64,000 nucleotides of DNA, from positions 1 to 64,000 of the forward strand of contig NIVC01000826.1 in NCBI GenBank assembly GCA_002269645.1, given 5' to 3'. The notes under the pieces are model-generated. The model ran no database searches. It had not been told where the DNA came from and was given only the letters and a program-made list of their open reading frames with translations. Shown piece after piece: positions 1-64,000 of the stretch. The position numbers were made by a program, and so were the translations under genes. Each line of letters starts with the position of its first letter. The first letter of the stretch is position 1. This DNA is from Macrostomum lignano. Its lineage: Eukaryota.

Positions 1-10806: not shown

Positions 10807-12279
10807 TTACAATGGTGCGTCCCGAACAATCGTGCCATCAGCTTTAGCAATTGACATATATTCCTCTAGAAACAATACGTGGGCGTCAAGTGCCTGATTA
10901 CCGGTTTTATTAATCTCTAACATATAATTAAGTCCAATATTGGCTACGTTTTCTTTCTGTGCCGTTAGATCATAAACAACCACTGGATGAATGTTTAGAA
11001 ACTCTGTGGGTGTATACTGAGGGACGGCATATGCTTCATTTTTGGCATAATCTTGATAATATTTTATAAAATCATTAACATTATTATTTGCTATATTTAA
11101 ATTTAGGGGGTCTTTAACCGGATAATATTGATCATCAACCTGCAGGCGGATATTCTGAACATTAAACTCGTTAATTGCAGCAACTGCGTTGTCTGTTGCG
11201 GTAGCTGCTTGTGCTGCTATGTCACCCGATTGAAGCCAATATAAATCCCCATTTGCTCTTTTACTCCTTCTATTTGTTATCTTAAACCAAACAAAAATAT
11301 ATCTCACCCGACGTTTTGATGTCAGTATTTGCCACTGGAATGAATCCTGGTTATTATTAATGGTTCGCATAAAATGTCGACGATTCAAATAAAATATTTC
11401 CTGATCATGCGTTAACTGATTATCGATGTGTTTTAAAAGTGGGGCTGTTACCTCAATAGTTGGTACGACTAATTGAATTGAATCTATACGAACTGCTATA
11501 TCGGTTGAAATTGAGGTTCCATAAAGTATCCTAGGCTGATATCCACCAGATATTTGCAACTGTATCCCAAATTTTAATCCTTTCCATACCCGATTTGGTG
11601 AGAAAAACCCAAATAGTGGAAAGATTGAAAAGTCCTGCTCATATGCTGTTGCTGTGGTTAAAACCGCGACTGGGAATTTATTATGACGATCTATAAAACC
11701 AGTATTAATATCTTTTGTATTAGTCATAGTGGTTACAACTGGAACTATGTTTGTATTAAGGTAAACAATTAGCGCTGCAGTATCTGCACCGGCTGCGTTT
11801 TGTACATTAGGTAAAACTACTGCTTGCCCGTTACCTTTATCCGGCATCCACCCAACATTATCACCAACTTGTTTTGATAAATAAGTATAATTTAAATGTT
11901 TCAAAACTCCATTAATCTCTGCGGGGTTTGATGATGTCTCAACCTCAGCACCATTAACAGTTAGTTGAGCTTGGGAAAAACATTTATAAAACCAATCATT
12001 TTCTATTATTATTCCGGATCGATCTGCGATATCTCCGGCTGCAAGAGCAGTTCCATCATTTCTAGTATACAACCATCTAACGCGGAAAAACGCATTTTTC
12101 ATATCCAATATAGTGTTGGTTGCGCCGATGTCAAAAGTTACCGTTCCAGTAGTAAAGTTATTTGAATTATCACTTGTTGGTAGGGTATAATTTAAATCTT
12201 TTGCTCTGACCTCATTAATATACTGTCGGTGCTTTTTGAAATGAAATTTATCACTCCACATAGTTTTTGTTTCAGCCAT
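10807..12279 (-). CDS. Major capsid protein (double jelly roll)
   Basis: 490-aa intact beta-rich ORF (CFSQAQLTVNGAEVE; NIRLQVDDQYYP; VVYDLT) adjacent to the ATPase and penton. Confidence 0.85.
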   Translation of the reverse strand: MAETKTMWSDKFHFKKHRQYINEVRAKDLNYTLPTSDNSNNFTTGTVTFDIGATNTILDMKNAFFRVRWLYTRNDGTALAAGDIADRSGIIIENDWFYKCFSQAQLTVNGAEVETSSNPAEINGVLKHLNYTYLSKQVGDNVGWMPDKGNGQAVVLPNVQNAAGADTAALIVYLNTNIVPVVTTMTNTKDINTGFIDRHNKFPVAVLTTATAYEQDFSIFPLFGFFSPNRVWKGLKFGIQLQISGGYQPRILYGTSISTDIAVRIDSIQLVVPTIEVTAPLLKHIDNQLTHDQEIFYLNRRHFMRTINNNQDSFQWQILTSKRRVRYIFVWFKITNRRSKRANGDLYWLQSGDIAAQAATATDNAVAAINEFNVQNIRLQVDDQYYPVKDPLNLNIANNNVNDFIKYYQDYAKNEAYAVPQYTPTEFLNIHPVVVYDLTAQKENVANIGLNYMLEINKTGNQALDAHVLFLEEYMSIAKADGTIVRDAPL

Positions 12280-12313
12280 TTTTTTAAGTTAAAAAAGTTT
12301 TTTATGTTAAAAA

Positions 12314-12983
12314 ATGAGTCAATTTATGGACGTTGATGGAGAGTTAGCGATTTATAAAGAGAAGCAAAGATATTCTGATTTTGTTAGAAATTTACAAAAA
12401 AGAAAGTTAGGATACAATTAGCGGGTGAAAGATTTGCTGCTCCTTTTGTTAATCCTATTACTGGGAAAATAGTGAACTAGAAAAAACAGATAAAGATCTT
12501 CTGGAAAAAATTGCTAAAAATACGGAGCCAAAAGAGGATGAAATTTTGGATGAGCCGCCTGCTTATGATGTTGATCAAGCACAATTGAGAATTGCAGAGA
12601 TTAGACGTGCAGAGCGGGGCGATCGGGAACAATATCCAAGAGTACCAGCTAGTATTGCTGCGACAGATTTAGGTAATAATAATTATCGAATTGGTGGAGT
12701 TGATAAAAATCGAAATGAACTATATAGAGAATTGGGTGGAGCATATAATATTGTTATGAACCCTAGGGTAAAGTTTAACCCTGATTTATATACTAGGGAT
12801 GAATTAATAAGTGCTAGAATTTTTTATGATGAGTTAGGAGGAGCTGTTAAAAATACCAGCTTGTATAAAAGGATTGTTAATTCTATAAATAACAAACCAG
12901 CTGTTGGAGAAGGATTTAAAACACCGCGAAAACTTGTTTTAGCTGCTGCGAAAGCTGCTGGACATACTGGAATCGCCCCGTAG
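12314..12983 (+). CDS. Polinton hypothetical protein, probably starting at ATG 12314 with two frameshifts
   Basis: MSQFMDVDGELAIYKEKQR... from 12314 (TTAAAAAATG) links to ORF 12546-12983; C-terminal VGEGF resembles an adenain site. Confidence 0.5.
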
Positions 12984-13035
12984 GGTCGCGAACCAAAGGT
13001 TCGATTAATTAATTGTTAAATTTATTTTTTATAAA

Positions 13036-13638
13036 ATGGATGAAACAAAAATTTGTACTACGTGTAAAATTGAGAAACCGATGACTAAAGAATTTTTTTG
13101 TTGGAGAAATGACACAAAAAAATTTAAAAATCTTTGTCGATCTTGTGAGAAAGTTAAATGTACTATGTGGAGAATAAACAATAAAGATAAATGTAATAAA
13201 TATGCAAAAAATAAATATCGCACTGATGAAAATTTCAAAAATATTAGTCTAATTAGAGCTAAAATAACTTGGGCATTGAGAACTTTTCATGACAAACATT
13301 ATATCTCCTATCTTGGTTGCACAAAAGAATTCTTTTTTGATTGGTTAAATTTCACAAGAAATTATTATGTTCCAAAAAATTATACTGGAAAGTTAGATAT
13401 TGATCATTTCATTCCCGCTTCTTCATTTAATTACAAAGACGATGATCAGATTAAAAAGTCTGAAAATTGGAGAAATAAAAGATACTTAACTAGCGTAGAT
13501 AATAACTATAAAAAAGTTAAACAACCAACAATTGAAGAATTTGCGAAACAATTGGTGCTTTCATGTATTTTTAAGGCTATTAAAAATGAGCAACCGAACG
13601 AAGTTCGCGTTCCTTCGGAACGATCAAATAGTGTTTGA
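13036..13638 (+). CDS. Free-standing HNH endonuclease (giant-virus/EndoVII-like) with N-terminal CxxC-CxxC zinc finger
   Basis: CTTC...CRSC; YLGCTKE; LDIDHFIPASSF...NWRNKRYL...DNNYK (His, Asn, Asn HNH core). Confidence 0.82.
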   Translation: MDETKICTTCKIEKPMTKEFFCWRNDTKKFKNLCRSCEKVKCTMWRINNKDKCNKYAKNKYRTDENFKNISLIRAKITWALRTFHDKHYISYLGCTKEFFFDWLNFTRNYYVPKNYTGKLDIDHFIPASSFNYKDDDQIKKSENWRNKRYLTSVDNNYKKVKQPTIEEFAKQLVLSCIFKAIKNEQPNEVRVPSERSNSV

Positions 13639-15196
13639 AGGAGGATTGTTAGATGTTCAAAAAGGATTAACAAGCTTACCACCAATCTTTACTACTGGTA
13701 AATATACAGGGGAACTACACCTACCATCAATGAACTTCACAGGTTAACCCGTGGCCTGAGTGAGGAAGGCAATGTCCTTGCTAGTCACTATTTGTGGCGA
13801 CATCTCCAAATTGCGTGAAACCCGTCATACAGCTTCAAGTACCACTTCAAGTGAGAAATCTTTTGAAGGAACAGAGGTAACTCCTCTTCCCAAAGGTAAA
13901 AAGCTTGAAGACACGGTGGCAATGCGCAGCCAAGCTCCTAAGTATTTTAAATATAAGGAGAAGGTTCAGAGAGCAGACGGAGATGGGCGGTAATTATCGC
14001 CGCTTAAGGTGTGCTCCAGCCTCATTCGAAAGATTGAGGGTAAACAGCCGGGGACTCGCTTAGATTTGAGATTAAATCCTGATGACACCCCAAAATCTGA
14101 TTCAATTCCAATAAATGGGATTGATTGGTTAGCATACTATCACGACTTAGCATATAGAGATGCTGACAAGAACCCGCCCGAGGAAGCATTAAGATTAAAA
14201 CATGAAGCCGATCAAAAAATGATTCAAGGATTAGATAACTTACAAGGCTTATCGGTAGGTCAAAAATTAACTAGGTGGATGGTTAAAAAGATCTTGCAGT
14301 CTAAAGTTAAATTTGGTTTGGGAATTAATTATAATCAACATGGAAATAATTGTGTTGAGTGTTTACTATTAAGTGGCGGTGGGTTAAGTTCTGATGAGGC
14401 AAAGATTCTTCATAAAGAATATCGAAAACCTAAATTTTATAGAAAAATCATGAACTTCAAAAAGAATGAAATTTGGTATGCTGATTTAATGTCGATGCCG
14501 AACGAAAGAGGATATAAATATATCTTAACCATATTAGATGGTTTTACTCGATACGCGTGGGCTGTTCCTTTGAAATCCAAAAAAGGAGAGGATGTTGCTG
14601 CTGCTTTTAGAAGTCTTGGAGAAAAAAGCGAAAGATTGTGTGTTGACGAAGGAAAAGAATTTTACAATCCTCATATGTATAAATTATATCATTTTGAAAA
14701 AGGACAAGAAAGGAAAAAAGACGCGAATGGGGAGTATATTAATAAAATTTATTCTATTTATGGAGAGAGTAAAAACGCATTAATAGAAAGATTTAATAGA
14801 ACTTTAGGTAAGAAATTATGGTTTCAGTTTAGTCTTAATGGTAACCAAAAATGGGTAAAAATATTACCAGACGTAGTGAAAGATTATAACAATTCATATC
14901 ATTCAGCTATAAAGATGACTCCTCAACAAGCTTATAACAATCCTGAAAAAGTTAAAGTTACTTTTGGAAAATTTGAAAAAAATAAAAAGAAATCTTTTAA
15001 GGTTGGTGATTCTGTTTATATCTATAAATGGAAAGATAAGTTTGAAAAAGGAAGAAAAGGATATTGGAAGATAAGTGAGAAATTTACTATCAGTAAAGTT
15101 TTAAATACCAATCCTACAACCTATATAATTGCTGATAAGGACGGTGAAGAAATATTGGGTTCGTTTTATGAGAACCAACTAATATCAGCGAACTAA
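13586..15196 (+). CDS. PLA2-domain / retroviral-type (rve) integrase fusion; exons 13586-13744 and 14048-15196, split by a group I intron
   Basis: Spliced junction gives GELHLPSMNFTG|PGTRLD...PINGIDWLAYYHDLAY (parvovirus-type PLA2 Ca loop and HD). Integrase DDE: WYADL, CVDEGKEF, LIERFNRTL; C-terminal FKVGDSV...TYIIAD...GSFYENQL. Confidence 0.92.
13745..14047 (+). ncRNA. Group I self-splicing intron (IC1-like), 303 nt, no internal homing endonuclease
   Basis: 5' exon ends in U13744 and intron ends in G14047. P1 CAGGU/GCCUG (13740-44/13754-58) with U.G at the splice site; P3 CAUCUCC/GGAGAUG (13801-07/13979-85); P AAAUUGCGUGAAA; Q AAUGCGCAGC; R GUUCAGAGAGCA; S AAGGUGUGCUC; P7 GAGCA/UGCUC; P8 GGCGGU/AUCGCC; P9 CCUCA...GAAA...UGAGG. 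Confidence 0.92.
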
Positions 15197-15206
15197 GTTC
15201 GAACAA

Positions 15207-15431
15207 TTACTTAAGACAACATGGTAGTAAATTTTTTATTACAAACAAAAACAATATTATTACTATAATTGTTACTAATATTATTATTGACATTTGTTCA
15301 ACTGTTATCAAACTTAAATTTTCATTAAGTTCATTAATTGGAACATTTCCGATGTAGGAATAGTTTACCTTCATTTTTTTATATATATTTTTCACAATAA
15401 ATGTCGTTTCTGTTATAGAATAATAGTTCAT
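15207..15431 (-). CDS. Small single-pass membrane protein (74 aa)
   Basis: Hydrophobic IIILVTIIVIILFLFVI; TTAAAAAATG start. Confidence 0.55.
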   Translation of the reverse strand: MNYYSITETTFIVKNIYKKMKVNYSYIGNVPINELNENLSLITVEQMSIIILVTIIVIILFLFVIKNLLPCCLK

Positions 15432-15447
15432 TTTTTAAATATTTTTT

Positions 15448-15762
15448 TCACATAAAAATTTCACTTTCATTCTCTGAATCACTGGTTTCATATGAACTAT
15501 TTGTTGATTCGGAATCTGTTGATCTAACCTCCCAATCATCCGAATTTAAATAATCTCCAAGTTGAAATATTAACTCACCCTCTTGTTCTAAATCATACAT
15601 CTCATCTAGCTCTAATGGATAAAGTTTTAGGTCGTGCTTGTCGTCATATTTTAAATAAACTTCATCAATTATTCCATTCAAAATATGTTGTTTTATTATC
15701 TCTGCATTTTTAGCAACAGTCTCAAAAGTATCACTAACAGAAAAGGTGTAAACTCGGTTCAT
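15448..15762 (-). CDS. Acidic hypothetical protein (104 aa), last ORF before the terminus
   Basis: Intact ORF, TATAAAAAATG start. Confidence 0.6.
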   Translation of the reverse strand: MNRVYTFSVSDTFETVAKNAEIIKQHILNGIIDEVYLKYDDKHDLKLYPLELDEMYDLEQEGELIFQLGDYLNSDDWEVRSTDSESTNSSYETSDSENESEIFM

Positions 15763-15852
15763 TTTTTATAACAGAAAAAGACCCTTAGCGCCTGCGGCGC
15801 GTGCGACGGGTTCTAGAAAGTTTGTGTGTGTTGGAGAGAGTTGGAAGCGTTG

Positions 15853-16090
15853 ACGATACAAAATACCCAGCAAACCAAAGCGAACGACGAGAGCGTGTTC
15901 TCACCATTCAAAAAGAATTAATCGTTGTAAGTGTGAAATGGCCTGTTTGACCGAAATGAAGCGAGGATGAGCGAAGCGAGTTGAGCGAAGTGAAGACGAG
16001 CGAAAATGAAGGGAAACAGGCCATTTCACACTGATAAAGGGTTAAATTGTTTGCAATGGTGAGAATGGTTTGCTGGGTATTTTGTATCGT
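15853..16090. repeat. Subterminal nested inverted repeat (long hairpin) in the Polinton right end
   Basis: Perfect arms 15853-15877/16066-16090 (25 bp), 15898-15908/16055-16065 (11 bp) and 15930-15948/16014-16032 (19 bp); purine-rich loop with GAGCGAAG repeats. Confidence 0.9.
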
Positions 16091-16539
16091 ATATACTCAG
16101 TATCAAAAAAAACTTTTATGAATTTTCTTATATTAAATAATACATTAATTTAACTTTAACGATATAAAATGTTTCTTAAGCCTTATAATTTTTAGTAACA
16201 TAATATTAGTAATAAATAATTACTAAAGTTTATCTAGATTGATGTAAATTATAAAAATTTTACCTTATACTTATATTTTTTATATTAGTTATTAAAATAA
16301 ATACCAGAAATATACTTTTTTACACATATAGAAGTCTATTAATATCTTTAACTGTTGATCTTTTGGTAAGCTAATTTTTGTTTTATTGTTTTGTATATGA
16401 TAAGCTTAACTATTCTAGCAACAAGTTAGTTGACAAATATTTTTTGTTTGATTGTTAAACTTAGAACACTTAATGGTCAGTATTTTTCTAGTGTAATTTT
16501 CTTAACTTAAGTATTTCTACATTTTTCATGATTCTCAGT

Positions 16540-19528
16540 ATGAGTGAGTTGCAATGGGTTCTTGACACAGAATTTGCCCCAACTTTGCATGAAATTACCA
16601 TCTTAGTGGATGAATGCAACTCAATTATAACAAGTGCAACAGGAAAATTTATACTTGGTGGCAATGAGTAAGTCTTACTTTTAGCTATTCAAAAAAGCCT
16701 GAATAAGAACCAATGATTTCACATTTTCAACAATGCCTATTTGTGCAATTCAAACTTTAGCTTAAAGCTCAATGGACTCAAAGCAATGGTGACCATGAAC
16801 TCAGATGAAATCACTGAAGCTGTAAGTGTTATTGGTCATTGGAATTTGAGCATCAGGATAATGCATTCATAATGCAGTTTTGTCCTTTCAATCTATAGGA
16901 CATCAGTGTTGAGTGCCCCAACAAGCAGACCTACAGGACAGTCATTGCTGATGGCTGTAGCTACAGAATGCAGCAGGTAATCCTTATGCTAAATAAATGC
17001 CGTTTGCATGATATTCTTATTTTTTAAAAAAAGCAGAGCAGTTTGGCGCTAAATGCTTCCGACTCTCACGCCACAAACCCCTGGTTTGATTCGGTGTGCA
17101 GCCTGGCTGGAGTGTAACTGTACATCTCTGACGATTAGAACCCTGTGCAGGCGTGTGTATGAGTGCTGTGCATGCGTACAGTATTGCTGCGCTTGTACCT
17201 GCTCAGGTGTCAGCTGGAATGGGCAGAATTGACTCACCTTAATAGCCCCACAGCACTTCTGTGAATAGATTGATCGTTCATATTACTATCCAGGGGGTTG
17301 CAGCCTAGTGGGGGGGGGTTGTAGCCTAGTGGGGGTTGTAGCCTAGTGGGGACCGGGGTTGTAGCCTAGTGGGGGTTGTAGCCTAGTGGGGGTTGTAGCC
17401 TAGTGGGGGTTGTAGCCTAGTGGGGGACCGGGGTTGTAGCCTAGTGGGGGTTGTAGCCTAGTGGGGGTTGTAGCCTAGTGGGGGTTGTAGCCTAGTGAGG
17501 GGTTGTAGCCTAGTGGGGGTTGTAGCCAGTGGTTAAGAGCGTCGGACTCACGACTTGAAGGTCGTAGGTTCGATTCCCGATCCCGCTGGAACAATTTGTG
17601 TCCTTGAGCAAGGCACTTAACTCTGCATTGCTTCAGTTCAGCCAGCTGTAAAATGGGTGCCAGCATTAGCTGGGGTAATTGAGGGTGTGTGGCGACCCCC
17701 CAGTCCTTGGACTGAAAAGTCGTACAGCCTTCAGATGCGCCGCGCAATAGCTGCGCCTGCGGCTGAGCTGTCGGTTGCACATCTGGCCATTAGGGCAGGT
17801 GTAATCAGTTATTATTATTACTATACAAGGCTCTCAGCAAAGATTTCATCAAACTGGTTGGTTAGATCAACAAATCTTAAATGCATGACTCATGGTTTTC
17901 TAATGCACGTTACGCAAGCACCAGTGGCATTGCTTCTCCCTGTTAGTTAATATGATCAGCCATTGTTTAAACCCCAACCAATTATTTTAGCTGGTAAACT
18001 GCTGCAACGCTCTGCAGGCGGTTCGCCTGTCAGTTCAAGATGCCATTGAGTTTGGCTTTGCAAGTTCCGAGCCGAGGCCTACTATCGCGGTGAGTTCTGC
18101 TCTGCCTCTGTTCCAGTTTCGGCGTCAGTTCATGGTTTTAAACATCATATTTTCACTTTTTTGCCGCAGTCACTGGGTCGAATATTTGAGCTGCTCAAGC
18201 AGGCCAGGGATCATATTGTGCTGCCGCAGAAACGCACAGTTGAGGATCTGGTCCGCAGCACTACTAGGGTGAGTGTGATGTGTGCGTGAGTGTGTCTGTT
18301 TGTTGGAATTTTACAACTCTGAGTTCTGTAAATCAGAGTGTTTAGAATGAACTCAGTTAGCTTAGAAATCCAGTATGTTTTATATGCTGGATCTGATTGT
18401 TTAGAATGCCAGAGTGCTTGGAATCAGAGTGCTTAGAATCAGAGTGCTTAGAGTTAGAGGGCTTAGAATCAGAGTTCTTAGAATCAGAGTGCTTAGAATC
18501 AGAGTGCTTAGAACCAGAGTGCTTAGAGTTAGAGGGCTTAGAATCAGAGTTCTTAGAATCAGAGTGCTTAGAGTTAGAGGGCTTAGAATCAGAGTGCTTA
18601 GAATCAGAGTGCTTAGAATCAGAGTGCTTAGAGTTAGAGGGCTTAGAATCAGAGTTCTTAGAATCAGAGTGCTTAGAGTTAGAGGGCTTAGAATCAGAGT
18701 GCTTAGAATCAGAGTGCTTAGAATCAGAGTGCTTAGAGTTAGAGTGCTTAGAATCAGAGTGGTTAGAATCAGAGTGGTTAGAGTTAGAGGGCTTAGAATC
18801 AGAGTGCTTAGAGTTAGAGTGCTTAGAATCAGAGTGGTTAGAATCAGAGTGGTTAGAGTTAGAGTGCTTAGAATCAGAGTGCTTAGAATCAGAGTGCTTA
18901 GAGTTAGAGGGCTTAGAATCAGAGTGCTTAGAATCAGAGTGGTTAGAGTTAGAGGGTTTAGAATCAGAGTGCTTAGAGTTAGGGGGCTTAGAATCAGAGT
19001 GCTTAGAATCAGAGTGCTTAGAGTTAGAGGGCTTAGAATCAGAGTGCTTAGAGTTAGGGGGCTTAGAATCAGAGTGCTTAGAGTTAGGGGGCTTAGAATC
19101 AGAGTGCTTAGAAACAGAGTGCTTAGAATCAGAGTGGTTAGAATCAAAGTGGTTAGAGTTAGAGGGCTTAGAATCGAAATTCACAAGAGTTCAGAATCAG
19201 AGTGCCTCTATAAAAGTACCTACAGCTCAACTATGCTTAGCATCCTTCATCACACCCGGCACCCCAGGAGCTGTTCCAGCCTCAGTTGCCCAACGACATC
19301 TGCCTGTCGCTATACGTCAGCGGGCAGAAGCTGATCCTGGCGGTGTACTTCTTGCACCACAACCAGCTGGCAGCGCCTCACCCTCATGCGCACGAAATTG
19401 CCTACAGGCTGAACATCCAGGCTGTGGTCCCCTGGCTGGGCAAAGTTCTCCAGTGCCTGTCTATGGCCATGCTAAGGACTTCTCAGCTCATTGAGAAGCT
19501 CAACAGAATTTGCTACACATTGGGATGA
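16540..19528 (+). CDS. rogdi: Rogdi homologue (multi-exon)
   Basis: GT-AG exons 16540-16667, 16761-16821, 16899-16976, 17991-18089, 18170-18268, 19268-19528 give ELQWVLDTE...; YRMQQ; LLKQARDHIVLPQKRT; LFQPQLPNDICLSLYVSGQKLILAVY; VVPWLGKVL, collinear with the ROGDI sequence as recalled. The 5' end is uncertain (an AG precedes 16539). Confidence 0.8.
17293..17520 (+). repeat. 16-17-bp tandem repeat GGGGTTGTAGCCTAGT (amplified SINE 5' end)
   Basis: About a dozen copies running directly into the SINE head. Confidence 0.85.
17516..17720 (+). mobile_element. tRNA-derived CORE-type SINE in a rogdi intron
   Basis: A-box GTAGCCAGTGG, B-box GGTTCGATTCC (17567-77), then GTGTCCTTGAGCAAGGCACTTAAC...CAGCTGTAAAATGGG resembling the MIR/CORE domain. 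Confidence 0.75.
18401..19175. repeat. 15-bp intronic satellite (TTAGAATCAGAGTGC / TTAGAGTTAGAGGGC)
   Basis: About 50 near-identical units in the last rogdi intron. Confidence 0.95.
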
Positions 19529-19719
19529 ACCTCTGGCGGTACTGAGAGCTCTATCGATATTAACATCATCGTTTGTACTTGTAGCCTCATTAACTTAGTC
19601 TGATATTTTCAGCGATTCACTAAAAAGTATTTTGTAAGTTTCCACTCCTGTTTGCAAAGGCGGTCTTTTATTTACCCGGTTTTGTAGTGCGCTTTCTGTC
19701 GCGACTAGAGTGAATCAAT

Positions 19720-20095
19720 GTTTACCAGCCCGAATCTTTACCAGCCCGAATCTTTACCAGCCCGAATCTTCACCAGCCCGAATCTTTACCAGCCCGAATC
19801 TTCACCAGCCCGAATCTTCACCAGCCCGAATCTTCACCAGCCCGAATATTCACCAACCCGAATCTTTACCAGACCGAATCTTTACCAACCTGAACCTTCA
19901 CCAGCCCGAATCTTCGCCAGCCCGAATCTTTACCAGCCCGAATCTTCACCAGCCCGAATCTTCACCAGCCCGAATCTTCACCGACCCGAATCTTCACCAA
20001 CCCGAATCTTTACCAGCCCGAATCTTCACCAGCCCGAATCTTTACCAACCTGAATCTTCACCAGCCCGAATCTTCATCAACCAACCCGAATATTC
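19720..20095. repeat. 16-bp minisatellite (CCAGCCCGAATCTTYA)
   Basis: Tandem units visible directly. Confidence 0.95.
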
Positions 20096-20689
20096 ACGGA
20101 CCGTAATGCTCATAGACAGAATAATTAGCATGTATTCAAAATTTTTGCAACAGATTTTTAAAAAAACTCTATCTTAGTTTTAAATTTCATTGATTTCATA
20201 GTTTTTTAATTTCAGTGCCTTTAATTTTGTCGATTGATTAGTTGAAGCTTCCAAGCTGCAGTGCAATTATTAATAAATTTATCAGATTCACATGAATGTC
20301 ACTCAATATTTCTATCTCCAAGCATTAGTGTATTTTCCAAGCCAAATAAAATCATTGCTCAATCCGACTGCTGCCATTTTTTTCGCAGTTATTTACCTGA
20401 AAAAAAAGATTGCCAATAAACTGCTTTCCTATGATGCTGCAGATTTCCTGTTTAATGAGACTGTAAATAAATTAAATTCTGTAGTTTATTATGTGTTTTG
20501 CTTAAGTTTTGTTTGAATTTTTTCGTCTTGCTATTACGATGGCAGCATTGTGTCCCTGTTCACCTACCGCAGCTGTCAATAACTTCACACTTCAGCTCTC
20601 GCACTTGCCGACAGGCGACGGTCACCCCAACTATAACAAAATAATAATAAGAAAAAGCGCGCCAATTCAAACTGAGTGAATTCTCCAGC

Positions 20690-42457
<21,768 letters not shown>

Positions 42458-43149
42458 GACCGGCTTAGGAGGCTTCAAAAGGTCGAACAGTGTCGCTGCT
42501 CAATGAAGATTTTTTAACCTGTCAGTCACTTTGCCAAGCCCAGGACACCACTTGGCACCAGGCGGGGCCAACGGGAGCGGCCTGATTCATTTTTAGCGAG
42601 TGATTTTATTTACAGTTCGGTAAATTATTCCATTAATCCATTTAATCTGTTATTTATGCCCTTGAATGCTTTGATTTTGTCGGGTATTAAGTAAGACAGT
42701 TTCTAATTTTTTTCCATTATTTTCACTATCGTTTTCACCTGGAGCACTTTTGTATTATTAGGCCAATTATCTACACTTATTATCGATTAATTAATTCACT
42801 CATTAGTGTAATCGCCAAAGGCTGTGTCACTTTTTTGTTTCTGTTCAAAAAATACTTTCCGGGTTTGTACAACAAATTGTTTTTATGCGTGTATATTTGC
42901 TGCCTCAGTTGTTGACACATTCCAATGCTATTTTATGCTATATACTACTGATGCTCCATCAGTAAGTAGCTCGAGATGTCTGGTCGAATTCATTTTTTGC
43001 CTTGACTATTTCTAAATAGTTTGACTTGTTTATCCGCTCTGACCCTAATCACGCTACTTATTGGGACTGCTAGTAGTAGCAAGCTAGTATGCTAATACAT
43101 TTTTATTGTGTTGTGAAGGAAAGTTGATGAAGGTCAAATAAGGTCATTT

Positions 43150-43215
43150 CTCACATTTGGCTGCGTGGGGAATCGAACCCCGGAGCTTGCATTCGGGATG
43201 AGGGTGCAGGCTGCT
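43150..43215 (-). mobile_element. tRNA-derived SINE head fragment
   Basis: B-box GGTTCGATTCC on the minus strand; no complete cloverleaf. Confidence 0.4.
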
Positions 43216-43910
43216 AGACTTGAGCCAGTATTTGCTTTCAGAAATTGCAGTTCTAAAAAAACATTTTTTTCGCAACAACAAACTTATTAACTGTGCTTCT
43301 CATTCAACTTTTCTTGTCTGCTGCTTTCACAAACTTTGTTTGCCCCCTTTTTTCCTGATTTGTTTTAAATCGGCCTGCCGCCGGCAACTTTTTAGCATTC
43401 CGAAACCAGGCGCTGTGAAGAATACACAGGTTGGATTCCAGCCAAGACTGCTGCAACATTCTTCTTTTTAAGTTTGATTCGGTCGCCAAGTTCGACTTTG
43501 CAATTTTATTGCACTGTATCTCTGTTGTATTGACTACTTCTGTGACTTGCCCTTGTACACTCTCTGAGCCTTGGGGGGGGGGCTGGGGGGATTGCTTTGC
43601 AGCGCAGGAGGGCGTTAACTTTAAAATGGCAGCCATAGTCTATGGCCAAAACTGCTGACTAACTCTGCAGGAACGGATTTGCTCTGCTTATTTTCACTAT
43701 TCTCTGTGGGACTTCGCCTGCGGAGGAACCGGGTTGGGTTTCCGCGGGGTTAGCGCTTTGCCAAGATAAGTGGTGACTATGGCGCTAAAATGAGTGCCTA
43801 TGGCGCCAAAATGATGGCGCTAAAATGAGTGAATCTGCCAAATTAAGTCCGGGCCACTCCCCTGTTAAATAAATCTGTAGCTTTTATGTCGTTACGCCAG
43901 CGCATATTGT

Positions 43911-46900
43911 CTAGCATTGCCCACTTTCATCACGGCTCGTGTCTTCAGTCTTGTTTCGAGGCGCCCGAATAGCTCGGCTGTGCAGCAGCAGACGGGCCAG
44001 GGAGCCGGCCAGCACCAGCAGCTCGCTGAGGGTCAGGAAGCTGGCGCCCAGCCACACGCCCAGAGCTCCGCCGAAATCACTGAGCAAGTCGTGGATTTCA
44101 AATTTTCGTGACACAGAATAGTGCAGCATGGTGTCGGACTGGTACTGGATGAACACCTGTGGTTGCGTGCATGGAGGAGTGCAGGCTAGTCGTGCAATTT
44201 CAAGCTGAGCTACATTCAACATAATTTTGATGGGACCGCGGGTTTTCCATGGATTTTCCATGGAGTTAATCTTCAATTTCTGGTTCACAGTACAAATTGA
44301 AATTGAACGTGGGGGGTTCACTAGGCCGAAATTTCACATTGCCGAAAACGCTAGCACGCTCTTTCATAAGTTTCGGCCTAGTGAAAGAGGCTGCTAAAAT
44401 GTTTTTTTCGGCAATGTGAAGTTTCGGCAATGTGAAGTTTCGGCCTAGTGAAGTTTCGGCCTAGTGAAGTTTCGGCATAGTGAAGTTTCGGCATAGTGAA
44501 AGCGCCCCATTCGAACTAATAAAGTTGCCATGCAACTTTTTTTCTACTGCTCACGATATCTGCTCCATCAATAGCTGCATTCAGTCCTTTGCAGGACTGT
44601 GGGAACTCTGGCACAACGCCCTCTCGGCAACATGGTTCCACAACCAGCGCCGAGGCAATTCTGCCCATTCCGTTGACTTCTGAGCACAAACATGTACAAG
44701 CGTGCCTACACTGTACACGCAGGCACAGCACTCGTACAGCGGCCCAGATTCTGTAATCCTCCGGCTTGTACACTCTCTGTGCCTTGGGGGTTGGCCGCCA
44801 GCAACTCACCCGCATCAGGTACCAGGTGTCCGTCTCGTTATTGAGCTCGCTGTCCGGATAGGCATCTGCAATTTCGGAAGTCTCGTTAGCCATGGCCCTC
44901 CTGAAGGCATTCAGCGTTCTCCTCAGGTTGCCGGCAGTTTTGATCTCAGACGAGTAGTTCCTTCTGCCGACCGCGGAAAGGAAGGGCCAGCTGTAGCTGT
45001 CCGCCTCCACTGTGCGCTTGAAGCGGACGCAGGCCTCCTGAGGGCAGCTGCTGATTTTCGAACCGTTGCAGACGATGCTTCGCTTCATCCGGTTGCTAAG
45101 GCGGTGTTGAAGCTCGAGAGCGGACGCGAACTCAGAGTCCGGCGGCAGGTCCTCATCGAAGCTGCTGCAGTCTCGAAACTTTTTAGCCAACTTGGTGAAC
45201 ACGATGGTGCCCGAGTGGTAGCAGTTCAGGTCGGCCGTGATTTTCTTCGCACAAATTTTTGCCTGACAGTTCGACCGGCTGTAGTTGATGGGGAAGTTGC
45301 TGAGAACGTCCTCCACCTGATAGATGGTGTCCGTGACGCAGTCGCTCGGGTCGGAATTCTCGTACATCACCTGAGAGACCTGCGGTCGGGGCATATCGCG
45401 GTTATAGAGGCTTGGGTGATTTCAGAGTTCATCTACTGATGCGTGTAAGTAGACAGTGTCGAGTGTGGCACGAAAAGCCTGCATGGCGAGTAAAGAAATG
45501 TCGCCATGCGAGAGGGCAGAGTACAAGTAGAAAGGTGGACTCTAGCCTTGGGCCTGCGGGCCACATGCATGTACCGCCTACGAAGACGAAGCCTCTCCAT
45601 CCGGCCCTTGAGTCCTTCGAAACTTGACAATGGCAATCTGGCCCGCTCAAAGTTTGTGTCTCTTCTCAGCTCTTTTCTCCTCTGGTCTCCTCTCTCCTCC
45701 CTTCTCTCCTCTTTCCTTTCTCTCTTCTCCCTTCTCTCCTCTCTCCTCTCTTCCTTTCCCCATCTTTACTCACCTTCTCTTTCTCAACTCTCATTTTTTC
45801 TCCTTTTCTCCCGTCTCTCCTCTTCCCTCTTCAATTTCATTCTACCTCTCCTCTCGTCTTACCCTCACCCCTCCTTTTCCTGCCTTTCGTCCTTGAGCCC
45901 TGAGTTTCACCAAAATTGAAGAGACGGACGACCTGCAGCAGCCAGCAAGGGAGGCAAGCATTCGTGCCCATTTCCCTGGCCCCTGAGCATGCCTTTTTGT
46001 CATAAAATTATTTCGAAGCATTTTCAATTCGTTGCCATGCTCGCTGCATGCAGGGTAGCAATCTACGCGTATATTCTTAATATGGAACTTTACGCACCTG
46101 AACATCGTAGTGCCTGCCGTGGGTGAGGTGCAGACTCTTCGTGCCCAGGGCAGTCTGCGAGTTGATGGCGTCTGTCCCGTCAACGAAGAACAGCTGCAGG
46201 GCGTCCTCGCCGCTCTCCTGCAGCAGCAGCTTCAGAGCTTGGTTTTTTGCCCAGTCAGTGTCAAAGAAGCTGCTGAACGTGTTCCCGGCCCGAGGCCGCT
46301 TGAACAGCAGCAGCTTCAGGACCTCCTGGCTGAATGGAACATTATTGAGCTGCATCCGGTGGATCACGTCCCGCAGGATCAGGCGGTAGCAGATCATCAG
46401 CCGGTTGTTAACGTCGGCCAGGTAGCTGCGAAAGTCGAAGCAGCCGCCCTCCAGCTGGTCGCCGTACGTGAATCCAACGATGACGTCCTGCAGCTGAGGT
46501 CGAATGGAAGCGGCGATCGGCAGCCGGTAGAACAGCCGCTTGAAGTGGCTGGTGTAGGACACCTGGCCCTTGTCCGCGCCGGCCTTCAGGCTCACGTTCA
46601 GGTAGCGCGCGTAGGCGGACTCCAGCTCTGCGCGCGCCGACTCGTTCAGCAGGCTCAGCCGGTAGGCCGACACCAGATCGCTGTTGCACAGCACCACGTC
46701 CGGCAGGGTTGCCGGCACGTTGACCTCCGACATGCTCATGGTGGTTGGGAAGTTCACATACTGCGACATCAGCTTGGCCAGGTGCCAGGCTGAGAAGCCG
46801 AGACAGCCGCCGATGAGCAGCAGCCAGAGAAGTCGGCCGGCGATCGACTGCGACTTCACGCACTGGCCGACCCCGTGCGTGCTGGTGCTACAGAGCCACT

Positions 46901-47187
46901 CAGCCAGCACCAGCTTGGCGCCGCGGGTCAACGACGCCTGCGGTTTCGGCGGCGGCGGCGGTGACTGCGTTTGATTGCGATAGAACTCGCCGCTTTCAGC
47001 GTCTTCGATTCTGCGGAATGAGAGATGGCGATTTCTAGGAAATGCTGTTAATTGCTTTCCACTAATTGAAATTTAGTGGCGTGTTTAGTTTAACACACTT
47101 AAGTCGTTTTTCACCAGTCTGACTAAAGCGAGTTGAGATTCAAGAGACATTACTCAGCTTTACGAGCCAATTCAATACTCACCTCAT
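43911..47187 (-). CDS. DEG/ENaC family sodium channel subunit
   Basis: Exons ~47187-47183 (tentative), 47010-46098, ~45379-44810, 44156-43911. STSTHGV...LWLLLI (HG motif, TM1), FPTT...LPDVVLCN, Cys-rich thumb, LLSDFGGALGVWLGASFLTLSE (TM2, GAS). Confidence 0.9.
44320..44490. repeat. Short foldback/MITE-like inverted repeat with internal GTGAAGTTTCGGC repeats, in an ENaC intron
   Basis: CTAGGCCGAAATTTCACATTGCCGAAA (~44322) is mirrored by TTTCGGCAATGTGAAGTTTCGGCCTAG (~44425-44451). Confidence 0.55.
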
Positions 47188-47802
47188 TGTCGGAAACAAT
47201 TTCCCCCGCAAGAGGAGCTGACTGCTTCCACAGGGTTTTTCTACCGCTTGGGCGTGAGGTGATCGTCTAAAATAAGAGCTCAACTCATCGAAATCGATCT
47301 CAAAGAGAGATGCCGACTAGCAATTAGTTAGAATTTATTGGCCACCTACAGGCAACCCCCATGCGTGTCCTGTAAGCAGCAGATTGATTCTCAGTCAACT
47401 CGGACAGCCTATTTAATCTTGCAGAGCAAACCTGAGCGACTCGACATCAGTGCTACACGGATGGAGGAACTGACATTTTTATTATTTCTTATCGCGAGGA
47501 CCGAATAATCTCCAGACTGTGTTTGCTCAGCGAGGCAGAAGATCTGGAGCCAACCCTGCCAAGCACCCGAGCGCCTACATGTAGTTTCAACTGAAGCTTA
47601 TTGGCTGAATAATCCTGCTCCTCAAAAGTGCGAGCAGTGTGTGCGCCCGCGTGAGTGCAAATAAGCTCGGCTGGAATCATCAAGTTGATTTTTTGGAATG
47701 CTGCTTGCTTTATTGTTTGTCTCAGCTTCCGGGTTATCGGCTGTGTATTTGAAGTGCTCTGAAGCTCACACAGGCTCGTAGTTAATTAACCGGATATAGG
47801 CT

Positions 47803-48440
47803 CTTGCATTGGTCTCTAGACTTGATGGTGCATTGGTCTCTAGACTTGATGGTGCATTGGTCTGTAGACTTGATGGTGCATTGGTCTCTAGACTTGATGG
47901 TGCATTGGTCTCTAGACTTGATGGTGCATTGGTCTCTAGACTTGATGGTGTATTGGTCTCTAGACTTGATGGTGCATTGGTCTCTAGACTTGATGGTGCA
48001 TTGGTCTCTAGACTTGATGGTGCATTGGTCTCTAGACTTGATGGTGCATTGGTCTCTAGACTTAATGGTGCATTGGTCTCTAGACTTGATGGTGCATTGG
48101 TCTCTAGACTTGATGGTGCATTGGTCTCTAGACTTGATGGTGCATTGGTCTCTAGACTTGATGGTGCATTGGTCTCTAGATTTGATGGTGCATTGGTCTC
48201 TAGACTTGATGGTGCATTGGTCTCTAGATTTGATGGTGCATTGGTCTCTAGACTTGATGGTGCATTGGTCTCTAGATTTGATGGTGCATTGGTCTCTAGA
48301 CTTGATGGTGCATTGGTCTCTAGATTTGGACTGTCTTGGTCTCTAGACTTGGACTGCCTTGGTCTCTAGACTTGGACTGTCTTGGTCTCTAGACTTGGAC
48401 TGCCTTGGTCTCTAGACTTGGACTGCCTTGGTCTCTAGAC
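47803..48440. repeat. 24-bp minisatellite (TGCATTGGTCTCTAGACTTGATGG) decaying to shorter units
   Basis: Visible directly. Confidence 0.95.
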
Positions 48441-48516
48441 TAAGGTTTGCCTTGGGGAAGATACTTGAGAAGCAAGAAATTCTGTATGTTAGTAATCAAC
48501 CCATGCATGTTTCAGT

Positions 48517-49007
48517 TCAAACTAGCAGCATCTCGACCTCCTTCAGCGAGTACTCAGCGCCGTACGGCCGGGACCAGATGACGCCCTGGCCCTTGCCAGG
48601 CACGGCAGATGATGTCTGATAAGCTCCGTTTAGGTGGCCATCCGGGCAGCCAGCAAACCACCAAGCGCCTTTGGCATCTCTAGCGCAGTCTTCCTCCGTA
48701 TCTCCCGATGCGTCATCTCTGGCGGAGAACCTTTTGCCGTTGAATTGAGCCAGGTCGTCACCGACACCGGAGCTTCCGGAGAAACCAGAGATGAACAGCT
48801 TGAAATCGTTGTCTTCGGTGTCAACTGAGAATCTGGTGTAGCGGGCAAAGCTCTCAGTGCCGTTCCACAGCTTCATCAGGATGAGTAGCTGCCGTTCAGG
48901 ACCGGATGTTAAATCGCGAATAGTTCTCAGGCCTGCCATTGATAAAATATGAGACGTATGAGACAGGCAAACAGACAGACAGATAGACAGACAGACAGAC
49001 AGGCAGG

Positions 49008-49048
<41 letters not shown>

Positions 49049-49800
49049 GGACAGACTGTTGTCTTTCTACAGTCTTAACAAACGAACTCACCGATCCAAA
49101 AGTTTCCATTCTCGCCTTCACCGAAGCCTTTCTTGTATCTGTGGTAGCCGACACCAAAGCTGGTCGAGTCGGAAATCCGGTGCTGGATTGTAGTCCAACA
49201 GTTCGTTTTGGCCGTCTAAATGGGAGTAGAATTGGTAATTGCGTAAGTGTTGTTGTGGGCGGTGCTGAGTGTTGTGAGCGGTGCTGAGTGTTGTGGGCGG
49301 TGCTGAGTGTTGAAGTGCCTGCTGCTGAGGGCTTGTGTGGCTGGTGCTGTTATATCGATAAGAAAAGGGATTGATATTGATTGATAGCAGCAACGCTCAT
49401 ATTTAAATTCCAGCCTAAGGACTCATGACTTTCAAAATCATGAGTTCTGCCTGTCCTTGAGTCTGCTTCCCCTCACTGACTTCTAGGCCAGACAGCACGC
49501 GCTCACCCAAACAGCCTGATTGCCTTTGTGCACATTCCGGCACTTCCTGCAGTGCGGCAGCCCCATTCGGCAGCGGTAAGTCCTGCACAGCTCGGTCTTG
49601 GCGTCGTAGGCGGCGACCTGGGCCGAGGCCGCTCGGCTGGCCAGCGTCACGCACTGGATTTCGGACGCGGCTCGTTCAGTCCGAGCCACCTCGTAGTCTT
49701 CGAGTTTGTCGAAGCTCTGCGTCCAGCTGATCGAGCCCGGTGGCTCGGGGGCCTCGCAGACGGCCGCAGCGATGCTGAGTACAGTGAGCAGTCCTAGCAT
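48517..49800 (-). CDS. Secreted fibrinogen-related protein (FReD) A: signal peptide, degenerate PAN-like domain, fibrinogen C domain
   Basis: Exons 49800-49507, 49215-49092, 48932-48517; WTTIQHR...KKGFG...NFWIG|LRTI; FSARD...C...GAWWFAGC...LNG. Confidence 0.9.
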
Positions 49801-50559
49801 GGCTTGCTGTTGGTTTCTGATCGGCCAGGCTATCGGCATTGGCAACTCTGCTTCAGGCTTTAAATAGCCGGGCCGGCTATCCAGGAAGCATCGAGGTTCC
49901 GAAGCTGGATTCCGGAACTGCGGATCGGCTCTTTCCTGTGGCAGCTCTGCCGCACATCCGTGATGAAGTCAGCAGAGAGCGCGTGTCAGGGGTTGTAGAA
50001 AATCGCAGGAATCGATCGCTCACCGGCCTCAAAGACGGTGCGCAGTTGCCGCTTCTTTGCCTTGTTGGGAGTCAAGCTGCTGGTAAGAGGTGGTAGGCTA
50101 AAAAAATGCGGCACCGCTTCCTGGTGTTTCTTCTGCCAAGCGCTTGCTAGGTACTAACAGAGGTACTTCAGCAGTAAATACTTCCTTGGTTTGGTTTTGA
50201 TAAGCAAGACAATGAAGAATTCTTGGCTTGCAAGCTCATTGCTCGCCTAGCGCTAAAGCGTTGTCTTGAATCGCAAAATTTATCTCAACAGGCCTACTTT
50301 TGCAAAAAAATTGATGTTCAGTTTTCTCGCGCTGTAATGCTGTGGTAGGCAGTTTCCTAACGTTCTGGACTGCAACTGTAAAAATTTCAAGTATGCGTTT
50401 TGTTCGAGTTTGATTCATCCTTTTAGTCAGACGAAGTTCTAAGAAAATGACACCCAAAACACCGGCAGAGTTCCAGATAGTTTTCCGTGGCTTAGATTTT
50501 GGTTCTTTCGAACAAATGGTAGCCGTGAAAGATATTGAAACGGTGCATTTTGAGCCAAG

Positions 50560-51530
50560 CAAGCACCATATCAATGATATTGCATCGTAGCTATATAGAG
50601 CCAAGCAAACACCAAATCAATGATATTGCATCGTAGCTTTATAGAGCCAAGCAAGCACCATATCAATGATATTGCATCGTAGCTTTATAGAGCCAAGCAA
50701 ACACCATATCAATGATATTGCATCGTAGCTTTATAGAGCCAAGCAAGCACCATATCAATGATATTGCATCGTAGCTTTATAGAGCCAAGCAAACACCATA
50801 TCAATGATATTGCATCGTAGCTATATATAGAGCCAAGCAAACACCATATCAATGATATTGCATCGTAGCTATATAGAGCCAAGCAAACACCATATCAATG
50901 ATGTTGCATCGTAGCTTTATAGAGCCAAGCAAACACCATATCAATGATATTGCATCGTAGCTTTATAGAGCCAAGCAAGCACCATATCAATGATATTGCA
51001 TCGTAGCTTTATAGAGCCAAGCAAACACCATATCAATGATATTGCATCGTAGCTATATATAGAGCCAAGCAAACACCATATCAATGATATTGCATCGTAG
51101 CTATATAGAGCCAAGCAAACACCATATCAATGATGTTGCATCGTAGCTATATAGAGCCAAGCAAGCACCATATCAATGATATTGCATCGTAGCTTTATAG
51201 AGCCAAGCAAACACCAAATCAATGATATTGCATCGTAGCTTTATAGAGCCAAGCAAACACCATATCAATGATATTGCATCGTAGCTTTATAGAGCCAAGC
51301 AAACACCATATCAATGATATTGCATCGTAGCTTTATAGAGCCAAGCAAACACCATATCAATGATATTGCATCGTAGCTATATAGAGCCAAGCAAACACCA
51401 TATCAATGATATTGCATCGTAGCTTTATAGAGCCAAGCAAACACCATATCAATGATATTGCATCGTAGCTATATAGAGCCAAGCAAACACCATATCAATG
51501 ATATTGCATCGTAGCTATATAGAGCCAAGT
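50560..51530. repeat. ~46-bp minisatellite (AGAGCCAAGCAAACACCATATCAATGATATTGCATCGTAGCTTTAT)
   Basis: About 21 copies. Confidence 0.95.
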
Positions 51531-51869
51531 GTTGTGAGTGAAACGTGACTAGGCTGCTTGTTGTAGTCGATAGTTGCCGAAAGCTTACAGGCGAGAATAA
51601 TAGGGATCAGTATATTTATTGAATAATTGAGCTGAGTCAGGGTGGTGGCTAAAGTCGCACCATGCACATTTGATATTGTACGCACAAGGGGTTGAGCTAG
51701 CAGAGTCACGCGACGCAGCCGCTAACAACCACCCCAACACACGCGATAGTACGAGTAGGCGCTGCCTACGCTTCTCCCCCCCCCCAAAGGAATTGAAAAA
51801 AGAAAAAAAAACTTCGAACTAAAGAAAATGGACTGTTTGCACGAAACACAGCTTGAGTTACGCCGCTTC

Positions 51870-52398
51870 GGGCAATGCGGATCAGCTATTTAACTCGTAT
51901 AGCACTTCGGAGTGTCGCGGGCCGCTCTGCGGACTGGTCGGCTGACTGGCCCGACGGTTCCATTAGAGGCCGCAGCTGGGTCACGTGCCGCATGCAAGAC
52001 TACTGGCCTCGCCGAAGGATGCAGGTATCGCCTCGAACCTCCTGCACCGTCCATATGGCGGAGTTTCGAATGGCAGCTGCGTTTTTTTGCGTGTCTGCTG
52101 CTTGCGAAGACATTCATGGCGGGAACGATGCGGTGCTCCTTTGCGGCCGTGCGCCTGTCGAACGCACTCTCTTCATCTGCTGCGTGTACCGCCGGTTCCA
52201 GTCCTTCACGGCTTCCTGGCTGACATCAGATGACTTCGGCTGTCTGCTGACTGGGATTACGTCGTTGATCGGCCTGCCCATGAGGAGCTTGGCCGGAGTC
52301 CGCCCAGTTGCTCGGTGAGGCGTTGTGCGGAATGCCAGAAGCCAGTCGTCCAGGGCCTTACTCCAGTTCTGACCTTCAGCAACAGAAGTCTTCACCAC
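51870..52398 (-). mobile_element. Ty3/Gypsy-type LTR retrotransposon integrase C-terminal remnant
   Basis: WLLAFRTTPHRATGRTPAKLLMGR motif; ORF degraded. Confidence 0.7.
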
Positions 52399-52719
52399 CT
52401 TCCCGATGCTACGGTTGACACGCTAGTAGGCGCTGCCTACACCAAGCAAACACGATATCGCATCAGTCTTTATAACCGCGACTTCTCTATTCAGCGGCCG
52501 TTTTACTTTTTCAAAGCCAAATAAGTTTATCATGTGAAGTCAATAGATTTCTGCAGTGCCTTGTGTTTCATACTTTGTCCTGGCGGAGGCACAAGATTTA
52601 GGATAATTATTCGATTCTATGTGTATTTTGATTAGGTGGAAATGTACTACTGTTAGTACTCAGAGAAGTGACCACCATTTTCAGTTAGGGTATCAAAAGT
52701 TAGTTTTGAGTGTCCCAGT

Positions 52720-53215
52720 TCAAATTAGTAGCATCTCGACCTCCTTCAGCGAGTACTCAGCGCCGTACGACCGGGACCAGATGACGCCCTGGCCCTTGCC
52801 AGGCACGGCAGATGATGTCTGATAAGCTCCGTTCGGGTGGCCGTCCGGGCAGCCTCCAAACCACCAAGCGCCGCCTGCGAACTTGGCGCAGTTTTTTTGT
52901 CCATCTCCTGATGGTCCGTCTCTGGCGGAAAAGTCTTTGTTGTCAAATTGATCGAGGTCATCAGCAACACCGGAGCTTCCGGAGAAACCGGAAACGAACA
53001 TCCTAAATTTGTTGGCTTCATCATAAATGTAGAAGCTGGCGTAGCGCGCCCAGCTCTCAGTGTTGTTCCACAGCTTCATCAGGATGAGCAGCTGCCGTGG
53101 CTGCGGACTTGAAGTCAACTCAAAAATCTTTCTCAGGCCTGTGATTCATTTGGTAAGACGATTGCGAGAATGACTTGCCTCGCAAGCGGGTGCGTACAGA
53201 TAGATAGACAAACAG

Positions 53216-53261
<46 letters not shown>

Positions 53262-53928
53262 CGATGTATTCTACAGTCTTAACAAACGAACTCACCGATC
53301 CAAAAGTTTCCATTCTCGCCTTCACCAAAGCCACTCTTGTAAGCGGCGTAGCTAGCGTTAAAGCTGGTGGAGCTGGAGGTCCGGTGCTGGATTGTAATCC
53401 AACAGTCGGTGCTAGCCGTCTGAAGTGAATCGAAGTTTTATGAAAATGCATTACTCGTACTTAGTGGCCTTCCAAAAGACGATTCGATCCAAGCTATTGA
53501 AAGGGAAGGTCGAGCAGAAAAACAACTTTACAAATCGTTTATTTTGGTCTGTAAATTGTTGCTTGTGAAAGCTGGTGATGACGAGTGTAAGGCATTAAAG
53601 TTTCGCCTGGAAGGACGCATAACCTGGTGCTCACCCAAACAGCCTGATTGCCTTTGTGCACATTCCGGCACTTCCTGCAGTGCGGCAGCCCCATTCGGCA
53701 GCGGTAAGTCCTGCACAGCTCGGTCTTGGCGTCGTAGGCGGCGACCTGGGCCGAGGCCGCTCGGCTGGCCAGCGTCACGCACTGGATTTCGGACGCGGCT
53801 CGTTCAGTCCGAGCCACCTCGTAGTCTTCGAGTTTGTCGAAGCTCTGCGTCCAGCTGATCGAGCCCGGTGGCTCGGGGGCCTCGCAGACGGCCGCAGCGA
53901 TGCTGAGCACAGTGAGCAGTCCTAGCAT
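52720..53928 (-). CDS. Secreted fibrinogen-related protein (FReD) B, tandem paralogue of A
   Basis: Exons 53928-53635, 53419-53296, 53138-52720; same intron positions and motifs as A. Confidence 0.9.
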
Positions 53929-54812
53929 GGCTTGCTGTTGGTTTCTGATCGGCCAGGCTATCGGCATTGGCAACTGTGTTTCAGGCTTTAAATAGCCGGG
54001 CCGGCTATCCAGGAAGCATCGAGGTTCCGAAGCTGGATTCCGGAACTGCGGATCGGCTCTTTCCTGTGGCAGCTCTGCCGCACATCCGTGATGAAGTCAG
54101 CAGAGAGGGCTGTGCTCTACCAGCAAGAATCTTTTTCAAACATTTTGTAAACGGAAAGAAAGCTGTGAGTTTCAGGGGCTTTAGAGAAAGGCAGGAATCA
54201 ATGGCTCACCTGGGAAGGAAGCTAACGAAATTCGGGGCATCACTTCCTACAGTGTTCCAGCTGCTAAGCTCTTGCTAGCGCTGAACCGACTTCAGCGATA
54301 AATACGAGCCAAGTAAAGCAAGAACCCTGAAGACGCCAGAGTTTTTCGCTGATAAAGGGCAAAATTCTTACATTTTTGCCGGATGTTAATGCTGCCTCAG
54401 AAGTTTGTTTTTAAAAACTTTCTTACTGGCACTGAGCCAGCCTAGCAAACTTCCAAGCTGATTTTTTACCGGTTTCTCGGAACACAGCTACGAGTAATTC
54501 CCCCGCATGATGCAGAGTATACATGTTAGCGTGTAAATGCCTTAGCAATCACAATACAGTATTTTAACAGATTAGACGCAAATCTGTGCCTAAAATGTGA
54601 CCTCGAATAATAAATAGGAAAATTTGCTTATAATCAAGTAAACATTCAAAGCTAACCTGACAGAATGGTACTGCAAAGAGGAAGAGCTTGCAAATTTTAT
54701 TCATAAATTTTCTCAAAATAACATCGTGTGTGTAAATAAATAAATTTTATTATACTTCGTTTTCATTGTCACTGTTTTTAAAGTAGGCCAGATCAGTTCT
54801 GAACTGCAGCAC

Positions 54813-55070
54813 TCAGCCGTGGTGGAAGCGGTAGTTTGAATGAGTCGGAGCCCTGCTGTTGCCAGTGATGAACCATTTTCGATCTCTCGGAACAGCATCC
54901 AAACCGTCCTCAGTCTCCGCCATAGCGTTCAACAGTTGCTCCGCGACGGACGTGTCAGCATCGTCGGCATCTAGGATTTCCGGTTCCCCCGACGGCCGGC
55001 CCTGGGTCTGGGTAGCAGCGAAGCAGGCGACAGCAAGCAGAACCAGAGCAAACTGCCTCTTGTTGTTCAT
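54813..55070 (-). CDS. Small secreted prepropeptide (predicted mature amidated 19-mer WFITGNSRAPTHSNYRFHH-NH2)
   Basis: Signal peptide (FALVLLAVACFAA), acidic pro-region, RDRK cleavage site, C-terminal Gly before the stop; TATAAATA about 85 nt upstream. Confidence 0.7.
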   Translation of the reverse strand: MNNKRQFALVLLAVACFAATQTQGRPSGEPEILDADDADTSVAEQLLNAMAETEDGLDAVPRDRKWFITGNSRAPTHSNYRFHHG

Positions 55071-58000
55071 GGCGTAGGTGATGTCGGAGTTTCTTCACAA
55101 TTTCGCGATTCGTGACAAATTTTTTTCTGTCAATTTTGGCCAAACGCCACCTATTTATATGGCAAGGCGATTCGTCCAGTTTTTCGTGTGTAAACTCAAT
55201 CACGTTTCTGTCGTGCTTTTCTGCATTCGCGCGCGAGCCTGGCACTCCAGGACAAAAAAGAAGCGATTAATTCCTTGCCTGCATCAGAAAATCAACAGAC
55301 TTGGCCAAGCACACATTTGCTTTGGTGCTGAGCGCAAATAAACAGACTCTCTTATGCAGAGCATGAGCAAACATTTTTGTCAATGGCTTCAGTTTGCGCT
55401 CATTTCACATTCTCATCAAGTATCGAAGTTTGTATTTAGCCACTCCAACAATTAACACGTAAACTTGTCTCTCGCCAAGAGTAATTTTCTCAGTCTCATT
55501 CTTCTCAAGGAAAGTGTAACTTGTCCGGCCATGGAGGCTGTGAGTGCATTTGAGATACACGAACTACATTTATAGTAATCTCAAACAGAGTTTACAGGCT
55601 AGCAGCTGCAAGCTGCAAATCCAATGGTAAAAATTAACTTGATGACGCATCACCAACTCTACTCCTAAGCAATCGTCTTAAGGAAAATAAACTCTTCGAA
55701 CGAGGCTGAATTGAGGGTTAGTCGTGAAGATCCTTCATCTATAATATACACGTAGGAGTTTGATAGCCAGTGAAATAGAACTCACTTTCACTTGCATGTA
55801 CGCGTTGGCTCATCAAGTGGGAAATAACGAGGTCAGTGCTATATAAAAACTTTTGCAGTGACCTGGACTTTTGGGCTGGACACCCCTTGAAGGCTCAAAT
55901 GCAGATTTTAAAAGATGGAGTTTGAATGTCCAGCGTCGTAGATTGTTCTCCAAAGAGGATCGAAAAACATCAGGGAAAATCTATTCCAACAAGCCCAAGC
56001 CGTGCTCCATCTCAGAGGCTGCGGCCTCGCACTGTCGTCACTTGACGGATGAGGAAGTGCGTCTGGGACGAAGTTCCCGGCAGTCGTTTCTCCTGCCTGG
56101 CCGTACCTGAATTTAGTTGAAAGACTCGAATTATATTTTTGCTGGTCTTGTGCGTAACGTGGTGCCATAAATACCACCCAACGCAAGCTGCTTGAGATGA
56201 TGATCGGAATTGCAGAGCAGCACGTAAGTTCAGCTCCTACCTGCCGGCTGTCTGCCAGAGTCCTTAGGTTGCTAGCCCTGGTTGCTTTCATAGTTGAGGG
56301 TCGAGAAAGCTAGGGAATTTACATTGCAAACTTAGAGGTCGTGGATTCCCAATTAGGTCCGTTAACCAAAGGGTTCAGACAGGGAGAACTAGAGGCTTGA
56401 GAGAAGAGGATGACGGAAAAAAATAATTGAGGACTCTGCTACATCCGGGGTCGGAGGCTGGCAACGCAGGTGTTCGAAATTGTTCAAACTGCACACAGAA
56501 GTCACTGCGCAAGAACTTTCAAATAATACAAAGATTCCGGTCTTTCGACGATATAAAATCTCGAGTACATACCGGTATAAATCACCCCCCTACTCCCCAC
56601 AACAACAAAAACTATACACACACGCGTGCAAACTGTGCCAGATTTGTTGGGGAGACCGGTTTTCGTTGAACGAAGTTTTTGTTGCGATACGGAGTCCTCT
56701 CTATCTGTTCATAAGAATTTTTGTGATGAGGATCGACAGACTTTCAGCTCTGATTTTGCTAAATTCGATCGCATACCTACCTTGATACATGTAGATCGAT
56801 AGATACCTACCTACCGACAAACCATTTTTTTATGTAACCGCCCTTGTCGCCTGTCCGCTCCGTTGAGAGACGAACGCATGACTAGAGGGGGCAATGATCG
56901 TAGGCTGCCTATGACCGGGCAATGACCTGACGGACCTCCAGCACCAGACTGTCCCGCCCACATGATTGATAGCTTTGGTAGCGCTTCGTGACCAGAGGGC
57001 CAAGGACCCACATGGACCCCACCTGTAGCCAAGGTGCAATAGTTGGTCACTCGGTCATAGTATGACCGAGTGGCTGCCACCACTCTATGTGACCTGGCGC
57101 ACCTGGATCTTTCTACCAGACCTCTCGAGGCTAGAGCCCCACCTGGGATGGTTACCAGGAGATTTAGGCTAACAGGGGAGACACATGCAGGCGAGTACAG
57201 GGACTCTGCTTGGGGCATGATCGGGAACTCTGGGCTCAATCTGGAGGATTTCTCAGCAGGGGATCCTTTGTGGCTGTGAGCGAGGCTGACTTGCGACTTT
57301 GATTACTAAAGTAGTATGAGGCGAACATGTACTGTCTATAGTTTAGATTAAATTAGTAACAGGAACTTACCGGCAGCTGCACAGAGAGAGAGAGACGGAG
57401 TGACCGAGGGCGGCTGTAGGCTGCAGTCAGGCAGGCAGTGAAGCGGCGATGCGCTGAAGCAACTAGGCGCTGGTGTAGATCAGGCGATGCTGATGATGCT
57501 GGGCGGTATCAGACCGCTGGCCGATAGGTGAGCTCGCTTGGGGAGCTGAAGATAACTTGGCGGTAACAGACCGCGGACCGGCAGGGGTTCGTCTTATAGA
57601 CGGGAAGGTCAGAGCAGTGTCTGACCGCAAGTCCAAAGACGGACGAGGAGACGAACAGGGAAAATACTGAGGATTCTGGTGCCGAAAACCGCTTCCTTAT
57701 ATAGTCTTCCCAGCCGCCGCTCCAAGGTCGTTTCCATGACTCCCTCTCTCTGATTGGCTGCCGGCAGAATGACGTCAGAATGAGTCATGATGAGAAGCAT
57801 GAGACGGCATAGCAACATGAGAAATGGGGGAATTGCGCATTTCGGAGGTGGGGTGGGGGATAATTGGCGCAGCGGGAGGTCGCAAAAGTGTTGCGCAAGC
57901 CAACATTGAGAACAATGGGGCTGGGGTCGAGAACAAAGGAACTGGAAATCGGGGACAATTGGGGAGAATCGAGAACAATAGAAAAGCAAACATTGGGGAA

Positions 58001-59433
58001 AAGGTGATAATTAGGTGCGAAAACGAGAACAATAGAAAGAGAAAATCGGAGAAAATGTGATAATTGGTGGGGGGTAAAGAGAACAAAAGAATCAAAAACG
58101 AGAACAATAGAAGCGGAGGTGGGGTGGGTGTCGCATGAGAAATTTGGGGAGGAGAACAATGGCATGAGAAAAGGTTCGCAAGAGAGGGGGGTGAGTCATC
58201 GATGAGTCATCGAGGGGAAGAGGGGATCACACGACTTGCGTCACCGTTTGGAAGTTTGAGAAGGGATGGGGAACGGGGAGCACACAGAATACTGTAAGTA
58301 GACACAGGGAAAGAGGGGACAGTGCAGGAAAATAGTGCGAAAAGGGGCCAAAAGAGGGGAGACAGGAAGAGTACATAAAGAATAGGGAGGCGCGCAGGGG
58401 AGATAGGGTAGAGGGGGAGGTACAAAGAGGGAGGGGGAAGCTCCGGAAAGGCAAGTGTGGCGGCAGGAGAGACGGAGCCAAGGCAGCAGGGGGTGCAGCA
58501 GAGCGAGAGTCTCCAGGCCTGGTCGAAGACCTGGCCGAGTCTCAACAGCTCTGTGCAGGGGGTGCACGGCGATAGAAGGCACTTTCGAAAAAGTTCCCCT
58601 GCCCTATCCCGCGACCAGAGCGTGGTTACATCATTTTCAGCTAATCTCGTCCGATAATTTATTTCTTACTATTTGATTCCCAAAAAATGCGAGAGCTCAG
58701 ATGAGCAGCTAAGCTGAAGGCGGGGGCTGCAGTGGACCGAATGGCCAAACATGAGTGCCGTAGTCGATCAATGAATCAATAATTTTGAATCAGAATTCAA
58801 GCTGCTGCAGTCATATCATGTTCTTCATCAGTGCTGATTCACATGCGTTAGAGGGACAAAGGACGTAGTGTATTATATTAGTATATTTGGCATTGATTGA
58901 AGTCATTTAATTTATAAATAGTCAGCGCCAGAAAAATATCCTATATACCTTAGGTATATAGACGTCGACTATATAATGACGAGGGACGACTCACCCCTGC
59001 AGAGGAGCGCAGAGAGGATAAAATGTACGGAGCCGCCTGCACAAGAACACGTGCTTAATTGTTAAAGGAATAAGAGAACAAATTAAACAAAAACCACAAA
59101 CCGGCCACAGGGCCGAAAAAGTCACTCGAAAAAACGGCCATGCATACACCAAAAGTAAAATTTTTTACTGTGCATTAATTTGGCAAGAAAGAATATCGAA
59201 TTTTCCTAATTTTTTGAGCGAAAAGTTTTATGAATATCGATAGAGCAATAAGAAAGGCACAACATATCAAAAGATGAGCACTGGATCTGCCTCCTATCAA
59301 AAGCAATAACAATTTTTGTGCTGAAAAAATAAAAACTTCCAATCTCCGTATTTTTCGGAAAAAACTTGCCTTCCAAATTTTTCTAAGAAACGAGCTGGTT
59401 TCGGAACCGTCCTTCTACTTAAGTCGTCCTTGA

Positions 59434-60625
59434 ATGAATCGTGCAGTATATTTACACGAAATAGAATATAAATTCGAAATTCGAATGAATCGTGTAGTAT
59501 ATTTACACGAAATAGAATATAAATTCGAAATTCGAATGAATCGTGTAGTATATTTACACGAAATAGAATATAAATTCGAAAGTCGAATGAATCGTGCAGT
59601 ATATTTACACGAAATAGAATATAAATTCGAAAGTCGAATGAATCGTGCAGTATATTTACACGAAATAGAATATAAATTCGAAAGTCGAATGAATCGTGCA
59701 GTATATTTACACGAAATAGAATATAAATTCGAAAGTCGAATGAATCGTGCAGTATATTTACACGAAATAGAATATAAATTCGAAAGTCGAATGAATCGTG
59801 CAGTATATTTACACGAAATAGAATATAAATTCGAAAGTCGAATGAATCGTGCAGTATATTTACACGAAATAGAATATAAATTCGAAAGTCGAATGAATCG
59901 TGCAGTATATTTACACGAAATAGAATATAAATTCGAAAGTCGAATGAATCGTGCAGTATATTTACACGAAATAGAATATAAATTCGAAAGTCGAATGAAT
60001 CGTGTAGTATATTTACACGAAATAGAATATAAATTCGAAAGTCGAATGAATCGTGCAGTATATTTACACGAAATAGAATATAAATTCGAAAGTCGAATGA
60101 ATCGTGCAGTATATTTACACGAAATAGAATATAAATTCGAAAGTCGAATGAATCGTGCAGTATATTTACACGAAATAGAATATAAATTCGAAAGTCGAAT
60201 GAATCGTGCAGTATATTTACACGAAATAGAATATAAATTCGAAAGTCGAATGAATCGTGCAGTATATTTACACGAAATAGAATATAAATTCGAAAGTCGA
60301 ATGAATCGTGCAGTATATTTACACGAAATAGAATATAAATTCGAAAGTCGAATGAATCGTGCAGTATATTTACACGAAATAGAATATAAATTCGAAAGTC
60401 GAATGATTCGTGCAGTATATTTACACGAAATAGAATATAAATTCGAAAGTCGAATGAATCGTGTAGTATATTTACACGAAATAGAATATAAATTCGAAAG
60501 TCGAATGAATCGTGTAGTATATTTACACGAAATAGAATATAAATTCGAAAGTCGAATGAATCGTGTAGTATATTTACACGAAATAGAATATAAATTCGAA
60601 AGTCGAATGAATCGTGTAGTATATT
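59434..60625. repeat. 51-bp satellite, about 23 copies
   Basis: ATGAATCGTGCAGTATATTTACACGAAATAGAATATAAATTCGAAAGTCGA units. Confidence 0.97.
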
Positions 60626-62679
60626 GTGACGAATAAATTGGCGGGAAGACGGTTTGTGTAGCGGTTAATTGGATAGTTCACGATTTAGATTTAGCAGATC
60701 GGCAAGCCGCTTTCACCCTTAGCGTTACTTTGAATCGTTATGCCTTGCAAAGATCGGGATTCAGTTGATTGGTTGGTGGGTTGGTGAATTGTAAAATTGT
60801 AGAACACTGTCACACTAAAATATAAAATTCTGCTACATGTATACGTACCTGTGCACGCGTATATTCCATTTATTTTCGACACCGAAAATGTTTTAAATTC
60901 ATGCATTTTTCAGCTCCAAGCAGAAAGAGGGGACAATTAAGATTATCAAAGGTCAAGATTCAAGTTTTCTGCTTTTTTGAGGATCTTAGAAATTAAAATT
61001 TCAAAATTAAAATAGCCTATAGCCGACCTCGGATAATTTCCAATCTTCCCATATAAGTTTCAACGCTGAGTTGCCACTATTCAAGGAGGAGTTGTCGTAA
61101 TGACAGACAAACAACACGTGAACTTTAGTATATGTAGAGAAGAAGAGATAGAAAGATAGAAGAGAAGACTCAAATTTAGAAACTTTTAAGGTAAGCCTAA
61201 GACATTCTCCGTAGTGAGTTTAGGGTGGGTGCAAAATTTGGTGTAATTTGGTTGAGCAGGTTGGAGTCCATAGCGATCAAAATTGTACACAGACAGAGTT
61301 TTGATTTTTATATGTAGAGAAGAGATATAAGACCAGAATCGTAGATTATGGATTAATTGGAATCATTAACGACGTTAAACTTGAGCACAGTAATTAAAAG
61401 CAAAAAAATCTGTCAAATAATATCAAATGCATGACTGAATACAAATTTCGAAGCAACCCAGCAAATCAAGTTATTCATAAAGCCAATGAGCTGAGGCGTG
61501 CCATTATACTGTTTTTTTCAGGCACAGGACAGGTGCCATTGTACGTAGAATAAGAAATAAAAGAATCCTAATTTTCTGAACGAAACGCTTTATGAATATC
61601 AATAGAGCTATAAAGAAAGGTACAGCATATTAAAATATGAACATTAGATCTGCCTCCTTCTGTAACATCAAAAGCAACAACAATTTTTGTGCTGAAAAAA
61701 ATGAGAACTTCCTATCCACTAGTCTATTTTTCTGCTAAAAGTGGCTGTGACGTTGTCAGTTTAAGGTGGTCCCGAAAAGGGCCGTTGGACTGCTGTTTCT
61801 CTATAGTTTCAACCCTTCAGTTTCACCGTTTCAACTAAACTTTTCTATTTGTTTATTGCGACGTTTACTTGTAGTAGTGCCCAACGATTTTGTGGCAATT
61901 TCTAATTCACTGTATATTTTACTATCCTCTCTCGCGACCGTATAAAATTGGCACGATCGATAATTTCAAGTTCTCTCGCCAGCCAATGAAAACTCTCCGT
62001 GTTTTGCGCTTCCCCCTCTGCGCTCCTTTATTAAACCCCCCGCCTGGCGGCAGGCACTCCTCACTCCCTGCTCGTCCCTGTTCTTGTGTTCTGTGTTCTC
62101 TCTCCTTAGGCTTGCCTCCGTCCCGTCTGGCTTGCCTAGCCTTGTCTAGCCTTGTTTTCCTTCTCTCTGTCTGGCTGCCTCGAGCCTCCTTACCTCACGC
62201 CACGGCTGACGCCAACTTCGCCACTGCTCATCCGCCTGCCTACTACGTCTCACTGCCTTCACTGTACTCATTGCCATTGATCATCACGTTACGTCGCCAT
62301 TATATCACTCGTCTGTCGCTTGAACTCACATCCAATTTACCTTAAAAGAAACCATTGTTGCAGCCGCCAGTGCCCAGAAAGCAATAGTTTGTTATTTGCC
62401 AGTAACAACCAAACTTACTATTTACATTGATAATAAAAACGACTACGGCAGTTCCCTGCCCTTATTGCCAAGTGCTCCGCTACACCATCCACTTCGCCTA
62501 AGTTGACTTCAACTTATTTTGGGACTAAAACGGCCCTTTTAAGGGTCACGGCCAACATCAAATAACGTGACAGTGGCCTTCAAAACATTTTCCATAGCTT
62601 TCTAGTGTTGCGTCCTTCTACTTTAGTAGTCCTTGACTCAAATATTTTGAATACCGAATTCTAACCTCTGTCAGGTTTG

Positions 62680-63280
62680 ACCCTCAGTTTGAGCAAAGCA
62701 TCTCCCAGATCCTCAGTTTGAGCAAAGCATCTCCCAGATCCTCAGTTTGAGCAAAGCATCATCTCCCAGATCCTCAGTTTGAGCAAAGCATCTCCCAGAT
62801 CCTCAGTTTGAGCAAAGCATCTCCCAGATCCTCAGTTTGAGCAAAGCATCTCCCAGATCCTCAGTTTGAACAAAGCATCTCCCAGATCCTCAGTTTGAGC
62901 AAAGCATCTCCCAGATCCTCAGTTTGAGCAAAGCATCATCTCCCAGATCCTCAGTTTGAGCAAAGCATCTCCCAGATCCTCAGTTTGAGCAAAGCATCTC
63001 CCAGATCCTCAGTTTGAGCAAAGCATCTCCCAGATCCTCAGTTTGAACAAAGCATCTCCCAGATCCTCAGTTTGAGCAAAGCATCTCCCAGATCCTCAGT
63101 TTGAGCAAAGCATCTCCCAGATCCTCAGTTTGAGCAAAGCATCTCCCAGATCCTCAGTTTGAGTAAAGCATCTCCCAGATCCTCAGTTTGAGCAAAGCAT
63201 CTCCCAGATCCTCAGTTTGAACAAAGCATCTCCCAGATCCTCAGTTTGAGCAAAGCATCTCCCAGATGCTCAGTTTAAGC
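62680..63280. repeat. 29-bp minisatellite (CAGTTTGAGCAAAGCATCTCCCAGATCCT)
   Basis: About 20 copies. Confidence 0.95.
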
Positions 63281-63424
63281 AAAAAAATGACAGGAAGAGG
63301 AGCATCCTGCACACCAAACGAAGTCATTTTGGATAATTTTAATTCCTTGCTTTGGCAAACAGAAGATTTTGCATCAACTACACAGAGTTATTCGTGTTAG
63401 ACGTAATTTTTGGTTTCACACCTG

Positions 63425-64000
63425 TCAGATAATGAGCATTTCGAACTCCATCAGCGAGTAGTAGAATCCGTAGTAGTATTTCCATATGATGCCGTGACCA
63501 AACGGACCACCGATGGCGTCAGTGAAGTTCTTGTACACCCCGTTCGGGTGCGTGCTGTAGCAGCCTTGGAACCACCAGCCCCCGGAATAGTTCTCAGCGC
63601 AGCTGCTTGAAGAGTCGTCGTGATCGGCGTCCATCGTGCTGAACTGGCTGCCGGCAGAGTAGGACAGGCTGTCGCCGATGCCGTCGCTGCCCGAGTAGCC
63701 CAGCACCTGCAGCCGGTAGTTGTCCGACTCGGGACCCACGGAGAAGCTGGAGTACTCGGCCCAGTGCTCAGAGTCGTTCCACGCCTTCATCAGGATCCTC
63801 AGCTTCCGAGGACCAGAAGCAGTGAGAGCGTGGAGAGAGTTCAGGCCTGGGTAGACGCGGACGTCATGGCGGTGTTTGTCATTGAAGTCCGAGTTGGAAA
63901 AGAAGCGAATGGAGCAGATCTGGGATGCACTCACCGATCCAGTAGTTTCCGTCGGGTCCCTCGCCGAACTCGCTCTGGTACTGAGTCCAGTTGCGGTAAA
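63425..64000 (-). CDS. Fibrinogen-related protein (FReD) C, 3' part; 5' end lies outside the window
   Basis: Exons >64000-63935 ([12 protein letters not shown]...NYWIG) and 63846-63425 (FSTMDADHD...CA...GGWWFQGC...PNG). Confidence 0.88.

Follow-up and report, generated by a model that had tools for sequence, protein, structure and literature searches.

Exchange of putative HNH-type nucleases and ORF-less group I introns at one site in Polintons of Macrostomum lignano: a probable homing-type locus with loosely coupled parts

In phage collaborative homing, a free-standing endonuclease gene adjoins an ORF-less intron, as described for F-CphI and psbA of cyanophage S-PM2, for T3/T7-like phages, and for the terminase intron of ICP1 (PMC10448857, PMC2988022, and PMC11296320, in the portions available). 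A similar arrangement occurs in a 64,000-nt stretch of Macrostomum lignano DNA (the window, i.e., the whole stretch analysed, contig NIVC01000826.1, positions 1 to 64,000, to which all coordinates refer). The initial annotation of this DNA proposed that a nuclease encoded next to an intron-split PLA2 gene cuts intron-less alleles, and that nuclease and intron spread together by co-conversion. Do the two in fact travel as a unit, and if not, what accounts for their standing side by side? The locus lies in an integrated Polinton, and its features are as follows.

1..16400, no strand: integrated Polinton/Maverick element (adintovirus-like), with Pfam matches to DNA_pol_B_2, Pox_A32 ATPase, and rve
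10807..12279, minus strand: 490-aa gene, taken as the major capsid gene from its size and context; left backbone marker
12314..12983, plus strand: conserved 221-223-aa gene upstream of the slot, with no function assigned; in pieces in the window copy
12900..14100, no strand: exchange (gene-conversion-like) tract, with graded shoulders to ~12500 and ~14400
13008..13035, plus strand: A/T-rich leader, a motif common to the HNH and PD-(D/E)xK slot genes
13036..13638, plus strand: free-standing nuclease ORF of 200 aa, clade H4, in an exchangeable slot; an open frame that overlaps the ATG at 13586
13054..13146, plus strand: C4 zinc-finger part (C7, C10, C34, C37), invariant in 10 representative alleles
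13393..13512, plus strand: predicted bba-metal nuclease unit (D123, H124, N147, N156), from alignment and model
13586..13744, plus strand: exon 1 of the PLA2-integrase gene, with ATG at 13586 and pN < pS
13745..14047, plus strand: ORF-less group I intron, type A, 303 nt, from Rfam and natural intron-less copies
14048..15196, plus strand: exon 2, the remainder of the PLA2-like domain fused to an rve integrase (Pfam)

The hallmarks of Polinton/Maverick elements, pPolB, the rve integrase, and the packaging ATPase, were all found by Pfam in the window element, with pPolB split over several separate ORFs in this copy. The right end (~16400) is approximate, and a check for terminal inverted repeats in this element, whose left end is off the contig, beyond the contig start, found no repeat between 1-1500 and 15200-17000. 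The 490-aa gene has no Pfam match, and the capsid and protease labels used here are our assumption, from gene order and recall. The first 16.4 kb, the Polinton part, is A/T-rich DNA, and a GC step follows at ~17 kb, just past the Polinton. The flanking host DNA contains an exon with a weak match to Rogdi at 16540, besides Spond_N, TSP1_spondin, and Kunitz exons; the nearby host genes are of animal type. The nearest Atlas clusters are from animals as well (score 0.89, no more than a lead), and we regard the host as an animal. The leader motif at 13008..13035 precedes both kinds of slot gene, and in a sister family it directly precedes the PLA2 gene. The nuclease thus appears to have been inserted between the PLA2 gene and its leader, a position referred to herein as the slot.

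The nuclease had been annotated as an intact 200-aa zinc-finger/HNH ORF that ends at 13638, overlaps the gene start at 13586, and lies about 110 nt from the insertion site. The open frame was recovered at these positions, and 106 nt separate its stop from the 5' splice site, a spacing that is identical in 57 of 63 intact HNH copies in the genome. The zinc finger and the nuclease fold were likewise supported, while the HNH label fell short of the Pfam cut-off: the window protein is without any Pfam match, and PF01844 (HNH) gave weak matches in only three of 105 aligned relatives (best E 0.0011). The alignment of 105 sequences, together with a predicted model (pLDDT 94.3), reveals a C4 finger, then a long middle region of helices, and then a bba unit that carries D123-H124...N147...N156. 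These four residues are invariant or at least 90% conserved among the aligned relatives, and are invariant in 10 representatives of the 42 distinct open alleles. The finger matches residues 62-106 of Hpy99I (Z 5.5, rmsd 2.3, 42 aligned), and among viral folds the best match (E 1.4e-9) is to an endonuclease that Bodo saltans virus encodes in an intron. Against solved structures, Foldseek returned no match at E <=0.001; the fold neighbours among these structures are HNH domains, but weak ones, with middling Z values in a wide search. A bba fold with a catalytic D/H and two N thus points to a bba-metal (HNH-type) endonuclease, as judged from the model. The DHHRN (Endo VII-type, F-CphI) class, defined in the available text of PMC6083498 by DHDH flanked by CxxC pairs within the catalytic domain, was considered and rejected; the window motif is D-H-x-I-P, and cysteines occur only in the N-terminal finger. 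Purifying selection on the HNH ORF is indicated by a dN/dS ratio of 0.49 across 47 distinct open ORFs, with 0.41 for the bba part; only copies with an open frame (63 of the 99 with HNH) entered the calculation.

The split gene, the intron, and the proposed splice junction were all borne out. A PLA2-like domain (PF08398, E 5.6e-8, on the natural intron-less copy L026) is fused in frame to the rve integrase, and the insertion site falls inside a G-x-G motif of this domain, which we take to be the PLA2 calcium loop. The intron matches RF00028 at 13735-14038 with 65.7 bits (gathering score 50, E 2e-14), the sole Rfam match in the window, and contains one 73-codon frame and no nuclease, consistent with its annotation as ORF-less. 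Its borders are set by three natural intron-less copies (L026, L117, and L134), the junction of which is identical to that proposed; precise insertion is also supported by 15 uninterrupted sister-family loci. The following helices were assigned.

13740-44/13754-58, plus strand: P1, with U.G at the 5' splice site
13784-88/13794-98, plus strand: P2.1 of intron A
13801-07/13979-85, plus strand: P3 of intron A
13812-17/13923-28, plus strand: P4 of intron A
13971-75/14012-16, plus strand: P7 of intron A
14020-24/14035-39, plus strand: P9 of intron A

Over 88 distinct rows, ~99% of the cells in P1, P3, P4, and P7 are paired, and double (compensatory) changes occur in P3, P4, P5a, P5c, and P7, mainly between type A and 10 sister-family rows; within type A, assigned paired positions are no less variable than the rest (0.044 vs. 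0.039). The pairings assigned for P2, P5, P6a, and P8 turned out to be partly wrong. The window intron ends in G; 82 of 111 type-A copies end in A, with P7 unchanged. Some coral mitochondrial introns end in A, and our literature search found no paper on terminal-A introns. A second intron, type B, is a ~328-nt insertion with the same 5' splice site as intron A, sharing peripheral parts with it and differing in the core. Intron B has no Rfam match; read by eye, its core appears to be group I, and presumably IE-like. In addition, an Rfam search of the own genome scored 28 candidates, all of which are sister-family introns by position.

Splicing is suggested by the exons. Codons of exon 2 upstream of the first internal Met have a pN of 0.02-0.03 against a pS of 0.14-0.25 in terminal-A, terminal-G, and B copies alike. 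Since intron A opens with an in-frame stop, purifying selection on those PLA2 codons is indirect evidence for splicing, an argument blurred by conversion among copies. Contigs of four public runs over 12950-14500 showed no intron-skipping joint; as three of these runs are only guessed to be RNA and none is recorded as such, the absent joint says nothing on splicing or expression.

Copies elsewhere in the genome reveal who occupies the slot and the intron site. Searches found HNH 128 times, fragments included, and for PLA2 scored 150 matches among 502 candidates. After merging, there were 138 copies of family 1 and 16 loci of the sister family. Two of the 138 are truncated upstream, leaving 136 scorable; these are not independent, and some may be duplicate haplotigs. 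Every one of the 136 carries a slot nuclease, HNH in 99 and an Eco47II-like PD-(D/E)xK nuclease (PD), unrelated in fold to HNH, in 37. PD matches PF09553 (E 7e-6 for the intronic form and 0.002 for the free form). It has both slot and leader in common with HNH, and in 16 of 26 open copies its end likewise lies 106 nt upstream of the site; its core has a pS of 0.111 and a pN of 0.029 (13 sequences). An intron is present in 133 copies, type A in 109 and type B in 24. The combinations are HNH with A (79), PD with A (30), HNH with B (17), PD with B (7), and HNH without an intron (3).

Under strict collaborative homing, the reading closest to the initial annotation, the HNH cuts only the uninterrupted junction, the intron protects its carrier, and both move as a unit. 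The 106-nt geometry fits, intron-less alleles are present in both families, and 96 of 99 HNH copies carry an intron. Moreover, some clades have a constant partner: clade H4, that of the window, has intron A in 16 of 16 copies, clade H7 has A in 10 of 10, and clade H11 has B in 13 of 13. However, all 37 PD copies carry an intron too, so that co-occurrence with an intron is not specific to HNH, and 37 of 133 intron-bearing copies have no HNH. When the supposed co-occurrence of HNH and intron was checked across Polinton copies, nuclease family and intron type proved independent (Fisher p=1.0). Clade H5 is found with A (39), B (3), and no intron (1), two copies of clade H2 lack the intron, and H4 is combined with three different A subtypes. 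The H11-B link persists in permutations within backbone clusters at three of four thresholds (p 0.0004 at 1%, <0.0002 at 2% and 4%, and 0.14 at 0.5%), while the underpowered independent-pairs test gave five pairs, three in the same direction and none opposite (p 0.25); the same test gave p 1 for H4-A. Linkage over ~110 nt could produce the H11-B link without any drive. Intron B stands beside nucleases other than H11 in 11 of 24 copies, an asymmetry to be expected if the intron lies at the break and the nuclease gene further off.

Strict intron-based protection forbids an open HNH beside an uninterrupted site, unless the allele is non-cutting or sequence-immune. Nonetheless, three of the 99 HNH copies (L026, L117, and L134) break the rule that the nuclease never adjoins such a site, and in L026 and L117, neither of which belongs to clade H4, the HNH frame is open. 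As intron-less targets are rare (3 of 136), the junction alone is unlikely to keep the nuclease under selection. In addition, HNH alleles keep displacing each other where the intron is already present, a turnover not attributable to a junction-only cutter. Membership of strict collaborative homing is therefore not established, and we regard this reading as unlikely.

Displacement of this kind is apparent between elements that are otherwise nearly the same. The 490-aa capsid-type gene is 97-100% identical among young copies. Between the window and eight young copies, the capsid and integrase genes are 97-100% identical, whereas most 100-nt bins over ~12.9-14.1 kb are only 42-95% identical, with shoulders. 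The initial annotation called for gene-conversion tracts around the site, and one was indeed found, at ~12900-14100, between near-identical backbones. The co-conversion it proposed is upheld as local exchange over slot and intron, but not as transfer of a fixed HNH-plus-intron unit. Among 264 pairs with near-identical backbones (capsid distance <1% and integrase distance <2%), the nuclease family is not the same in 91 and the intron class in 86, and slot and intron have been exchanged between backbones that are 98-100% identical. On a backbone tree of 98 rows (those of the 136 copies with both segments), the HNH/PD state needs 16 changes, at least 8 of them forced by starred branches; clade H4 needs 9 (4 forced), H11 needs 7 (5 forced), and intron B needs 13 (7 forced). 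Distances in the HNH slot correlate with those in the backbone at 0.25-0.41, and distances in the 90 nt that directly follow the site at 0.22-0.47, against 0.63-0.86 among backbone parts themselves. Judged against this tree, the nuclease gene appears mobile, with co-conversion of its flanks; a preferred direction, i.e., drive, is what we infer.

Exchange is not unique to this spot. Of 20 copies compared along most of the element, 16 also differ from the window at 6.4-8.4 kb, in lectin/fibre-like genes, and 15 of 20 at 8.8-9.2 kb; the fibre genes are mosaic too. A search for a homing sweep, which would lower diversity at the site, gave a negative result. If anything, diversity is raised: synonymous pS near the site is 0.36 vs. 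0.15-0.2, and 0.25 vs. 0.15, with overlapping intervals, when type-B copies are left out.

A sister family, with ~58% PLA2 identity to that of the window, shows a different arrangement. In all 25 top sister-family hits, the intron at the homologous site contains the PD-(D/E)xK ORF (in 24 of them the locus includes the core). The final two exon codons of every one of these copies are unlike those of the intron-less copies, and in 12 the difference covers a longer tract. Among the 16 sister loci chosen by PLA2 similarity, 15 have an uninterrupted junction, and 14 are without trace of intron or nuclease. In a 37-row downstream tree, a 13-copy intron-plus-nuclease clade is nested among intron-less rows on starred branches, and the intron state requires three changes, two of them forced, with row L201 as a long outlier; such counts do not separate gain from loss. 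Intron-encoded relatives of both nucleases also occur in public sequences. Six of 12 public PD-(D/E)xK relatives end in translated sequence homologous to this intron, as do two of 150 public HNH relatives, the intron-encoded status resting on protein read-through. A full HMMER scan recovered 1369 HNH relatives at E <=0.001; a word-based protein search found none among 28 candidates, and scans of viral contigs with P0006, the sister-family PLA2, and P0161 found no relative. Trees of the two nucleases yielded no root for the free-standing versus the intron-encoded state.

It is also conceivable that the intron spread earlier by its own intron-encoded nuclease and is now near fixed, and that the slot nuclease has some other role, such as processing the genome or attacking the DNA of competitors, helper viruses, or the host, and changes by ordinary modular recombination like the fibre genes. 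The second mosaic region, which has no nuclease, is compatible with this, as is an intron so widespread (133 of 136 copies) beside an HNH still under selection. The remaining 148 of the 150 public HNH relatives show no intron read-through, and a metagenome scan gave 26 loci of distant relatives, of which the 16 scanned against Rfam had no match. Packaging or restriction has moreover been proposed for nucleases of Polinton-like viruses (PLVs) in the part of PMC12220804 available. Against this, the 14 plain intron-less sister loci examined lack a slot nuclease, which hence is no core function in that family. The slot beside the intron site is held by one or the other of two unrelated nucleases, each of which has intron-encoded relatives, and the exon stretch just past that site is decoupled from the backbone. 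Another role for the nuclease thus seems rather improbable. That the mosaic arose in assembly or polishing, as an artefact of numerous near-identical repeats, is hardly credible: many copies do have frameshifts, some loci are mutually identical, and many elements end at contig ends, but the blocks exchanged span 300-600 nt, are unrelated or distant in sequence, and lie within long contigs, many contigs repeat the same combinations, and contigs of the four public runs, one of which may be the assembly's source, share the indel and intron-end variants.

We favor, as the probable though by no means certain explanation, a slot whose homing-type nucleases attack rival copies close to the PLA2 motif, the intron being co-converted in a loose and competitive manner. 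A free-standing homing-type endonuclease would occupy this slot, with the leader on one side and the PLA2-integrase gene on the other. Where related Polinton genomes, replicating or integrated, meet in one cell, the nuclease would nick or cut the rival in or near the conserved PLA2 motif, and repair from the cutter would copy a ~1.2-1.9 kb tract with the resident intron and often the nuclease gene too. The ORF-less intron would ride along and may shield the site. The partnership would be a loose one, in which HNH and PD-(D/E)xK, and introns A and B, take each other's place, and exon polymorphism rather than the intron would probably make some alleles immune. The free-standing nuclease adjoining an ORF-less intron, as annotated, is confirmed by the ORF, the Rfam match, and the 106-nt spacing. 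A homing-type locus is well supported; a fixed two-part unit was an overstatement.

A broader interpretation, which we put forward only tentatively, is that endogenous viruses in the nuclear genome of an animal are engaged in a homing arms race that is still under way. It would comprise more than 150 catalytic group I intron copies in a protein-coding viral gene, and two introns and two nuclease folds that displace one another at one codon. One genome would hold both ends of the proposed route, a free nuclease with an empty intron and a nuclease inside an intron. Furthermore, H11 would cut carriers of intron A, with intron B as its only safe partner, and splicing of most type-A introns would use a terminal A.

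Among known systems, the best reading is that the locus works like phage collaborative, trans, and intronless homing, and like the introns of Bodo saltans virus, insofar as the available portions of the sources describe them. As in phage collaborative homing, the nuclease ORF lies outside and adjoins an ORF-less intron in a conserved motif, and an exchange tract covers both; the nuclease family also occurs inside introns, as the proposed mobile-intron pathway or its alternative, HEG turnover, would need (PMC10448857). Unlike the phage cases, the Polinton is integrated in an animal nuclear genome, the coupling is loose, and one site is contested by two nuclease folds and two introns. The free-standing T4 nucleases Seg and MobE are associated with intronless homing, marker exclusion, and trans homing (PMC2988022, in part). 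They resemble the slot genes in replacing each other at one locus, in distant cutting with co-conversion of flanks, and in that they can mobilise an intron in trans, but here the setting is a eukaryotic endogenous virus, the partners being copies in one genome or co-infecting particles.

Bodo saltans virus has group I introns with HNH/GIY-YIG endonucleases plus ORF-less "offspring" introns, for which interference between related viruses was proposed (PMC5871332, in part). This virus supplies the best fold match to the HNH, and has ORF-less and nuclease-bearing introns side by side as well; it differs in being a protist giant virus, with the introns in RNA polymerase genes and the nucleases inside them. 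Group I introns are also carried by protist PLVs of Rhodomonas, Paulinella, and Desmodesmus, whose integrated elements have RF00028 introns, 309-376 nt long, in a gene close to that of the capsid (PMC12220804). In contrast to the window, these are reported as restricted to a few protist groups and interrupt a short gene that is unannotated, and the available text analyses no homing partner; tables S11-S12 of that paper list them and could bear on novelty. Collaborative homing was suggested for PLV replicase genes (10.64898/2026.10.13.758929, in part), and HNH domains are known within nematode Polinton polymerases (10.1101/2023.08.22.554363, in part). The adintovirus PLA2X gene encodes a parvovirus-like PLA2 domain in animal Polintons, and the portion of that paper available mentions no endonuclease (PMC8502044); the window PLA2, unlike PLA2X, is fused to an integrase and split by a group I intron. 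A literature search, with most subscription journals outside its reach, turned up no animal Polinton reported to carry a group I intron or a homing module. What seems to be new is the animal Polinton host and the two-nuclease, two-intron exchange; the homing arrangement itself is of a known kind.

According to the available parts of two reviews, group I introns of animals are almost confined to mitochondria of non-bilaterians (PMC10964413, PMC8393795); here, in contrast, they are numerous in an animal nuclear assembly and borne by Polintons. The two small, uncharacterised nuclease families, with their natural allele series, are of interest for DNA-recognition studies. With one nuclease both intron-encoded and free-standing at one site, how mobile introns arose, by capture or by turnover, becomes testable in a single genome, which also offers the natural substrates for this question. 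Lastly, exchange of the homing type would imply that Polinton genomes meet, break, and recombine in animal cells, and thus bears on the question of whether Polintons replicate as viruses.

In both Polinton families, a single open reading frame (ORF) joins a phospholipase A2 (PLA2)-like domain to an rve integrase (window 13586-15196), and the intron therefore lies upstream of the integrase. Integrase could be produced without splicing from an internal Met at 14219. In family 1, the family of the window's Polinton, 82 of the 111 copies of the type-A intron, the form present in the window, end in A rather than the canonical G (e.g., loci L015 and L166), while the window's own copy ends in G (nucleotide 14047), as do the sister-family introns. 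The P7 G-binding pair is unaltered in the terminal-A introns of family 1, and exon 2 of the terminal-A copies looks to be still under selection.

An alternative insertion, type B, uses the same 5' splice site:

L016:2210-2543 and 23 further copies, type-B insertion

Types A and B have 5' peripheral and P5-extension sequences in common. The core of type B is unlike that of type A, and an Rfam search of type B returned no match. More than one position is a candidate for its 3' splice site: the homologous one leads to an in-frame stop, and the alternatives alter the conserved G-x-G motif of PLA2. At L135:1434-2600, a type-B intron is accompanied by an unrelated insertion of ~830 nucleotides.

In the slot upstream of the PLA2-integrase gene, some HNH and some Eco47II-like PD-(D/E)xK ORFs of family 1 have their first codons in common. 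HNH alleles of this family look internally mosaic, with the finger from one clade and the middle from another (e.g., L026). Indel polymorphisms of 33-40 nucleotides lie on either side of the HNH ORF (window 12971-13005 and 13589-13625), and occur among the copies of the genome as well as in public runs.

A second region exchanged between Polinton copies, whose ORFs differ in 16/20 copies, and repeat ORFs in the host DNA were also recorded:

Window 6400-8400 and 8800-9200, second exchange region, with discoidin (F5/F8) and repeat-containing fibre-like ORFs
Window 18406-19494, 39335-40684 and 59434-60636, long ORFs built of tandem repeats, host DNA

These tandem-repeat ORFs are probably not genes.

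At L180:1716-2600, a truncated exon 1 and intron 5' end lie immediately upstream of an intron-less PLA2 gene, with a D5-like helicase ORF nearby.

In the sister family (G000; L188-L212 and L172-L187), the intron contains an Eco47II-like PD-(D/E)xK ORF that reads into the core, and intron-less alleles segregate alongside the nuclease-bearing intron. This arrangement is that of a classical mobile intron.

Follow-up and report, generated by a model that had tools for sequence, protein, structure and literature searches.

A group I intron of probable giant-virus type interrupting a PLA2-integrase gene in animal Polintons, and its putative link to a nuclease predicted to cut GGNCC

Introduction

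Group I introns in Polinton-type elements have been reported from the Polinton-like viruses (PLVs) of the protists Rhodomonas lacustris, Paulinella micropora and Desmodesmus armatus (PMC12220804). In a 2013 review, nuclear group I introns are placed solely in the rRNA genes of microbial eukaryotes (PMC3679873). It is an open question why group I introns are missing from animal nuclear mRNA. A literature search, with subscription journals, Repbase and preprint supplements outside its scope, returned no report of a group I intron in animal nuclear DNA and none of a group I intron paired with a restriction-like nuclease in animal genomes, while a word search of the available portions of nematode, coral and adintovirus Polinton papers and of a 2026 PLV preprint found no such intron. 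We consider it likely that the animal case is unreported.

The sequence examined in this study (the window) is a stretch of 64,000 nucleotides from Macrostomum lignano (contig NIVC01000826.1). The original prediction for this window was a group I intron carried by a Polinton; as a novelty this is limited by the protist PLVs already published (PMC12220804), and the new aspects are the animal host and the link to a nuclease. The explanation that we favor, with moderate confidence, is that a giant-virus-type intron interrupts the PLA2-integrase gene of an animal Polinton, is spliced from the mRNA, and is kept and spread by a nuclease that cuts GGNCC. With more than 100 copies, three intron families and intron-less alleles alongside them, the question of group I introns in animal nuclear mRNA becomes testable in one organism.

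Results and Discussion

The Polinton and its host genome

The first part of the window (1..16097) is a Polinton/Maverick element whose left end is missing at the contig start; it was recognized from matches to PF03175 and PF04665, an integrase, a capsid-like ORF, an element terminus and empty sites. Its right terminal inverted repeat (15800..16097) measures at least 298 bp and recurs at both ends of other copies, approximately 17.5 kb apart, and a 6-bp target duplication was present in two of the four other copies checked. Among the Polinton hallmarks, polymerase B, integrase and ATPase were identified by Pfam, the capsid by an atlas lead and the protease by motif. The protein-primed DNA polymerase B occupies at least two ORFs on the forward strand (1824..4128; PF03175, E 1e-16), and the A32-type packaging ATPase lies on the reverse strand (9955..10755; PF04665, E 8e-7). 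The adjacent reverse-strand ORF (10807..12279) probably encodes a double jelly-roll major capsid protein, based on atlas clusters at 0.97-0.98, some of them DJR/Capsid_N, with a low recognition score; neither Pfam nor PHROGs gave a capsid match. A probable cysteine protease (8457..8846, reverse strand) was recognized by eye from its motif, with no family match in Pfam or PHROGs. In the window copy the polymerase is split and the protease frameshifted. An ORF with an F5/8 type C domain and a repeat-rich, fibre-like ORF were also observed inside the element (6995-8394).

Beyond the element, the host flank (16098..16980, forward strand) occurs without the element on two other contigs. Rogdi-like host exons with short introns lie at 16540-16980, approximately 450 bp from the element end (the PF10259 match is weak, E 0.019), and a second AT-rich stretch at 59000-62000 contains a repetitive 400-aa ORF (59434-60636) and shows no GGNCC deficit. 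The assembly contains matches to Wnt, Cys-loop receptors, collagen IV and troponin, the last of which we take to be a bilaterian marker gene, and these sequence matches point to a bilaterian-type animal as the host. On four contigs a Wnt match and an intron copy occur together, one pair about 23 kb apart. The predicted integration of the Polinton in an animal nuclear genome was confirmed by the Wnt matches on intron-bearing contigs, the empty sites and the element terminus. Many host genes recur in three or four near-identical copies, and element counts given below therefore include haplotype or ploidy duplicates.

The interrupted gene and the boundaries of the intron

Exon 1 (13586..13744, forward strand) comprises 53 codons that match the N-terminus of intron-less homologues, and its final residues are Thr-Gly, the Gly being the first of the GPG loop. 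Exon 2 (14048..15196, forward strand) is a single open frame of 382 aa that starts with Pro-Gly-Thr, carries the HDxxY motif of the PLA2 core at residue 32, and leads without a frame change into a retroviral-type integrase; Pfam returned PF08398 at E 0.0017, below its cut-off, and PF00665 at E 7e-8. Because exon 2 runs on into the integrase, the gene is a PLA2-integrase fusion. The original prediction of an interrupted PLA2 gene was thus right about the restored PLA2 frame and the HDxxY motif, but the gene is larger than a PLA2 gene. The metagenomic PLA2 homologue P0001 (66%) starts exactly at Pro-Gly-Thr, as exon 2 would.

Between the exons lies an insert of 303 nt (13745..14047, forward strand) with stop codons in all three frames and a G+C content of 46.5%, compared to 33% for the element. 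In the same genome, the Gly and Pro codons are contiguous in 23 intron-less alleles (3 from Polinton family 1, to which the window copy belongs, and 20 from family 2); both intron ends are therefore fixed at 13745 and 14047, as predicted, and the insertion point separates the Gly codon from the Pro codon in the PLA2 calcium loop (GPG). Intron-less alleles show a single open frame of 431-463 aa. A covariance-model search, the check proposed with the prediction, matched 13735-14038 to Rfam RF00028 at 65.7 bits (E 3e-16), above the gathering cut-off of 50 bits of this general model, and the insert is indeed a group I intron.

Two readings that dispense with such an intron in an animal genome are extremely improbable: that the insert is a spliceosomal intron, and that the contig stems from contamination by a protist or a virus. 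The window copy does have GT at 13743 and AG at its end; however, each GT-AG pair near the ends leads to a frameshift or leaves an in-frame stop in place, and only 10 of 111 3' ends genome-wide are of the AG type. Contamination is contradicted by the same Wnt-bearing contigs and empty sites that place the element in its host. A cryptic in-frame 3' splice site at G14038 was also considered; it is unlikely, as this base lies within P9 and splicing there would lengthen the calcium loop by three residues. Since P9.0 points to 14047, the 3' end is placed there.

Fold of intron A

Three group I intron families, A, B and C, occupy the one Gly-Pro insertion site, and the window copy is of type A, with no ORF, a variant P7 and a terminal G. 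Its helices were located on the window numbering and compared across 48 unique sequences of type A. All predicted core features were recovered in this comparison, including a P3 of 7 bp, P4, P5a/b/c, P6, P8 and a P9 capped by GAAA. P1 (13740..13758, pairing 13740-44 with 13754-58, forward strand) has five pairs, unchanged in all 48 sequences, with the expected U13744.G13754 wobble at the 5' splice site. P7, the guanosine-binding helix (13969..14017, pairing 13969-75 with 14012-17, forward strand), is likewise invariant (48/48) and retains the bulged A13970 and the binding pair G13971-C14016. The compensatory nature of its departures from the usual sequence also held up, with three pairs exchanged on both strands relative to all 11 unique sequences of family C. 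The stretch 14018..14047 on the forward strand contains P9.0, P9 and the 3' terminal base, which is G in this copy and A in most others; P9.0 of the window copy has an A.A mismatch.

In 13 of the 48 unique type-A sequences a block of four adjacent P2 pairs has both bases exchanged, probably in a single event, and comparison with the 11 unique family C sequences showed further two-sided changes in P3, P4, P5a, P5b and P5c. Across all type-A helix cells there were 60 two-sided changes, 105 one-sided changes and 78 broken pairs, many of the last in P5, P8 and P9. Part of the P8 alignment is faulty in type A, and broken pairs counted in P8 of family C, where the rows are out of register, were disregarded. 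The folding z-score of the whole region is only -2.2, a modest value that is expected because the core is pseudoknotted. Group IC1 introns have P2, P2.1, P5abc and extended P9.1/P9.2. The first three are present here, while P9 is short and leaves no space for P9.1/P9.2.

Several smaller features of the fold deserve mention. At 14011 the final base of J8/7 is G compared to A in family C; it adjoins a swapped P7 pair, and the two may form a co-varying base triple (Tetrahymena numbering). Double-hairpin modules of approximately 30 nt are inserted at multiple places in the periphery of introns A and C (L034, L043, L098, L101, L104, L105) and are possibly a tiny mobile element. Similar hairpins lie close to the PLA2 start, and loose ends were seen near 13593-13621, 13829 and 13893. 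From the structure as a whole, we infer that intron A is probably removed by the group I pathway.

Terminal base, selection and splicing

The terminal omega-G of the original prediction is present in the window copy but is the minority state genome-wide. A pattern count found 111 type-A 3' ends, of which 84 carry A, 17 carry G with a full P9.0, and 10 carry G with the P9.0 mismatch of the window copy (27 G in total); P9.0 is complete in all 84 A-ending 3' ends but mismatched in 10 of the 27 that end in G. Among the full copies read, 57 of 74 end in A and 17 in G, a set that leaves out four partial type-A loci (L091, L092, L095, L099). The A ending was seen in contigs from four of four sequencing runs, belonging to four studies, and is therefore no assembly error. 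The intron tree requires at least nine changes of the terminal base, and both endings are found on introns whose bodies are identical.

Of the A-ending copies, 47 of 57 have both exon frames open, as do 15 of the 17 that end in G. Within the A-ending set, exon 1 has a pN/pS of 0.26 (calculated from 54 of 57 copies, 23 of them unique) and the beginning of exon 2 one of 0.05 (from 50 of 57, 17 of them unique), values that may stem from G-ending or intron-less backgrounds because the elements recombine. In contigs from four runs guessed to be RNA, a joint skipping 13745-14047 appeared in none of the four and two long contigs retain the intron, an outcome that weighs neither way, since rare forms are lost from such contigs, which may also derive from DNA.

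With the G-binding pair unchanged, an intron that ends in A should be slower in the second splicing step. It is conceivable, but quite unlikely, that the A-ending majority, or indeed every copy, is dead for splicing and that the elements persist through complementation in trans by G-ending or intron-less copies, or through an integrase started at the in-frame ATG at 14219. The missing terminal G in 84 of 111 ends, the availability of that ATG, the split polymerase and frameshifted protease of the window copy, and an intron B that offers no clean in-frame 3' end would all agree with such decay, but decay is difficult to reconcile with the invariance of P1, P7 and the S element in all examined copies, with the full P9.0 of all 84 A-ending ends, or with an exon 1 that is open and under purifying selection. 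Furthermore, introns ending in A can splice in vivo, as reported for the corallimorpharian ND5-717 intron, which lacks the terminal G yet is spliced in vivo at lower efficiency (PMC6545197). The A-ending copies quite probably splice, and this majority provides a natural test of how strictly a terminal G is needed. In our favored explanation, the intron would leave the viral mRNA by two transesterifications, A-ending copies included, and host or viral proteins would probably assist.

Introns B and C and relatives outside this genome

Intron B was read at five loci (L081-L084, L096), where it scores 41.6-42.9 bits to RF00028, below the cut-off, and its signature offset occurs in 25 of 150 PLA2 matches. 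Part of its periphery is common with intron A at 77-81% and its core is different. It shows a long P10-like pairing with exon 2, and no 3' end was found that both fits P10 and retains the usual loop residues. Intron C, of the second Polinton family, scored 72.7-91 bits in the 28 matches scored, 12 of which were read; it has a canonical P7, a terminal G and an ORF in the P2.1 loop whose frame continues through the ribozyme core (e.g., L209 at 13-893, and L101-L115). In the intron tree, A and C are sister groups relative to the giant-virus introns.

Searches with a PLA2 alignment identified 80 metagenome loci and 2 IMG/VR loci, while a single PLA2 sequence gave no IMG/VR match. In these 82 outside loci the insertion site is contiguous in 76 by rule and in three more by eye, two lack the motif, and L149 is ambiguous; of the 15 loci scanned with Rfam, none yielded a group I intron. 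The 18-base core motif occurs in at least 122 IMG/VR stretches, and the closest IMG/VR relatives of the intron are 72% identical over 193 nt. The giant-virus relatives interrupt RNA polymerase, capsid or VLTF3-like genes (assigned by eye), with RF00028 found in five of seven, and the type-A P7 variant was in none of the 87 readable P7 strands among 125 IMG/VR matches. No IMG/VR locus was found with a nuclease query. In six of nine close metagenomic nuclease homologues the frame extends into a group I core, which is of type A in three, and the variant P7 is visible in translation in one. Among 148 more distant homologues, read-through into a group I core was found in one by rule and in one by eye. 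Judging from these homologues, composite nuclease-introns also exist outside the Macrostomum lignano genome. These findings suggest that a giant-virus-type group I intron may have entered the PLA2-integrase gene between the calcium-loop Gly and Pro codons, which, if true, would mean intron traffic between giant viruses and animal Polintons.

Nuclease genes beside and inside the introns

The ORF of intron C matches PF09553 (Eco47II) at 30.3 bits, above the cut-off of 25.9, and this family was matched by 11 of 11 members of the nuclease family. A free-standing form, approximately 65% identical to the intron C ORF, immediately precedes exon 1 in some family-1 copies and scores 20.6 bits to PF09553, below the cut-off. 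The Eco47II-like nuclease is 167 aa long. A structural model of the free-standing form (pLDDT 89.9) best matches EcoO109I (Z 9.7, rmsd 3.8, 166 aligned), the sole chain with Z of at least 8 among 48,161, at 13% sequence identity, and DdmD, EcoO109I and AvaII took the top ranks in Foldseek. A PDB sequence search with the nuclease profile gave no significant match, and NCBIfam gave none for either the Eco47II-like or the HNH-like nuclease. According to the predicted structure, the nuclease is an Eco47II/EcoO109I-like enzyme of the PD-(D/E)XK fold.

EcoO109I cuts RGGNCCY and AvaII cuts GGWCC (PMC7337904), Eco47II homologues are assigned GGNCC (PMC10305163), and Eco47II is listed as a bacterial type II enzyme in a 2012 table (PMC3424549). 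By this sequence relationship, the Eco47II-like nuclease probably cuts the intron insertion site, GGNCC; counting against that specificity, an EcoO109I-like fold alone does not fix what is cut.

The slot upstream of exon 1 holds the Eco47II-like gene in 17 of the 89 loci tabulated (15 type A and 2 type B) and an HNH-like gene in 61 type-A, 3 type-B and 3 intron-less loci. The window copy carries the HNH-like gene in this slot and not the Eco47II-like gene. Its free-standing HNH/endonuclease VII-like ORF (13036..13638, forward strand), which overlaps exon 1, was recognized from PHROGs 1035 (E 1e-3) and 2255 (E 3e-3) and from atlas leads, with no match in Pfam; between copies the gene is 74-100% identical and varies more than the intron or the integrase.

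It is possible that this HNH-like gene is what mobilizes intron A, and that the GGNCC deficit described below arose from codon use or from old, lapsed selection. The gene stands beside 61 type-A loci compared to 15 with the Eco47II-like gene, its homologues are found in giant-virus introns, and a mild GGNCC deficit occurs elsewhere too. We nevertheless find this explanation very unlikely, as three of three intron-less family-1 alleles carry the HNH-like gene, which therefore need not target the insertion site, and as family assignment, fold and site depletion independently indicate one motif.

No contig was seen to carry both a nuclease match and any of the 23 intron-less alleles. For family 1 this exclusion (17/0 vs 64/3) is not significant (P = 1), and for family 2 it is entailed by the layout, since the nuclease lies inside the intron.

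Depletion of GGNCC and a proposed route to maintenance of the intron

Whatever codons are used, Gly followed by Pro spells GGNCC, and this is the insertion point of all three introns. The 16.1-kb window element contains a single GGNCC, at 8494 at the protease frameshift, where 13.9-17.5 are expected, and a 9-kb family-2 element contains none where 9.3-10.4 are expected. GGNCC ranks lowest among 256 spaced patterns in both Polinton families and is absent from every one of 80 family-1 loci (11 of them duplicates). At the protein level, Gly-Pro dipeptides number 1 and 0 in the two families compared to 5.4 and 5.8 expected, while Pro-Gly numbers 5 and 7. Host DNA is itself low in the motif by approximately 25-35% (45 vs 66-72 expected, and 49 vs 61-67), and after correction for this baseline the depletion has P values of 9e-4 and 2e-3, the two families not being independent samples. 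The 82 outside PLA2 loci contain 266 sites compared to 278 expected, or 186 without the obligatory site. A mild deficit (rank 1-3 of 256, with small numbers) was seen in L123, L127 and L177, which are intron-less metagenomic elements.

These observations can be explained by a nuclease of the Eco47II/EcoO109I type that would cut GGNCC and in this way maintain and spread the intron. Intron-less elements would be cut at the insertion site and then either repaired from an intron-bearing copy or lost, whereas intron-bearing elements would be immune because the intron splits the GGNCC. A five-base cutter could act like a homing endonuclease because nearly all other GGNCC sites have been lost from the element, and the intron would be kept because it splits the one site that the element cannot purge. 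The two layouts, with the nuclease inside the intron (family 2, intron C) or free-standing upstream (part of family 1, introns A and B), would then be two stages of collaborative homing. In its boldest form, which we put a little short of an even chance, the explanation is homing by restriction without modification, in which every GGNCC has been purged except the split Gly-Pro one, and more than 100 introns, mostly with a terminal A and with a rewired P7, are spliced out of transcripts made by RNA polymerase II in the nucleus of a bilaterian. If true, a restriction-type nuclease of only 167 aa acting as a homing enzyme would represent a new route to mobile introns.

Host DNA contains one GGNCC per 400-500 bp, and a five-base cutter would therefore also cut the host, which counts against homing, as does the persistence of 23 intron-less alleles. 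A frequent cutter is well suited to degradation, and it is possible that the GGNCC nuclease is a viral weapon directed at host DNA, a helper giant virus or rival Polintons, with the intron as a shield of the one unavoidable site that spreads by competition and not through homing repair. Such a role would suit the element-wide loss of sites together with the absence of a cognate methyltransferase match among the 16 ORFs of the window element scanned with Pfam (a copy without the Eco47II-like gene), and there are precedents, since interference by intron nucleases has been proposed for Bodo saltans virus (PMC5871332) and restriction-modification systems for PLVs (10.64898/2026.06.19.733378). However, the nuclease gene lies within the intron or abuts exon 1, an arrangement typical of homing genes, and intron divergence averages 4% compared to 27-36% at flanking synonymous sites, which fits recent copying, although it would also fit constraint. 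We judge the weapon explanation unlikely, though not negligible, and prefer maintenance and spread through cleavage of the insertion site, an activity that we infer from family, fold and depletion.

Comparison with known systems

The introns described here resemble those of protist PLVs in matching RF00028 over approximately 300-380 nt, in interrupting a protein gene of an endogenous Polinton-type element and in occurring in many copies per genome (PMC12220804). They differ in host and gene, an animal and a PLA2-integrase gene rather than a protist and a short ORF before the capsid gene, and the part of that paper available assigns no nuclease and gives no splice-site analysis (PMC12220804). 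The adintovirus gene PLA2X is likewise a parvovirus-like PLA2 gene in animal Polintons; the accessible portion of that report mentions no intron, and here the PLA2 is fused to an integrase (PMC8502044). Nuclear rDNA introns share the nuclear location and the P2, P2.1 and P5abc periphery (PMC3679873). The hexacoral ND5-717 is also an animal group I intron in a protein gene without a terminal G, but it is mitochondrial, obligatory and vertically inherited, whereas the present introns are nuclear, viral and polymorphic for G and A (PMC6545197).

As in giant-virus introns (polr2a/b of Bodo saltans virus, PMC5871332, and IMG/VR L226, L285, L250, L260, L211 and L269), a nuclease ORF in the 5' part runs into the core, and the insertion falls in a catalytic motif; the giant-virus introns of these sources carry HNH or GIY-YIG genes, unlike the Eco47II-like ORF of intron C. 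Collaborative homing, exemplified by the phage psbA intron and F-CphI, similarly pairs an ORF-less intron with a free-standing nuclease beside it (PMC3984707, PMC11296320). As in that system, a composite intron-encoded form is also present here, although the insertion site is only the presumed target of the Macrostomum lignano nuclease. Collaborative homing has been shown in phages with nucleases that recognize long sites, while the enzyme here resembles type II restriction enzymes and presumably recognizes five bases. Its specificity would come from the loss of sites within the element itself.
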